Below are positions 1 through 64,000 of a stretch of DNA of 64,000 bases, in pieces. The stretch lies in assembly GCA_025558095.1 (NCBI GenBank), contig JAIVFI010000013.1, positions 124,001-188,000 of the forward strand. Reading direction: 5' to 3'. The DNA comes from Hyaloraphidium curvatum SAG 235-1 (lineage: Eukaryota; Fungi; Monoblepharomycota). The translations under genes and the position numbers were made by a program. The notes below the pieces were generated by a model. That model did not search any database. It worked only from the letters and a program-made list of their open reading frames with translations, and was not told the origin of the DNA. Numbering within the stretch: position 1 is the first letter of the stretch; every line of letters starts with the position of its first letter.

Positions 1-375
1 GATGGGATGCCGATGCACTTGCGAACGCCCCATCCCGCGGCGAACGACGCCGGGCGGCGAGACGATGGGGAGCGGTTAAACCCCCTGAGCGGGTCACGTG
101 CAGGGGTCCGGCGAGCACATCTGCCGCCCGCGCGGACTAACGTGCCCTCGAGTACAAAAGGCGGCTCCCCGCGCTCCCTCTGCCAGCACGCCAGTTCGCG
201 CCTGAAGCAAGTCTCCTCGTTTGTTGACTGCGGTGGGTCCGCCCATCCGGGTCGGGCAGCGCGCGCTGACGATGTCTCCCTGCCCGCCCCTGCCCCCTCT
301 CGGCTTCCCTCGCTCCCCCTTCATCCCGACCGCTCTCTCCTACTCCCGCCCGTCGCTATATCAGCCCCCACGAAG

Positions 376-756
376 ATGCACGTCACCAGCCCCCTCGGCA
401 TTCGCTCCTTCGTGTTCGGCACCGCCCTCTGGGCGAGCGGCGTCGGTCTCGTCCGCATCATGGGCGAAACCATGTACCCCCTCAAGGACGACAAGGCACG
501 CCAGGCCGCCGTGCTAGCCGCCACCATTCCCCTCTCCATGACCTTCCCCTACCTCCTTCCGGTCTTTGGGATCCCTAAGGAGGCCGAGTTCGAGGCTATG
601 GTCATGGGGTCGGCCGCCGCCTGCCTCTGGGACGGATACGCCGTCTTCTTCACCAACTGGTACTCGGACAGTGAGCACGTCAAGCTGAAGGTCGGCTCGA
701 CGCTGCTGTGGGGCATCGGGGTGGGCCTGCTGCTTGCCTCCAACAACAAGGGGTAG
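376..756 (+). CDS. Small 4-TM membrane protein (DUF5367-like)
   Basis: ATG at 376 within ORF 7..756. Four hydrophobic segments with G-x2-LW...WD-x4-F-x3-Y spacing recall bacterial DUF5367 proteins. No intron. Confidence 0.55.
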   Translation: MHVTSPLGIRSFVFGTALWASGVGLVRIMGETMYPLKDDKARQAAVLAATIPLSMTFPYLLPVFGIPKEAEFEAMVMGSAAACLWDGYAVFFTNWYSDSEHVKLKVGSTLLWGIGVGLLLASNNKG

Positions 757-972
757 ATTCCATGTAACAAAGACGGAGTTCATCAATCAACCTAGTTCTG
801 CTTCACCTCGTCGTCGAAATCGCGTGGTCCAAGTTGGCGATTGACACCGCCCGGCACAGCATTGAGAGGGGTGCGGCGGCAAGATGGGTGTTGCCGCTGA
901 CGCTCGACGCCCGCGGGGGATGCCGCACCGTGACACCCAACAGTCACACACGCTCTACTGCCCGCCGCCGCC

Positions 973-2838
973 ATGGCGCGCAGCGAGGCAACTCTCTTCT
1001 GTCGCCGCCGTCCCGTGCGGGGCCCGGGCCGCGGGATCTGCTTGCCGTTCCGCTTCGGACTCGCCTTCGCGCTCTTGCTGGCGGCCGCACGGCCGGCCAT
1101 CGCAGACCGCCTGCTGGGCAACCCGGTCGGCATCTCCGCCGACGGTGCGCCCTTCTTCAAGCCGATTGTGCCGCATTTGTCGGGATTGAGTGCTCTGGCC
1201 GGCGATGCGGGCGCGGTGCCGTTCAACGGCCCCATCGCCAAGATCGTCGGCGGCGCCGCCGTTCCCAGTCAAACCACCTATCCTTGGATGGCCCTGATCA
1301 TCGATCAGGTCCGCGGCTACATGTGCGGGGGTACCCTCATCGCCCCGAACGTGCTGCTTACCGCAGCGCACTGCGCTGCTGGGAGCCAGCCCTCGTTCTG
1401 GAGCGTCCGCACGTACCGCCTGGACCAGTCAAAGTCGACGCAGACCGAGGGAGGCATCGACTACTCGGTCACGAGGGTCGAGATCCATCCCTCCTACAAT
1501 GCCAACTCGATGGTCTTTGACGTGGCCGTGTTCTTTCTCTCGGCCCCCGTGAACTACGGCTCCTTCGTCCCGGCCTTTGTGGCCATCAACAGGAATGGCG
1601 CGATGCCGACGGCCGGCGAAACAGCCCGCACCATCGGCTGGGGCACGACAAGCTACCAGGGCTCGACACCCAACATCATGCGCGAGGTCGACATACCCGC
1701 AGCGTCGCCGGCAACCTGCGTCTCGGTTTTAGGCCAGGGGTTTGACAATCCCACGTACCTGTGTGCCGGCAGCGTCGGCAAAGACAGCTGTCAAGGAGAT
1801 TCTGGCGGACCAATCCTCGTCTTCCGCAACGGCGCATGGCTGCAGGTCGGCATCGTCAGCTTCGGAACGGCAGGATGTGCCGACTCGACCGAATACCTCG
1901 GCATATACTCCCGCATCTCGAGCTTCAGCGACTGGATCGACGCGCGCCTCGCCGAGGCCGGGGCTGTGACGCAGGCGCCCGTCAAGACCACGACGCGGCG
2001 ACCAGTAACAACGACGACCACGGTGGGTGCCTTTTGGCTCGTGAAGATGTTCGGACCGGGGTGGTACTGACTATGCATCCAGCTGACGAGGACTACCGCG
2101 GCCGTTCCCGCGGGAGAGACGGTCGTTTGCGCCAGCCCCGTCGCCGCGCTCACGGACCGCAACAGCGTCGTCTCGTCGATCAACATCCCTGGCCAGGGGA
2201 TTCTACAGGAAGTCAAAGTCGAGCTCGACCTCCAGCATTCCTTCTTTACCGACCTGGTCATCAACCTCACGCGAGTCTCGGACGGCCGCACCGTGCAGCT
2301 CTACAACCACAACACCGGCTGCTCCTCCTTTGCCTCGTCGCGGCCGTCACTCGTGTTCGACGACGCCGCAGCCGACCAATGGGGCGCGAACTGCGCTACC
2401 GCATCCTTCAGGCCCGACAGCCCGCTCGCTGCCCTGCAGGGAGGCGGATCGGGCGGCCAGTGGACACTCCGCGTGGCCGATGAGTGGGACGGAGACTCGG
2501 GCATCCTGTATGGCTGGTGCCTGCGCCTTCGGGCGGAGGCAGGATTCATACAGGAGCCTTCGACCGTCACCGTGACGAGCACTACGACGTTCGTGCAGGT
2601 GGTGCCGACGACCGTGACGTTGTTCGCGGTTTCCACCAAGACGGTGCAGAAGACCGTCAGCCGGACAAAGACTGTGACCTCCTTCCGAACAACAACCACA
2701 CGGTTCGCGACCAAGTTCGTGACCAAGTGCACCTCCACGCGCAAGATCACTGTGCTCCGGACAAGGACTGTCACAGTGCTGCGGGCAGCTGCAGCGCCAC
2801 AACGGGCCGTGAGACTGGGGCAAGCGGTAGAGGAATAG
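973..2838 (+). CDS. Secreted trypsin-like (S1) serine protease fused to a proprotein-convertase P-domain and Thr-rich tail
   Basis: Signal-like hydrophobic stretch, IVGG, TAAHC, FDVAV, DSCQGDSGGP. A 60-nt GT-AG intron at 2023..2082 (branch TACTGAC) removes the in-frame stop. The next exon reads VKVELDLQHSFFTDLVINL...GQWTLRVADEWDGDSGILYGWCL (P-domain pattern). Confidence 0.88.
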
Positions 2839-2909
2839 GAATCATTAAATGTGGAGTGTAAACCTGTGTCATTCGATGCACAAACTGCCTATGTCTCCAC
2901 CTCCTTGCC

Positions 2910-4628
2910 TCACAAGTGCGCGTTGATGATCGCCTTGACCTCCATGAATTCGAAGATGCCTTCTTTGCCTCTGCAGGTTTTGTCAGCTATGGTCGGACGG
3001 ACGATGCAAGCACCCACCCTTCCCGTCCGTTACCTGACTGCCGGTAGCCGCCAACAGGCACATCGAATGCCGCGCCGCTGCCCTGGAGTCCGATGAGTCC
3101 CGCCTTGAGCCTGCGGGCAATCTTGGCCGCTGAATCGGTGTCCTTCGCGTACACGTAGCCAGCAAGTCCGTAGGCTAGCGTACACGACGAATCAGAAAGA
3201 GAGCATGGTAGGACCGAATATGCCACTAACTCGTCTCGTTGGCAATCCTAACAGCCTCGTCGACATCGCTGTACGGGATCATGCAGAGCACCGGGCCGAA
3301 GATTTCCTCTCGCGCGATCCGCATGTCGTTGCGCACGTCGGCAAAGACGGTCGGCTTGACGAAGTAGCCCCGCTCGAAGCCCTCCGGTCGGCCGTCGCCG
3401 CCCGCAATGACCCTCGCGCCCTCCTCGATGCCCTTGCGAATGAGACCCGTGACCTTCTTATACTGCGCAGCATTGGCAAGCGGTCCGATCCCATCCCCGG
3501 CCTTTGCGGCGCGCTTGGGATCGGCCACCTTGACGGATCCGGCGACCTTGGTTGCGATGGCCACGGCCTCCTCGTAGCGGCTCCGAGGCACGAGCATCCT
3601 CGTGGGGGCGACGCAGGTCTGCCCGCTGTTGTTCATCACGTCCAGGATCCCCTTGGAGACGGCCTTCTCGAGGGGAGCGTCGGCGGTAATGATGTTAGCC
3701 GATTTGCCGCCGAGTTCCTGGCAGACACGCTTCACAGTCGGAGCTGCAGCTTCGGCGACGAGAATGCCGGCGCGGCCCGAACCGGTGAACGAGATCATGT
3801 CGATTCCTGTGAAAAAAAGACGTTGGCAGATGTCCGAAAGACACAGTTGGCGTCACCGCACCTGGATGAGAGGCGATATCATGGCCGACGCCCGGTCCAT
3901 CGCCGTTGATGAGGTTGAAAACGCCCGGGGGCACTCCAGCTTCATGCAGGGCTTCTGCGACGACTATGGCGTCCAGCGGTGCAAGTTCCGAGGGCTTCAA
4001 GATCACTGTGCAACCAGCTGCAAGTGCCGCCGCAACTTTCATGGTAACGATCGTCGTTGGCCTGTCGAGGCGGCAAGATGAGCTGCGGATCCGACGATTC
4101 GCGGTCAACCAACCAGTTCCACGGCGTTATCAGGCCGCATACGCCGATGGGCTCGTGCCGAACGAGGTGTTTCCCGCCCCTCCTCTCCTCGAACTCGAGC
4201 TCCTGCAGAGCCTTGATGGTGAAGCCCAGTAGACCGACCGGCCCCGCCGCTTGAGCAGTGTCGGCAAGGTATTTCGGTGCTCCCATCTCGCTCGTGATCT
4301 TGGCGGCCATTTCCGGTATCCTTTTCTTCAAGGCCGCGGCAAACCGCTGCAGCAACGCCACCCGCTCGTCCTTTGTCGTCTCCGAGAAGGTCTCGAAGGC
4401 TCTGCGCGCAGCGGCGACGGCTCTGTCGACGTCCGCTTTGGAGCCGATGGCAATGCGGGCGGTCGGCTCCTCAGTCGCGGGGTCAATCACGTCATGCTTG
4501 ACGAGCTTTCCGGCGGGAGGAACCCATTCGCCGTCGATGTAGAAGCTCAGGTGCTCCTGCAGCGTGCCCCCGACGATAAGAAGCCAAACTCTCCCGGCAG
4601 CAATGAAGACGCTTACGGGAACGCTCAT
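2910..4628 (-). CDS. Aldehyde dehydrogenase (bacterial CddD-like subfamily), multi-exon, C-terminus -AHL
   Basis: Motifs [54 protein letters not shown]. First intron 4557..4616 (GTAAGC..CAG). Last exon [17 protein letters not shown]. Confidence 0.92.
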
Positions 4629-4927
4629 TGGCCGGAAGTCGGTGCTCCTTTGTTGGTGAATGGTGTGTCTGGGGGACGTTTTCTGCGTAGAACACCGACG
4701 GTTCCGAAGTCGCTGGACATGCCAACGATGCTCATTGTCGCGCTACCTCGCAGATGGTAGCAGGAGAGGCACCGGTAGATCGTTTCTTGCAGAGGGTTAC
4801 TCGATGGGAGCCGGATTCGGCGCCAGATTCGCGGATTCGCAGTCGCCGTCATCCTGCCCCCGCCGCGGTATAAACAAGAAAAGAGAGCAACCAAGGCGGC
4901 GGTCTCTCTCCTTCGTTTCTCGCCGTT

Positions 4928-6401
4928 ATGTCGGCTCCCCATCTTCTCCTATCTCACCCGCAGACGTCCCTCATACATCTCCTGACTGTTCCGGGGCTGA
5001 CGGTCCACACGTCGATCTCGTCGACCACGCCGGCCCACTGCGTCTCCCTGCCCCTCCCCCTGCCCACCGCGACTCCGCCGACTCTATTTGCCGCGCAGGC
5101 CGCGCGGCCGACAATCCATGCCTACAAGTTTACCCACACGAACACTCTCGCCGAGATCCTGAAGCACCCCGCGCCGGAAAAGGTCACGGCGCTCGCGAGC
5201 TCGCCGTCCGGCAACTACCTCGTCGCGGGCGGGGCCACGGGCCGCTTATGGGTGTGGGAAGTTGCCACAGGGGAGCTGTTGAGGAGCTGGGAGGGACACT
5301 ACAAGCGTGTCGGGGTCATTCGGTTCTCCAGTTGCGGGCAGGGTGTTTGGACCGGCGGCGACGAAGGGGCAGTCCACCTCTGGAACCTGGCCGAGTTGGT
5401 GTCTTTCCGCCTGTCTGTCGGTACTCGTGTTCTCACTGAGGGGTTCTCGTTGTCAGCCTTGTGGATAGGACCTCGGACGGGCCGCTAAAGACCCTCGTCA
5501 CCTACTCGGACCACACGCTGCCGGTGACGGACATTGACGTGACCGTTGGCCACCTTTTCAATGCCTGGGTTGTCACAGCATCCCAGGATCGGACAGTTCG
5601 GGTTCGTGGGCGAAAATGTGTTCGTCCGGAAGGGAGTGTCTCACTGGTATGCTACAGATTCGCGGAGTCGCCCCTTTGTCGGAGCTGCCGACCATCCTCT
5701 CCCTTTTGCTCCCCTCGACTCCGACGCGAGTCATCCTTCCTCCTCCCTACCTTGCTCTCTACATTGCCTGCTCCGACGGTATCGTCCGACGACAGCAGCT
5801 CTACTCTCGTGTGCCCAACCAGCCCGGCCGTCTCGATCCCGTGACGGAGTACTCCACGGGCCGCCTGGACTTTTCTCTCCTCCACAAGGAATCCAAAGGC
5901 GCCTTCCAATACCCCGCCACGCCTTCCCCCGTCCTCTCCCTGGCCATGCACGGCGACACCCTCTACGCCGGCCACGCCGACGGCACCCTCACGGCCTTCG
6001 ATGCCGGCTCGGGCGCCGTCCTCCGCCGTATCGACTGCGCGCAGCTGACCCCCGCGTCGCGCGCCGCGGACGTGGACGGCAAGGACGCTGGGATCCCCAA
6101 GGGCGTGACGGAGCTGGTCGTGGTCGGGCTGCCGCTGCGGCCCGCAAAGAGGGACCCGGCGTCCAAGCCGCTGAAGAGGTATCCCAACATGGAGCCGAGG
6201 GACACCGTGGTCGAGTTTCCGGCGCCGCGGGCCGAAGCGGAGCCGGAGCTAGAGCTCTGGTACGGCGACGGGGCGGAGGAGATGGACTCGGACGAGGTGA
6301 AGAGGCTTGGCGATGAGGTGGAGAGGCTGAAGGCAAGGGAGGCATTGCTGATGGAAGCCAACGACAAGCTGTTCCAGCTTGCGAAGGGCAAGATCACTTG
6401 A
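4928..6401 (+). CDS. IPI3: WD40 pre-rRNA processing protein IPI3/WDR18 (Rix1 complex)
   Basis: WD repeats (GRLWVWEVATGELLRSWEGHYKRV; YSDHTLPVTDI; VVTASQDRTVR) and a C-terminal coiled coil. Two introns near 5399-5457 and 5602-5658. Confidence 0.8.
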
Positions 6402-6702
6402 AAGCCCGGTATCTGGCCATACATGCTTCACGATGAGACACAGTGGTTGTCCATCCTAGCCACAGCAAAGACCCGTCAAGATGTTCCGGTCCGCCACCAG
6501 GAGGAGGCCTTGTCCCTGCCCGGACCGCCCCGCGAGACGTTCTGTACGAGCAGACCATCACTCGGCCAATATGGGCTGGAGCAAATGGGTCGACTCTGCT
6601 GGAGTGCTGCTTCAAAGGGCCGAAATGCCCGGATCGGCCTCGATGGGATCAGTCCACGGGGGGGAGAATCCTCTGTCGACGCTGGCTGCGGTTCGTCGGT
6701 GC

Positions 6703-7252
6703 CTATTCCTTCTCCCACGCTCGCGAGCGGGTGCTGACGCGCTTAAAGTCCCAATCGTCCTCGGTCTTGGCGACCTTGCTGTCGACAGCCTGCGCAATCG
6801 CGGGGGGAGACGCGTCAGACAAGTCCACCTGAAGGCCCGATTCCAGCTCGTCCGGGGCGTAACTCCGTGCCACCGACACCGTGCCCTAACAGCGCAGATC
6901 GCCAGCATCGCCAGGATGGCGCTCTTCTGCGGACCATCCCTCCCCCGGACCCGGAACGCACCTTGAGCTCCTCCTCGAGCGTCACCGGTTTCTCCTTCTT
7001 CTGCACCTTCCCCCCCGTCCGTATCCCCAGCTCCTCCTCGTTCCTGTGCATCTTGAATTTTTCGTCGCGGATCTGCATCCGCGTTTCCTGGAAGTGCGCG
7101 ATGACGAAGGAGCCGGCGACGACCGAGGCCATCATCGGGAGGCCGACGTAGAGGAACGAGTTCTTCTTGGCCAGGCGGCGGAAGTTGGCGGCGAGGGAGG
7201 CGGGGGAATAGGGCGACACGGGCCTCCGCGACGGGACCGGGCGAGAGGCCAT
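6703..7252 (-). CDS. COX16: Cytochrome c oxidase assembly protein COX16
   Basis: FLYVGLPMMASVVAGSFVIAHF TM, VTLEEELK, intron 6790..6961, last exon AVDSKVAKTEDDWDFKRV...KE*. Confidence 0.85.
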
Positions 7253-7420
7253 GTTGGAAGGGCAGTGGTTGACGCTGGTCGCGACGCCGAGTTGAGCCAT
7301 AAAGACGTCGAGGATTGCATCGCGGCTTCCAACGTCGCTCGCAGGTCAAAGAATTCCAAAATGAACAATCAATTCAATCTCTAGCGTCTATACATCCGCA
7401 AGACCAACCCCCGGTGTCGC

Positions 7421-9143
7421 TCAAGCCGCCTTCGCCTTCCCCCCCTCCGCGGCCTTGGCCGCCTCCACCTCCTTGAACAGCCTCTGCTCGATCGCCATCC
7501 CGTCCACCTCCTCCCCCGTCGGCACGTCCAGCCTCGCCACCGCCATGCCCTGCAGCAGGTGCCTCGCTCCCCAGGAGTGCCAGTACGCGCGGCCGTTGAA
7601 GTCGGCCGTGACGTCCTTGCCCAGGTTGAGCTTGATCAGGTGGCGGCCGCCGGGGTGGTGCGGGAGGAAGTCCTCGACGTCGTAGATGACGTTGGAGACG
7701 CAGACGAGCTTGCGTCCGGAGATGTGCTGCGATTGGACTGCGGGAAGGGGGGCCGTGTGAGATGCATGTCCCGATGCGCGCGGCAGGGAGGGAAAACGCA
7801 CATTCGTCCCAGCTCCATTCGGGCAGCTGCTCCTTCTTCGGCCCGTAATCCAGCTCCTCCTTCTCCCGCTGCAGCCTCTTCTCCTTCTGGTGCACGACGC
7901 CCTTCATGATCTCGTTCATGGGCATGGTCTTGAGGTTCCACGTCAGCCCGAGCATGCTCGCCCCGCGGATGAGCCACTTGGTCGGGTCGTACTGGTACCA
8001 CTCGATCGCGTTGCGGTAGTCGTGCGGGAACTCGTGGTGGAAGTTGTGGTAGCCCTCGCCGAGGGTCACGAAGGCGGTGATGATGTGGTTGCGCGGGGTC
8101 AGGCGGTCCGTGAAGGTGGCCTCGCCGAGCCAGTGCGCGAGGGAGTTGACGCAGAAGGTGGCGTGGTGCACGAAGACGAGGCGGAGGACGCCGGCGAAGA
8201 AGTAGCCGCCCTGTGATGCGGGGAATGTGAGCAACGGGCGTTGGCTAATGCGCAACAGACGCAACGCACCACCCAGTCGCCCCAGCCGAGCCCGGCGACG
8301 AACGTCGGCAGGACGAAGCCCATGAGCATGCTGAGCCACGGGTAGTTGCGGTGCTGCCAGCGGACCATCCAGTCCTTGTCGAGGTCCGAGATGTCGACGG
8401 CGCCACGGTTCTTGGCGTCCTCCTTGTTCAGCATCCACCCGATGTGCGCCCAGAGCATGCCTTTGCGCGCCGAGTAGGGGTCCTGCAGGGGCGAAAGGTC
8501 AGCGCATGGCCGTGCGGGACGGGGGCCGGCGGTGCGGGCGATGCAAAGGCCGTCATGCGCAGATCTGGCCAAGGGGCCCGCCGGCGGCGCCCGAGCGCGC
8601 CCGGCAGCCCGAATCGATGACCAGGCGTCGCATGCGCATGCACGCGCCACGCAGACTGCGCAGCCTGCCCGCCGGAGGCGTGATGTGCGGCGCCAGGACG
8701 CCGAAGCCCACCTTGATGGTGTCGGTGTAGCGGTGGTGCTGGCGGTGGCCCCTGCTCCACCACCTGATGCTGCCCTCGACGGCGCCGGTGCCGCCAATCA
8801 GCAGAAACCAGCGGAACAGCTTGCCGGCGTCGTAGCTCTTGTGTGCCCAGTAGCGGTGGTACCCGGCGGTGATGCCGAGGCCGGTCCACGCGTAGTACAC
8901 CACGGCCCAGATTGCGGTCGGCAGCCGCAGCGGCACGGTCAGCAGGCCGTACAGGGCGAGCAGCGGCGTCGCCGTGAGCAGCACGAAGTGCACCCAGTTG
9001 ACCTTCTTGAGGCTTGCGGGGATGGCGGTCTCCGCCGACTGGTGCACGAAGTCGGGCGCGACGAAGCGCGGCGCGTCCTTCGCGGGCGGCGCGTTGTACG
9101 TCGGCGCGTTGACCATCGGCTCGACGGGCGGCGCGGCGGCCAT
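7421..9143 (-). CDS. OLE1: Delta-9 acyl-CoA desaturase with C-terminal cytochrome b5 domain
   Basis: His boxes [17 protein letters not shown] and [12 protein letters not shown]; cytochrome b5 HPGG motif. Three introns, including 8483..8711. Confidence 0.95.
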
Positions 9144-9657
9144 TTCTGGGCGGGGCGAGGCAAAGGCGTGCCGATGCCGTGGCGGCGGTGAGCCGCGCTG
9201 CGCGACTGCGGGGCGGCCGGCGCCCACCTGCGCGGCGATCCGGAGTGCCTGCTGAGTGCCGAGGGGGAATGTGCCGGCGATGCCGGGCTGCCTGGGCTCT
9301 AGAAGTACTTTGGGTGACCTCGGGTCGGGTCGGAAGCCGATGCCTTGAGTGCCCCAAACGTCGATCACTCGCCGCACGGCCGGCGGCTGGCGGGACATTG
9401 GTCACAACCAAGTGACTAACTTTTGCGGGCCCGATGCTTTGGGGAAGACATTTTCGGACGCGCCGCATCATCGCTGCATCTCCTAGCGTCGGCCTTTGGG
9501 CCTCGGGACGGTGCGAGCCGGCCCCGAGTTAGCCCCCGCCACCGCCTCCCGCAACCTCAGATCACCCCCATCGCAGCATCATACCGCTTGACCCGTTGAC
9601 GCAACGGTGTCACCCGATCCCAAACCCGATCATCTGGGGTCCGCCAGGCCGGATGCG

Positions 9658-10249
9658 TCACTGCGGCCCGTCCCCATCTGCGGCAAGCGCCTTCGGTCAG
9701 CGCAAGCCCCCCAATCCCGCCTCCACGCGACGATACCCACAGAAATTCTCCACGGCAACGACCTTCCACTCCCCCTCCCTCCACTCGACGTCGAACACCT
9801 CGCATACCATTGTCCCCGATTCTCTCTTGTACGCGCACGCGACACGGTTCGGGGCCGCGGGCAGGCACGCGTCGACGAGGTCCAGCCTGACCCCGGGGGT
9901 GGCGAGGCCGGCGGTCAGGTAGGGACCGACCTCGGCGAGGCCGTGCAGGATGCCGGTGGGGGAGCCTGTGGGCGGGGAGTCGTGTCAGCTTCAGTCGCGC
10001 TTCGGAACAGCCCGCCCACTCCCTCCATTCTGGCCCTCCTCCACTCCCACGTCCCGCCCGCATGGCAGACATACCTATCTTCCCGCCGCTCTTCTCCCAC
10101 GCCATCCTCGCCCTCGGCGTTCGGAACAGCACGTCCTCCGCGAAGTGCGCGAGCGCCCCCGCCGCGTCGTTGGTCGAGCACGCCTTGCACCACGCCCGCG
10201 CGAGGGCGAGGGCTTCGGGGCGGGTGATTTCGCGCGCGGGGGAGGGCAT
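9658..10249 (-). CDS. SnoaL/NTF2-like fold protein
   Basis: AWCKACSTNDAAGALAHFAEDVLFRTP...GILHGLAEVGPYL...CEVFDV. Two short introns; last exon gives FYGDGPQ*. Confidence 0.7.
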
Positions 10250-10760
10250 GGCGGCGGGATCCGGAGAATGGTGGAAGGGGAGATGGTGCGGGAGACGCGG
10301 TGGCACAGCGGGGTCCCTGGCGATCCGATCCGGATTGGCCGCGCCACCGGCGCATCCCGCCCGCAGGACGATGGTGGATCGGGTACTGACGATGAGGGAT
10401 GCGAGAATCTGGTTGAGGTCCCCGTGGCATCCCACGATGAACTGCCTCTCGCGGACCTCGCCTCGGATGCAAGGCCGTTCGTTCCTTGTCAGCCTCCTTG
10501 GGACCAAACCAGCAGCGCACACGGCTCGCTGAACGCTAGAAGAAAGATGCGAGAGTGCTCTTGGAACTGCGCAGCTTCGGTGTCCTGGCTTTGTGGGTGA
10601 GGCGCGCCTGTCTTCCTGTCTTCCTGTCCATCGCTGGCTCATGCGGCCACCTCGTCCCTCAAATCCCCCACTCGACTCGGGGTGCTCCGTGCAGGCCCCC
10701 GACCGTTCGCGGGCAAAGACCCCGAGGCGCAGCAAACGTCCGGATCCCAACTCCTCCGCG

Positions 10761-12173
10761 ATGGCGGCCCTCGCCGCCCTCTCGCTGCTCTTCCTCGCCA
10801 CCGGCGCGTCCGCGCAGCCCCCCGACTCGGTCTCCGTTACCCTCCCCATCTACGACCTCGGCGGCGGCGAGTTCAAGCTGGGCATATACCTGCAGCTCGG
10901 CAGCTCGCCCACCCCGAACCTGTACGAGTTCGACACGGGGTCCTCGGGGCTGTTTGCCGCGCCGTACAACTTTGAGGGCTTCGAGAGCACGGGGCAGAAC
11001 GTGAACCAGGAGTACTTTTCCGGGATCGTCTACAACTCCACTATCGTTACGACCAACTGCTCGGTTTGGTCGGCGGCGGGGACCGCAGGACAGCCCGGGG
11101 CGCCGCAGCGCGTCTCCGGCGCCACGGCCGTGAACATCGGCGTCGGACGGACCTACAACGGGTACAACTTCAAGAAGCCCGAGTCGATGGACTTCAACAC
11201 CTCGGTTGCCAACGGAGGCCCGCCGTTCCTCTTTGGCGTGTTCTGGGGCGACTCGGGGATGGGGTTCTCGTCGACGGGGGGGCTCTTCAACGTGTTGCCG
11301 CAGGTGAGTCCCCTCGTCTCCCTCCAGCGACCCGTTCTGAGGCTCACTGGTATGCAGATGCCCGGGAACCTCGCCTCCGGATTCGTCCTCGACCTCGGCC
11401 CGGCGCCGACGCCGGTCCCGCTCAAGGACGGCCCCAAGATCGTCTCTTACGGGACCATGACGCTGGGCATCACCAACGCAACGCGGGCGCAGTTCCCCTC
11501 CGTCTTCCCCATGGCCGGCAAGGGCGTCAATGGCCCCTTCCCTGCGCCGAACCCGCTGAACCTGACCACGTACCGCACAACCCTGACGGCCGGCACCATG
11601 TGCCTGCAGAACGCCGATGCCGGGTGCGCCAACGGTCCGATCTACCAGCTCTTCGACACGGGCGCCCCGACCATGACGATCCACGACACTCTGGGGACCG
11701 TCTCGGCCGCCTTCCCGCGGGGCTTCTTCTCCAACTCTTCGGGCGGGATCGGCGGCCTCCGGAATAACGTGGACGTCACGTTTGCCCTCAACACCAGCTC
11801 GGGAACCCCCGTGCCATACGAAAAGCTTACGACTGGATCCGGGAACCCGATCGGCTACACGAGCTCGTTCAGTGCCGTGCCTGTCGACTACATCAACACG
11901 GGGATCCAGGCCTTCTTCGGGCGCAGTGTCATGTTCGACGCTCTCAACGGCGTCGTGGGGGTCTCGACGGCGGGGCAGGTGGCCGGCTGCCCGTGCGCGG
12001 CGGTGACGCCGGTGCCGAGCCCGACCGGAAGCCCAACGGGGACGACTGCCTCGGCGACCGCGACGGCGACCCCGCTGTCGACGTCCAGGCCCGGAGCTGC
12101 GATTTCGTTGGCAGTTGGATGGATCGCACCGCTCATCGCGTCGCTGGTGGGCGTTGCTGCTTTGGGATTCTAG
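10761..12173 (+). CDS. Secreted, probably GPI-anchored aspartic protease-like protein
   Basis: Signal peptide MAALAALSLLFLATGASA, two DTG motifs (YEFDTGSSG, QLFDTGAP), S/T-rich stalk and hydrophobic C-terminus. In-frame 54-nt intron 11304..11357. Confidence 0.75.
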   Translation: MAALAALSLLFLATGASAQPPDSVSVTLPIYDLGGGEFKLGIYLQLGSSPTPNLYEFDTGSSGLFAAPYNFEGFESTGQNVNQEYFSGIVYNSTIVTTNCSVWSAAGTAGQPGAPQRVSGATAVNIGVGRTYNGYNFKKPESMDFNTSVANGGPPFLFGVFWGDSGMGFSSTGGLFNVLPQVSPLVSLQRPVLRLTGMQMPGNLASGFVLDLGPAPTPVPLKDGPKIVSYGTMTLGITNATRAQFPSVFPMAGKGVNGPFPAPNPLNLTTYRTTLTAGTMCLQNADAGCANGPIYQLFDTGAPTMTIHDTLGTVSAAFPRGFFSNSSGGIGGLRNNVDVTFALNTSSGTPVPYEKLTTGSGNPIGYTSSFSAVPVDYINTGIQAFFGRSVMFDALNGVVGVSTAGQVAGCPCAAVTPVPSPTGSPTGTTASATATATPLSTSRPGAAISLAVGWIAPLIASLVGVAALGF

Positions 12174-12439
12174 ATAAAAGGGTAGCGAGACGGAGCAGCA
12201 CACCGGATCCGCCCCTGGGGATTGCCGCTTTACAGCAGATTGCGGCCACCAGAATGATGGATCGGGAGCCGTAGATGTACGATGCATGATCTATATCTTC
12301 ACTTTGGCTATGTCAACTGCAGTAGCGCTGCTTCAGGATCGGGCTCGGATTTTTGAGACGGCGTCCTGTGATCCGACTCCGATCCGACTGCCTCCCAGGC
12401 CACATCGCGTTCGCGACCGCCCCGCTCCTGCCTCCAACC

Positions 12440-13544
12440 ATGTCCGGCGGCCTCAAAGTGGTGCCCAGCACCACCTCCATCTTCCAGCCCGACATCCTCA
12501 AGGGCAAAGGTCTCCCTCTCCCCCTCCACGCTTCTCGTTCGTTGCTCACACTCGCCCGGAAACAGTCGCTTTTGTTACGGGAGGAGGCTCTGGAATTTGT
12601 AAAGGGATGGCCGAGGCGATGCTCCGGCACGGCGCCAAGGCGACCATCTTCTCGCGGACGCAGGAGCGGCTGGACCGCGCGGCGGAGCAGATGCGCAAGG
12701 ACATCCCCGGGGCCGAGGTGCTCGCCATCTCGGGGGACGTCCGGAACCCCGAAGACCTGGAGAAGGCGGTCAAGGCGACGGTGGAACGCTTCGGGAAGAT
12801 CGACATCGTCGTCGCCGGGGCCGCCGGCAACTTCCTGGCGCCCATCGAGCAGCTCTCATACCGGGCCTTCAAGACCGTGGTCGACATCGACCTGCTGGGG
12901 ACTTTCAACACCATCAAGGCCTGCTTCCCGCACCTCAAGGCGTCGGGCAATGCGTCGATCATCGGCGTCACCGCGACGCTGCACTACCACGGTCCGCGAT
13001 AAGCCCTTTACCGGCCGTGCGGTCACTCACCCCGCTTTCCGCCCCAGGAACCCCCTGGCAAGTCCACCCCGTGGCCGCCAAAGCCGGCGTCGACGCCATG
13101 TTCAAGACCATGGCCGTTGAATGGGGCCCCTACGGCATCCGGACCAACATCATCGCGCCCGGCCCGATCGGGGGTACCGAGGGGATGGACAGGCTTTCCC
13201 TCGCAGAGACGAGGGAGAGCAGGCCGACGCGGATCCCGCTGCGGACAATTGGGGCGATCGGGGACATTGAGCAGGCGACGCTTTGTGGGTTCCGCGCGCA
13301 GGGAGCCTGTTGAGGGGTGCTGATGGCGTGGTGCGGTGGCAGACCTCGCTTCGGACGCCAGCCGATTCACAACCGGCGCCACGCTAGTCGTTGACGGCGG
13401 CAGCTGGCTCACCCAGGACAACTTCCGGCCCACAGTGGGTGCGCTCACGCCGCCGCCAAGGACAAACCTAACGGTCCGCAGCCCGAGGAGCTCGAGAAGG
13501 CGGGGAGGGCGATCCCGCGCGTGCGCGGGCCGGGGAAGCTGTAG
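12440..13544 (+). CDS. SPS19: Peroxisomal 2,4-dienoyl-CoA reductase (SPS19/DECR2-like SDR)
   Basis: VAFVTGGGSGIC, AGAAGNFLAP, VDIDLLGTFN, AAKAGVDA, APGPI, VVDGG. Four introns; ends GPGKL*. Confidence 0.9.
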
Positions 13545-13594
13545 TCGATCGAGATATGTTGCTCGCGAAGCTCGGTCCAATACACCTTCGGTTT

Positions 13595-14309
13595 TCACAG
13601 CTTGAGCGGAGGCGGCGCCGTCCAGCCCGTGCGCTTTGGCTTCGGCTTCTTGCCCTCGGCCTCCCCGACGCCTCCGCTACGCTCCAGCCTTTGGCCGGTA
13701 TCCCGACCCACGTCAAACCCGGCTCGTCGATGTCGCTTGTGACCACAGAACCCATCCCGGTCTGCGTGCCGGGGGCAATGCGTACGTGGTCCCGTATCGT
13801 CGTTGCGACACCTAGCGAGCATTCTGCGCCGATGCGGACGGCCCCGCCCACCATGATGTTTCCGGATAGCTGGCGGTAATCCTCTCCACGACGTCGTGCG
13901 CGACGTCCGTGAAGCCGCCCACGCGGACAAAGTCCCCGACGACGGCGGCGTTGTTGATGCGGGCGTAGTAGCCGACGTAGCACCCCCGACCCAGGCTTGC
14001 GGTGCTGGCGATCGACACGTCGGGAGAGATGACGGTCGGGAAGCGCGGCGCGAAGGCGGCCAGCTCCGTCTCGATCTCGGCGACCAGCTTGCGCACCACG
14101 GCCGGTTCGCCGTGCGCCACGAACACGTCGACGGCGGCGGGCGCGGGCGACAGGCTGCGAAGCCAGGTCTTTGCCGCCTCCACAGAGCGAACGTGCACCA
14201 GCGCGGCCAGAGAGGGGTGCACGGCCGGGCGTCGTCCCAACAGCTGGCCCTGCCAGAGGCGACGTCGGGAGCGTAGTCGGCACGCAGCGTCTCCCACACG
14301 GAGCCGCCA
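13595..14309 (-). pseudogene. Frameshifted PglD/NeuD-type hexapeptide-repeat sugar O-acetyltransferase
   Basis: VFVAHGEP..FPTVISP..LGRGCYVG..AHDVV in one frame continues as EDYRQLSGNIMVGGAVRIG..GMGSVVTSD..WVGIPAK in another frame (1-nt loss near 13885). The 5' end also looks disrupted. Boundaries approximate. Confidence 0.7.
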
Positions 14310-15176
14310 TGCCCGCCGCCGCAACGCAGGATGACGGCGCGGGGGGCGGTCGTGGGTCCCTCGCTGGGGTCCGGATGATATCCCTAGGCTGCGGCAAGCT
14401 CAATATGTGCGATTCGCCATCAGAAGCATCGGAAACGTCCGAGGAAACACAACTCGCGACGTCCCACTCCTCCACGCGGATTCCCGACTCGCCCGGAAGC
14501 CACGGGCTTTCGATCAGGTCCTCGCTTTCCCACCTGACGCTCAACACTCCGCCCTGATCGGCCACAGCCGTTGCCAGGCTTTCCTTGGTGGCGGCCGCAT
14601 ACTGGAGCCACGACCCGCCGCGATCCTCCCCTTGCCGAGGAACACTTGGCTCCCCAAGCTGAGCACGTAGAAACCACGCACTTCCCCGTCGTCATACTTC
14701 CTGGCGGCTTCCAGGGCAGTCTCCTCTGTCTTGTAGCAGCCGATGATGTACGTTTCTTCGTCCTTAATGTAGGCCACAAACAGGTTCTCTCTGGGCTCGT
14801 CGACGGACTGCGAGTCGGGAAGGGGGCCGGCGGCCCGTCAAACCCTCGGGGTCGAATCACCTTCAGCTGGCATTAACATGTGCCGGATTTTTGTCGTCCG
14901 ACCCGGCTCCGGCTTCGGCGTCGTCCCTGTCGACGCCCCTGGCGGCAGTTTCGCCGCCCTCCTTCGCCGTCGCCGCGGAACGGTCACGGTCCGACATCAG
15001 AGCTCACAAAGATGCACGAGCTGAGCCGCAAGAAGAGCTGCTCTGGGAGGAAAAGCGTCGGCAGACGTGCCTCCAATCGGTGACGGTGCGGAGGAAGTTT
15101 GTGTTCACCCGGCTCCCGGCACTGGTCGGCCCGCCAAGTCCCCCACGAATCCGCCCTACGCTCGCACGACGCCGCG

Positions 15177-16390
15177 ATGTCCTCCTCCGACGATTCCTGG
15201 CGCAAGCGCCTCGAGCCCACCGATGAAACCGGTCGCCGGCGCGCAATCCTGATCACCGGTGCGGAGGACGGGCGCCGGACTTCCGACAGAAGTTGACGCG
15301 CTGCCGCAGGCTCCGCGAGCGGGATGGGCCTCGAGACGGCAAGATTGTTCCACAGCAAGGGTGCAAAGCTCTTTTCCTTTCGGATTGCGGGCCGGTACTG
15401 ACTCTGGACCCGCGCCAAGGCTGGTACATTGTCGCCGTCGACAACAACGTCGAGACCACGCCCGACGTCAACACGAAGCGCCCCCGGCCCGGCCTGAAGG
15501 AGCTCGAGGCGGAGCTCAAGGAGCGGATCCACACGGCCAAGCTGGACGTGGCCGACAAGGCCGGCTTCGACGCGCTGATCGCGGAGCTGCGGGAGAAGCT
15601 GCCCAAGGAGTGCGGCTCGGAAAAGGCCAAACTAGATTTGGTATTTGCCAACGCCGGCATCGGTCGCGGAGGCTTCTGGGCCGACCAGCCGTGGGAGGAC
15701 CACCTGGCCGTGCTCAACGTCAACTTCCTGGGGGTCATGACGGCCATCTACTGCTCGTTGCCGCTGATGAGGGAAAACCCCGGGTCGCTGGTGTTCTCCA
15801 CCAGCTCGTCGTCGGCCATGTACGGAATGCCAATGATCGCGACTTATTCGGCGACAAAGCACGCCGTCAAGGGCCTTACCGAGGCCCTTTCTGTTGAGCT
15901 CCGCTCCTCCGGGATCCGCGTCGCCGACACCCTTCCCGGAACGGTACGGTCTCGCCCATGTACCGCCGCCGCCCCCGCTCACGCCCACGCCGCAGATCAA
16001 CACCGCTCTGATGCCCACCGAGAGCGCCGAGCGCACCAAGGCGCTCCCCGCCAACTCGCCCTTCCGCCTGATCGAGCCCTCGGAGATCGCGCAGGTGGTC
16101 TGGAAATCGTACGTCGACGACCCGGAGGGCAAGGACGCGCTGGGGGACTCGACGCACGGCAGGCTGCATTGGTACGTCCCGGAGGAGCTGCACGTGAGTC
16201 GATCGTCTTTTGCGGGGGGGTGGGGCAGGCGCTGAGGCCGGTCCAACAGGTCGAGATCGATTCCGTGGTCAACACCCGTGGCGGCGCGGAAAAGATCCGC
16301 GAGTTCTACTACTCGACCATGTGGGCCCCAGCAGAGGAGAGAATCAAAAAGGCCATGGCGGAAAGGAAGGCGCAAGCCGAGGCGAAGTGA
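15177..16390 (+). CDS. Short-chain dehydrogenase/reductase (classical SDR)
   Basis: Spliced ILITGSASGMGLETA, ANAGI, YSATK catalytic motif. Four short introns. Confidence 0.88.
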
Positions 16391-16491
16391 GCGACGTGCT
16401 AGTGCTCGGGCGGGACGACTTGTAGAGAGGGAGGACTAGCGCGATTGGATCAGATCCAGCTGCTCTAGTTCACGCTTTGCGGCTGCCTCGA

Positions 16492-17292
16492 TTACTGAGC
16501 TCCGTTCTCGCCCGTGACGGTCCCCTTGCCGGCCAGAAGCGCCTTGACCTCGGCCTCCAAATGGAAGAGATCCTTGTCGACCACGCCGGCCTCCCTAACG
16601 ACCCCCGCCACCATAAACAGGTACTCCGCGTTCGGTCCACTAGGCCCCGAAGCCTTGGCGATCCTCTCGGCCATCACCGATACCGGCTCCGGGCCCAGGA
16701 AGGAGGGGTTCTCGGGCGTGGCGACGTACACCAGCGCGCCGCGGACGAGGGGTTCCTCGCCCGGCTCCTCCTTCCTGGTCGACCACATGTCCGCCACCGC
16801 GCACTCGTACCCGTTCTTCTCCCTCCAATCGAGGTAGTGCAGCACCGCGTCCCGCCTCTCCTTGTTCCGCGGCAGCCTGTACGCGATCCCCCACGTCGCC
16901 GCGTCCGCGTCCTCGAACTCCTCCGTGTCGGCGTTGGGCAGCACCCGCAGCTGCTCCGGCGTGAGCAGCGTCACCACCCGCCCCCAGTAATCGTGGGTTC
17001 CGCGGTGGTCGATGGAACCCTGGTAGAAGACGCGGCGCCACCCGCGCACCCAGCCCGCGACGGCCTCCTCGTGCTCAAAGTCCACCTTCCAGAGGAGCGA
17101 GCCGTAGCCAAACACCCAGACGTCGCCTTCCTCGCCGTGCGAGGGGTGGTCCGAGGGGAGCGTGCGCCGCGGCGGGGCAAAGTGCGGGTGGTCCGAGTAG
17201 GAGAAGCCGGGAGGCACGGTGCCGGGCGCCGGGGAGGGAGTCGGGGCGGGAGGAGAGGGAGCCGTGGCCTGCAGGGCCGGCGAGGGGGGCAT
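16492..17292 (-). CDS. GCG1: ChaC-family glutathione-specific gamma-glutamylcyclotransferase
   Basis: VWVFGYGSLLWK, FYQGSIDHRGT, YLDWREKNGY, ASGPSGPNAEYL. Single exon. Confidence 0.93.
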   Translation of the reverse strand: MPPSPALQATAPSPPAPTPSPAPGTVPPGFSYSDHPHFAPPRRTLPSDHPSHGEEGDVWVFGYGSLLWKVDFEHEEAVAGWVRGWRRVFYQGSIDHRGTHDYWGRVVTLLTPEQLRVLPNADTEEFEDADAATWGIAYRLPRNKERRDAVLHYLDWREKNGYECAVADMWSTRKEEPGEEPLVRGALVYVATPENPSFLGPEPVSVMAERIAKASGPSGPNAEYLFMVAGVVREAGVVDKDLFHLEAEVKALLAGKGTVTGENGAQ

Positions 17293-18090
17293 CGCGGAAA
17301 GACGCGGGAAAGAGCTGGCGCGTAAACACCGTGACGATCACCTCGCTACCGGCCCCGCGCTCGGGGCGTCAACGATGTGGAAAGAGACAACTGCATGTGT
17401 TTTTTGACCTGGCCGCAACAGGAGGAGAGGCAAAAGCTAGTTTGGCTGAATCTGGGCTGGCGCCCGCGCACGCGGCGAACGAAAGACAAGTCTGCACCCA
17501 AGTTCCTTCCCATTGCTCCACTCCGGCTCATTCCCTTAGCTCCAATCTGCCCGTGCAATCGTACCCATGCAAATCCAAAGCTGTCGGCTTCGCCGTGCAG
17601 CAGGTTAGTGCCTCCTTCGGCCCCCTCCGCCACTCCCACCGCTTCCACCTCGCAGCTTGGGCCGCACACCCTGCCTTCATCGAAAGCTTCTGGATTTTCA
17701 TCTCCTTTTCTCTTTCCCGGGATGCCATCTCGAGCAGTGCGATCGCTCGCCCGAGCTACGGTGACCGGACATCTTGTACAATCTCCCCGGGCCAACCCCG
17801 GGCGCCATTCGTGGCGTCAGGGCAGCCGACAACCCACTTCACGCGGGGAGGCTTCATCATCTTTACAGATTTCATTTAGCGAACCTACCCGGTAGAGATC
17901 TGCTGTAGTAGCCGTTTTCGTTTGCTGTGTAAGTGATGAAGGAGTTTACGCGCCTGCTGGACCCGTTTGAACTCCACCAGTTCCCACCGCACCTGCTCAT
18001 TTCCTTCGAGCAGCGGCGCGGGCACCGCCGGTACCTGCCGCCTGACGTGCAGCAAATACACGGGCTTGCCTGGTCCACAGCTCCACCACG

Positions 18091-19389
18091 ATGGGCCCCG
18101 GATCGCGCGCAGTGTGCCTCGCAGCGGCGCTCGTCGCGCTCACCGCCGCGCTCCTCGCCGTGCCTGCACGCGCGGCCGAGGGCGCCCGCCGGCCCAAGGC
18201 GTCGGGAGCGACCCACACCAAGGACTCGTTCGCCGAGGTCAACGTCGTCGCGTCGTTCGGCGCCGATGCCGACGAGATGGATTTCTGGCTGGCCGACAGG
18301 CAGCTCGCTGTGGCGCTCGGCGAGTTCCTGGTCATCGACAAGCCGATGCCGTACTACTTCCTCGTCGATGCGTTTGATTTCCGGTACCTGCCCGCCGGCG
18401 GCCGCCCCGCCGTCGCTGCAAAGGCCGCAAAGGACTTGTACGCCAAGTACATCCACATCAACGGCGTCCAGAACCTTGCGAAGAATGGCGGCTACCTCAC
18501 GCCTGCCTCGTGCAAGGCGCTCGAGGCCTTGTGGCAGGTCGCCGGTGGGTGCACGACGCCGACGTTCCGGTGCCCAGCTCATTGCGCGCAGACGGTACCG
18601 ACGTCACCGCGTTCGACGCTGCCGTTGAGGAGATTGAAAATCTCATGAAGAGGGACTCTTTCTCGCGTTTCAAAAGTCGTCCCAGTTTCAAGGCGGCTGC
18701 CAAGGCAGCAAAAATTAAGGCCCCAACGGAATCCATAACCAACGAGGTCGTCCAGCAATGGGTCACCACTCCGGCGCTTGCCACAGCAACGCGCGAGTTC
18801 CTAGACTCGGAATTCTCGGCGTGAGCACATCGCTGCTGCCTCCCCAGTCGGACGACCCTCACCCTTCCCACACATCCAGGCAAAACTTCGACTTCCTCAG
18901 CACGATCTACAAGCTCCGCACCGCAGCCGCCACCCTGTCCCCCGCCAGGCTCAAGCGTGCTCTCGTCCGCGCCTACGTGGACTTCGTCCTTGAAGACGGG
19001 CCCTTCCAGGTCAACCTCCCGATGTCGATGTCACGGGAGCTCGACGGCAAGTTCACATGCACGTACCGCCTCCGCCCGCCCGCCGCGCCGCTGACCCCGT
19101 CCCACCCCAGTCCCCACGGCGCGCAACACGTTCGACGCCGCGATCCAGGCCGTCGAGCAGTCACTCGAAAAGGACTTCCGTCTTTTCAAGAAGACCCCGG
19201 CCGGCAAGGCCGCCCTGAGTGCCTGGAACGATCTGCTTCAGAACCACCAGGTGCGTCCCCGACGAACCGCACCGTGAGGCGAGCTCAAATCCCGCGCAGT
19301 ACCGCCAGTGGTTCGGGGACGACGCGCCCGCTGCGCAAGGCGCGGGGAGGGGCAGGGGCAAGGCCAAGGGGGGTGCCGAGGAGGACTAG
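18091..19389 (+). CDS. Tandem RGS-domain protein with N-terminal signal peptide
   Basis: Five exons. RGS-like blocks AKDLYAKYI...FDAAVEEIENLMKRDSFSRF and REFLDSEFSAQNFDFL...YVDFV..GPFQVNLP...FDAAIQAVEQSLEKDFRLF. The N-terminus is a hydrophobic helix ending in PARA. Confidence 0.7.
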
Positions 19390-19603
19390 TAGAGTGCTGG
19401 GGTCGGACTTGAAGGTTTTGTGTAGTGTTTTGACTTGGAGATGGAGATCGGGGGATCACGATTTACCACGGCGGCGATGATCAGGTGCTGTTCTTCCAGC
19501 GACATTTGCAGAGGCGTCTTGGTAGCTCAGGGTGAGATCGGCAGAGGGCAAGCGGGAAATTGAAGTCAAGCGAGCATGGATATTCGAAGCAGCGGGTCCG
19601 CCA

Positions 19604-19649
19604 TCCCCCCTCTTCACGTACCGTAATTCCCCCCTCTTCACGTACCGTA
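19604..19649. repeat. Direct repeat, 2 x TCCCCCCTCTTCACGTACCGTA (24-nt period)
   Basis: Read directly from the sequence. Confidence 0.85.
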
Positions 19650-19872
19650 GCATCCGCAGACGGCTCCTCTGCACCGAAGCAGGTCAACCTGGCCTCGTTG
19701 GCCTCCGGCCCGGGAGACCCTTCGGCGCGTCCTCAAAAACGAGAGGAAAGCCAGATCGCTGAGGCGCAGGCAAGAACGAGACCCAGAGCACACCCGTGGA
19801 CGGCAGGATTGGGTATGCATATGATCGTCTCCGTCTACATTCTGTACCGCGAGCACACCAAACCCGATTGTA

Positions 19873-19985
19873 GCGCCAAGATCTAGCCCATCCGCCGGCG
19901 CCATCCCCTCTTGCACGTTGTGCTTGATCCCCTCTTGCACGTTGCGCCAAGATCTATCCCATCCGCCGGCGCCAATCCCCTTGCC
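19873..19985. repeat. Nested imperfect direct repeat (GCGCCAAGATCTA-CCCATCCGCCGGCGCCA x2; ATCCCCTCTTGCACGTTG x2)
   Basis: Read directly from the sequence. Confidence 0.8.
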
Positions 19986-20088
19986 AAAGCGTCCCCGAGT
20001 CACTCAGAGAGAGTCCGGTAGCCGGTTGCCCTTTGTCCAAATGTCAGATCACCGTGCCCTGAGCCAGATCCGATCCATCCAAACAGCC

Positions 20089-20694
20089 TCACACGGCGAT
20101 CGCGAGCCATGCGATGCCTCCAACGCCGACCATGACGCCGACGACGACCAGAATTCCCCAGGTCGCAAACACGAGCATCAGGCACAGCGCGGCGAGGCAG
20201 AGAGCAAACACAGCGCGGTGGCGCAGCACAAAGTCCCTGGTGAGGCCGAAGCGCGCAGCGGTCGACTCCAGCAGGCCGGCGATGGAGCGGAACGACGAGG
20301 CGGCGGAGCCTGCGGCCGAGAGCACCGACGAGGCGGCGCTCTGCACCGACGAGGGGAGGAGCAGCAGCGCGGCTCGCCGGGCCGTGCGGTACGCCAGCGA
20401 GTCTCCCGACTGCGAAAAGGCGGGCTGCGGAGGCGGCGGCGAAGGGCCCTTGGAGTAGCCCGTTTCCGGGACGGCCGGCGCGCACCTCCCCTCGTGCGCC
20501 CTCCGCTCGGCCCGCGCGGCGCGTTGCCTGTCGCTCAGCGGCTGCCGCTTCTTGACCGGTGCGGCATAGTACGGCTCGTACTGCGCGGGGGGCGAGGGCT
20601 GAAGGAAGGCCGGGAGAGACGCCCGCACGGCCCCGGGCAGGAGGCGCGTGGGGAGCGACAGCGCCGCGTCGACAGACTCGAAGAGCAGAGACAT
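20089..20694 (-). CDS. Hypothetical protein with C-terminal transmembrane helices
   Basis: 201-aa ATG ORF with coding-like codon usage and a long hydrophobic C-terminus. Confidence 0.55.
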   Translation of the reverse strand: MSLLFESVDAALSLPTRLLPGAVRASLPAFLQPSPPAQYEPYYAAPVKKRQPLSDRQRAARAERRAHEGRCAPAVPETGYSKGPSPPPPQPAFSQSGDSLAYRTARRAALLLLPSSVQSAASSVLSAAGSAASSFRSIAGLLESTAARFGLTRDFVLRHRAVFALCLAALCLMLVFATWGILVVVGVMVGVGGIAWLAIAV

Positions 20695-20930
20695 CGTGGT
20701 GCCGAGGAAGATGATGGACAGCTTTTTCGGGCGCGGCTCGGATGCTCGGCTTTTGTCTGCGGAGTCGTCGAATCGACGTTTGTCGGCAAGTGCGGCCGCT
20801 CGTCTCAGGGCAGCTCAGCACGTTCGAGTCCCGCGAAATCTTGCAACATGCCAACGGTTGAAGGCCAGCTTCCATCTAAAACAAGCTAGATCTACCGCTG
20901 TATTGCATTCGGTGGGCAACCCGCCAAACA

Positions 20931-22596
20931 TCATAAGCACACGCTCTCGAAAACGAGGGTGAGCGAGGACCCCCTGGCAATACTCCACAATCCCACAGCA
21001 ACGGTAAACGCGGTGAGCGCCACCCCCCTTATGACCGCATAGGTAACCTCGAACCCGAGGAACCTCGCGCGGAGCCCCTCGGCCCCCACCAGCCCCTCCA
21101 GGACCCTCTCATGCCTCCGCGCTTCCTTGACCGCCGCCGGATGCGCACAGGGGTACGACAGGAGCAGAATGCGCAGATCCGCCGCGGCGCGGCGGCAGGC
21201 AGAGGCGACGGTGGTGATCTCGGCGTTGGCGGCGGCGGTTTCCACAAGGCCCCGGAGCAGCTCGCCGACGACCCAGAGGATGCTGCCGAGCTGCCATGCA
21301 GGGATGCAGGTTGCTCCAGCCTTATGACGCGGATTGCTCAGCGAGCGCAAAGCGTTCGATAGGCAGCACACTTACGATGTTGATCGTGAGCGCCACCACT
21401 TCTCCCACAAGCAACATGGACAGCACGAGCCGGTATTGGTTAAAAGCCGACAGGCGCGATCGCGAAGCCGCGGCGAACGAGGAGTGCAGGCGCACGTATA
21501 GTGGCGGTGCGCCCGCCCGGTCCTGGATCGGAGAACATTCGGCCGCCGCCAGAAGTTTCTGGCAGCTCGAGATGGCGTGTGACAGTGCGATCGACATGGC
21601 GCGGTTGTGCAGGCGCAGTTGGAGGTCCAGGATTGGAAGGATGTTGTTCATCCAGGACAGACCGGCCATGGCACTTATCGTTGAGATGACCTGAACGAGA
21701 CCTGGTGACGAGGTTCAGTCCAGTCGGAGAAGAGTTCTTCAAAAACGAGCCTCACTGGCAGCAACAGCAATCAGCGCTCGCCACCAGGTACCCCATGTCG
21801 AGGCAGCAAACGTTATGAGCTGGGTTATCATGCACAAAATGCAGTATATCGCGGTCACCGCGATCAAAGCGGCGGCGGTGCCCGCAGCCTGCATCCAACC
21901 GGTCCTACGCAGAACGTTGCCCGCGCAAGATGGGGCTGGGCAGGGGCATAGCCGATCCTTCGGGTCGTGTTCGAGAAGCGGCCCGTCGGCTGTCCTCGCT
22001 CCCACCCGTGACGAGGTCAGCTGACCGTACCGCACCAACGGCGCGAGCACGTGGAGATCGAGCGGTGACCCCGTGTCTTTTCCCTGCTCCTCGTTGTGCT
22101 CGCCCACTGCGCGGCGTCGGAAGGTTGCCTCGAGCACCCCCGTGGCGAGTATGGGGATCGACCAGGCGACTTCCAGCACGACGAACGCCGCGGTACCGAA
22201 GGCGAGCTGCCGATGCGAAAAGCGCCCGTCATTCTCGGGCCATATCATCGTAAACAGTGCTGTCCGTAGGCCGTCATAGAGCAATAGGCGCCCGGGAACG
22301 ACGAAGCGCGCGAGCGGCGCGTTCAGCTCCTCCAGCCGGAACATGCCCGCGAGCACCGAAGAGCGCGAGATGCCGTCGACGAAAGTGTCGCGGCCGAGCG
22401 GGTTCCGTGCCCGCGCCGACGCGGCCTCGGGCGCAGCGTCGGATTCGGCCAGCCCCGCGACGAGCGGGCGCGGTAACGGCGGCAGGGGGACAGGGAACAG
22501 GGCGAGCCATGCCGCGTCGGAGAACGTCGGCTCCACGGAAAACGTCGGCTCCGAGGAGCCCGATTCCTTGGTTTCGAGCGTGGGCGTGGGAGCCAT
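20931..22596 (-). CDS. 7-TM membrane protein, gustatory-receptor/7TMIC-like (copy 1)
   Basis: Three exons (introns ~21702-21754 and ~21321-21375). Seven hydrophobic segments; C-terminal RARFLGFEVTYAVIRGVALTAFTVAVGLW. Clear paralog of 25366..26879. Confidence 0.7.
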
Positions 22597-23080
22597 GTTG
22601 TGGTGAAATCCCGCGGTGGGGAGCACCATCCCAAGGCAACACCGCGTCATTTAGGACAACACGGGCAATCGATTGGGTCTCATCTCGCTATAGAAACCGT
22701 ACAACGCGGACTGCTTTTGGCATTTGATTACACGGCGTCGAATGCTGTGGACGCTGTCCGTCATTGCCCGGACGGTGACGTGGGCGGAATACTGGGATCA
22801 GCTGAAGGGGAGGAAGGAAGTGGGTCGACGCGGACCTTGATGGCCGTGTCACATATGAACGACAGCCCGACAATGAGGGCTTCGCCTCCCATCGCGCACG
22901 CGCCTCGTGCTGGTTAGTCCGGGCAACGGCCCGACGTCATCGAGTCGTTGGCCGTCCCGCACGGGTTGCCAACATACGCACATCGATATGAATAGAAAAG
23001 ACTCTCAACCAATGAACTATCGCAACCCGTCTCGACTCCTTTCTAAAACTTGATGATCGAAACGCCGCCCCGCAACTCTA

Positions 23081-23747
23081 TCATGGGAACGGGTCCGTGA
23101 TCGTCGCGGTATACGCGAACGTGGTGCACGCGTCGTCCGAGAAGAAATCCACCGAGTTGCAGCCTGCCCCGAACTTGACGGAGCTCGAGGAGGTAGTCGG
23201 CACGCAGTCACCCGGAGCGTTGGGTACGTTTTGGAGGCTCAAGGTCCCCACCGACGTTACGAAGGGACAGGTGCCGGGGTAGACGCCAATGTTTCTGATG
23301 GGTCCGACCAAAAATGGATTGAAGCAGGCACCGGTGGCCCCGTAGAACTTGGTGGTGATCCCGGGTTTGTCGAAGCAGTTGTTTGAGGCGGGCGCGTAGC
23401 GGCGGTACAGCGAGCGCAAATCGCCGGCGTGGTCGACGCAGGCGATGGGCGCCTCGGCGGTGGCGGCCGGGTGGCCGAACTCTGGCGGGATGGCGGGATC
23501 AGGGGGCGGCGGGGCATGTTGCCGGTTTGCGCGGGGACACGAACCACAAAAGGAGCCCTCCAGGCAGTCACTGCACGAGCGGACAAACAGTGTCACGCCG
23601 CGGTCGCCGGCGGTGGGGGCGGCGTGGACGGCGCTGCGGGCCGCACGGGCGTCAGCAAGGATGCCCCGGCGTTGCGACGGCGGTCCTACAGGGCGGCAGC
23701 AGCCAGGACGGCGCCACCAGCAGGAGGGCGGCGGCGGCGCGGGGCAT
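23081..23747 (-). CDS. Small secreted Cys-containing protein; apparent 1-nt frameshift in the signal peptide
   Basis: MPRAAAALLLVA joins AVLAAAAL|AVHA only if one base is added near 23712. Two introns. Mature part ends PGDCVP...FGAGCN...CT...TITDPFP*. Confidence 0.6.
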
Positions 23748-23789
23748 GGCGATGTCGGCGGCGCGGATCCAAAGGACGCGGGCGGCAAC

Positions 23790-23812
23790 GGGGGGGGGGG
23801 GGGGGGGGGGGG
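23790..23812 (+). repeat. Poly-G tract (G23)
   Basis: Homopolymer run about 40 nt upstream of the minus-strand ATG at 23747. Confidence 0.95.
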
Positions 23813-25365
23813 AGGGGAAGGTGGGCGAGAACCGCAAAAGTCTTGGGCGGCGCCGCGATTACGGCGGCCCTGGCGGCCGAGCGGCCCAGCCGCCAGCACC
23901 GCTCATCCCTACGGACCGGCATTGGCGCGAGACAGTCCTCCAGCCTTTCCCTATTGCTGGCGGCCCTTGGCAGCTGCCCGTCCACGATAATGGCAGGCCC
24001 CGGTAGCAGAGGCGGAGGAGGTGTGATCGGGGCGGGTCAAATCTGGCGGCGATGGTCTGGGCTCGGTCCAGGCCAGGGCTCGCCCGCGCACCGATCCCCG
24101 CCAAGACGGTCGAAACAGCATCGGAGGAGCGGCGGGTCGCGGTTCAATGGTGTTTCGTGTTTCGCCCGATCGCGTTGGGATCATTGTCGGCGGCGCAGAG
24201 AGACGGGGGATGATACGACCACGACTGGCATCCGCAAAAGGAAGCTGACGACGAACGGAGGGCACACCCAAAATCACCGCCGCAGTGTAGCGGATCGGGG
24301 TCTTTGGTCACGTAGGAGGTGCTCGCGAACAGTATCAGATGCATCAAGTCGGGCGGGATGGGACCTCGACGTCGCTGGCTGGTGGAAAGCGCGAGGGCCC
24401 TCCAGTAGCTTTGCACGACATGCGAGCTCGAAGGCGTCCCGCACCAGGGGCCGGTAGGCGACAGCTGCGGCCAGCACTTCCGACACGGTGATGCCGAGGG
24501 CCGTCATGTCGGGGACCTGTCGCTCGGGGCCGGGAGGTGGAGGCCGGCGGACAATGCCAGCATCTTCGCTCGCAGGGGGACCTACGGATATCGGGGAGAT
24601 CGGCGAAGGTGTGGTGGTGCCACTTGCGAGTTTCTGTTCTGTTTCATGGCGTCGTCAGCTTGGGCAGCTTCATGCGTGCGTTCAGACTCTCGGATCGGAT
24701 GGGACCGCTTCACCCTCATAGAGCTTGGCAAGAACCCGATTGACTGGTCAAGCACATCATCCACTGAGCAGCAATAGGCCACTCTACGATAGAATGGATG
24801 CGATACCATCTTTTGAGCTTAAAATCTGGTTCTAGCTGTACCCGACGCGCCGCCAACGCAAGGTCAACCACGGTCTCTAGCGGCGCGCGGCCTCCGTCGA
24901 CAAGCACCGTCTGCCTCCCCTCGACGATTCTGACGGCCTGCCTCCCTCCCCTCCGATCCCGATCCGGCTGCACCAACCGCCCCTTGTGGACTGACAGCTG
25001 CTGGATCTGGACCTGCGGAACATGGCGAACCCGGGGAATAATCAGGTTAGTGCCCGTTCAACGTCGACCGGGGGGCCGCCGCCGCCAAGAGACCGCAAGG
25101 CGTCGGCTTCGGCTGGGAGTTGGCAGACCTCCCACTACTGGGTCTACGGGCTCAGGAGGTAATGCGATGACCTCGAGCAACGCGGCACTGCTCGCTTTGG
25201 GGCGCGTTGTTTTCTTCGCGCGCGGGCAGTCGGCAACGTGCTTCGGTTCTATGACAACGGGTGTGGACTTCAGCAAACACCCGCCAACTCCACCTTTTGA
25301 AGACCGCCAGTGCGCGCGAGCAAATTGACCGGGAAGCGGTCACGCGCCCGGCTCCATTGAGACCA

Positions 25366-26879
25366 ATGTCCCGCGACCCCGTAGAAGTTGCGGTCGACGT
25401 GCCGCCGCGCGATGCCAAGCAGTGCGGCCTGCTCTCGGATCGCGAGTGGCTCTGCCTTTTCCCGGCCGCGCCTCCGCCCCCGGCCCCCGACGCGACCGCG
25501 CTTGACCAGCCGAAAACGGAGGACCCGGCCGCAGAACTGCGCGCCGAGCGGCCGCTGACGCGTGCCGCGCTTGTCCGCGGCCTCGCCGGATTTCCGGCCG
25601 CCAAGGCGTTCGCCGCGGTGCAGATGGCCATCTCCCCGTTTGCCCACCGCATACCGGGGCCGGCAGGTCTTGCGCTACACGGCTCCATCATTCTGGCGAC
25701 CGTTGCGACCGCCGTGGCCAACTCAGTTGCGGGCACCTTTGGACCAGCACAGATGGCAGCCGGCGCTGCTGGGGTTATCTTGCTGCCGGTATCTCTGCTG
25801 TTGATGCTTCTGTACGTCGTCGCCACCGGCACTGGCATCTCCATGTTTGGGCTCCGCGGCCGCAACCGGTCGGCGCAAGCTCCTCCGGACAGGGACGTCG
25901 GAACCCACCCCCTGGCTATCATCGTGCGTTGGCTGGAGCTCCGCGAGACGGCCATGACGGAGCACTCGGCTTTGCTCGAGCATGATGCGACCGATGCCTT
26001 CTGCCCGTGCCCGGACCGAGCGTGCGCTGGTCAGCTTCCGAACACGGCGGGATGGTGGCGCTGGGGCCGACTCGCGTTTTCGTTTCTGTCTACGGCGGGC
26101 TGCTGGTTCTTCATTGTTTACACGGGATTTATCACCCTTGGCCCCGTCATGTGGCACGTGTGGTATGGCATCGCCGCCAATTTCGCCTGCATTATCGTCA
26201 TGAATGGATGGTTTCTCATCGCGCCCTTCATCCGCATTGCCGGCAGCATCCCTGCGGACCGACTTCGGCTACGACTCCGGCGCCGGGCCGCCGCTCTCTT
26301 TCTGCGGGGGCTCCTTGCTTCGTACCGTGGCTTATCTGCACGGGATCCGGTGTCGGAATCGAACGACGAGGCCAAGGCAGCCATCTTCACCCTTCACGCT
26401 GCGCTCGTCGCTGCGTGGGACCGCCGTGCTGCCGCCACGGCCGTGACCCTCTCGTACCTAGCGGCCGTCCTGATTCCAATCGTTCTCTCTGCGGTAATCA
26501 ACGTCTCGGTCGGTTACTGCGTGCCGGCGTATTCCTGGTCGTGTTCAACGTTCTCTGCGTCCTTGGCATGGACATGGCTGTCGCAGCGGCGGGGAACGAC
26601 GAGATCGAGGCCGTCGCCAGGCTCTACCTCCGGGCCGAGGCCGAGCTCCGGTCGATCGTCGTGCGCCGAGGCAGCCCGCCCGGGGCCGCGGAAGCCGCGG
26701 ACGCGCTGCTCTCGCTCAGCCGCGTTCGCGAGTCCAGGGTCAAGCTGGCGGGGATGTACGTGGACTACACGGTGATGAGGACGGTGCTGGTGACATCTTT
26801 CACCGTCGGGCTCGGCATTTGGACTCTGCTGAGGTCGATCGGCGTCGCGGTGACTCTCGACATTGCTTGCCAGACGTAG
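25366..26879 (+). pseudogene. 7-TM gustatory-receptor/7TMIC-like protein (copy 2), intronless, frameshift near 26533
   Basis: Shares SDxxWLxLFP, LLEHDxxDxxCPCPxxxCAG, LRLxxRA and AAxNxEI with copy 1. The frame changes after CVPAY; the C-terminus RVKLAGMYVDYTVMRTVLVTSFTVGLGIW lies in ORF 26007..26879. Could be an intact gene with a sequencing indel. Confidence 0.65.
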
Positions 26880-27018
26880 GATGACGTGGGCCGGACCACA
26901 ATTTGGCTGGAGCCTGCCGATCGTTGGGAAGTCAGCGCCTGTATGGTCAGCAGAACAAGGATGTTGATCAGTCTGCTGAAGACCCCTGCTGCTCGGCCGC
27001 ATTCGTTCGTCAAGATCG

Positions 27019-28266
27019 TCACTCCACCTCCTCCGAGCTCTCGCCCCCCTCCACCGCCCGCTTGCGCTTGCTCCCCGCCCTCTTCTCCTTCGTCACCCTG
27101 CTCTTCTCCTGCATCGCCTACATCGACGTCGACGGATGGTCACCTTCCGCGCACACCACGCGCGGCAGCAACCACGTACCGCCAGCCCCCACGGCCCCCC
27201 GTGCACCTGCCACGCCCGCAGCAGCACGTCCTCCACCGCGTAAAGGTGCTGCGTCATCTCGTGCTCGCTCCGCACGCTCCTGAACGTCACAGCCCGGAAC
27301 GGCAGCCCGTCCAGCCGCCCGCGGAGCACGTAGGCCTTCTCGCTCCGGCCCTTGTTCGTGCTCTCGCCCCGCGCGCGGGCCAGCGCACCGGCGCAGGTCG
27401 ACACAGCCTCCACCTGGCCGCCCGCGCATGCCAGAGCGTGTTTCCAGAGATCCGCGCGGCACCCCGCGCACAGCCTGGACGGCGCCTGCGGGTCGGCTTC
27501 GTCCATCCCGAAGAGGAGCTCCGAGTGCGGGTCGAAGGGGGCGGCAACGAGGTCCAGGAGGTACGCCGGCGCGGAGAGGGGGAGGATGTCGGTTTTCATG
27601 GGGAAGAGGTCGAGGCAGCCGAGGCAGAGCCGGGGCTGTGGGTCCCGCCGCGTCAGCGGTCCTTGCAGCCAGAACGGAAGCCCGCGGCCCGAGGACCCAC
27701 CCCGTACTTGGCCAGCACCTTCCAGCAATTCACGTCCCCCTTCTTCCTCCTCAGATCCTTGGGATCCACCCTGTCCGCGCGCCGCCGCTCCTTCTGCGCC
27801 CCGGGCGCCGGTGCCGGCTCCGCCGCGAGCGCCTCCAACGGCGCGCGCCACGGAGCGAGCTGCCCTATCTCGAGCCTCAGCGCAACGCAGGTGGACGAGA
27901 GGCGGACGATGGAGGGGAGGTGGGGCATGGAGATCCAGCTTTTCCGCGCGGAGATATGGTCAGCGCGCGGGAGGAGTCCGACACGTCAGCGGCGACCCAC
28001 TACAGCAGCCGCTCCAGGACCTTCTCCGGCAGTCCCGGCAGCTCCGTCCCGTCCAGAGCATGCTTCTCCGCCCGCTGTTGCTTCTCCTTGGGCTGGGCCG
28101 GCGGCGGTGCCGGTTCGGGGGAGGGCGACGCCTCCAAGGTGGCCTGCGACGGGAAGGGCGACGCCCAGAGCGGGCGGAGCTCGCGGGGCGCGGAGTAGGG
28201 CGCGACGGGCGGGCCGTGGAGGTAGGAGGCGGGGAGAGGGGTGATAAACGCCTGGTAGACGGACAT
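27019..28266 (-). CDS. F-box-like protein with Cys-rich middle and XPA-C-like C-terminal segment
   Basis: Spliced LPGLPEKVLERLLWISMPHLPSIVRLSSTC (F-box-like); CxxC pairs; AYVL...LDGLP...HLYAVEDV..RAWQVHGGPWGL. Three introns; ends EEVE*. Confidence 0.6.
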
Positions 28267-28499
28267 TTCTGCTTGTTGTTCGGGGGCCAGTCACCGCTTG
28301 TCCCGCCTCTCCCGGCCCGACCCGAGTCTCGCCATGAGCCATGGGCCACCAGCTGGACAGGAAATGCCACAGCAACGTTGAAAACCCACAAAATTGAGCA
28401 TACTTTGCTAGCATGGGCCAAACCCGACTTCGTCGGCCTTCAGTGTTCTCTCCCAAGAAGCCCCCTCTGGATGCCCTCCACGATCACCCCGTCGCGCCC

Positions 28500-29282
28500 T
28501 TACAGCACCCCCGTCTTGGACCCGAACAGCGACTTGACATACAGCACGTTCTTCACCGCCCACATGATCCAGCCGAAGTTGCCGTAGGCGGTGACGCTCG
28601 CCGGCCTCGCCGCCATCACCTTGAGCCACTGGCTCGCCAGCGGGTGCTTCCCGTCGTCCACGTCCAGGAGCCCCATGTCCTGCGGCCCGTTGACCTCGTG
28701 CAGCACCTGGATGTCCGCGATCGTCGGGCTGTCGGTGCCGCAGAGGTAGCCCGTCTCGCCCTCGGGCTTCCCGGCGGGGCGGGCGGCGCGGAGGCGGGCC
28801 TCGAGCGCGTCGACGACGGCGGGGATCTTTGCGCGGAGCTCGGCGGCCTTGTCCGCGCGGCGGTACAGCGCCACCTCGCGGGTGAGGCCGGTGGTCACGG
28901 GGCGGAGCTCGTCGCCGGACCACTTGAGCGCGTCGTCGACCTGCGCGCGCTTGTCGGCGTCGAGGGCGGCGTAGAAGAGCGCGGCCGAGGGGAAGGTCTG
29001 CGAGACGTAGCGCAGGATGTCTGCGCTCTCGGGCATGTACTTTCCGCCGTGGTTGATCACCGGGACCAGGCCCTCCTTGTTGATCGAGAGGAACGCGGGG
29101 GTCTTCTGCTCGCGCTTGCGCAGGTCGATGCGGACCAGCTTGGCGGGCACGTTGCCCTCGATGATCAGCTGGTACACGGCGCGGGAGGGCTGCGAGCCCT
29201 GGTCGAAGTAGAGCGTGAGCGTGTCGCCGCCGGCGGGCTCCCAGGCGGGGGGCAGCGCGGCGGATCCCTCGGAGGCGGCCAT
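28500..29282 (-). CDS. Glutathione S-transferase, theta-like
   Basis: SQPSRAV, INKEGLVPVI, ESADILRY, PTIADI. Confidence 0.9.
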   Translation of the reverse strand: MAASEGSAALPPAWEPAGGDTLTLYFDQGSQPSRAVYQLIIEGNVPAKLVRIDLRKREQKTPAFLSINKEGLVPVINHGGKYMPESADILRYVSQTFPSAALFYAALDADKRAQVDDALKWSGDELRPVTTGLTREVALYRRADKAAELRAKIPAVVDALEARLRAARPAGKPEGETGYLCGTDSPTIADIQVLHEVNGPQDMGLLDVDDGKHPLASQWLKVMAARPASVTAYGNFGWIMWAVKNVLYVKSLFGSKTGVL

Positions 29283-29505
29283 TGCGGGTTGGCGGAGGGC
29301 GGGCTGCGTCGGCGGGGCCTCTGCTCGGCGGTGGAGCGGTGGAAGTACCGGCGTCGGCTCGCGTTTCCGACTGGCGCAGCCATGCCCTAGCGATCGGTGT
29401 TGCGCGGATCGATCGCTTGGGTTAGCGGCTGGAAGGTCTAAGGTCGGCAGTACCGCGGAAAATCGCTTCAGGCTCCCCAGATATTGTTTCCTCTTCGGGG
29501 TGGAA

Positions 29506-30210
29506 ATGGAGGTGGACGAGGGCCCGCCCGCCCCGCACGGCGGCTACGCCATCTTCCTGGTCGGTGCGACGAAGCTGGCCGCGCACACGTCGGCGCTGGC
29601 GGCGTCCCCGGTGCTGGCAGCCGCGGTCGCCGCGGACCCGCACGCGACGCTCGCGCTCCCGCCGTGCTTCGGCCCGCCGGCGCTCGCGGCCCTCCTCGCG
29701 TTCCTGCACACGGGCGCGTACTCGCCGCCGTCGCCCGCCGCGCCGCACGCCGCGCACTTTGCCGCCGGCGCCGACCCGGCCGCGTGGGGCAGCTCGCCGC
29801 AGCAGGGCCTGACGCCCGAGCAGCAGAAGTCGAACAAGGCGCTGGGCTTCTCGCTGCCGCAGCTGGCGTCGCACGTGGCGAGCCCGCCGGCGCTGATCGA
29901 GCTGTTTGCGCTGTGCTCGGCCTACGGGGTCGAGCAGCTCAAGCCGGCAGTGGCAAAGGACGTGGTCGCCGTGCTGTCGCCCGACACGGCGGCGGAGATG
30001 CTGCGAAAGGCGCGCGAGTGCGCCGCCGTGGTGCCCCCCGAGTCGGGGTTCGGCGCGATCCTAGAGACCGTGGAGCGGTACATCAGGACCAAGATGGGAG
30101 CGGACCCCGAGGCGCTGCTGAACCCGCCACACGCAAACGGCGGCGCGGGCGAGGCGCAGACGGCAAAGAGGGAGATAAAGGAGATCAGGCGGAAGAGGGT
30201 CAAGGAGTGA
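29506..30210 (+). CDS. BTB/POZ-domain protein
   Basis: FLVGATKLAAHTSALAASPVLAA...ALAALLAFLHTGAY...LFALCSAYGVEQLK. Confidence 0.7.
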   Translation: MEVDEGPPAPHGGYAIFLVGATKLAAHTSALAASPVLAAAVAADPHATLALPPCFGPPALAALLAFLHTGAYSPPSPAAPHAAHFAAGADPAAWGSSPQQGLTPEQQKSNKALGFSLPQLASHVASPPALIELFALCSAYGVEQLKPAVAKDVVAVLSPDTAAEMLRKARECAAVVPPESGFGAILETVERYIRTKMGADPEALLNPPHANGGAGEAQTAKREIKEIRRKRVKE

Positions 30211-30368
30211 GGAGGCGATGGGGGGACGGTCGGCGGGACCTGAGCGGCGGCCAGAAGCCCAAAGGCAGACGACCTTGCGGACCGTTTGCTCCTGTAGGCT
30301 CGGACGCGCCGGATCTATACCACGTATTTTTGACCGACGAACGGCGCCACAAACCCGGAGCACGGCGC

Positions 30369-31206
30369 CTACATCTTGGCCGCGACCTCCCCCGGGATCA
30401 CCTCCCTCAGAAACTCCCAAATGTCCTTGACCTCCTCCTCCGACGCCGCATGCCCCAGCCCCCCGTATATCTTCATCCGCAGGTCGGTCCACCCCATCCC
30501 CTTGAGCGCCTTCTCGGTCCTCTCAGCCCCGTCCTTCACCGAGACCCTGTCGTCCTCGGTGCCGTGGCAGATGAGCGTCGGGCACCGCCTGTTGATGTCC
30601 GTCGCCACCTCGGGCAAATAGGAGGGCGTGAGGATGCCCCCCGAGAGGAGCATCAGCCCGCTGAGCTTGACCGAGGACGGGGAGGTCAGCGCGAGGAGGG
30701 TCGACATGGCGCAGCCCTGCGAGAAGCCGCCGAGGACGAGGCGGGTGCCCGCCGCATGGGCCTTGAGCAGCTCCGTGACTTGCCCGGCACGGTCAGCACC
30801 GCCCGCGGCACGGCGCGCCCGGGCGACCCACGCTGCCCGGCCATGCTCCGCATCCCCTCCTCCGCCCTCTTCTTGGCCTCCTCCGTCGCCTTGGGCCCCG
30901 CGAAATCGTACCACGCGTGGCTCATCTGCCCGCCGAACGCCGAGATGGGCCGGATGGGCGCGTGGGGGAGGACCCACTTGACGTGCGGCAGGTGCGGGGC
31001 GAGGGCGTCGGCGAGGAACTCCCAGCCCATGCCTGTTCCGGGGGCGGGGCGGGAAGGAAAGGGTCGGTGGGGACCGCGGGGAAGGGGAGAGGACGCGTAC
31101 CGGTGTCGCCGAAGCCGTGCAGGAAGACCACCGTCGCCGTGTGCGGCGCCGAGGGCTCCACCGTGAGCATGCGTAGCGGGCTGCCGGGCGCGTACTTGGA
31201 GGCCAT
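30369..31206 (-). CDS. Acyl-protein thioesterase 1 / phospholipase-carboxylesterase, ends -AKM
   Basis: ATVVFLHGFGDTG, WVLPHAP, HAWYD, GGFSQG, CHGTEDD, GLGH. Two introns. Confidence 0.9.
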
Positions 31207-31666
31207 CGCGGCGGGACGAATGGGATAGCGCGGGGAGACGCGGTGGAAGTTGGCAGTCGCGGGAGGCGATCGGCCCGACGGCGCTCTCGTCGCATCGGCT
31301 TTGCCCTGGACTCGGGAGAAAGAGAGGGAGCGGTCGACGTGAGCAAGACCATTGTAATTCGAGCACGTCTTCCATCCCTTCGCGGTCCGCGATCCGCTGA
31401 TCGGTGCGGCAGTGGGTATTGCCTTGATGCGGCTTGGAACCCGCGGTCGAATCGGCGGCAGCCATAGTATGCAGGCCTGAGCAACCCGAAGCAACGGGAC
31501 GGAGAAGCACCGAGCAATCTGCAGCTCCGCGGGACTCTTGTGCCCAGATGTATCTGGGCTTCGCCGCTGTGGGCCGCCGCCGGTGGAGTGGCAAGAGAGT
31601 GCATGAGGGACGTCGGATCCCCTCATTCCGAGTCATACTTCGACAACCGCCATTCTCTCGCAAAAC

Positions 31667-32725
31667 ATGACTCGCTCTCACTTCTACCTCTTCGCTCTCT
31701 GCCTTGCGTCCCTCACGCTGCACGCCGCGGCCGTCGGCGGCCCCCTGGGCTCCGCCTGCACGCAGTCCGCCCCCGACGAGTGCCAGTCCGTCTGCTGCTT
31801 CCAGGGCACCTGCAGCACCTGGGACAAGTGCTTCCCCGCGCCGCAGCCCGGCCCACCCGGCGCCCCCTGCGAGGCGGGCTCCGGCTGCGGCTCCGGGTGC
31901 TGCCACGAGGGCACCTGTCACGACGCCGTCATCTGCTTCGGACGGGACCCCGCAACGACCTTCGCCCGGGACGCCTCCGAAGCCGTCCTGGAACCTCAGC
32001 CGGACCAGGCCATTGCGGCCGAGTACCCCCTGCAGCTCACTTTGAAGGACGCCGAGCCCTTCATGCACGCCTTTGCGGCGCAGGAGAACGGCCCCGATTC
32101 CGTCTCCCGCGTGCCCGCTTCCGAAGGCCAGGGCCCCGTCTCGTGGCTGCCCGACGGCCCGGCCGTCGCGGCGGCGCTGGTCGCCGCGCACGGGGAAGGA
32201 CAGGGCTCGCTGCTCCTCGAACTGGCCGGCCACCGCGCCAACGGCACCGGGTCGACCTTTGCCGCGCGGTTCGCGGACCGCTCGCAAGCCGACGAGCCCT
32301 TCGGTGGCCTCGCGGCGCTCCCGGGACTGGCTCCCGCCGTCAACACCACTCTGGTCTCCCCCACGCTCTACCTCAAGAACTGCCCCGACAACCAGGTCTT
32401 TGCGTGCTGCGCCGGCGAGTGCAACCGCGAGGGCTGCACCGTCAAGCGCCAGATGTCCTACGTCCACTGCCCTACCAACGCGATCGGATACGTCACGGGC
32501 GGTTCCTGCTGGGACAACAGGGGCGGCTGCGTGGCGTGCAGGGACGGCGAGCTCACGGACGCGTGCAACGCAAAGTACCCCGAGTGCAACGGCGCGTGCC
32601 GCAATTCCTGGGTGTCGATGGCGCCGCCGTACAGGATGTGCTGTCCGAACTTCCCGAGCACGTGCGACTCGGACTGCCCGAGGCTGCACAACCTGGACTC
32701 GAGGTGCGCGAGGTGCAAGGGATGA
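31667..32725 (+). CDS. Secreted Cys-rich protein (two N-terminal CC repeats, C-terminal Cys-rich domain)
   Basis: Signal peptide; 2 x GxxC..C-x3-CC-xx-G-x-C-x5-CF; a second Cys-rich C-terminal region. Single ORF. Confidence 0.75.
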   Translation: MTRSHFYLFALCLASLTLHAAAVGGPLGSACTQSAPDECQSVCCFQGTCSTWDKCFPAPQPGPPGAPCEAGSGCGSGCCHEGTCHDAVICFGRDPATTFARDASEAVLEPQPDQAIAAEYPLQLTLKDAEPFMHAFAAQENGPDSVSRVPASEGQGPVSWLPDGPAVAAALVAAHGEGQGSLLLELAGHRANGTGSTFAARFADRSQADEPFGGLAALPGLAPAVNTTLVSPTLYLKNCPDNQVFACCAGECNREGCTVKRQMSYVHCPTNAIGYVTGGSCWDNRGGCVACRDGELTDACNAKYPECNGACRNSWVSMAPPYRMCCPNFPSTCDSDCPRLHNLDSRCARCKG

Positions 32726-32849
32726 TTAGGGAGAGGAGCTGTATATATGGTTGCAATGGGGTAAGAGGGAGTAAGTTGCGGTTTCGTTTCTTCAGCAACA
32801 TGATGCCTGGCCAAGCTTGACGTGCATGCACTGCTCGTCCCCCGCCCCC

Positions 32850-35300
32850 TTAAGCCCCGTTCGCTCCATAGCAGACCCCGTACGGATTGCAGAGCCCGTC
32901 GAAGCAGCACTGGTCGGCTCGGTTCAGCATTTGCAGCCCCGTACATTCCGCGCCGGAAACGGAAACCCACCTCCGAAGCGCACTCCGCCCCCGATGCGGA
33001 GCACCGAGCACCGAGCGGCTTCCGCGCGGCGCCGAAGCACGACTCGGTCGGAGCGCAGGCGCCATCGATGCAGCACCCGGTCGAGCACTGCAAGGGGTGG
33101 CTCGCGCCGCAGGCGGCACCGACGTCGCCGCCGGGGAAGCACGACGCGTACGGCGCGCAGGCCCCGTCCAGGCACTGCGGATCGCGCGGGATCGAGGATG
33201 AGCGGGGAGCACTCCCCGGCGGGCGTTCGACCCACGCATCCGGTTTCGGGGCACTGCCCGATCGACGACGAAGTGCAGGTCCTGGATCCTCCGGCCCACG
33301 GGCAGTCCATGCCCGCGTTGCATATCCGGCCATCCTCGGTGCTGCGCATAACGACGTCTTGGCGGATGCAGTCCATGACGGCATCGTCCAGCCGCGATAG
33401 CAGGATGCTCTCTTGGCCGCTCAGAGCCGGAGGGGGCTTCCCACGCACGGCAAAGGGGTCAGCGTGAAGGACCGGAGAAATAAGTGCCGCAACAAACCTT
33501 GAGCAACGCGTCACCTCCCGAGGCGAGGAAATCAATGGTGAGCAGGCTGTAGTTCGCGGCGGGATCGATCGCCTCCCATCCCGTGTGTACACCCGACCGG
33601 CCCTGCTCGGCGATCTGGGCCTGCGTCACCCTCTTTCCGACCGGCAGCCGGTCGTCGAACCGAAAGCGCACACCGGAGACCTGCGCAAAGGCCTTGGGGA
33701 CGTTCTTCGGGGGGCTGTAGAAGTCGTTGGTGACGTTTGGCCCCGTCGCGACAACCTCGAGCGTTTCCAGGATCTGCCGGCCGGTGTACGTTGCGCGGAC
33801 CAGGTAGTTGGCAAAGGGGAGCAGGGAGAGGATCGTGCCGACGGTGACGTTGCCTGGATCGACGGAGCTTCTCCGTCAGTTGCTTCGGCTCCCTCGTCGG
33901 CCAGTCCCTGTTGACCTCACCCTGCGGTACGTCCACCCGAAACACGCCCGAGTTGAGGATCGCCAGCCTCGACGCGGGCACGGTGCGCATCATGCAGTCG
34001 GCGACGTAGTTGCCGATCGCACAGTCGCGCGAGAAGCAGTTGTCCCGGACAAAGCCCCGTTCCGCAGTTCCAAGCACTTCTGCCGAGAGCTCGTCGAACG
34101 GCTTGCGCCATTCACGGACCTTTGCCTGGGGAAGGTTTCAGGCAGTGGGCAGGAGGCACGACGGGAGTTGGATTAAACGCACCTGGAGCACGGGGTCTTG
34201 CGGGATGCTTTGGTCCAGTAGAACAGGAGCGCCCGCGACTCCGAGCACATCGCAGTTCTCGTCGACGTCGACGTCGATCACCCCCATGTACTTGCCCGCC
34301 CACATCGCCTGGACTATGAAGGCTTGCTTGCCGTCCAGGTTCTTTTCGATGGTCGGATAAGGCCCGCCGACGGGGTCTTTGGTTGCCGCAGAGCCATTGC
34401 CGAGGAGAAGTGTGTGTGAGTGCCCGCCGATGACGACCTGCGCTCCCGACAGCTGCGCAACCATGGATTTGTCGGCCGCATAACCGATCTGACGCCCGGG
34501 AAGCAAGTGGTATCATTTGCTAATAAAGACCTGTGGCCCCCAGAAACACTCACATGGGAGACGACGACTATGCAGCTGATGTTCCGGGCCCGCAGCTCGT
34601 CAATAGCCTTCTGCACCGCGGGAAACACGCCAGAGAACGAAACGTTTGGTCCCGAGTTGGAAATGTCGGCGGTTTCGGGCGGGCTGATCCCGACGATTCC
34701 GATCTGCAGCGTGCTGTTGGCAGGCTTCACGACGGCGGAAGGTTTGACGTGCTGCCCTATGGACGGATCCTTGAAGGCAACGTTCGCTGCCACCGCGGAA
34801 GATCGGGCGAGCCGCAGCATGGGCGCAAGGCCTTCCGGGCCGTCGTCAAAGTCGTGGTTGCCAAGGGTGACGGTATCGACGCCGAGCTCGTTGAGGATTT
34901 CGGCAGTGATATTCATCCCGTGCTTCTTCCAGTAAGTATAGAATAGCGTCCCCTGGTACTCGTCTCCGGCGTCCACCAGAAGGAAAGGCTGTCCGCGAGC
35001 TGCGGCCTCGGTCCGGAGCCGGTCGACCACCGTCTTCTGGCGGGCGACGCCGCCGAAACAGCTCCCGGAGGCGCGGTCCGAGTCTATACAGTCCGTAAAG
35101 AAGGCATTGAACTCGTCGTAGTGCGCGTGCACGTCGTTGACGTGCGCGATGCGGAAGCTTGCGGCAGGGGAAGTTTGCCGCCGTTCGGCACGGCGGGGAA
35201 ACGGACCGGCCGCCGCAGGCCGGGCAAGAAAGAGGAGCAGAAGCAGATAGAGCGCTGTTCGGGCCGCTCCGGCCCGCGATTGGCCCCCGTCGTCCACCAT
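32850..35300 (-). CDS. Secreted 5'-nucleotidase/apyrase with C-terminal Cys-rich CC repeats
   Basis: IAHVNDVHAH, DAGDEYQG, LGNHDFD, VIGGHSHT, NSGVFR, QVSG. Several introns. An intron after ETGC joins CLDGACAP..., and the last exon is CCFDGLCNPYGVCYGANGA*. Confidence 0.85.
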
Positions 35301-35569
35301 GATTTCGGTCTCAACACCGCCACTTCGAGTCACCCGACCCCCCGACCCTCCACCCCGGATGCCGTAAGGTCCTTCGCCTTTACATTGGTTCGTCACTGTT
35401 TGCGGTTTGCACTGCACAGGGCGTAAGGCGAAAAAAAGCCACTGCCCGCACGCAGCACACCATGTTCGGCCGCCGCCCAAGTAAGGAGTGTTAGGGCACA
35501 TATGAGTCACACGGCGCGAGAGCAACAGCTCGATTCCTGACATACATGGATAATTCTCTATGGTTCGTT

Positions 35570-37144
35570 TTACTCCGCCCCTCGTCCAGCCCGTGCCGGC
35601 CAGCTTCCAAGATCGTCCAGCACCGCCCTTGCCACCCGTGCTCCGCATTCCCGTGCCCCTTGCAAATTTGCAGAAGCGGGTCCTCCCCTTAGCGCGGCAG
35701 CAGCGCCGACAACAAAGACATTGCATCCATCGGCCCAGCGTAGGTCCTCTGTGAGGTTTGGAAGACCGCCATGCAGTCCTACAGGCTGCATCTCGTATAA
35801 GCTCGCTGTCAAAGAGTTGGACAAGCAATTGAATGAGAAGCCGGTGCCCAGCCAAACGGCGTCGCAGCTCATGTCGATGTTGTTCGAGAGGCTGAGTGTC
35901 CACCGGCATCGGTGGGCTCGGTGGACGTCGGGCACCCAAGCAGCGTCGAGGACCTCGGCATCCTCAATGACACGGAGGCGTCCGTTGCTGCGATAGGGTG
36001 CTAGTGCTTCCCAGAGCAGAGGCGAGATGCTTCCACCGCCCCTGGCTTCCCTCAGCGCAGCGAGCCGAAGTTCGGGACAACTCAGGCTCCAGAAGCTCGC
36101 CAACCTCCGCATGCGGTGACCCGCGGAAAGCCATGGGTCGGCCACGTCAAAGTGTTGCACTTTGATGCGCTTCCGGGAGATGATCGACACGGTGCCGGCA
36201 AGACCTTCCGCTAGGACCCGCAGCGCTGCATGTGCGGCCGTCATCCCAGCTCCCACGATTGCAACATGGTCTCCGTTGCGCACATCAAGCTTCGTCCTTG
36301 AGTCCGAACCAAGAAGGGAGAGGTGTAGCACTGCAGGGCTTTCAGATGTGGGGCCTCCATGGAGTGGAAAGCCCGAAAATGCCTCCGGAACAATGGGGAG
36401 ACCAGGGCCCAGGGCCAGGACCAGGTGACGGCATAGGAAAACGCGTCCATCGGCGAGTTCGACCTCAATGATCTTTGACGAGCCCGAGTAGTGCTGGAGT
36501 GCATGATTTCCGCTGTGCCAACGAACGGCTTTGGCCTCCCCAGGCTCGATGAGACGGTCCAAGTTGTACCGAGCTTGAAGATTCGACAGAAAAGCACCGA
36601 AAGCTTCCGATGAGGGCACCGCAAACGGACCGGCGTATGTTCGCGTTGGCCCACTTATCGGCAGCGACTTCGTCACCGGAACAGCCCCATTCCGCAGGCC
36701 GCGCTCTGCTGCTACTTTGTAGCATGCTTCATGCAGCGCCATTGTTGATGTGGGATCGATGTGTGTGCCCACGGAAGATCGTAAGTGTTCGATGGCCAGC
36801 TCGGAAAACGCTCGCCGCCAAGACCATGCCCATGTCCCGTGGGCATCGACGACGCGAAGTGCAGACCGGTCGAGAGCCCTGCCGACGGCAGACCCGGCCC
36901 GTGCCGTGATCTCGGCGTCTCCTTTCTTGGGCACGAGGTGCGGCGGGACGGCGTCGAACCTCGCGCGTAGGGACCCGTCCGCGCGTCGGCTGAAGAGATG
37001 GCGATTCCGGGGAACCAGCGCAGCGGGGTCGTCCGCGCCGGCAGCAAAATGCAGCAGGTAAGCGACTACGGCCAGTGCTGCCGGTCCAGCGCCGACGACC
37101 AACACGTCGACGGTTTCGGTGCCGCGGGAATCGTCGGCCGACAT
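35570..37144 (-). CDS. FAD/NAD(P)-binding oxidoreductase (lysine/ornithine monooxygenase-like fold)
   Basis: VLVVGAGPAAL, HLRS..THIDP, VAIVGAGMTAAH, WLGTG, GLPNLTEDLRW. Intronless; start codon uncertain. Confidence 0.8.
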   Translation of the reverse strand: MSADDSRGTETVDVLVVGAGPAALAVVAYLLHFAAGADDPAALVPRNRHLFSRRADGSLRARFDAVPPHLVPKKGDAEITARAGSAVGRALDRSALRVVDAHGTWAWSWRRAFSELAIEHLRSSVGTHIDPTSTMALHEACYKVAAERGLRNGAVPVTKSLPISGPTRTYAGPFAVPSSEAFGAFLSNLQARYNLDRLIEPGEAKAVRWHSGNHALQHYSGSSKIIEVELADGRVFLCRHLVLALGPGLPIVPEAFSGFPLHGGPTSESPAVLHLSLLGSDSRTKLDVRNGDHVAIVGAGMTAAHAALRVLAEGLAGTVSIISRKRIKVQHFDVADPWLSAGHRMRRLASFWSLSCPELRLAALREARGGGSISPLLWEALAPYRSNGRLRVIEDAEVLDAAWVPDVHRAHRCRWTLSLSNNIDMSCDAVWLGTGFSFNCLSNSLTASLYEMQPVGLHGGLPNLTEDLRWADGCNVFVVGAAAALRGGPASANLQGARECGARVARAVLDDLGSWPARAGRGAE

Positions 37145-37475
37145 GCCAAGCCGAGGGAGTTGCAGGTCTTCGTGAGCCAGATACACTGGCGGCACCAGTG
37201 TTGCCGCCAGCGGTGCGTTCGGGCGGCGCTTTTGAATCGAAAAAGCTTCCGAGGTGGTTTTGCGCATTAGCACGGCGCAACTACAGGTTCCAGGACCCAT
37301 TTTCCACACGATGCTTGGACCCAAAGACCCATGGACCCACAATCCCCTAACTTCTAATCTGTCCGCTCACCCGCTATACTACACTCCTGCACGGGAGCGG
37401 GAGGCCGGCTAACTAGGCAACCTCACATCCGATCATGCGCCCCGCTTCCTTCGTTGCCACATTTCAGCAGTCAGG

Positions 37476-38375
37476 TCAGTCCCTCCGAGCTGTGGCCGAA
37501 ACAATCATGAAGGGGGCAGTCATCCCGACCCCCTTTCTTCATTGAGCATCCAGGGCTATCACGAGCTCTTCCCTTATGGCCTGTTTCATTTCCTCGCTGA
37601 ACGACCTCGTGAGCACTGCAAGTGGCCCGTTTGCCATGACTAGCGCGGCTGCCAAAGCAGGTGTTGCTCCTGGTCCACCAATGTCCAGCGACATTGTGAA
37701 CGGGGCGCAATGGACATCGTCCCATCCAGCTTCGATTAGTGCGTTCCTGATTTCCGGCTCGTCTCCAAACTGGAATGCTCGTACGACGTCCTGCGAGCTA
37801 GGCAAATCGATGCCAGCACGGGCAGCCGTCCTGATCATCGTATCGATCGCGGTACGCAGCGATGGCGATGAATGGGGACCCATCCAGACTGCAATAGCAA
37901 GCCTGCCTCCTGACTTCAGAGCGCTGTGCAGGCTCCTGAATACCGCAGCGCCATCTCGATCCGCCGGCGTGGTGCCGAATCGAGATACAAGAACGTCGGC
38001 GGGAATCGACGGGCGCCAAGAACTCAGGTCAGCGAGCACTGGCTCGAGATGCCCCGAAGCAGGCTCAACGTGGCGCCAGGCAGCGCAGTTGAACGTCGCG
38101 CCGCCGAGGTCGACGCACCAGACCAGACCTTCGGGCCCCGTCCGCCGGGCCGCCTGCAGAGCCGTCGCGACGCTGCCGCAACTGGCGTCAACAACCTTTT
38201 GGCCCAGGCCAATGTCCGCAGCGGCGAAAAGCGGAGCGTCCACAGCAGCAAGAATCGCCTCGAAGCGGTCGGCGTCGCTTGCAAGACCGGCCCACAGCGC
38301 GCCGCGGGATGCAGCGGCGCCGGCGTTCAATGGGGCAATCATTGTAGAGACGAGCACTGATGAGCGGCCGGGCAT
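37476..38375 (-). pseudogene. Class I SAM methyltransferase (bacterial type) with degenerate motif I and internal TGA
   Basis: VVDASCGSV replaces the D-x-GCG-x-G motif; DVLVSRFG, LKSGGRLAIAVW. TGA at 37539-37541 is followed in frame by RKGVGMTAPFMIVSATARRD*. Confidence 0.6.
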
Positions 38376-38696
38376 GGAGGATGTTGAAGCAGAGTGTTGA
38401 GCTCAAGTCGGTGTTTGCAAACTTTCAGGCGCTCCCAAAAGATGGGGAATGGATCGGCGCCCGCCGATGGCCCGCTCTCGGACCCACAATTCGCCCGCCC
38501 CGAAACAAGGGAACCAACACAAACACTGAATACCTGTATAGGTACAGATTCCTACACCGCGACTCCAGCTTCCACGGAAGTTCAGATGGAGGAGCTGGGA
38601 CCTTGACCAGATGACGCATCGGAAGCGCCTCGAAACACATTCTGCGGCCAGCAAGACTTTCCGGCCTCTGCAACCGTCCATCGCTCAGCTCGCACG

Positions 38697-39219
38697 TTAT
38701 CGGATCACGTAGACGTCGTAGAACGGCCCGGTCGCCACCCTGTGCCCCACGCCCACGGCCAGCACGCGGTTCATCCACATTAGCTCGGGGTCGCCGGTCT
38801 CGAACCTGATCGCGGTACGGAAGTAATAGTCTTCCGGGCTCGCTTCGCCCTTGGCCACCTGAAGAGGCGAATGAGCGGCGGCGCAGGACCTGGCAAACCG
38901 CACGGACCTTGGCAAGCACCTCCGGAGCGCCCGCCCTCACGCCGGTGTAGCTCATGAAAAACGTCTGGTCCTTGTGCGTCTTGCACACCAGCCTCACATC
39001 CATGTGCGCCGTGCCGTCCGGCTCGACCCTGAGCCAGTCCGCCGTCGTCCCGGGGACCACGGTTCCGTTCAGCGACGGGCCGGAGAAGGTGCCCGACGTG
39101 ACCGGCACCACCCTCCGTTCCCCGCCCCAGGCGGTCGCGGCGGTGGACATCTGCGGCGCGCCCACGCCGAGCGAGATGCGGAAGAGGAATTCCGTGTTGA
39201 GGGGGAGGCGGTCGGCCAT
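38697..39219 (-). CDS. DUF3237 beta-barrel protein
   Basis: RRVVPVTSGTFSGPSLNGTV..ADW..DGTAHMDVR..YYFRTAIRFET..WMN. One intron at ~38858-38906. Confidence 0.88.
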
Positions 39220-39605
39220 TGCTGGATGTTGGTGCCGGATGTTGGGAGACACGGGGAAGGGCCCGGCGCGGCGTGCGGGTTCGGATGAAGGGAAACCTCC
39301 TCTGGGTCCGAATCGGTCGGAGGGCAGCTTCTGCTGCTGTACGCGAGTCGATAGACGAGCTGGCTCCGGGGCGGAAGCTGTTTGAGTCGGAGTGTCTCCC
39401 CAGCTGCGTCGATCGCCAACTACTGCTCTCGAACGAAACCTCGACTCCCCGGGCCCCACCGGCTTCTCAGCCCTTTCTGCATGACCATGGGCTTCCACGC
39501 ACCTCCTTTGGCCTATCAGGTTGAACTCTGCCTCTGCCCTCACTGTCGTTGATGACTATAGCAGCGGCTGGTGGAGGGTCAATGACGCAGACGAAGACAC
39601 ACTGA

Positions 39606-39860
39606 CTCCATTTTGAATCATCCGCGGGTACCCTCGAGGCCTACACCTTCACCCAGTCCGATTGCGGATCCAACATCTTAGGGGCGCCTTCGACAAACCC
39701 GTACGCGTCCGGCGGCACTCCAGGAACCTGCTTCCCTGTCTACGGTCACACGAGCGCCTTCATATTCGGGTCAAACTGCAACACACTGAGCAGGTATTAC
39801 GCAAACGCCACCTGCACCAACACACCTACGGTTGGCACCATCACGGTCCCGTTTGCTTGA
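39606..39860 (+). pseudogene. 5'-truncated relic paralog of the secreted protein at 23081..23747
   Basis: Open frame without ATG reads ...GGTPGTCFPVYGHTSAFIFGSNCNTLSRYYANATCTNTPTVGTITVPFA*, matching PNAPGDCVPTTSSSSVKFGAGCNSVDFFSDDACTTFAYTATITDPFP*. Confidence 0.65.
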
Positions 39861-40079
39861 AGCCCACCCCGAACTCCGATGGTTATCCCCAAGGCGTCGA
39901 CCCAATAAGGGACGTCGCGACGGGAGGAAGAGGCACTGTCGGCAGACAAAACCATTATTGTGGCGCACGTTTAAGCTGTTACGTTACATTGGGAGTCGAA
40001 TCTGAGGTATCGCAGATCCAGAAGATCAAAGGCTGCTCTACTCTCCGTATCCAAAGGCACGACGCCGCAGCGGCCGCGA

Positions 40080-41096
40080 TCAGCTTTCCGCGGCCTCGAC
40101 GACCCACAGCTCGCCTTCCTCCTTGCTCATCCTCCCCGCCACCTTCCGCCTGATCCCCGGTCCCCACCCTCTGGGAACGTCGTCCGCGAGCTGGAGCACC
40201 TCCACGCCCAGCGAGTCCTCGAACGCCGTCTCCAGACGGGGCTGCCTCCTCCGGTTGCGGGTGCGAGGTACCGTCGAGCGCTTATGCCGCTTGTGCGGGG
40301 TCGACACGGCATGGCGCAGGCGGACCTCCTCCTCATGCTGCGCGATCTTGCGCCCCTCCTCGGCCTCGTCCTCGTCCGTCTCGGCGGCGGGCTGCTTCGC
40401 ATGGTCGCCGTCTGCGGCGGTCATGTGCTCCTCCTCCTCGTGCTTCATTTCCTCGGGGCGCACCATGCCGGGGCCGCGGTAGGCCGAGCCGGCGTACCGG
40501 TCCGCAATGTCCGTGAGGTCGTCGTCCTTGCCGTGCACGGCGGGGGTCCCCTGCGGCGCCGGTGGCGCTTCCCCGGGAGTTGCAGGCAGAGAGGGTGCGG
40601 AAGCGGGACCTTCGAGCAGGGCTCCCGAGGCCAGATCAGTGATTTGGACCCCCCTGGGCCGGGAAATCGCCGCCAGCGAAAGGAGCAGGATCGCCCCCGT
40701 AAACAGCCCCGCCGCGAGGAACAGCGCGCCCCGCCTGGACGGCCTGTCGCGCTTGGTGCCCTCGACGTCGTAGTCCGAGCCCTTCTTCGCCCAGCCGGCG
40801 GCGTTGGGCGAGTGCGCGAGCATGTCCCCGGGCACGGCGAGGAACGGCACCGCCTCGGCCGCAGGCGACCCCTTGCGCAGCGACGGCGGGAGCGGCGGTT
40901 TCGACGACTCGTCGAAATCGAGGCCGACGGATTGCAGCGAGGGCGCCGCGGACGCGGGCGAGACCGGGGATGCGCCGCCCTCGTCGGCCGAGTACGAGTG
41001 CCGCACGACGCCGACTGCGAGCGACGACGCCGTGCCGCGCGCCGCGCCGAGCAGCGGCGCCGGCGGCGGCGGAGCGGAGGCCGACGGAGAGGGCAT
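40080..41096 (-). CDS. Hypothetical single-pass (type II-like) membrane protein
   Basis: Low-complexity N-terminus, RRGALFLAAGLFTGAILLLSLAAI TM, acidic lumenal part. Probable in-frame intron at ~40243-40326. Confidence 0.55.
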   Translation of the reverse strand: MPSPSASAPPPPAPLLGAARGTASSLAVGVVRHSYSADEGGASPVSPASAAPSLQSVGLDFDESSKPPLPPSLRKGSPAAEAVPFLAVPGDMLAHSPNAAGWAKKGSDYDVEGTKRDRPSRRGALFLAAGLFTGAILLLSLAAISRPRGVQITDLASGALLEGPASAPSLPATPGEAPPAPQGTPAVHGKDDDLTDIADRYAGSAYRGPGMVRPEEMKHEEEEHMTAADGDHAKQPAAETDEDEAEEGRKIAQHEEEVRLRHAVSTPHKRHKRSTVPRTRNRRRQPRLETAFEDSLGVEVLQLADDVPRGWGPGIRRKVAGRMSKEEGELWVVEAAES

Positions 41097-41417
41097 GGGG
41101 GTGCCGGGATTCGGATCAACAAACAGAGGGATTCGGAGTGTCGCGTGCGGGTCGCGTCCCGGCCCCAGCCCAAACTCCGCTCGCGTCCCGATCCCGCCAA
41201 ACTGCGGGCGCTGGACAAGGTAGTTGCTGCGATCGAAGAATGCTTGAGGGCATTCAAATGACAGGATACTCAACAGCGGCCCTAGGAGCGCCCAGCTCGG
41301 CACCAGAGGCACTCCATCGAAGGACACCCTGATCAACACAAGACACAGGCCGCGATGCCCCGGCAAACACTCCATCTGATCCCTTCCCCGCGTAAACATC
41401 CTCTCCACCAAGCTCCA

Positions 41418-42149
41418 TCAGGTCCCATCCCTCTTCAGCCCGACCATGTAGCCCCTGATCCTCGGCTCCTGCCCGACCACCTTGACCAGCTTGCAAATCG
41501 CCGGGTACTGCTCCTCGGTCACCTCGGCGAGCAGCTCGCCGTCCAGGTTCTTGAGCGCGACGAGGAAGTAGTACGTGGCGAGGTCGGCGTAGGTGGTCGT
41601 GTCGCCGACGTAGTGCCCGTTGTCCCCGTTCTTCTTGAGCAGCGCCTCGTGGTCCCGGAGGAAATCGGGCCACTTCTTGTTGCGGAAGTTCATCTGCAGC
41701 ATCCTCCGGAAGGCCACGGGTGCCTCGAAGATGTAGTTGCCCACTTGGTCGAAGTACCCCTCTGTAGGGCGGTCAAGAGCTGCCTCTTTGAACGGCGGCA
41801 GGAACCCACGGATGTTGGTTACCAGCATGTCCACCTCGGCCTGCTCGTAGCGGTCCTTCCCGTCCAGCCCAAACTCCCTCGCGATGTAGCGCTCGATGGA
41901 CCTGCTCTCGGCCAGAATGAACTTTTCCCCCTTCTTCGGCCCCTCGGTCCTCGTCTCCACCAGGATCGGCACCCGGCCGAACGGCGTCGTCCGCTTCACG
42001 TCCTTCTCGGGGTCCCGCACGCCCCAGTTCACGTCGTCCGATATGGGGACGAACGTGAACGGCTCGCCGGCCAGCGCGAAAAGCATCCGCGCGAGCTCCT
42101 CCCTTCCGGGGGCCTCGTAGTAGCAGAGCTGGAACCGAGGCACCGCCAT
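41418..42149 (-). CDS. Glutathione S-transferase (sigma/alpha-mu-like)
   Basis: YYEAPGREELARML, TPFGRVPIL, AESRSIERYIA, TYADL. Confidence 0.9.
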   Translation of the reverse strand: MAVPRFQLCYYEAPGREELARMLFALAGEPFTFVPISDDVNWGVRDPEKDVKRTTPFGRVPILVETRTEGPKKGEKFILAESRSIERYIAREFGLDGKDRYEQAEVDMLVTNIRGFLPPFKEAALDRPTEGYFDQVGNYIFEAPVAFRRMLQMNFRNKKWPDFLRDHEALLKKNGDNGHYVGDTTTYADLATYYFLVALKNLDGELLAEVTEEQYPAICKLVKVVGQEPRIRGYMVGLKRDGT

Positions 42150-42320
42150 GGTCCGCTGGGAATGCAATCTATTTTACGCTGGTGTTGGCGACCTGCCCGC
42201 ACGAGCGGGAGACAGAATGCGGGATTGGGCGCGGCGGAACCGATTTCAGCGCCGCTCACTCGCACTCCGCCAGGCCAGTCGCCGATACGCGTCGCGGCCT
42301 GCGATCTCCCCTTGCCGGCA

Positions 42321-44134
42321 ATGGCCAATTTCGAACGGAGCGTCTGGGGCTGGGGCTACGAGGGCGGCGTCGCCAAAGTTCCCCAGGTGCTCGTCCGCGC
42401 CGTGCTGGGCGTGCTCGCGACGAAGCTGCCGAAGCCGACGGCGCGGATAACGCAGCCCACGAAGGAACGGCTCGGCGAGGTCGCGAGAGGGCTGAGGAAG
42501 CCGCGATTCGCGAAGGATGACGTGCCCGCGCGCGTTGCCGAAGTGCTCAGCGACGACCCGCTCGAGAGGATGCGGCACAGCTTCGGCAAGTCGTTCGACG
42601 ACATCTGCCGTGGCGCGTTGCTGCAGTACACGAATCCACGTGGGCTGAGACTGCTGCTGGACCGGATCCGCTGCCATCTGACGCGTTTTCCGTTACTGAT
42701 CTGGCTCGATCCCGTGGCATCTGACGCGTCGCTCGGGCAGCCGACTACGTCGCCTTCCCGCGCGACGAGGAGGACATCGTGGCCATCCTGAATTACTGTA
42801 CCCGCACGGGCACACACTGCATTCCCTTCGGCGGGGGCTCGTCGGTCGTCGGAGGGATCGAGCCCGTCGCCGACGCGAAGCGAGGCGTGATCACCGTCGA
42901 CCTGACGCGTCACCTGAACCGGCTGCTGTCGATCGACGCGGAGAACATGACGGCGCGCGTGCAGGCGGGGGCGTTCGGGCCGCAGTTCACGGACCAGCTG
43001 AAGCGGGCTTCCGGCGGCAAGTTCACCTTCAGGCACTTTCCCCAGAGCTTCGAGTTTTCCACCGTCGGGGGATGGGTCGTGACAAGGAGCGGGGGCCACT
43101 TTGCGACCAACCACACGCACATCGACAGCTTTGTCGTCAGCCTGCGGATCGCGACGGCGGCGGGTGTCTTCGAGACCAGAGACTTTCCCTCTTCGGGCGC
43201 CGGTCCGACGCCGGATCGCATCTTTCTGGGGTCGGAGGGCATCCTCGGGATCGTGACGGAGGTTGTGCTCCGCGTGCACAAGCAGCCAAAGCATCGGGCA
43301 GCGTGCACGGTGGTCTTCCCCAGCTTTGAAGCAGGTGTCGCTGCAGCCCGCGGTGAGCCTTCAAAGCGAATAATCGACTCAGTCATTTTAATCCGTGATC
43401 TGACAGCCATTGCGCAGTCTGGACTGTACCCGGCGCAGGCCCGCCTCATGGACGACTCCGAAATCGTCATGCTCTCGGGCATGCAGCCCAAGGACAAGCA
43501 GCTGACGTCGCTGCTCCTTGGCTTCGAGTCCGCGGACGTGTCCGACCTCGATTCGAGGTACCTCGAGCCGGCGGTCCAGCTGTGCGCCGCGCACGGTGGA
43601 CAGGTCGAAGGCCGCGCGGCCGGCGCCTCCCCTTCCGGCGCGACGGACACGTTCAGGTCCAACTTCACTTCGGTGCCGTACCTTCGGGACGTCCTCCTCA
43701 TGCAAGGCGTCATCGTCGAAACCTTCGAGACCGCATGCACCTGGTCCGCGTTCCCGAAGCTCCACGCGCGGATGCTCCAGATCGCGCGGGACAACGGAGC
43801 GCTCATCTCGTGCAGGTTCACCCACCTGTACACGGACGGGCCAGCTCCCTACTACACCGTGGCCGCGAGCTCGACGGGCACGGACGGCGAGTCGATGCTC
43901 GCCCAGTGGCGGAAGCTCAAGAAGCTGTTTTCGGACGGGCTTGCCGAGACGGGCGGCACGATCACGCACCACCATGCCGTCGGGAAGGACCACCAACCCT
44001 GGTATGCCCGCGAAAAGGGCAAGGAGTGGGTGAACCTATTGAAGGGCATCAAGGGCATCCTGGATCCGGCTGCGGTGCTGAACCCGGGCACGATCCTGGA
44101 CGCGGAGGCAAAGGTCCTCAAGCCAAAGTTGTGA
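42321..44134 (+). CDS. FAD-linked alkyl-DHAP synthase-like oxidase (short bacterial AgpS type), ends -PKL
   Basis: RSVWGWG start, PFGGGSSVVGG, RHFPQSFEFSTVGGW, GSEGILG, ITHHHAVG, LNPG. Two introns. Confidence 0.88.
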
Positions 44135-44221
44135 TGCGGCATTAGCTGACGCAGGTAGCTCTAATAATCACCTCCATGACCCTCCGAGGCTCGCCTACAT
44201 TCTCGGTCCCTGCCGCAGCGC

Positions 44222-46621
44222 TCATGCTTCGTTGCCGTCCATCTCGAAGAGCTCCCCTCCCGCGGCCAACCCCTTGGGCCCCACGCTCTCCCGCCTGACG
44301 AGCGAGCCGACCCGCTTCAGGCTGCCGATCGGCGTCTCCTGGATCGGCGACGCCCCCATGGCCATGGGGCTTGTCGAGAGCACCGCCTTCGAGTCCACGG
44401 TCGGCCGGCCGACGCTCGTCGAGAGCGACGCCGGCTTGTAGGATCCGGAGAGGTACGAGCCGCCCTTGAACGACGTCGCCAGCGGGGATTCGGAGAGGCC
44501 GAGCGGGTTGTTGGCCCGGGCGAGGTCCGTGCCGAAGCGGACGGACTGCGCCTGCTGGAGGATCGACTGTCGGCGGATGCGCTCGGGTTCCTCGAGGGCG
44601 CGCAGCGGGAGGTGTTCGGCACCGGCGATCCAGAAGTAGTCGGGAATGGGGAAGCGCTGAAGAGCAAGGTCAGTATCCAAGGATCTCTCGGTGCGAAGGA
44701 AACGTACGGTGCGGTCGGTGAGCTCGAGGTAGATGCCAATGGCCTCCTTGATGTCCTTGCCTTTGGCGGTGAAGTATCCCAGGCATTCCTCGCCCTGGAC
44801 GTGGAACTTGTGATCCGGCCTGGCGCGTCGAACCGTCAGCAAACGAAATCACGAACCGAACTGCGGAGCACCCACGGCACTTCCCACATGACCTCGTAGA
44901 TACGCGGGTCGTTCTCCAGCTGGGCAAACAGGTCCAGATCCGCGTCCGTGATCTGGCCTTCCTTGCTCGAAAGGATGAACGACATGGCGAGCGCGCACTT
45001 GGGCTTGGGCGCTTTCTTGATCTCGACCGGGATCCCGACGCAGGCGTAGAGGCCCTGCTCGACCAGGTCCACGCCCCAGACCTCCTTGATCCACCACGGG
45101 TACGGGTTCTGAAGGCGGCGGATCAGACCGGCGCCAGCCCGCTCCCGCTACCCAGTCCACCCACCCCTCCCAGACGGCCGTTGACCTCGACGATCTGCGG
45201 TCCGGTCTGCGTCGTATACTTCATCTCCACGTGGACGACGCCGATGTGCATCCCCAGGGCCTGGGTGGAGGTGCGCACGGCCAGGTCCACGAGCTCCTGC
45301 TGCTTCCTTTCCGAGAGAACCGAGGGGATGTTGGAGCCGGTGTTGACGAAGGAGGGCTCGAGGGTCGGCAGGTCTGTCGACGACCGGTCAGGTCCATATC
45401 GGGGACCGCGCTCGAAAGGTTCTCACTGTCGGTTATGGACCAGAACATGAGCTTGCCGTCCTGGAGGAAGATGTCGACGTCGACCTCTTCGCCGTCTATC
45501 GCGGCTTTTCAGAACGAAGACGGGGCGGAGAACGTGGCGCTCCTTACCAAGGTATTGCTCCAAGAGGCAATCCGCGCCCTGGGCGTAGATGGCATCGTAC
45601 TCTGAGGAACATTGTTGGTGAGCTTGGATCATGCCAGGTCCGATGACAGATTCCCACCGACTGTCAGCAGCTTCTGGTTGTGCGCAAACGCCTTCCTTGC
45701 GTCGTCCTTGGTCAGGCACTTGACCGCCCCCATTGCCGACGCGCCAAACACGGGCTTGACGACGGCCGGGAACGGGCACTTTTCCAGGGCGCCCTCGAGG
45801 TCCTCCGTGGTCTTGCAGAGGATCGACACGGGGGTGGGCAGGCCGGCCTTGCGCATCGCCTCGCGGGTTTCGCGCTTCGAGCGGGCCAGTCGGGCGGAGT
45901 TGTACGGGTTGGCACGGAGGCCGAGGAGCTCGGCGATCTGGGAGGACATGGCGACGTTGTCCTCCCTGGACGAGAGGGGTCAACGAGCGTCCCTCGTCCC
46001 CGAAAGTAGACGCACCAGAAATTGTAGATGCCGTCAAACTCCAGGCCTGTCGCCTTGACCTTGTCCGCGACCTCTTTCGCGGCGGTCTCGTGGCTCAGCA
46101 TGTCGGCCTGATCGGAAGGCAGAAAGTGAGCTTGCGGTTCCATGTCGTGACATGGCGACAACGCGGATGTGCCACGATATCGTGAGGGAACCTCGGCGCC
46201 GGCGTGAATGCTGGCGGCCGCTCCCGACAACAGATGACAGGGTGCTCGGGCACTCCCGCTCCAACGCCCTTCCCCATTCATTCGCGCCACCGTCTGCCGA
46301 TGTTCCATCGCCGACCAACCTCGATGAAGAGCTCGATCCCCTCCATATCCTTGGCATAGCTGTCCGGCAGGTCGGCGACGACGACCTTGCACCCGAGCTC
46401 GATTGCCCGTTCGATGATAAAGCTCTGCGCGGCGGCAGGCGCCGTTCAGCGACCCCAAATCCCCGTCGATGCCTTGCTAGGCCATGCTCCACCTTCTCCA
46501 GATGGCCGGCGCCGGGGAACAGGATCCGGCGGCCCTTCAGAGCGGCGCGCCTCTCCTTGTCCGACATCTTCGTCTCGGACGGCAGGATCACGCTTGTCAT
46601 GCGCTTCGGTATCGTCGCCAT
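44222..46621 (-). CDS. ATP-grasp ligase, carnosine-synthase-like
   Basis: FPAVVKPVFGASAMG, LLEQYL..GEEVDVD, GVVHVEMKYT..GPQIVEVNGRLGG, WGVDLVE. Many short exons. Confidence 0.75.
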
Positions 46622-46787
46622 GGTGAGCCCTCGTCGAATGCCGCGCGGAGGAGGTCGAATCGATGCCCGGCTGCCGCGATGCGCGTCGGTCGAGTGGTCC
46701 CTGCGGGCTTATCGGGGCGACGACTCCTCGCGCGCGCGCGCCAGTAGCACCCGCGCCCCGGAGTGCTCCGGCCGACCCAAACACAGG

Positions 46788-48025
46788 ATGGCGACCCCGG
46801 TTTACTCCCTCGAGACGGTCTCCGCAAGGCCGCTCCATGCCTTGAACACCTTTCTCTCGTGGCTGACGGCCAAGCGGATCCCGATTCCCGTATCTCGGAT
46901 CCTTCCCTTCCTCCTCCCGCACCTGAGCGAGTCCAAGCGCGCCGACGTCCTCGCGGCCATTCCCAACGCGCTCGGCGTGCCTCCGGTCAACGGGGACCCT
47001 ACAATCTCGTTCTTTTTCTTCCTGCACGCGTCGGTGCTCACGCTGTGGTTCAAGGGCACCAAGGAAAAGGCCGACGGGAAGAGCGGACGGACGCGTTTCG
47101 GCGCGTGGTTCCAGGGATGGCTGGGCTTCATCACCATGAACATGATCGGCAACATCCTCGCAGGTAGCTGGGGCGCGTTGCCTCGTCCGGAGGGGAGGCT
47201 GACGATCGGATGTCTCCCCCGCCACAGGGATGCTAACCGCCAGGCCGCCGCTCATGCTCCTCAACAGCGAGATGCTCCCCGGCTACGCCGTTCCTTACCT
47301 TCTGATCTCCATCCTGGCCGAGTTCGGGCTCGACTTGCCGAAGATTGTGATGGGAAACGCGCAGCTCCGGTTCATCCAGCAGGTGGCCATGAACACGCTC
47401 AGCGGGTGGGTATCGCCGGCGTCCCTTTCGCTCATGGGCTAATGCCTGCTTCGCTCCCTTAGGATCGCCCAGACGATGGTCATTTCCGGCAACGCCGACG
47501 CGGCGCTCACCATCCCCGGCGTGCAGAGGTCGCTTCCCGGCCAGTTCGCCCTGTGCTTCATCGCCTCGACCGCCGGCGCCGCTGCGGTCGACGGCCTGGC
47601 CCTGCAGAAGCTGGAGTGGAGGTTCGCCATGCCCCAGGGGCTTAAGGAGGTGTGGAAGGACGGCTTCCTCTACGTCGTCCTCGGCACTGGGTCCGTCCTC
47701 TACATTGTGAGTATCTTCCCCAAAGGTTCTGCCAGGGACACGTCCACTGACTCGCGGCCCCTTTCAACAGGCCGCCGTGAACCAATGGGTCTCCCCCGCC
47801 GTCCGCCTCCTCGCGAACCTCCCGCCGAGCGAGAAGCCGGCGCCGGTCGTGGAGCCCGCCCTCGCGCGGCTGCTCCTCGTGCTGTGGATCGTCCCCGCCG
47901 TCCTGGCCAACTTCGCATTCATGCTTACCAAGGCGAACAGGGCGCCTGCCAGGGCCGAAAAGGCCAAGGCGCCGGAGAGGGAGCGGGCGAGCACGCCGCC
48001 CACGCCCGCAAAGGCGAAGAAGTGA
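46788..48025 (+). CDS. Multi-pass membrane protein, possibly TRIC/TMEM38-like
   Basis: Four exons with hydrophobic helices. GNILAGMLTARPPLMLLN and STAGAAAVD segments resemble TRIC repeats; the family call is tentative. Confidence 0.5.
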
Positions 48026-48166
48026 TCGGTGGGAAAGGGGCCATAGAAGGCGTAGTGTAGTGTGGCAATCGAGCTTGGTGGCTTGGATCGCTTGCGACCC
48101 ACGTTTCTTTCAGACCAGCGAAGGGATACATCATGCCAAGTTGTCTGCCTCGTCTTTTTCGCACTT

Positions 48167-50573
48167 CTAGTTGATCCTGCGCCCGCCGACCGCCTGCCAC
48201 TCCCTGTCCCTGAGCACGTTCTTGCGGATCTTGCCCGTCGCGGTCTTGGGCAGCTCCATCTCGAGCTGGATGCGCGCGGGGATCTTGAAGCCCGCGAGGT
48301 GCTTGCGGCAGTGCTGGATTAGCTCGAACTCGATCTCGCCGGGGGCGAACTGCTCGTGCTCGATCGCTTCCTGCTTCAAGACCACGAATGCCTTCGGCCG
48401 CTCGCCCCAAGTGTCGTCGGGCGTGGGGACGACGGCGACCTCGAGAACCTTCGGGTGCGACGCGATCACGTTCTCCACCTCGACCGTCGAGATGTTCTCG
48501 CCCCCGCTGATCACGATATCTGCATTTGGTGAGCACCAGCAGGTTCGTGGAAGCTCCATACCTTACCTTTTTGCCGGTCCTTGAGTGCGACGTAGCCGTT
48601 GGGTTCGCGCACGGCGAGGTCCCCGCTGTGGAGCCAGCCTCCCTTGAACGCCTTGGCCGTCGCCTGGGGATCGTTGTAGTACCCGAGCTTTGGGTTAGGT
48701 GGAGGGAAAGGTTGAGCGAGGATGCGGCGCAAGCACAAACAACTCAAACCATCGTGATGTTGCCTTTGTGGGTTTTAGGTGGAAGGAAAGGTTGACGGAG
48801 GATGAGGCGCAAGCACAGACAACTCACCTCGGAAGATGACCTCTCCCATCGTCTGCCCGTCTGCCGGGACATCGTTCATATTCTCATCCACCACGCGCAG
48901 CTCGTCCTGCATCGGGTAGTTCTGCCCCTGCATGGCCATCTCGTGCGCCAGGTCGGTGTAGTTGCCCTCTTCGACGTACTTGTCCCAGCTCTCCTGAGGG
49001 TAGCAGCGGGCCGCGGGTCCCAAAGTTTCCGTCATTCCTGAGCGCAGAAGCGTGGTTGGAGGAAGATATTCAGGGGGAGCGGAAAGCCGAGGCCCTGAGG
49101 CAACTCACCATACACGTGGACGACCTCCATGCCGAGCTCAGTCATCCGCTTGATTAGCGCAGGCGAGGGCGGCGAGCCAGCAACCATAACTCTGGAAGAA
49201 TGAGGAGGAGTCCGTTAGGCTTTACCTGGACCACCAGCACCGCGGCAGCACACGCACCTCATCGGGTGGTCGAGTTTCTTGGCGTTGGGGTTGGCGCAGA
49301 GGAAAGACTGAACCGTAGGAGCTCCGTTGTAGTGCGTGATCTTCAGATCGGTGAAGTAGGACCATATGAGGTCGTAGTCGACCTTCCGGAGGCATACGTG
49401 GGCACCACCCATGAGGGCAACGGCCCACGGGATACACCAGCCGTTGGCGTGGAAGAGCGGTAGGATCCAGAGGTAGCGCGTCTTCGTTGTGAAGCCCATC
49501 TCGAGCGTCTGGGCGATGGCCTCCATGAAACTCTGGCGGTAGGAGTCTGGAAGCGATCACCACTCGTCAGAGAGCGCCCAAGAGCCCGAAAGCCGTCGAA
49601 ACCCACGCATGACACCCTTCGGAGGCCCTGTAGTCCCCGAAGTATAGCAGAGAGAGATCAATTCATCCTCATTCTCGAGGACGTCAAAGCTCCACCAAGT
49701 CCTCGGCTCCGCTTCGCTGAGGACTGTCGCGTACTCGTCCTGCCCGACGATGCCCGTGTCTCCATCGATGATAACCCGCTCCACGCCCCATTCATTCATC
49801 TCCTCCTTGAGGTGGGCCAGGTCCTTGTCGACGACCGCGAACCGGGCCCCGGAATGCTTGATGATGTAGCTGATCTCCTCGCTCTTAAGGCGCGTGTTGA
49901 CGCAGATAATCACGCCTCCGGCTGCCCGTCGATAGAGATGAGAAACATAATGGGGCTCCAAAACAAGCCGAACACACCGAGCGGAACGGCGAAGTGGCCT
50001 TCGAGGATGGAAGGGGTGTTGGGGCAGACGTACGCTACGCGGTCCCCTTTCCTCAGCCCCATCGCCCTGAGGGCACTGGCGAAACGCAAAACGCGCTCGT
50101 TCATCTCCTTGTAGTTGTAGCTCCGGCCCTCGTGGACCACGGCGAGGTTCGTGGGCCATATCCTCGCGGCGCGCTCCAGCAGCCACGCCGGGTTCAGCTC
50201 GGTCCGGTACGGCTTAGACTGAAGGCTCTGCGGGATCTGCGAATCTAAACCAAGTGCATCAGAATGTCACGACGGTCTCTGGAGCTCAAAGGAACCCACA
50301 ATCGTTCTTGAGGCCGAAGGGGCCCAACTCGGCGACCTTCGCGGCCTCGGCCTGCCGTACGGCCCGCGAGACCGAGAAGCGGCGCGCAGATGACCTAATT
50401 CTCGTCGGCGAGGCGGTCACATCACGCGAAGCGGCAACTGCTTGCGTTCCGGTGACCAAGAGGGCGGTGCGGAATCTCTCCAACGCCCCGTTCACGGAGA
50501 CCGACGCCACAGCGTTTCCCGCCCGCCCCAAGAGGGCTGAGCGGTTGGCAACCAGCACTTTGGCTGTTGCCAT
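48167..50573 (-). CDS. AMP-binding acyl-CoA synthetase (AAE7/AEE21-like) with Arg/Ala-rich presequence
   Basis: YTSGTTGPPKG, LPLFHANGW, YGMTET, RGNITMLGYY (via microexon), WLHSGD, ISGGENISTVEVE, LPKTATGK. Seven introns. Confidence 0.92.
48688..48827 (-). repeat. Twin near-identical introns (48764..48827 and 48688..48749) flanking a 14-nt microexon
   Basis: gtgagttgtctgtgcttgcgcctcatcctccgtcaacctttccttccacctaaaacccacaaag versus gtttgagttgtttgtgcttgcgccgcatcctcgctcaacctttccctccacctaacccaaag. Confidence 0.9.
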
Positions 50574-50725
50574 TGTTGTCGAACAGCCCCCTTTTGCAGG
50601 CACCGCGAATGGACCGATTTGGGCGGAGGTTGCTGTCCCTGACGCAGCGCGGGTGGCAAGTGAGCCCATGTACATGCACGTCAACTGTCAACGCCCCGAA
50701 TGCCGCGCCCATCGAGTCACTCAAA

Positions 50726-51694
50726 TCAGGATTCAACGACGACATCGATTATCAGCCATTCTCCGTCTTTCCCGTCCATGTCCGTCACCGCCGCAACAGT
50801 TAGTTTTCGCGCGCGTCCATCGCTGGTATCCTCCATGACGCACACACCCTCCACCTTCCCGGGGTAGACATCTCCTTCGCGCCCGACGAAGAAGGGCTGC
50901 TGCCGCACCAGCACAGCAGAGCAGCTCCGATCCGGCCCAATGGGAGCCGGAATGAGTCCTATGAGCGACCCGTGCACCGTTCCGTCGTCCATCCCGTTCG
51001 GTGTGTCTTCCAACGTGGCAGAGAAGAGGATCTGAGGCGAACGAGTCCCTGGGAGAGTTCCGGCGCCGCTAAAGCCCGGGAGCAACCGTCCTTGTGTCGG
51101 CAATGCGTACGCCTTGACGACAAAAGGCGGCACTCGCGGCTCGTCGCGAAGTGCCGAGAGAAACGGGGCAAGAGGGAAGGAGACCTGAACATTCGGCACC
51201 CCGGCGTTGCCCCGCTGAAAGAAAAGGATCTCGCTGCCAACGACAGTGCAGCCTTCCAGATTCAGCGTCCCTTCTCCAACGACGTCCCGTCGCGACCGGA
51301 GCGCGTCGTAGATGTTCCCGATAAAGTACGTTTCGGAAACGAGGTTCTCGAGCGAGATGATGGCGGCCCAATCCCGATTCGGAGACAGCGAGCCCGATCC
51401 CGCAGCAAAGAGCGACTGCGGATACCCGCCCTGCGGGGGCAGCACGCACAGAAACTCAAAGTCCGGCTTCTCTGCCTTTGGCAGGCTCTCCAAGTCCACT
51501 TCCGACGCGTCAAGTTCGCCGAAAAGCGGTATCTTCCTCGTTACCCGCAAGCTGCGCGGGTCCATCTCATACAAGAAGGTCGAGGCATCACCGACGACGT
51601 AGGCCGGGCCATCGCGTCCGAGAAGCTCGACACCCGATGCAGCCGGGACCGGAAGCGGAAACGCGTCGCGCACCGTGGCACTGACGACCCTCAT
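50726..51694 (-). CDS. Bacterial-type beta-propeller-like protein (DUF6929-like)
   Basis: AASGV..YVVGD, KAEKPDFE, GSGSLSPNR, LNLEG, FFQRGN, ATLEDT..DDG..GS.IG, KVEGV, VTD.D. Intronless. Confidence 0.65.
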   Translation of the reverse strand: MRVVSATVRDAFPLPVPAASGVELLGRDGPAYVVGDASTFLYEMDPRSLRVTRKIPLFGELDASEVDLESLPKAEKPDFEFLCVLPPQGGYPQSLFAAGSGSLSPNRDWAAIISLENLVSETYFIGNIYDALRSRRDVVGEGTLNLEGCTVVGSEILFFQRGNAGVPNVQVSFPLAPFLSALRDEPRVPPFVVKAYALPTQGRLLPGFSGAGTLPGTRSPQILFSATLEDTPNGMDDGTVHGSLIGLIPAPIGPDRSCSAVLVRQQPFFVGREGDVYPGKVEGVCVMEDTSDGRARKLTVAAVTDMDGKDGEWLIIDVVVES

Positions 51695-51875
51695 CGCAAC
51701 CGCGTCGGCCGTTGATGTGAGGCCCAGACTCCAACCGGAGGCAAGTTCTCTCGAAACCGATTTCGCCAGCGCCCGCCACCCACTCCTCTATTTCAAATCT
51801 CGCTCGCACCCCGTCACGCTGCTCCGTCAATTGCCGTTGTTCGCGTTTCTCCTTCCGGCCCTTCTTCTTGCCGGA

Positions 51876-52868
51876 ATGGCCGCGCCCGCTGCCTCTCTTC
51901 TGTCGCGCCGGGCTCCCGTGCTGTTCGTGCCTCATGGCGGCGGTCCGATGCCCCTCATGGGCGACCCCGGGCATCGCGAACTCATCCGTGGGTCTTGCAA
52001 GCGACTCGTCACCCATATCTCCTGACATCTTGGTCAACGGCAGGCTTCCTGACGCAAGATGCGCCGCGCCACCTCAAGCTGCCCGACGGCAGTGATCCCG
52101 CGGCGGTGCTCGTGGTTACGGCCCACTGGGAGAGCCCTACGCCCGCCATTTCCTCGCAAGAGTCGCCCGGGCTCCTCTTCGACTACTACGGCTTTCCCGA
52201 GGAGACTTACCATTACAAATGGCCGGCACCCGGGTCACCGTCGATCGCGAAGGAGGCGGCCTCCCTCCTTAGCGCCGCGGGTTTCAAGCCCGTTCTTGAC
52301 ACCTCTCGCGGCAACGATCATGGTGTCTTTGTGCCGATGAAACTGGTTTTGCCGGAGCCCAAGATCCCGGTCGTTCAGGTCAGCGTTCTGGAGAGTTTTG
52401 ACCCCGAACAACACCTGGCGATGGGCAAAGCACTCGCCCCGCTGCGCGACAAAGGCATCGCCATCGTGGGATCCGGAATGTCATTTCATAACATGCAAGC
52501 GTTCCGCTCTTCGCGGTTCGGAAGCGGATCGGGCCCGGGGCGGAACGAGGCGTCGCAAGCTTTCGACACCGCCCTGACGGACGCCGTTCAGGCCGAGCCG
52601 GCCGCAAGGTGGCAGCTTCTCAAGGATTGGCAGCGGCTCCCCAAGGCGCGGTACAGTCACCCGAGGGAGGAGCACCTTCTGCCCTTGTTAGTCTGCGGTG
52701 GGTGTCTGTCCTCGCCTCCGGTCACGGACTCGAAACTGACGACTCCCAGCCGGAGCGGCAGGCGACGACGCTGGGACCAAGGTCCATGAGGAAGCATCGC
52801 TGGGAGGTTTCGTCCTGAGCGGCTTCAAGTTCGGGCCGTCGGAGGCGCCGAAAAAGGACGAGCTGTAG
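51876..52868 (+). CDS. LigB-family extradiol dioxygenase (4,5-DOPA dioxygenase/YgiD-like), ends -KDEL
   Basis: FVPHGGGP, VTAHWE, DYYGFP, DHGVFVP, GSGMSFHN, HPREEHLLPL. Two introns; last exon ...GFKFGPSEAPKKDEL*. Confidence 0.9.
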
Positions 52869-53434
52869 GAGATAGCCAGCGAATGTACTGAATGCCTTCG
52901 ATTGTCATTTTTGTCTCACTTTACGTTCCTTGCTTCCCCTGGCGGTTTTGGTGCTGGTGTTTGGAAGGGATGTTGACGTGCGAGGCTTCGATGGAGGATC
53001 ACCCGCCTGAAGCGCAATACAGCTCGCCCTGCAACCACAGCAACATAACTATCTACATTGCACTCTGCTCTTTCGTGCGAACTCCGTATGCAACGGGTGT
53101 TGTTGGCAGACGCAGGACACGGCGTTGCGGTGCCCGCAGGTGACTCGACATTACCAATCCCCACCAGGCGGAGAAGGCCACCCCTGCTTCTGCTCGACCT
53201 GTGCACCTGAAGACGGAGAAGAAGCGACTCCTGGACAGTTAGGATAGTAATTTCATCCATCCGAACTGTTTTCGATGTAATACTGCGTCGGCGGGGTGAA
53301 GTTCAATGGATGGGTCTTGGGCGACAGTTCGAGTCGACTCCCGCCGGTCCCCTCGAAACGACATTGTCCTGAATGACTCCCGCGCCGACAAACCCGTGCT
53401 CGGCATTCGCTCTGCTCACCCACGCTTTTGCACA

Positions 53435-54758
53435 ATGCTGAATCTGAAGGCTCTGCTCCGCCCGAAGCCCTTCGGGGGCCCCACGCCCCGCACCGGCCTC
53501 CCTCCTCGCGCCGCCTCCCCCGCGCCGCCCAGCACGCCGCCCCCCGTCGACGCCAAAGCACGCCTCGAGGGCAAGTACGAGCTTGGCAGGGTTCTCGGTT
53601 CCGGAAAGTTCGGTGCGTGTGGCGGACCGCGCGCCTCCAGGTCGTGTGCGAACGCCGTACCGAGGCAGCCACCGTCCGGCTTGTGACAGACCACGCAACG
53701 GGCAAGAAGTATGCCGGGAAGGCAGTCGGTGCGTCCGTTTCGTCTTAACTCTTGTTTGTGATCTCCGGACTGATCTCTGGCCGCCGCCAGACCGCAAGAA
53801 GATCAAAAAGGAGGCCGACGTCCGCGAGGAGGTCGCCGTCCTATCCAAGGTCGACCATCCCCACCTCGCCCACATCTACGAACGCATCGAAACGCCGACG
53901 GACATCTGGCTCGTTCTCGATCTCGCCGAAGGCGAGCAAAAGCGAACGGCTGCATGCGATCGAGGCGTCTCACACCCACCTCTTGCAGGTGGCGAACTGC
54001 TGCAGCACATCATGTCCCGGGCACCCTTTGAGGAAGCCGACGGAGCGCACATCACGAGGCAGATCGTCGAGGGGATCGAGTACCTCCACCGCCTCGGGAT
54101 CGTTCACCGCGACCTAAAGCCCGAGGTGAGCAGTCCCGCGGTCGCCAGAGGACGGGCCTGATCATGCGCTCTTCGGCGCGTAGAACATCTTGTTCAAAGA
54201 CCCGGGCAGCCACGACATCCTCATCACCGACTTTGGCTTCTCTCGCATCGTCGGCTCGGCGCGCTGCCTCGAGACCATTTGCGGCACTCCCAGCTATATG
54301 GCCCCCGAGATCCTCAGCGGTTCTGGTCACGGCCTCGAGGTCGACATGTGGGCGATCGGTTGCATCACCTGTAGGTTCTCTCGGGCCGTTGACGATTGTG
54401 GCGGTGTTCCTGACCGACTGCACCGCCAGATGCCATGCTCTCGGGCTTCCTCCCCTTCGCCGCCGACTCGCAGGTCGATCTTTTTGCCCTCATCCGCTCC
54501 GCATCCTTCTCGTTTCCGGACGATCTCTTTTCGGACGTGTCGTCGGAGGCCAAGGACTTCATCTCGCGATGCCTCGTCGTCGCCGTCGGAGCGAGGCCGG
54601 GATCCTGGGACCCTGTGCGAATCAGGGCGAAGGAGGCGCTGCGCCATCCGTGGCTGGACATCGGAGCGAAGCTGCTGGACGCCGATCCCGGAGACTCGAT
54701 GAAGATCAGCACGGCGCGGTGCAAGGCCCCTGCGAGCCTGGTTCTCGTTGTAGCTTGA
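53435..54758 (+). CDS. Ser/Thr protein kinase, CaMK1-like
   Basis: LGSGKFATV, YAGK, HRDLKPEN, DFG, CGTPSYMAPE, DMWAIG, EALRHPW. Five introns; the 3' end is uncertain. Confidence 0.88.
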
Positions 54759-55095
54759 CTGCAGCTTCATGGCGCGGCACTTCCATTTGCTGGAGCGCCT
54801 TTTCTCACTCGATACTTGGATGGATGCCAATCGTGTAGGAAGATCGGCAGGAGTCATGGTGTGCACGGGATGGGAAGTAGATAGCTTAGTGGAGGTGTGC
54901 AGGACACAAGGATCGAAACAGAAGACAGATGCAGCCGAAATAGCTTGGATCCGTGGAGGTCGTTGGGGAGCAGCGCCTCCGGTGCGTGGCTATCATCGCG
55001 TCCCCAACGCAGATAGCACCGGACCCACGCGTTGCACGCGTTCCGCCTTCTCATCGCTCCGTGCACGCGCTCCGTCTGCTCATCGCGCCACGGAA

Positions 55096-55476
55096 ATGGA
55101 GCAGGCGCGCGCCCCCACGCTAGAACTGAAGGACTACGCGCTGAAGACTCTTGGGAGAGACTTCTCGTTGCTCGAGACCAGCTCCCCCGTCGCCGAGTCG
55201 TTCCGGGCAAGCTCCTCGTCGTCCGTCGGGTCGCCAAGGACGGCCGAAGCGAACGGTGCGGGGACGACCGCCTCTCTGGGCCGGAAGAGGCAGGACGAGC
55301 TTCCCCCCGAAGTGGACGACTTTGCCGAGGCCGCGCAGCTGCCCCTGTTGCAGAGGATCAGTTCCCTTGAGCGGATCGTGTCGGAGAAGGACAGGGAGAT
55401 CGAGGGTTTGAAGGCTCAGGTGGCCGAGCTGCTGGCCAAGGCGGAGACGCACCAGGACGAGTCGGGCGATGGCTGA
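55096..55476 (+). CDS. Small hypothetical coiled-coil protein
   Basis: ATG at 55096; C-terminal heptads LQRISSLERIVSEKDREIEGLKAQVAELL. Confidence 0.5.
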   Translation: MEQARAPTLELKDYALKTLGRDFSLLETSSPVAESFRASSSSSVGSPRTAEANGAGTTASLGRKRQDELPPEVDDFAEAAQLPLLQRISSLERIVSEKDREIEGLKAQVAELLAKAETHQDESGDG

Positions 55477-55577
55477 AGGGTTGACAGATGGACAGCGCGG
55501 ATGAAAGTGAAAGCTGAGCTAATGGTCATCATTGGTGGTATTGACGGTATTGTAAAGGCATAATCTCGTTCCTGAAT

Positions 55578-57009
55578 TCACGTTTCCATTGCGTCTGGTT
55601 GGTGGGACGCCACGCTCGGCGCCCCGGTGACCGATTGCGCAACGTTCCCATTCGCCGGCGCGTCCGGCCCGACGATCGACAGCAGCTTCCACTCGCCGAG
55701 GTAGTTGGCTTCGGTCGCCATGTCAGTCGGCCCTTGAAGGAGCCCGATCGCGGCACCCACCCTTCCACAGCCTGATCCTGCCGTCGTCCCCGCTGCTGCT
55801 GACCACCGTCCCGCTCACGTTCCACTCGCACCGCCAGACCTCGCTCCCGTGCGCGTCGACATCGGCGACGCACTCCACGACGAAGCCGGCGACGGGGTTG
55901 GCGTTGGGCGTCAGCCGGAATATGCGGAAGTGGTTGTCCTTGCAGGCCGTGGCGATGAGGTGGTACGATCTGCCCAGTCGAAACAAATGTCAGCTCTGGC
56001 AAGCCTTTTTCCCAAAAGAACCAACCTCCCGACGTTCGGCGCCCACGAAACGTCGTGAACGAGGTCCCCGTGCCCCCCCAAGATCTCGCACGCCCCCCAC
56101 TCCCTCTTCTTCGACACCATCGCGCCTGACCCGCCCTGTCCGGCGTCCCCCGCCGGCGCCCCCGATCCCACCCGGAAGACGCGCGCCACGTTCTCCTTCC
56201 CGCACCCGATGGCCAGCATGGGCTGGTCATCCCCGGATTTGAACCCGTAGAGGTTCGGACACCAGCTCAGGCAAAAGTGGCCGTCCGATTCGCGGTTCGG
56301 GAAGGAGGAGGGGTTCTGGAGGATCGCGAATTCCTCCATGAGCGTCCAGGAAAAGAGGTTCATCGTGTCCATGGCTTCGTAGATACGGCACATGCCGTCG
56401 GCCGATACCGAAGCCTGAATGGGACGCGAAGTTGAGCAATTCTAGACCTTCCGAAAACGTTGAGACTCACAAGCTTCAGGCCGACGTTGTTCGGCGCGAA
56501 TTCCACGTCATGAACGCTCCCCTTGGAATCGGCCAGGCGAGCACGCTCCGCCCACCGCTTCCCGCTGCGTTTCGGTTCGTTCTCGCACTCCTCCCACACC
56601 TTCACCGTCCTATCGAAGCTGCAGCTGGCGAAGCATTGCCCGTACTCGGGGTGCGCCCACGAGACCTTGAGGATCGACGAGTCGTGCGCCTTCCACGAGT
56701 CGTTCAGGACCCAAGCCCCCGTGGCCTCGTCCAGGTCCCAGATTTTGATCCTCTGGTCCGAGGAACACGTGATGATCCTCTTCCCGTACCAGTCCGTCGC
56801 GATGTCGTGGATCAGATCCTCGTGCTGCCGGGGCGGTCGAAGAGAGCTGGTCAGGTCCCGCCCAAAGCGCGGGCCGAGACGCGTTCCGAAGCTTACCCCG
56901 GCATTAAACTACGCGTTTCGAGCGGAAGCAGAGTGAGATCCCGGTCAGCGGAAGGGGAATGGGCAGCGGCGCGACGGTCGACCTTGTAAACAGGCTCATA
57001 GCTTGCCAT
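55578..57009 (-). CDS. SEH1: Nucleoporin/GATOR2 subunit SEH1 (WD40)
   Basis: Spliced [71 protein letters not shown]. Includes a 12-nt microexon at 56897..56908. Confidence 0.92.
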
Positions 57010-57211
57010 CGCCCGTCCCGCGGCCCGGAGGCCCGACTGCTCGAGACGGGTGGCTTCTGCGCACTCTGCGGTCACGCCACCGCGATAGCGCGGCGGTTTA
57101 GACGCGGCAAAGGGCACGGGAGTACTTGTCCTTCGGCGCGCGTCCCGCAGCGCGGGCAAACACCACGAAGCGGGCGTCTCCCTCAACCTCGGCCCGCGAA
57201 TCGGCTGCAGA

Positions 57212-58396
57212 ATGGCCGAAGAGTTCCTGATTATCGACACGGACGGCGGCGCTGACGATGCCGTGGCGATTTGTACCGCCCTCAGGCACTGCCGCCAGGC
57301 CTCCTCCCTCTCCCGCGTGGGGTACTCCGCACCAACTTTACTCGCCATATCGACCGTATTTGGGAACGTGACCGTGTCGCAGGCCACGGCCAACGTCAAA
57401 TGCATCCTTTTTCATTACGCGAGCTTTGCGCTGAACAGCAGCAGCCGTGACTCCTTCCATGACTCGCTCCCGGCGGTGTACGAGGGAGCCGATGGCCCTC
57501 TGATTCGGACAGATGAATCATTCGTTTACGGGAAGACGACCTACGAGGGCTACGGGAAGGATGGAATGGGGGGCTGCACGGACGTAAAGGCCGCGTACGG
57601 GAAGATGGCAGCCGAAGCTAGCGCCAAGATTCCCACAGGCCACGTGCCCGTGGCACAGTACCTCGCGCAGGCGGCCAGGGACCACCGAGGGAAGCTGACC
57701 GTGGTCGCGCTGGGACCGCTTACGAACATTGCTTTGGCCTGCCGGCTGGATCCGATGTTCATGAGCAATTTGAAAGCGCTCGTGGTCATGGGCGGGAGCG
57801 TCCTCGCCATGGGCAACATGGGAACGGCCGAATTCAACTTTTTCCTGTGCCCAGAGAGCGCACAGGTTGTCTTTGCGAACGCCAGCAAGGCGTCGGCCGA
57901 GTCGGCGCAGCCGAAGCTCGTTCTCGCACCCATGGAGCTCTGTCAGGACCACGCGTTGAGCTGGGACTTTTACGACGAGATCCGCGGCCTGGGCACGCCC
58001 ATGAGCCGCTTCTTCGCCGCCTTCACGGCCGCAGTGGAGAAGCTCTGCCGCCCCGGCCCCGATGCGGTGCACGCGAGGAGCAGGTCGGGCTCGCACTACT
58101 CGACCATCCGCCACGTCCTGCTCGCGCAGCGCAAGGCGGACTCCTTCTTCAACCCGTGGGACCTGTTTGCCGTGATCCCGTGCCTGGACCCGTACGCGGT
58201 GCTCTCGTACGTGGACGCGCACGTCGCGATCGGGCTGCACGGCGAGGCGAGGGGGCAGTGCGTGGTTTCGTGGGCGTCGGCGACGATCGAGGGCGCGGAA
58301 CGGCGGAGCGGGACGCGGCCGCAAAACGTCCGCATCCTCACAGAGCTGGACCGTGCCAGGATTAGGGAGATGACGCTGAGCGCGTTCGCCGGTTAA
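57212..58396 (+). CDS. Inosine-uridine preferring nucleoside hydrolase
   Basis: IIDTDGGADDA, TVFGNV, ALGPLTNIALA, VVMGG, AEFNF..PESA. Intronless. Confidence 0.92.
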   Translation: MAEEFLIIDTDGGADDAVAICTALRHCRQASSLSRVGYSAPTLLAISTVFGNVTVSQATANVKCILFHYASFALNSSSRDSFHDSLPAVYEGADGPLIRTDESFVYGKTTYEGYGKDGMGGCTDVKAAYGKMAAEASAKIPTGHVPVAQYLAQAARDHRGKLTVVALGPLTNIALACRLDPMFMSNLKALVVMGGSVLAMGNMGTAEFNFFLCPESAQVVFANASKASAESAQPKLVLAPMELCQDHALSWDFYDEIRGLGTPMSRFFAAFTAAVEKLCRPGPDAVHARSRSGSHYSTIRHVLLAQRKADSFFNPWDLFAVIPCLDPYAVLSYVDAHVAIGLHGEARGQCVVSWASATIEGAERRSGTRPQNVRILTELDRARIREMTLSAFAG

Positions 58397-58585
58397 CTCT
58401 CCCCGGAGGCCAGATGCAATGGGACCATAGAGTTCTAGGCATCGTGCTTTCCTATTGGATATGGTACATGAGGTTGTTCCGAACGCCTCACGCGCAAATA
58501 TACGATCTGACACATGTCAGGGCAACAGCTAGACTAAGGGGCGCCAATTCCGAGCGTCGGCCACCTCCGATCACCAGCGTCCGTT

Positions 58586-61500
58586 TCATCGAGCGAAGCC
58601 GAGCCAGCGGAGCAGCCGGCTCCACCGTCCCGCGGCGGGCTCCTCCGACCGCTTGTTTCTCCGGCGCGGGATGCTCCTCCGCATCCGCCTCGAGGCCGGC
58701 TGGCCCGGGAACTGCGTCTCGTCCCTGCAGAGCTTCAGCTGCTGCAAGTTGACGCCGATCCCGCGGCCGTACGGCGTCGGCTCGAGGATGGCGTTTCCGG
58801 TGGGGGTGTTGAAGCGGAAGTCGTAGGTCCTCCAGCCGACGTTGGGCTGCAGGGCGATGCTCTGGTCCACGATGCCCGTGTCGCCGTCCCAGACCTCCAG
58901 GATGACGCCCGAGCCGTTGGTCTGCACGGTCAGAGAAGTGATCCAGAAGCCCTTGCCGTCGGTGGTGAAGACGGCGTCGCCGCCGTTGGGGTTCAGGCAC
59001 GGGTAGTTGGAGAGCGAAGGCGGGCAGAACTGCGTGAGGGTGGAAGGCGGCAGGAGGCTGAAGTAGTCGACGTCGGCAAAGTCCGCAGGGGGCTGCGGTG
59101 GATTCGCAGGGTCTCCAAACACGGCCTGGAGGCACAATGCGAATCAGAAAGGGCGTCACGCAGCAATGCAGCAATGCTCACCGTCCAGCAGGTCCTGAAG
59201 TTGTTGGTCTGGCCGCAGTTGGTCTGCGGGTTGCCCTGCACGAGCTGGGAGTACGCCTCCTTGCACCATCCGTCCGCGTACTCGGTACAGGTGCGGCCGG
59301 TGTTGGAGTTGGGCGGGTTCGCGCCCCCGTTGCAGTTTGCGTTGTCGTACCAGTTGCACGAGTCCGCGTTCGCGCCCCAGCACTGGATGCTGCCGCCCGC
59401 GGTGACCTGGACGTAAAGCGACTGGTTGCGGTCCTGGCAGGACTGGATGCACTTCCAAGAACCGGGCACGCCGGTCGAGGTCGACGTCGATGTCGTCACG
59501 GAGGTCGTCGGGGGACTCGACGTGGTCGTCCGCGAAGTGGTCGCCTGCGAAATGGTCGTCGTCGGCGGGCGGGACGTCGTGGTCGGGCCGCCGGTGGTGG
59601 TCGTGGCGTCGCACGGGGTCTGCGGCTTGCCCTCAGCGAGCTGGCCCCAGGCTTCCTGGCACCAGGACTTGGTGTTGTCGGAGCAGCCGATGAGGGTCTG
59701 GTCGTTGCCGGGTCCGGTCGGGGGGGCCGTAAGGCCTCCGCAGTTGGCCGACTTGTACCAGTGGCAGTTGGTGTCATCCCAGGCCGAGCAGACGACGATG
59801 CCGTTCTGGATGCGCACAAAGACCGAATCGCCGTTGTCGGCGCACGACTGGATGCACTTCCACGGCGTGTCCGGCGGAGGAGTAGTGGTGGTCGTGGTCG
59901 TCGTGGTCGTCGGAGGGGCGGGAGTCGTCGTGGTGGTTGCCGAGGTGATGTTGCAGACCGTCTGGGGCTGGTTCAGGACGCGCTGGTTCCTGGCCTCCCA
60001 GCACCACGATCCCTGGCTGTAGTCCGTGCAGGGCCTTCCGGTGCCGTTCGTCGGGCTCGGGGGCGACGCGCCGCCGTCGCAGTTGCCGTTGGTGTACCAG
60101 GTGCAGGTCTCGAGGTTCGGGCCGCTGCACCAGATACCCGAATCGCCGTCGAGACGGACCCAGGTCGAGAAGCCGTCGTTGCGGCACGACTGGATGCAGG
60201 ACCACACCCAGGTTGGTTGGGCAGAGGTCGTCGTTGTGGCGGTGGTGACCGACGTGGTCTGCGTGGGCTCCGTGCATACTGGAGGGTTACCGGCGACGTA
60301 AACAGATTGGGCTTCCTTGCACCAGTGGCCGGTGGTGTCGATGGCGCCCTGCGTGCAGAAAAATCCAGAGTCGGTGTGGTTGGGGGCGGCGGTGCCCTGG
60401 CAGGTCCAATCCCAGTACCAATCGCAGTTCTGCGCGTTGGGACCCGAGCACATGATGCGCTGGCCGTCGGTCCGCACGTAGATGGAACCCCAGTTGCCGG
60501 CACCAGCGGTCGCGGCGTTGCACACGGGCATGCACTTCCACTGGCGCCACGCCGACTCGTCGCCCCCGCCGGTGCAGTTGGACGGCTTCGCGCTCAGGAT
60601 CATCTGGTTCTTCGCCTCCTTGCACCACCCCTGGTCGAAGCTGGTGCACGTCGTGCCCTGCCTGCCGGCGGTCGTGGGCGGCTTGGTGAGTCCGTTGCAG
60701 TTGCCCGTATCGTACCACGAGCACGAGGAAGCGTCGGCGCCGTCGCACATGATGGCGGTTCCGTCGGTGCGGGCAAAGAGCGACTTGCCGCCGTCGTCGC
60801 ACGACTGGATGCACTGCCAATTGGACCAGTCCGCCGAGCAGAGGGTCTGCGACTGGCCCAGGAAGATCTGGCGCCGGGCTTCCCAACACCAGGAGCCGAT
60901 GTCTGCGTAGTCCGCCTCGGTGCAGGAGCTTCCGGCCGCGCCGTTCGGCGGGCTCTCGCTGACCACAGACGCCGGTGGGGACGAGAGGCCGTCGCAGTTC
61001 TCGGATTGGTACCAAAGGCAGCTGCCCGCGGAGACGCCGCCGCACTGGATGGTCGAGCTGTTGGCGGCCTTGACCCACACCGAGTCGCCCCGCTGCTTGC
61101 ACGAGGAGATGCAGACCCAGGAGGTAGGCACAGGAACCGTGGTGGTCGTCGTGGTCGTCGTGGTCGTTGTCGTAGTCGTGCTTGGCGTCGTGAGGGTCTG
61201 GTTCGCGCAGACGCCCGGCTTGGGCAGCTGGATCGTGCCGGTCTTGCACCACATGGTCGGCAGGTAGTTGTAGCCTTCGGAGCTGCAGCGCGTCGGCGCC
61301 CCGATCATCCTCTGGAACCAGTAGGGGATCCCGGCGATGCACTCCTCCGCGGTCTTGAACCAGGGGCACTCGCCGCCGTAGCGGACGCTCGAGTTCGTGG
61401 TCATGCACTCGACGAGGGTATGCGGGGCGACGACGCGCGCAATGACCCATTTGAAATCGTCCTTGGGCGACTGCGTGCAGCCCCACGGTCCGGGCGTCTC

Positions 61501-62286
61501 GGCGGGGTCCTTGGAAGGCGGTCCGATGAGGCACGGCGACGGGGAGGCGGTGCTGGCGGTGGTGACGGTGTTCGACGGGGTGGAATCCGAAGTCGGGAGC
61601 GTGTTGGTCCCCGAGAGCGTTGCCGTGGCGACGGTGCCGCCCGAGGTCGATGTGGTTCCGTTCTTGCCGTTTTCCCAGCCGTCGCAGAGGGTCGGCTCGA
61701 GACCCTGGATCAGCTGGAGCTCGGCCTCCCAGCACCAGGTGCCCCAGGTGTAGTCGGCGCAGGTCTGGCCGGCCGTGGCGCCGACCGGGGGTTTCGAGAG
61801 GGCGCCGTTGCAGTCTCCGTCGCCGAAGAAGTAGCAGGACGTGCTGTTGGCGCCCCAGCACTGGATGGTGTTGGTGCCGTTCCTGCGCACATAGAGGGAT
61901 TTGCCGTCGTCGCCGCACGATTGGATGCAGACCCAAGGGTTGGTGCTCTGTTGCCGGGGAGGGGTGATCAATTTCGTTCCCGAAAGAAGTCTGAAGAAAT
62001 CACTCACGTTGCCCATTTGCCGGGGCTCGACGAGCATCAGTCCGGAAGAGGTTTCTGACGGCGGAGTCGGGGCCGTCGAGCGGCCGGTAAAGAAGGAGGC
62101 GACTGGTGACGGGTGACAGGTTTGATCAGAAGGGCGAGGGCGGCGAAAGACCGGTCGAAGCTCACTGTCATCAAAAATGTTGGCCTGCGCTATTTGAGTG
62201 CCTCCCAAAAGAATCAGGAGAGCTGCTCCAACCAGGCCGGAGGTCGGCGACCGAGGTCGGCCGGGACGCAAGCTCAGCAGCGCCAT
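58586..62286 (-). CDS. Large secreted protein with 8 Cys/Trp-rich repeats, Thr-rich linkers and a C-terminal beta-rich domain
   Basis: Signal-like N-terminus; 8 x W-x-C-x3-C...VR...C-x-G-x5-C-x-WY...C-x-G...PP...C...WC-x-EA. Introns near the 5' end and at ~59127-59181. Confidence 0.85.
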
Positions 62287-63058
62287 GGCGGGATCTTCGA
62301 AAGCCAGTCCAGACGTTTTAAGACGCACCGAAAGCAGATTTGAAGCACGAGAATAGCCAATGCCGCGGGGAGGAATGGCGGAAAGCGAAGGTCAGTCAAC
62401 GCTACGGCCAGGGTTGACAGGCGGGCACGGCCACCCCGCAAACAATGGCCCGCCGCCCCGGCCCTGCCGCACCGTAGTGGGCATTCAACTGCTAAGAAAC
62501 AGCGGGGCGTGGTCGTCTCGGGCCGGCAGGCAGATCCGCACCGGGTGCGGCGGCACTGATCAAACTTGACACCTCACCTGACAAGGGTCGCGGCCGGCGA
62601 AATCCGGGTCCGTGGCACCGGAAACAGGGCGGATCCCGCTATTGAAGGCTTGCCGAAGCAGCAGACGCGGCCCGCGGGGTATCCGACCGAGCGAAGGTGC
62701 CGTGTTGACAAGGGTCGGAGTCCGGATCCGGAAGGTCGGACCAAGTTCGGCGACCTGCCTGCAACCGCAGCAGCGCCGGTGTAGCGCTGCCGTGGAGAGG
62801 CGCCGGTTTAGGAGGGAGGAGGGAGATCCGTCCGCTCCTTGAACGTGTGAGGGCGCGGAGCAATTCGAAACAGTTGGTGTTGGCCGCGGCACGGAGCGCG
62901 AACTCCGACTGGCCCGGCCGGGCGCCAGGGGGCTGATCCCCCACCAATGCCGCGCCAATGTACTTGTTCTGCCGATCTCCAATCAAATCTAGTTTCCAAC
63001 GAGCGTTTCGGGACGCACGTGTCCGCAAGCCCCTCCCAGCGTCACGCCAGCGAGCTGA

Positions 63059-64000
63059 TCAGAGCTTCGCCTTGGAGCCCACCGCCCCGGCGACCCTGAA
63101 GTACTCGTCCTCCAGCTTAAACCCGCCGCGCTTCTTGCCCCCGTTCACGCGGTCCAGGTAGGCCTTGAGCCGCTTCTTGAGGTCCTCGGATCCCTCGGGG
63201 ATCGGGGTGACGGCGCCGCCGTACGAGACAAAGTTGACCGAGGTCTCCGGGGGCGAGGTCGGGTTCTCGCTGAGCTCCACGATCCACTTGGACGCCCGCT
63301 CGAAGAAGACCTCGGTCTGCTTGAGGAAGCGGTAGAACTGGAACACGTGGACTTGGCTAGGGACAATGGAAACGGTCAGCAACAACGAAAGAGCTCCAAC
63401 GCCCAGAGACCTACTCCTCGTAGATGTCCACGGTGCAGTTTTCCCCGGCGCCCTCAATCCGCTTCACCACCATGGCGAGGTTCTCGCCGATGAGGCGGTC
63501 AGCGGTGGCCAGCGCCCAGAACTGCGGGGGCAGGTCGCCCTTGTTGTCCGCCAGCGGAGTGACCAGCGCGTCCGCCACCACGGACTCCTTGCCGGTGACG
63601 TACTCGGGCACGGGGGCGAAGCTCGAGTCGCTGATCACGTCGTTTTCGAACTCCTCCTTGATCACCCGGGTGGGCGAGCTGTTTGTGAGGTCGTTCCAGG
63701 GGCTGATGAGGATCAGGCCAGCGGGGCGGGGGATGTCCTCGTTCGAGCCGTGGTCGCGGACCTTTCGATAAGTCAGCGTGGAGCCGATGCAAGACAGCGG
63801 TGTCTGCTCACCCAGATGGCGGCCGCCTGGGCAAGGTTGCCTCCCGCCGAGTCGCCGCCGAAGAAGATCCTTTCCTCCGAAACACCGTCGTTGAGGAGAA
63901 GGTGCTTGTACGCGGAGATGGCGTCAGTGAGGGCGGCTGAAGACGGCGTGAGCGCTAAAGAGAGAAAAGGCGAGGAGGCAAGCTAACCAGGGAAGGGGTT
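63059..64000 (-). CDS. Alpha/beta hydrolase (HSL/steryl acetyl hydrolase-like), 5'-partial, ends -AKL
   Basis: FGGDSAGGNL, GLILISPW, HVFQ. Several introns; runs off the window. Confidence 0.85.

Follow-up and report, generated by a model that had tools for sequence, protein, structure and literature searches.

Gene content of the locus

The window is a 64,000-nucleotide stretch of DNA from Hyaloraphidium curvatum, a monoblepharid, chytrid-grade fungus with a 32 Mb genome. Between positions 20931 and 26879 it carries two genes of one family, here called A and B, which lie on opposite strands to either side of an unrelated minus-strand gene (23081-23899).

Gene A (minus strand, 22650-20934) is intact, spliced and transcribed. 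It is built from three exons, and both of its introns are confirmed by one spliced transcript contig (X1). Exon 1 (21756-22650), delimited by its open reading frame, the family alignment and an end set by the spliced contig and the placement of GT..AG, encodes the N-terminus, TM1-TM3 and the start of TM4; its start ATG is at 22650, additional in-frame ATGs are present at 22629 and 22596, and a split Ser codon starts with the final base of the exon. Intron 1 (21702-21755; GTGAGG..CACCAG) and intron 2 (21321-21375; GTAAGT..CATAAG) have canonical ends and correspond to the 54 and 55 bases, respectively, that are skipped in the X1 contig. Exon 2 (21376-21701), defined from the spliced contig and its translation, encodes the remainder of TM4, the cytosolic extension of this helix, IL2 and TM5, and comparison of the family consensus with the translation locates the motifs RLxxRA..LAL and Y..LH within it. 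Exon 3 (20934-21320), placed by its open reading frame and the family alignment, encodes EL3 (CIPA), TM6, TM7a, the linker RARFLGFEV, TM7b and a terminal Cys, and is followed by the stop codon (20931-20933). Translation and conservation across 36 paralogs identify a cytosolic loop motif, LLEHDPKDRLCPCPAPSCAG, in IL1 between TM2 and TM3 (21919-21978, minus strand).

Gene B (plus strand, 25366-26876) has no intron and is transcribed but frame-broken. Its N-terminal frame (25366-26529; open reading frame and family alignment) runs for 388 codons from the ATG to ..CVPA and covers the N-terminus and TM1-TM5, including the loop motif LLEHDATDAFCPCPDRACAG (25972-26031), which was again recognised by translation and conservation. 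At 26530-26531 the alignment and the transcript contigs show two bases, TA, in place of one codon that is mostly Tyr in intact paralogs, so that the gene is one base short. The C-terminal frame (26532-26876), which is read in a different frame from the N-terminal part, remains open for 115 codons, encodes TM6, TM7a, the linker RVKLAGMYV, TM7b and the terminal Cys, and is 50% identical to the closest intact paralog; the stop codon is at 26877-26879. The break is identical in two read sets, with an X1 contig spanning 25553-26879 without gaps and an X2 contig spanning 26379-26563 and matching the assembly. An assembly error is less likely because the two read sets agree, but both may derive from one strain and a second, intact allele is not excluded. 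An intron at this position can be ruled out, as no AG follows before the conserved region begins and the transcript contig aligns colinearly to the genome. Gene B is thus probably a copy that is transcribed but recently lost its frame by one base, and would therefore, on its own, yield a protein lacking TM6 and TM7. Upstream of the gene, at a distance of 120 bp, is a dispersed repeat of 125 bp. The abundant short element that precedes gene B matched neither a tRNA nor a known RNA family.

The first-pass annotation had described these genes as a paralog pair. Their coordinates stand, although that account contained neither the two introns of gene A nor the frame break of gene B. The homology is also secure: the long exon of gene B matches exon 1 of gene A with 30% identity (E 5.9e-19), and both genes can be aligned over their length with 35 intact paralogs. 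The notion of a pair does not hold, as the two genes, at ~30% identity, fall into different clades of a family with many more members, gene B clustering with copies on three other contigs. Judged by these alignments, A and B are neither recent duplicates nor sisters.

A very large, fast-diverging family

A search of the H. curvatum genome for further members returned at least 105 family loci rather than two, a lower bound that derives from 115 matches among 106 scored out of 484 candidates. Among 1.84 billion public proteins, 474 family representatives were found at E<=1e-3 and 304 at E<=1e-30. Most of these representatives belong to H. curvatum: nineteen of 23 sampled are 'hypothetical proteins' of this species, and the other four, of which three fit the pattern of the loop motif, stem from metagenomes and from one further eukaryote assembly. 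The suggestion that the family is lineage-specific is therefore borne out as far as can be seen. Word-index protein searches with the long exon of gene B, the family alignment and an environmental relative returned nothing, or the query and one other protein, a poor yield that we attribute to common words in these proteins swamping the index. Family copies are dispersed through the genome in loose clusters, and some contain stops or frame breaks. They are only ~30% identical, with open frames of ~500 codons and their invariant residues kept. Both genes belong to this very large, fast-diverging H. curvatum family.

Membrane topology and conserved features

Each protein contains seven hydrophobic segments arranged in pairs, with short loops of 6-10 residues within pairs and long loops of 64-88 residues between them, as the first-pass annotation had proposed. 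Mean loop lengths are 9.5, 9.9 and 6.0 residues on the outside versus 87.5, 71.2 and 64.5 on the inside. Across 36 paralogs, the Lys and Arg residues near the helices number 18.2 per protein on the side of the N-terminus and loops 2-3, 4-5 and 6-7, versus 1.7 on the other side. By this positive-inside count alone, and without experiment, the topology is N-in/C-out. A different number of helices, a GPCR-like, N-out arrangement or a lack of any structural resemblance to 7TMICs would have refuted the original proposal; none of these was encountered.

Conservation peaks in TM7b and its linker and is lowest in TM1, TM2 and TM4, with further conserved residues in the long helical regions of TM4-TM6. 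The TM7b consensus, RTxxVTxxTxxVGLWSxLR, is preceded by a conserved RARFLGFxV linker. The last-helix region RARFLGF/RVKLAGM...R(T/G) and the loop LLEHD..D..CPC....CAG both read as originally quoted. The G-hydrophobic-x-V-D/T motif that had been offered as typical of GRs does not correspond to any recognised signature. The TM7 motif of GRs is TYhhhhhQF, which is absent from the family, the TM7b consensus having no Y..QF; this motif is discussed elsewhere in relation to GRs, and we return to the source below. Across 36 paralogs, the L, the H, the D and three Cys of the cytosolic loop vary little or not at all; the H, the D and the Cys correspond to the invariant His183, Asp187, Cys190, Cys192 and Cys197 on the cytosolic side between TM2 and TM3. 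This TM2-3 stretch, with a mean of ~87 residues, is the most distinctive conserved part of the family. An invariant pair of Cys faces outwards: Cys368 lies in the loop between TM5 and TM6, and Cys483 sits at the C-terminus.

Predicted structure and fold

Sequence methods provide no link to known 7TMICs. A Pfam scan of pieces from the window and of 40 family members returned no meaningful family even at E<=10; this includes 7tm_6, 7tm_7, DUF3537 and PHTF, none of which matched at that threshold. Searching the genome with the DUF3537 (PF12056) and 7tm_7 (PF08395) profiles also found nothing, a weak negative since the controls were silent too. When PDB sequences were searched with a profile, nothing but chance matches to P2Y1 came up. 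In these searches the exons of gene A and the pieces of gene B were used separately and never as joined proteins. The single hint came from a protein language-model search, in which DUF3537 clusters made up four of 30 matches with a score of 0.92. At the level of sequence, then, the family has no link to known 7TMICs.

The fold becomes visible only in the predicted structure. The AlphaFold2 model (pLDDT 88.9, pTM 0.89) is of neither gene A nor gene B but of the closest intact intronless paralog (L004, KAI9003006.1). Its helices include residues 243-307 (243-266 and 272-307), 322-366 (322-340 and 345-366), 372-415, 420-438 and 449-472, so that long TM4-TM6 helices extend into the cytosol and TM7 is split into 420-438 and 449-472. 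Ahead of TM1, where 7TMICs have an N-terminal re-entrant loop (TM0), two short helices (47-53 and 58-71) are predicted and the structural alignments begin at residues 44-57, although the geometry of this region was not inspected.

Comparing such a model with known structures by Foldseek had been proposed as a check, and insect odorant and gustatory receptors (ORs and GRs) were matched over the whole chain, with no other fold. The best Foldseek matches were BmGr9 (probability 0.97), Gr64a, OR28, OR10, MhOR5 and Gr43a, with E-values above 0.03 and TM-scores of 0.28-0.40. With VIA-align, all of the top 19 entries were insect ORs or GRs (Z 13.9-9.7, 302-352 residues aligned), and the next entry had a Z of 7.3. 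An unbiased structure search of 48,161 PDB chains placed OR, GR and Orco structures in the top eight positions (Z 13.4-9.6); by the search tool's own caution, helical models can reach a Z near 13 through arrangement alone. In the ESM Atlas, TM-scores of 0.58 and 0.69 were obtained to unnamed animal clusters, and a cluster from giant viruses has the same fold. Together, the model-based comparisons support the assignment of a 7TMIC fold like that of insect odorant and gustatory receptors. Homotetramer prediction with four copies of residues 243-485 scored 0.00, which by the tool's own statement is no evidence either way.

A putative repertoire of ligand-gated channels

We favour, as a probable reading, that both genes belong to a very large and fast-diverging family with the 7TMIC fold, A being intact and B frame-broken; function and assembly are inferred. 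Subunits may form tetramers via a conserved cytosolic 'anchor' made by TM4-7a, and the conserved TM7b would line a central cation pore. The putative pore stripe comprises Thr, Thr, Thr, Gly and Ser at 454, 458, 461, 465 and 468, flanked by Arg453 and Arg471. The weakly conserved TM1-TM4 bundle would provide a variable ligand pocket, and the fungus would therefore possess a repertoire of hundreds of sensors. The His183/Asp187/Cys190/Cys192/Cys197 loop would face the reducing cytosol, where it most likely holds a zinc ion in a structural or regulatory role, and Cys368 and Cys483 are probably joined by a disulfide that would tie the pore helix to the TM5-6 loop. Both assignments rest on conservation and topology alone. 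Ligand-gated cation conductance, and with it the terms 'chemosensory channel' and 'metal/redox loop', remain inferences in the absence of functional data.

The same fold could serve another function, and this is the alternative that survives best. Family members might act in internal membranes, as scaffolds, or in zinc or redox sensing through the cytosolic loop rather than as ligand-gated chemosensory channels, their expansion reflecting another pressure such as non-self or virus recognition. A common fold proves no function; PHTF-like 7TMICs have a long TM2-3 loop and no known channel role (bioRxiv 10.1101/2023.08.30.555482), and it is the long TM2-3 stretch that most distinguishes this family. 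The giant-virus cluster and a tetramer prediction that lent no support, while giving no verdict, point the same way. However, a conserved pore helix and anchor combined with variable TM1-4 fits ligand-tuned channels, the polar stripe of TM7b fits the lining of a pore, and hundreds of divergent copies in loose clusters, some of them broken, form the birth-and-death pattern typical of receptor repertoires. We regard a non-chemosensory role as unlikely on balance, but it has to be kept in view.

There is very little room for the idea that these genes travel as cargo in a mobile element, or result from an annotation artefact, rather than forming a host family under selection. Hundreds of dispersed copies, some broken, and the repeat upstream of gene B could suggest as much, but at ~30% identity the copies retain invariant residues and long open frames, the open reading frame pieces and 40 members contain no significant Pfam domain and hence none of a mobile element, gene A has introns of its own and a spliced transcript, and relatives in another organism are located amid ordinary eukaryotic genes. 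Least plausible of all are GPCR-like receptors with the N-terminus outside, for which seven helices and the weak P2Y1 matches might be cited, since the charge bias is opposite to GPCR topology, no GPCR is found among the 50 best entries (Z 6.1 and above) of the 48,161 chains, GPR75 reaches a probability of only 0.05 in Foldseek, and the P2Y1 matches cover 95 residues at chance-level E-values of 0.2-0.6.

We know of no motile stage in H. curvatum. To go beyond the 7TMIC-fold family and propose that a non-motile fungus evolved, independently of insects, several hundred functional ligand-gated cation channels of the OR/GR fold, with gating or assembly controlled by a zinc/redox loop, is a tentative step, and we would not yet expect it to hold in full. 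If true, this would be the largest 7TMIC repertoire outside animals known to us, and would represent a previously undescribed type of chemosensory or non-self-sensing system in a fungus. 7TMICs are chiefly familiar from the smell and taste of insects; finding hundreds of them in a single 32-Mb fungal genome would mean that animals are not alone in having evolved large, fast-diversifying repertoires. The family would also supply many intronless microbial genes for structural and ligand studies of this channel class, adds a testable element in its nearly invariant cytosolic His/Cys3 loop, and invites one to ask what a planktonic fungus without motility would be sensing through so large an array.

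Comparison with known 7TMICs

The features used here to compare the family with the superfamily are those listed in bioRxiv 10.1101/2023.08.30.555482. The whole-chain fold match to insect ORs and GRs (Z 13.9-9.6) extends over AaegOR10 (8v00/8v02), MhOR5 (7lic), AgamOR28 (8v3d), BmGr9 (8vc1), DmGr43a (8jm9) and Orco in 8z9a. Insect receptors and the fungal family have in common seven helices, an N-in/C-out topology, short outer loops, long TM4-6, a split TM7, a C-terminal pore helix that is the most conserved part, and a large divergent repertoire; high C-terminal conservation is the pattern of ORs and other 7TMICs alike (bioRxiv 10.1101/2023.08.30.555482). They differ in that identity is only 5-11% in the structural alignments, in that the family has neither the Pfam 7tm_6/7tm_7 domains nor the TYhhhhhQF motif, and in that it is fungal, with its channel activity inferred only. 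The H/D/Cys3 cytosolic loop and the outer Cys pair are conserved marks of the family's own, although insect receptor sequences were not checked for them.

To our knowledge, no PHTF structure has been solved, and the family has no Pfam match at E<=10 to PHTF, which represents the PHTF-like Class-B eukaryotic 7TMICs (bioRxiv 10.1101/2023.08.30.555482). Plant DUF3537 proteins, which have the superfamily fold (bioRxiv 10.1101/2023.08.30.555482), are among the family's language-model neighbours, whereas PF12056 finds nothing in the genome or in 40 members. The closest precedents in organism are SpunGRL1 and SpalGRL1 of the chytrid Spizellomyces, likewise candidate 7TMICs of early fungi, in which the TM7 motif, discussed for GRs in the same work, is weak or absent (PMC7746228). 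These were found through sequence similarity to animal GRLs, as one gene in each of two species (PMC7746228), and were not recovered by a later structural screen (bioRxiv 10.1101/2023.08.30.555482); the present family has no detectable sequence similarity to GR profiles and numbers hundreds. Outside animals and plants, published 7TMICs number from one to a few per species, and in the literature searched the fold is reported in fungi only as single genes, whereas here it is represented by a family of hundreds.

Gene A is intact and spliced; gene B is a transcribed, frame-broken copy

The coding sequence of gene A, the minus-strand family gene at 22650-20934, is spread over three reading frames. 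A contig from X1, one of two sequencing runs compared with the window, joins 20931-21319, 21375-21699 and 21754-22414, with ends that read CT..AC in the plus-strand sequence, and guided placement of canonical GT..AG introns yields intron 1 (21702-21755, 54 nt) and intron 2 (21321-21375, 55 nt), both on the minus strand. The corresponding exons 1, 2 and 3 (22650-21756, 21701-21376 and 21320-20934; 895, 326 and 387 bases) together make 1608 bases, which keeps the phases consistent, with a split AGT codon spanning intron 1. Gene A is thus an intact gene that is transcribed and spliced.

Gene B, on the plus strand, runs in one frame from the ATG at 25366 to ..CVPA at 26529, and a different frame holds the 115 conserved codons of its C-terminus (26532-26876). 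In the alignment, intact paralogs read uninterrupted through this point, mostly with Tyr after C-x-P-A; gene B offers just TA there (26530-26531), leaving it one base short. An intron at the break was excluded, as there is no fitting GT..AG. A 1749-nt X1 contig spanning 25553-26879 and a contig from the second run, X2, spanning 26379-26563 match the assembly with no gap in either. Since gene A is fully spliced in the same run, X1 behaves as RNA, and together with the gap-free X1 contig this identifies gene B as a transcribed but frame-broken copy. Past the break its own frame encodes about 80 unrelated residues. The shifted C-terminal stretch has kept an open frame and 50% identity to the closest paralog, so either the break is recent or a second intact allele is present that the contigs do not show. 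At 21137 (inside gene A) and 26142 (inside gene B), X2 contigs with a depth of about 5 are one base short relative to the assembly, which X1 matches at a depth of 30-73; sequence errors in the sparse X2 data probably explain these gaps, a strain difference being possible.

The DNA of the window is GC-rich and eukaryotic (60-70% GC). A dispersed repeat of ~125 bp lies at 25120-25250, 120 bp upstream of the gene B ATG. The H. curvatum genome holds 23 copies (83-100% identity), and a 49-bp partial copy sits ~100 bp upstream of another family member's protein match on contig 36. Word depth in X1 is about 9,500 for the repeat versus 30-70 for the genes, and the repeat is common to X1 contigs with differing flanks. 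It is not a tRNA by a tRNA check and has no Rfam match; its plus strand has a moderately good predicted fold (z -2.6).

A very large family, mostly in H. curvatum

The first-pass annotation had taken genes A and B for a paralog pair, a reading that holds for their homology but not for their being a pair. The two are only 30% identical and belong to a very large family; a quick tree places gene B in one group with copies from contigs 41, 28 and 12 (SH-aLRT support 99), with gene A elsewhere on a long branch. They are also separated by an unrelated, Pro- and Cys-rich ORF (23081-23899, minus strand, 272 codons), which is probably transcribed, as an X1 contig covers 23002-23482. The genome search for family size that the same annotation proposed was made with the gene B long exon against the 31.9 Mb, 55-contig assembly (the window being contig 13, 124001-188000) and gave at least 115 matches with E down to 1e-63; the count is a lower bound, since scoring covered only 106 of the 484 candidates from the first look. 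In most of the matches the frame stays open for about 500 codons, and about six contain stops. Copies are often loosely clustered: contig 28 has three in 30 kb and contig 12 four in 42 kb, and contigs 14 and 20 carry divergent pairs. By exact look-up, members are on record under the name 'hypothetical protein DFJ74DRAFT_*', KAI9003006.1 being one.

A profile of the family, whose alignment comprises 35 intact intronless paralogs plus the window pieces of genes A and B, matched 474, 422 and 304 of 1.84 billion representative proteins at E<=1e-3, 1e-10 and 1e-30, respectively; member counts are a range and not a census. Of 23 matches looked up, picked partly for unusual composition, 19 are from H. 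curvatum, three from run SRR26194948 and one from metagenomes, and 27 further proteins of the top 150 are identical to collected H. curvatum loci. The family is therefore real and mostly, not solely, found in H. curvatum. The motif pattern of the TM2-3 loop is matched in three of the four outside relatives, and the full-length ones retain the TM7b region and terminal Cys. The SRR26194948 relatives (P0037, P0063 and P0076, on Logan contigs L053 and L054) come from a eukaryote of about 55% GC; two of the three match the loop pattern, all three keep the TM7b region and C-terminal Cys, and their neighbours are ordinary eukaryotic genes (enolase, ankyrin, HLH, PP2C and a TRPY1/YVC1-type channel). 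Three members, P0006 (772 aa), P0015 (739 aa) and P0048 (788 aa, with Pfam PF04402 on record as an extra domain), are 250-300 residues longer than the others and could be either genuine fusions or products of merged gene models.

Topology and conserved residues

Family-averaged hydropathy gives seven segments, at about 77-99, 112-131, 217-236, 247-270, 347-366, 373-395 and 451-472 in L004 (KAI9003006.1, the closest intact intronless paralog), bearing out the paired arrangement read in the first-pass annotation: the short stretches, of 6-14 residues, are the C-tail and loops 1-2, 3-4 and 5-6, with hardly any K/R, and the long ones, rich in K/R, are loops 2-3, 4-5 and 6-7 and the N-terminus. Per protein, K+R near the helices number 18.2 on the N-terminal/long-loop side versus 1.7 on the short-loop side, which by charge counts gives the expected N-in/C-out topology; N-out was not seen.

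The conserved TM2-3 loop motif noticed earlier is a family feature, with L180, H183, D187, C190, C192 and C197 invariant or near-invariant, as are C368 (outer loop 5-6), N395, G444, R453, T458, T461 and C483 (outer C-tail); genes A and B retain every one of them. Three conserved Cys and one His thus lie inside and exactly two Cys outside, and by inference the former would fit a cytosolic metal site and the latter one outer disulfide. Major-residue frequency is highest in TM7b and its linker (0.62-0.63) and lowest in TM1, TM2 and TM4 (0.32-0.33). TM7b carries a conserved polar/small stripe (T454/T458/T461/G465/S-T468) flanked by R453 and R471, whose 4-3-4-3 spacing would place it on a single helix face.

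Predicted structure

An AlphaFold2 model of L004, which is 34-50% identical to the gene B pieces, was built with a 40-row alignment (pLDDT 88.9, pTM 0.89). It has long helices at 243-307, 322-366 and 372-415 and, as anticipated, a split last helix (420-438 and 449-472). Insect GR/OR structures head the Foldseek list against the PDB, as the first reading would have it, though scores are weak (best E 0.037, TM 0.28-0.40). On re-alignment with VIA-align, insect OR/GR entries fill all of the first 19 places (Z 13.9-9.7; 302-352 residues aligned, rmsd 5.2-6.7 Å). These alignments take in about residues 44-472 of the model and almost all of the target chain, and the entry ranked after them drops to Z 7.3 over 150 residues. 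In a Foldseek-independent search of 48,161 representative chains the eight best places went to OR/GR/Orco chains (Z 13.4-9.6); the matches below were partial helical ones only, and the 50 entries listed include neither a GPCR nor a transporter. As the tool warns, helical models can reach Z near 13 through arrangement alone, so the fold argument rests on one small family filling every top place and on whole-chain colinear coverage.

In an ESM Atlas search by shape, unnamed clusters, mostly from Cnidaria/Echinodermata where the phylum is known, scored TM 0.58/0.69 and 0.58/0.65, and a score of 0.49/0.70 went to a cluster mostly from giant viruses (313-residue proteins, 57% viral, Nucleocytoviricota; 0.70 normalised by the cluster protein). 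Giant viruses may, on these models, carry proteins with this fold. DUF3537 clusters came up at 0.92 in a protein language-model search whose overall recognition was low.

Relation to known channels

Five of the recognition features given in the literature for the seven-transmembrane ion channel superfamily (7TMIC: insect OR/GR, GRL, DUF3537 and PHTF) are present: seven helices, N-in/C-out topology, short outer loops, long TM4-6 and split TM7. No sequence-level link was found by Pfam scans of window pieces and members, a PDB sequence profile, or Pfam DUF3537/7tm_7 against the genome, and the GR TM7 motif is absent from TM7b. We therefore regard the proteins, as modelled, as structural 7TMICs whose homology to the superfamily is probable but unproven.

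By analogy with solved OR/GR channels, the most likely working, which remains inferred, is that subunits would form tetramers via the conserved cytosolic TM4-TM7a bundle, with TM7b lining the pore and the variable TM1-4 bundle binding ligand. The family-specific His/Cys3 loop would, on the same view, bind zinc for folding, assembly or regulation.

In the literature searched, no link of Hyaloraphidium to 7TMICs or receptor gene families was found, nor is it named in one supplementary file; a later structural screen did not, by its own statement, recover chytrid 7TMICs (bioRxiv 10.1101/2023.08.30.555482). The charge topology of GPCRs is the reverse of the N-in/C-out arrangement predicted here. 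The 7TMIC candidates published for fungi consist of one gene in each of two Spizellomyces species (PMC7746228), whereas H. curvatum has a very large family.

What the first reader, a model, noticed from the sequence alone, without database searches (positions are those of the whole stretch)
48688..48827. Twin introns around a 14-nt microexon: a snapshot of intron copying
Seen in sequence: two consecutive introns (64 and 62 nt) in the acyl-CoA synthetase are near-identical along their whole length. The 14-nt exon between them (GC AAC ATC ACG ATG, part of the conserved RGNxxMxGY motif) is not duplicated, and the two introns are in different phases (1 and 0). Simple tandem duplication would have copied exon sequence. 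Established: neighbouring introns are normally unalignable, and multi-copy introner elements drive intron gain in some algae and fungi. Inference: one intron was recently copied 14 nt away (introner-like insertion, reverse splicing or conversion), creating the microexon. No other intron in this window matches this pair.
Basis: partly seen in the sequence, partly recalled or inferred. Interest (0 to 1): 0.85.

Follow-up and report, generated by a model that had tools for sequence, protein, structure and literature searches.

The report
Locally copied twin introns in fungus
Two neighbouring introns of a fungal acyl-CoA synthetase gene are copies of each other, 14 bases apart and both missing from the closest relatives, a rare but previously described kind of same-gene intron copying that shows how a new intron can arise.

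Summary
On the minus strand, introns of 64 nt (48827-48764) and 62 nt (48749-48688) flank a 14-nt exon (48763-48750). They match at about 90% of aligned positions, with two small indels. All other intron pairs in the gene match at 44-57%. The similarity stops exactly at the splice sites, and the 14 nt are not duplicated.

BLAST, core-pattern and profile searches of the 31.9-Mb genome find no third copy. The orthologue in the nearest available relative (Logan SRR23967301 contig) and in Gonapodya sp. JEL0774 reads straight through this region (FRGNITMLGYY, WRGNAIMTGYY). So both introns are lineage-specific and must be spliced as predicted. Seven more distant homologues also lack both positions.

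A second twin pair, around a 19-nt thioredoxin WCPPC exon, exists elsewhere in the same genome.

This fits the published class of "same-gene intron duplications" without exon duplication (fungi, Oikopleura, C. elegans). It does not fit a dispersed introner family.

The most likely mechanism is spliceosome-mediated re-insertion (reverse splicing) next to the parent intron. This mechanism, and which intron is the parent, remain inferred.

RNA-seq and raw-read checks could not be run. Verdict: a real new member of a known kind, of moderate interest.

The parts
48167..50573 (-). AAE7-type AMP-binding acyl-CoA synthetase gene ('Hc-a'): nine exons and eight short introns. The start codon is inferred at 50573 and the stop is at 48169-48167.
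   Evidence: Pfam PF00501 and PF13193 match the exons. The exons align along the full length of chytrid orthologues and the L046 orthologue. The N-terminal exon was translated. Phases were checked by hand.
48764..48827 (-). Intron A, 64 nt, phase 1. It starts GTGAGT, has a CTAAA branch-like site, ends AAAG, and sits at the site GAG|GC.
   Evidence: The position is empty in every homologue examined.
48750..48763 (-). 14-nt microexon coding (G)NITM of the conserved RGNxxMxGY motif.
   Evidence: The L046 orthologue reads FRGNITMLGYY without interruption. Chytrids have RGNNVM / SGNLVM here.
48688..48749 (-). Intron B, 62 nt, phase 0. It starts GTTTGA (G at +5 kept), has a CTAAC branch site 8 nt from the end, ends AAAG, and sits at the site ATG|CT.
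   Evidence: The position is empty in L046 and Gonapodya. Unrelated introns lie 3 nt away in Spizellomyces and 4 nt away in the paralogue Hc-b.
48828..49037 (-). Exon upstream of intron A (…MTETLGP…GEVIFR + first base of Gly).
   Evidence: 69% identical to the L046 orthologue.
48567..48687 (-). Exon downstream of intron B (LGYYNDPQATAKAF…DRQK).
50245..50299 (-). Intron i1 (55 nt, phase 1); absent in L046.
   Evidence: the L046 ORF 2090-2860 is continuous here.
49922..49977 (-). Intron i2 (56 nt, phase 1); absent in L046.
49547..49606 (-). Intron i3 (60 nt, phase 1); lies 9 nt downstream of the L046 intron, in the same phase.
49192..49257 (-). Intron i4 (66 nt, phase 2); absent in L046.
49038..49108 (-). 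Intron i5 (71 nt, phase 1); lies 8 nt upstream of the L046 / Blyttiomyces phase-0 intron.
48520..48566 (-). Intron i8 (47 nt, phase 1); absent in L046 and Gonapodya, and 15 nt upstream of the intron conserved in chytrids.

Best explanation
The two introns are copies of each other. In the lineage of this early-diverging fungus (earlier notes call it Hyaloraphidium curvatum), one ordinary short spliceosomal intron of an acyl-CoA synthetase gene was duplicated from its first to its last base, with no exon sequence, into a site 14 nt away in the same gene. This left a 14-nt piece of old coding sequence as a microexon.

The most likely route runs through the splicing machinery. An excised intron still held by the spliceosome was spliced back, by reverse splicing, into a nearby site of a nascent transcript of the same gene, or into the DNA being transcribed. 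It was then fixed in the genome by reverse transcription and recombination or repair.

Shown: the duplication, its exact limits, the absence of any further copy in the genome, the absence of both introns from the nearest relatives, and a second such pair in the same genome.

Inferred: the RNA-mediated mechanism, which copy is the parent, and that both introns are spliced efficiently.
For: - About 90% identity over the whole intron, against 44-57% for other intron pairs; 0 of 5000 shuffles reach the score.
- The similarity stops exactly at GT and AG, and the 14-nt exon and both flanks are not duplicated. Simple tandem or segmental duplication would have copied exon sequence.
- The twins share an unusual AAAG 3' end.
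- No other copy exists in the 31.9-Mb genome. BLAST with each intron finds only the pair. The 20-21-nt cores with up to 3 mismatches match at control level. A sequence profile of the pair scores 69 and 66 bits on the twins and at most 17 bits elsewhere.
- Length (62-64 nt against 47-71 nt for the other introns compared) and folding energy (z -0.2 and -1.5) are those of ordinary introns.
- The orthologue in the closest relative (80% amino-acid identity in the last exon) and the Gonapodya orthologue are uninterrupted across both sites. The former encodes the same FRGNITMLGYY.
- A second pair occurs in the same genome, around a 19-nt thioredoxin exon, and again aligns from the 5' splice site to the 3' AG.
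- The genome holds at least 146 reverse-transcriptase matches, many in long open frames, so a source of RT exists.
- The published class and interpretation match: PMC3609843 (same-gene duplications, half of them without exon duplication) and PMC3879977 (four same-gene pairs in Oikopleura, attributed to reverse splicing).
Against:
- No raw-read check of the assembly was possible.
- A cDNA-recombination route would often erase neighbouring introns, yet i5 (210 nt upstream) and i8 (121 nt downstream) are still present. The substrate would therefore have to be unspliced pre-mRNA or DNA, or the conversion tract very short.
- Site B (ATG|CT) is a poor proto-splice site.
- Both positions are new, so the origin of the first copy is unknown and the direction of copying cannot be decided.
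- Exact boundaries could also result from selection acting on rare DNA-level copies.
Confidence: 0.55

Rival explanations
1. DNA-level local copying: a double-strand break or replication template switch 14 nt from an existing intron was repaired with filler DNA copied from that intron. Only the rare event with exact intron limits survived selection.
For: Break-repair models of intron gain are published (discussed in PMC8469720 and PMC3443670). Earlier unchecked notes report introns in this genome that were born from tandem DNA duplication. AGG recurs at both junctions of intron A, as a short target duplication or microhomology would. This route does not need RT, and it explains why the neighbouring introns are intact.
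Against: The copy has exactly the intron's limits at both ends, and so does the second pair. A DNA process has no reason to respect those limits, so two exact cases would need strong filtering by selection. Intron B has no flanking repeat longer than 1 nt.
Confidence: 0.2
2. Two separate insertions of a mobile introner-like element that happened to land 14 nt apart. The other family members have been lost or have decayed.
For: Both positions are new in this lineage, and the gene gained several other introns. Introner-like elements are known to decay quickly into ordinary introns (PMC3609843).
Against: No third copy was found by BLAST, core patterns or profile search. The length is ordinary and there is no stable fold. 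Two hits 14 nt apart in a 32-Mb genome are very unlikely without local copying. The thioredoxin pair is likewise local and unrelated in sequence.
Confidence: 0.08
3. Segmental tandem duplication of intron plus 14 nt, followed by exact loss of the extra 14 nt.
For: Half of the published same-gene intron duplications are segmental (PMC3609843). An intermediate could be tolerated if the outer splice sites were used.
Against: No trace of a second 14-nt copy remains on either side. This route needs a base-exact 14-nt deletion as a second step, and the same again for the thioredoxin pair.
Confidence: 0.05
4. Two independently gained introns were later made alike by gene conversion.
For: Conversion between close repeats is common.
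Against: Conversion needs prior similarity. The tract would have to stop exactly at four splice sites. Both positions are empty in the relatives.
Confidence: 0.04
5. Artefact or dead gene: an assembly error produced the second copy, or the gene is a pseudogene and the introns are not spliced.
For: No reads and no RNA could be examined.
Against: The copies differ by about six substitutions and two indels, and they flank unique, required coding sequence. All nine exons are open, in phase and conserved against the orthologue.
Confidence: 0.03

Closest known systems
Same-gene intron duplications (SGD) of fungi, non-segmental type (Collemare et al. 2013, PMC3609843; van der Burgt et al. 2012)
   Same: Near-identical introns confined to one gene. 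Flanking exons are not duplicated. Length and folding energy are like those of ordinary introns. Numbers per genome are low. The authors interpreted them as possible intron transposition within the same transcript.
   Different: This case is in a zoosporic, early-diverging fungus, whereas the survey as read here named only Dikarya species. The spacing is only 14 nt, which creates a microexon. Both positions are shown to be empty in the nearest relatives.
Nearly identical intron pairs of Oikopleura dioica (Denoeud et al. 2010, as summarised in PMC3879977 and PMC4122922)
   Same: Pairs of near-identical introns, both members in the same gene, attributed to reverse splicing. They are very rare: four pairs among about 75,000 introns.
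   Different: The host is an animal with many non-canonical splice sites. I could not read the primary paper for the spacing between pair members.
Introner elements and introner-like elements (Micromonas, Dothideomycetes; PMC3609843, PMC4457414, PMC9860276)
   Same: An intron sequence that has been copied to a new site with seamless limits.
   Different: Those are families of tens to thousands of copies in unrelated genes. The fungal ones are about twice as long as ordinary introns and strongly folded. Here there are two copies only, of ordinary length, with no significant fold.
Intron gain by tandem duplication of an exon segment holding AG|GT
   Same: A local duplication that yields a new intron; earlier notes report it in this same genome (unchecked).
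   Different: In that mechanism the new intron is a copy of exon sequence. Here the intron has no similarity to the surrounding gene, and no exon sequence is duplicated.
Intron 'sliding' (positions less than 15 nt apart between homologues; Stoltzfus 1997 and Rogozin 2000, cited in PMC4457414)
   Same: Two intron positions lie within a 15-nt span. In this gene, two other introns lie 8 and 9 nt from those of the closest orthologue.
   Different: Sliding is inferred between species. Here both positions are occupied at once in one gene by related sequences, which is what a copy-then-loss route would pass through.

Membership tests
Same-gene intron duplication, non-segmental (SGD) | Two or more near-identical introns within one gene | tested here: met
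   About 90% identity over the ungapped columns; 0 of 5000 shuffles reach the score.
Same-gene intron duplication, non-segmental (SGD) | Flanking exon sequence is not duplicated | tested here: met
   The similarity ends at the splice sites and the 14-nt exon is unique.
Same-gene intron duplication, non-segmental (SGD) | [quoted passage not shown] | tested here: met
   Limits of sensitivity: the BLAST look-up missed an 80%-identical partner, and the profile search scored 150 of 340 candidates.
Same-gene intron duplication, non-segmental (SGD) | Length and predicted stability like those of ordinary introns | tested here: met
   62-64 nt against 47-71 nt for the other introns compared; fold z-scores -0.2 and -1.5.
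Introner / introner-like element | Many copies in unrelated genes | tested here: not met
   Only the two copies were found.
Introner / introner-like element | Longer than regular introns, with a stable predicted structure (fungal ILEs) | tested here: not met
Introner / introner-like element | Terminal repeats or target-site duplication (transposon-type introners) | tested here: inconclusive
   No inverted repeats in the region. AGG recurs at both junctions of A, but B has only 1 nt.
Intron born from tandem exon duplication | The intron sequence is a copy of the adjacent exon | tested here: not met
   Local alignment of A and B to the rest of the gene, on both strands, scores at shuffle level.
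Functional spliceosomal intron (each of A and B) | GT...AG limits, a branch-like site, and removal restores a conserved reading frame | tested here: met
   The orthologue reads FRGNITMLGYY uninterrupted.
Functional spliceosomal intron (each of A and B) | Spliced junctions seen in RNA | not testable with these tools
AMP-binding acyl-CoA synthetase, AAE7-like | AMP-binding and AMP-binding_C domains and core motifs | tested here: met
   PF00501 and PF13193 match the exons. Homologues are named AMP-dependent synthetase or acyl-activating enzyme 7.

The most novel reading that the evidence does not exclude
Twin introns may be the transient middle stage of short-range intron relocation ('sliding' by copy-then-loss). 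An intron is copied a few to about 20 nt away by the spliceosome, the gene carries both copies around a microexon for a time, and then one copy is lost.

This would explain several things in this one gene:
- None of its eight intron positions coincides with those of its closest orthologue.
- Two of its introns lie just 8 and 9 nt from that orthologue's only two introns.
- The genome is reported to be rich in microexons.
Probability: 0.2. Interest if true: 0.8.

Novelty: new member of a known kind. Interest (0 to 1): 0.55.

Why it matters
How new spliceosomal introns arise is still largely argued from indirect evidence. Clean cases in which the source of a new intron is identifiable are few: four pairs in Oikopleura, three in C. 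elegans, and some tens in Dikarya.

This locus is unusually clean. The copy has base-exact limits and no exon duplication. The genome holds no other copy. The pre-insertion state is preserved, with the same amino acids, in a close relative. A second pair exists in the same genome, and earlier unchecked notes report other newborn introns there. Together these suggest that intron gain is ongoing in this fungus and could be studied directly in strains and transcripts.

The very short spacing also gives a concrete, testable route for two long-debated patterns: intron 'sliding' and the origin of microexons.

Tried and rejected
- **Genome-wide sample for more twin pairs.** Only about 160 kb of held sequence could be scanned. 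It yielded the two selected pairs, one non-coding repeat and one weak GC-rich repeat. A more permissive scan misbehaved and was discarded.
- **Searching for the species' own annotated protein or spliced transcripts.** None was found.
- **Origin of the gene (vertical or from bacteria).** A tree with exon fragments as separate rows scattered the fragments and is inconclusive. One fragment had been cut in the wrong frame.
- **P0002, the closest full-length representative.** No DNA was available for it and its relatives are uninformative.
- **MFS neighbour of L046 as a second gene for intron comparison.** Too many paralogues; dropped.
- **Embedded RNA genes.** Rfam finds nothing in 48500-49000, and there are no snoRNA boxes by eye.
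- **Similarity of A and B to other sequences.** Comparison with the paralogue's nearby intron, the orthologue's introns and the surrounding exons gave chance-level scores.
- **Identity of run SRR23967301.** Not found in the paper library.

Full report
**What is there.** The finding lies in a gene on the minus strand. Reading that strand gives this order:
- an exon ending …GEVIFR plus one base;
- intron A, 48827-48764 (64 nt);
- a 14-nt exon, 48763-48750;
- intron B, 48749-48688 (62 nt);
- an exon starting LGYYNDPQATAKAF.

Across the junctions the frame reads …IFRGNITMLGYY…, the conserved RGNxxMxGY motif of AMP-binding enzymes. Pfam finds AMP-binding and AMP-binding_C on the exons. Homologues are named AMP-dependent synthetase or acyl-activating enzyme 7.

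I mapped the whole gene, about 50573-48167, and from homology. It has eight introns of 47-71 nt: i1 to i5, then the twins A and B, then the last intron, numbered i8. All exon lengths agree with the intron phases.

**Is the similarity real?** Yes.
- MAFFT gives 54 identical columns out of 60 ungapped columns, plus a 2-nt indel at the 5' splice site and a 4-nt indel before the 3' end.
- Global identity including gaps is 83%, against 44-57% for the 20 other pairs among the seven introns compared.
- No shuffle out of 5000 comes near the observed score.
- The similarity starts at the first G and ends at the last G of the introns. The flanks are unalignable, and the 14 nt occur only once.
- Both twins end in AAAG, while the five other introns compared end in CAG.
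- A repeat scan of the whole window finds no other intron-like pair.

**Is it a dispersed element?** No copy beyond the pair was found in the 31.9-Mb assembly.
- BLAST with each intron returns only the pair.
- The two best-conserved 20-21-nt cores with up to three mismatches match at the level of the reversed-pattern control.
- A sequence-only profile of the pair scores 69 and 66 bits on the twins and at most 17 bits (E of 0.2 or more) elsewhere.

The BLAST look-up is not very sensitive: it missed an 80%-identical partner. The profile search is therefore the stronger result.

The introns are of ordinary length and do not fold better than shuffles. Rfam finds nothing in the region. These are the properties published for "same-gene duplications", not for introner-like elements (PMC3609843).

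**Are the positions old or new?** I searched the exons one by one by reference.

The last exon found three close relatives. I could fetch two of them.
- **L046** is a 42-kb Logan contig of run SRR23967301. It is 80% identical in the last exon and 65-85% identical in the others. It holds the orthologue with one continuous frame across both sites, encoding …GEVVFRGNITMLGYYKDPEATAK….
- **L047**, from Gonapodya sp. JEL0774, is 73% identical and also uninterrupted (WRGNAIMTGYYKDD).

Five chytrids, Hesseltinella and a plant AAE7 gene have no intron at either position. A Massospora gene model also shows none, but that model looks unreliable.

Only Spizellomyces has an intron close by, 3 nt downstream of B. 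The paralogue in the same genome (L045) has one 4 nt downstream of B, with unrelated sequence.

Both A and B are therefore specific to this lineage. The relative's uninterrupted identical peptide also shows that the 14 nt are original coding sequence and that both introns must be removed exactly as predicted.

**The gene as a whole.** The L046 orthologue has only two introns. None of the eight introns here sits at either of those positions.
- i1, i2, i4, A, B and i8 have no counterpart in L046.
- i3 lies 9 nt downstream of the L046 intron, in the same phase.
- i5 lies 8 nt upstream of the other L046 intron, a position that L046 shares with Blyttiomyces.
- The paralogue also shares no intron position with this gene.

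Intron turnover in this lineage has clearly been high.

**A second case.** An earlier first-reader note (s1-699434) mentioned sister introns around a WCPPC microexon. I located the locus with a degenerate pattern and checked it in L026, minus strand. In a thioredoxin gene, an 89-nt and a 51-nt intron flank a 19-nt exon coding (T)WCPPCK. The short intron aligns with the long one from the 5' splice site to the 3' AG, apart from one 38-nt block. The flanks are again not duplicated, and the sequence is unrelated to A and B. The BLAST look-up with the long intron returned only that intron itself; it did not report even its 80%-identical twin, so it shows little about other copies. Local, base-exact intron copying is therefore recurrent in this genome.

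**Mechanism.**
- A simple tandem duplication of intron plus exon would leave a second 14-nt copy, and there is none.
- Conversion between independent introns needs prior similarity and a tract ending at four splice sites.
- Two hits of a mobile element 14 nt apart, with no other copy in the genome, are very unlikely.

What remains is a process that copies exactly an intron and acts locally. The classical candidate is reverse splicing of the excised intron into a nearby site of a transcript of the same gene, or into the transcribed DNA, followed by reverse transcription and recombination or repair. The genome holds at least 146 reverse-transcriptase matches, many in long open frames.

A DNA-repair route that copies the neighbouring intron as filler cannot be excluded. 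It would more easily explain why the neighbouring introns i5 and i8 were not erased.

The direction of copying is undecided. Site A is the better proto-splice site (GAG|G), and the region of B is a recurrent insertion spot in homologues.

**Comparison with what is known.**
- Collemare et al. (PMC3609843) counted 82 same-gene duplicated introns in 24 fungi. Half had no exon duplication, and the authors suggested intron transposition within the same transcript.
- Oikopleura has four same-gene pairs among about 75,000 introns (PMC3879977).
- Three such introns were reported in C. elegans (cited in PMC3609843).

This finding is a new member of that kind, not a new kind. What it adds:
- the host lineage;
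- the 14-nt spacing that creates a microexon;
- the preserved empty sites in close relatives;
- a second pair in the same genome.

Intron positions less than 15 nt apart between species are called "sliding", and one proposed cause is loss with immediate re-insertion (PMC4457414). A twin pair is what a copy-then-loss route would pass through. The 8-nt and 9-nt displacements of i3 and i5 fit this idea but do not prove it.

**Limits.**
- No RNA and no raw reads could be examined.
- No genome-wide sample could be taken.
It is supported only by Gonapodya being the closest named homologue.
- The organism behind SRR23967301 is unknown.

Noticed in passing
L026:1447-1605 (= G000:C1, about 1171763-1171921), minus strand: A second twin-intron pair: thioredoxin introns of 89 and 51 nt flank a 19-nt exon coding (T)WCPPCK. 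They align from the 5' splice site to the 3' AG, apart from one 38-nt block.
   Followed up: yes
L046:2090-4094: The orthologue of the synthetase in the nearest available relative (Logan SRR23967301) has only two introns (2853-2948 and 3338-3404), against eight here. Both lie 8-9 nt from introns of the window's gene, and no position is shared.
   Followed up: partly
L045 (G000:C34:265663-268860): A paralogue of the synthetase in the same genome has at least nine short introns. None is at a position shared with the window's gene. Several lie 2-9 nt from intron positions of other fungi, for example at MFHCN and at GVMYHYRG.
   Followed up: partly
window:19870-19981: A 38-39-nt direct repeat (90-95% identical) with 71-nt spacing, in what looks like non-coding sequence upstream of a gene. 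A small local duplication of unknown meaning.
   Followed up: no
window:59400-61940: Families of 42-69-nt direct repeats at spacings of 342-1248 nt (repeat families D1-D3). They look like repeated Cys- and Thr-rich coding modules of one or more genes.
   Followed up: no
G000, many contigs: At least 146 matches to reverse transcriptase (RVT_1). Many have identical scores and sit in open frames of 1300-1800 aa, which suggests recently active retroelement families.
   Followed up: no
L019:2176-2237 (Spizellomyces punctatus): An unrelated 62-nt phase-0 intron lies 3 nt downstream of the position of intron B. The paralogue L045 has one 4 nt downstream. The RGNxxMxGY codons seem to be a recurrent site of intron insertion.
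   Followed up: partly
L032:2432-2651: A 76-nt direct repeat, 75% identical, 144 nt start to start, in GC-rich sequence. It was not examined.
   Followed up: no
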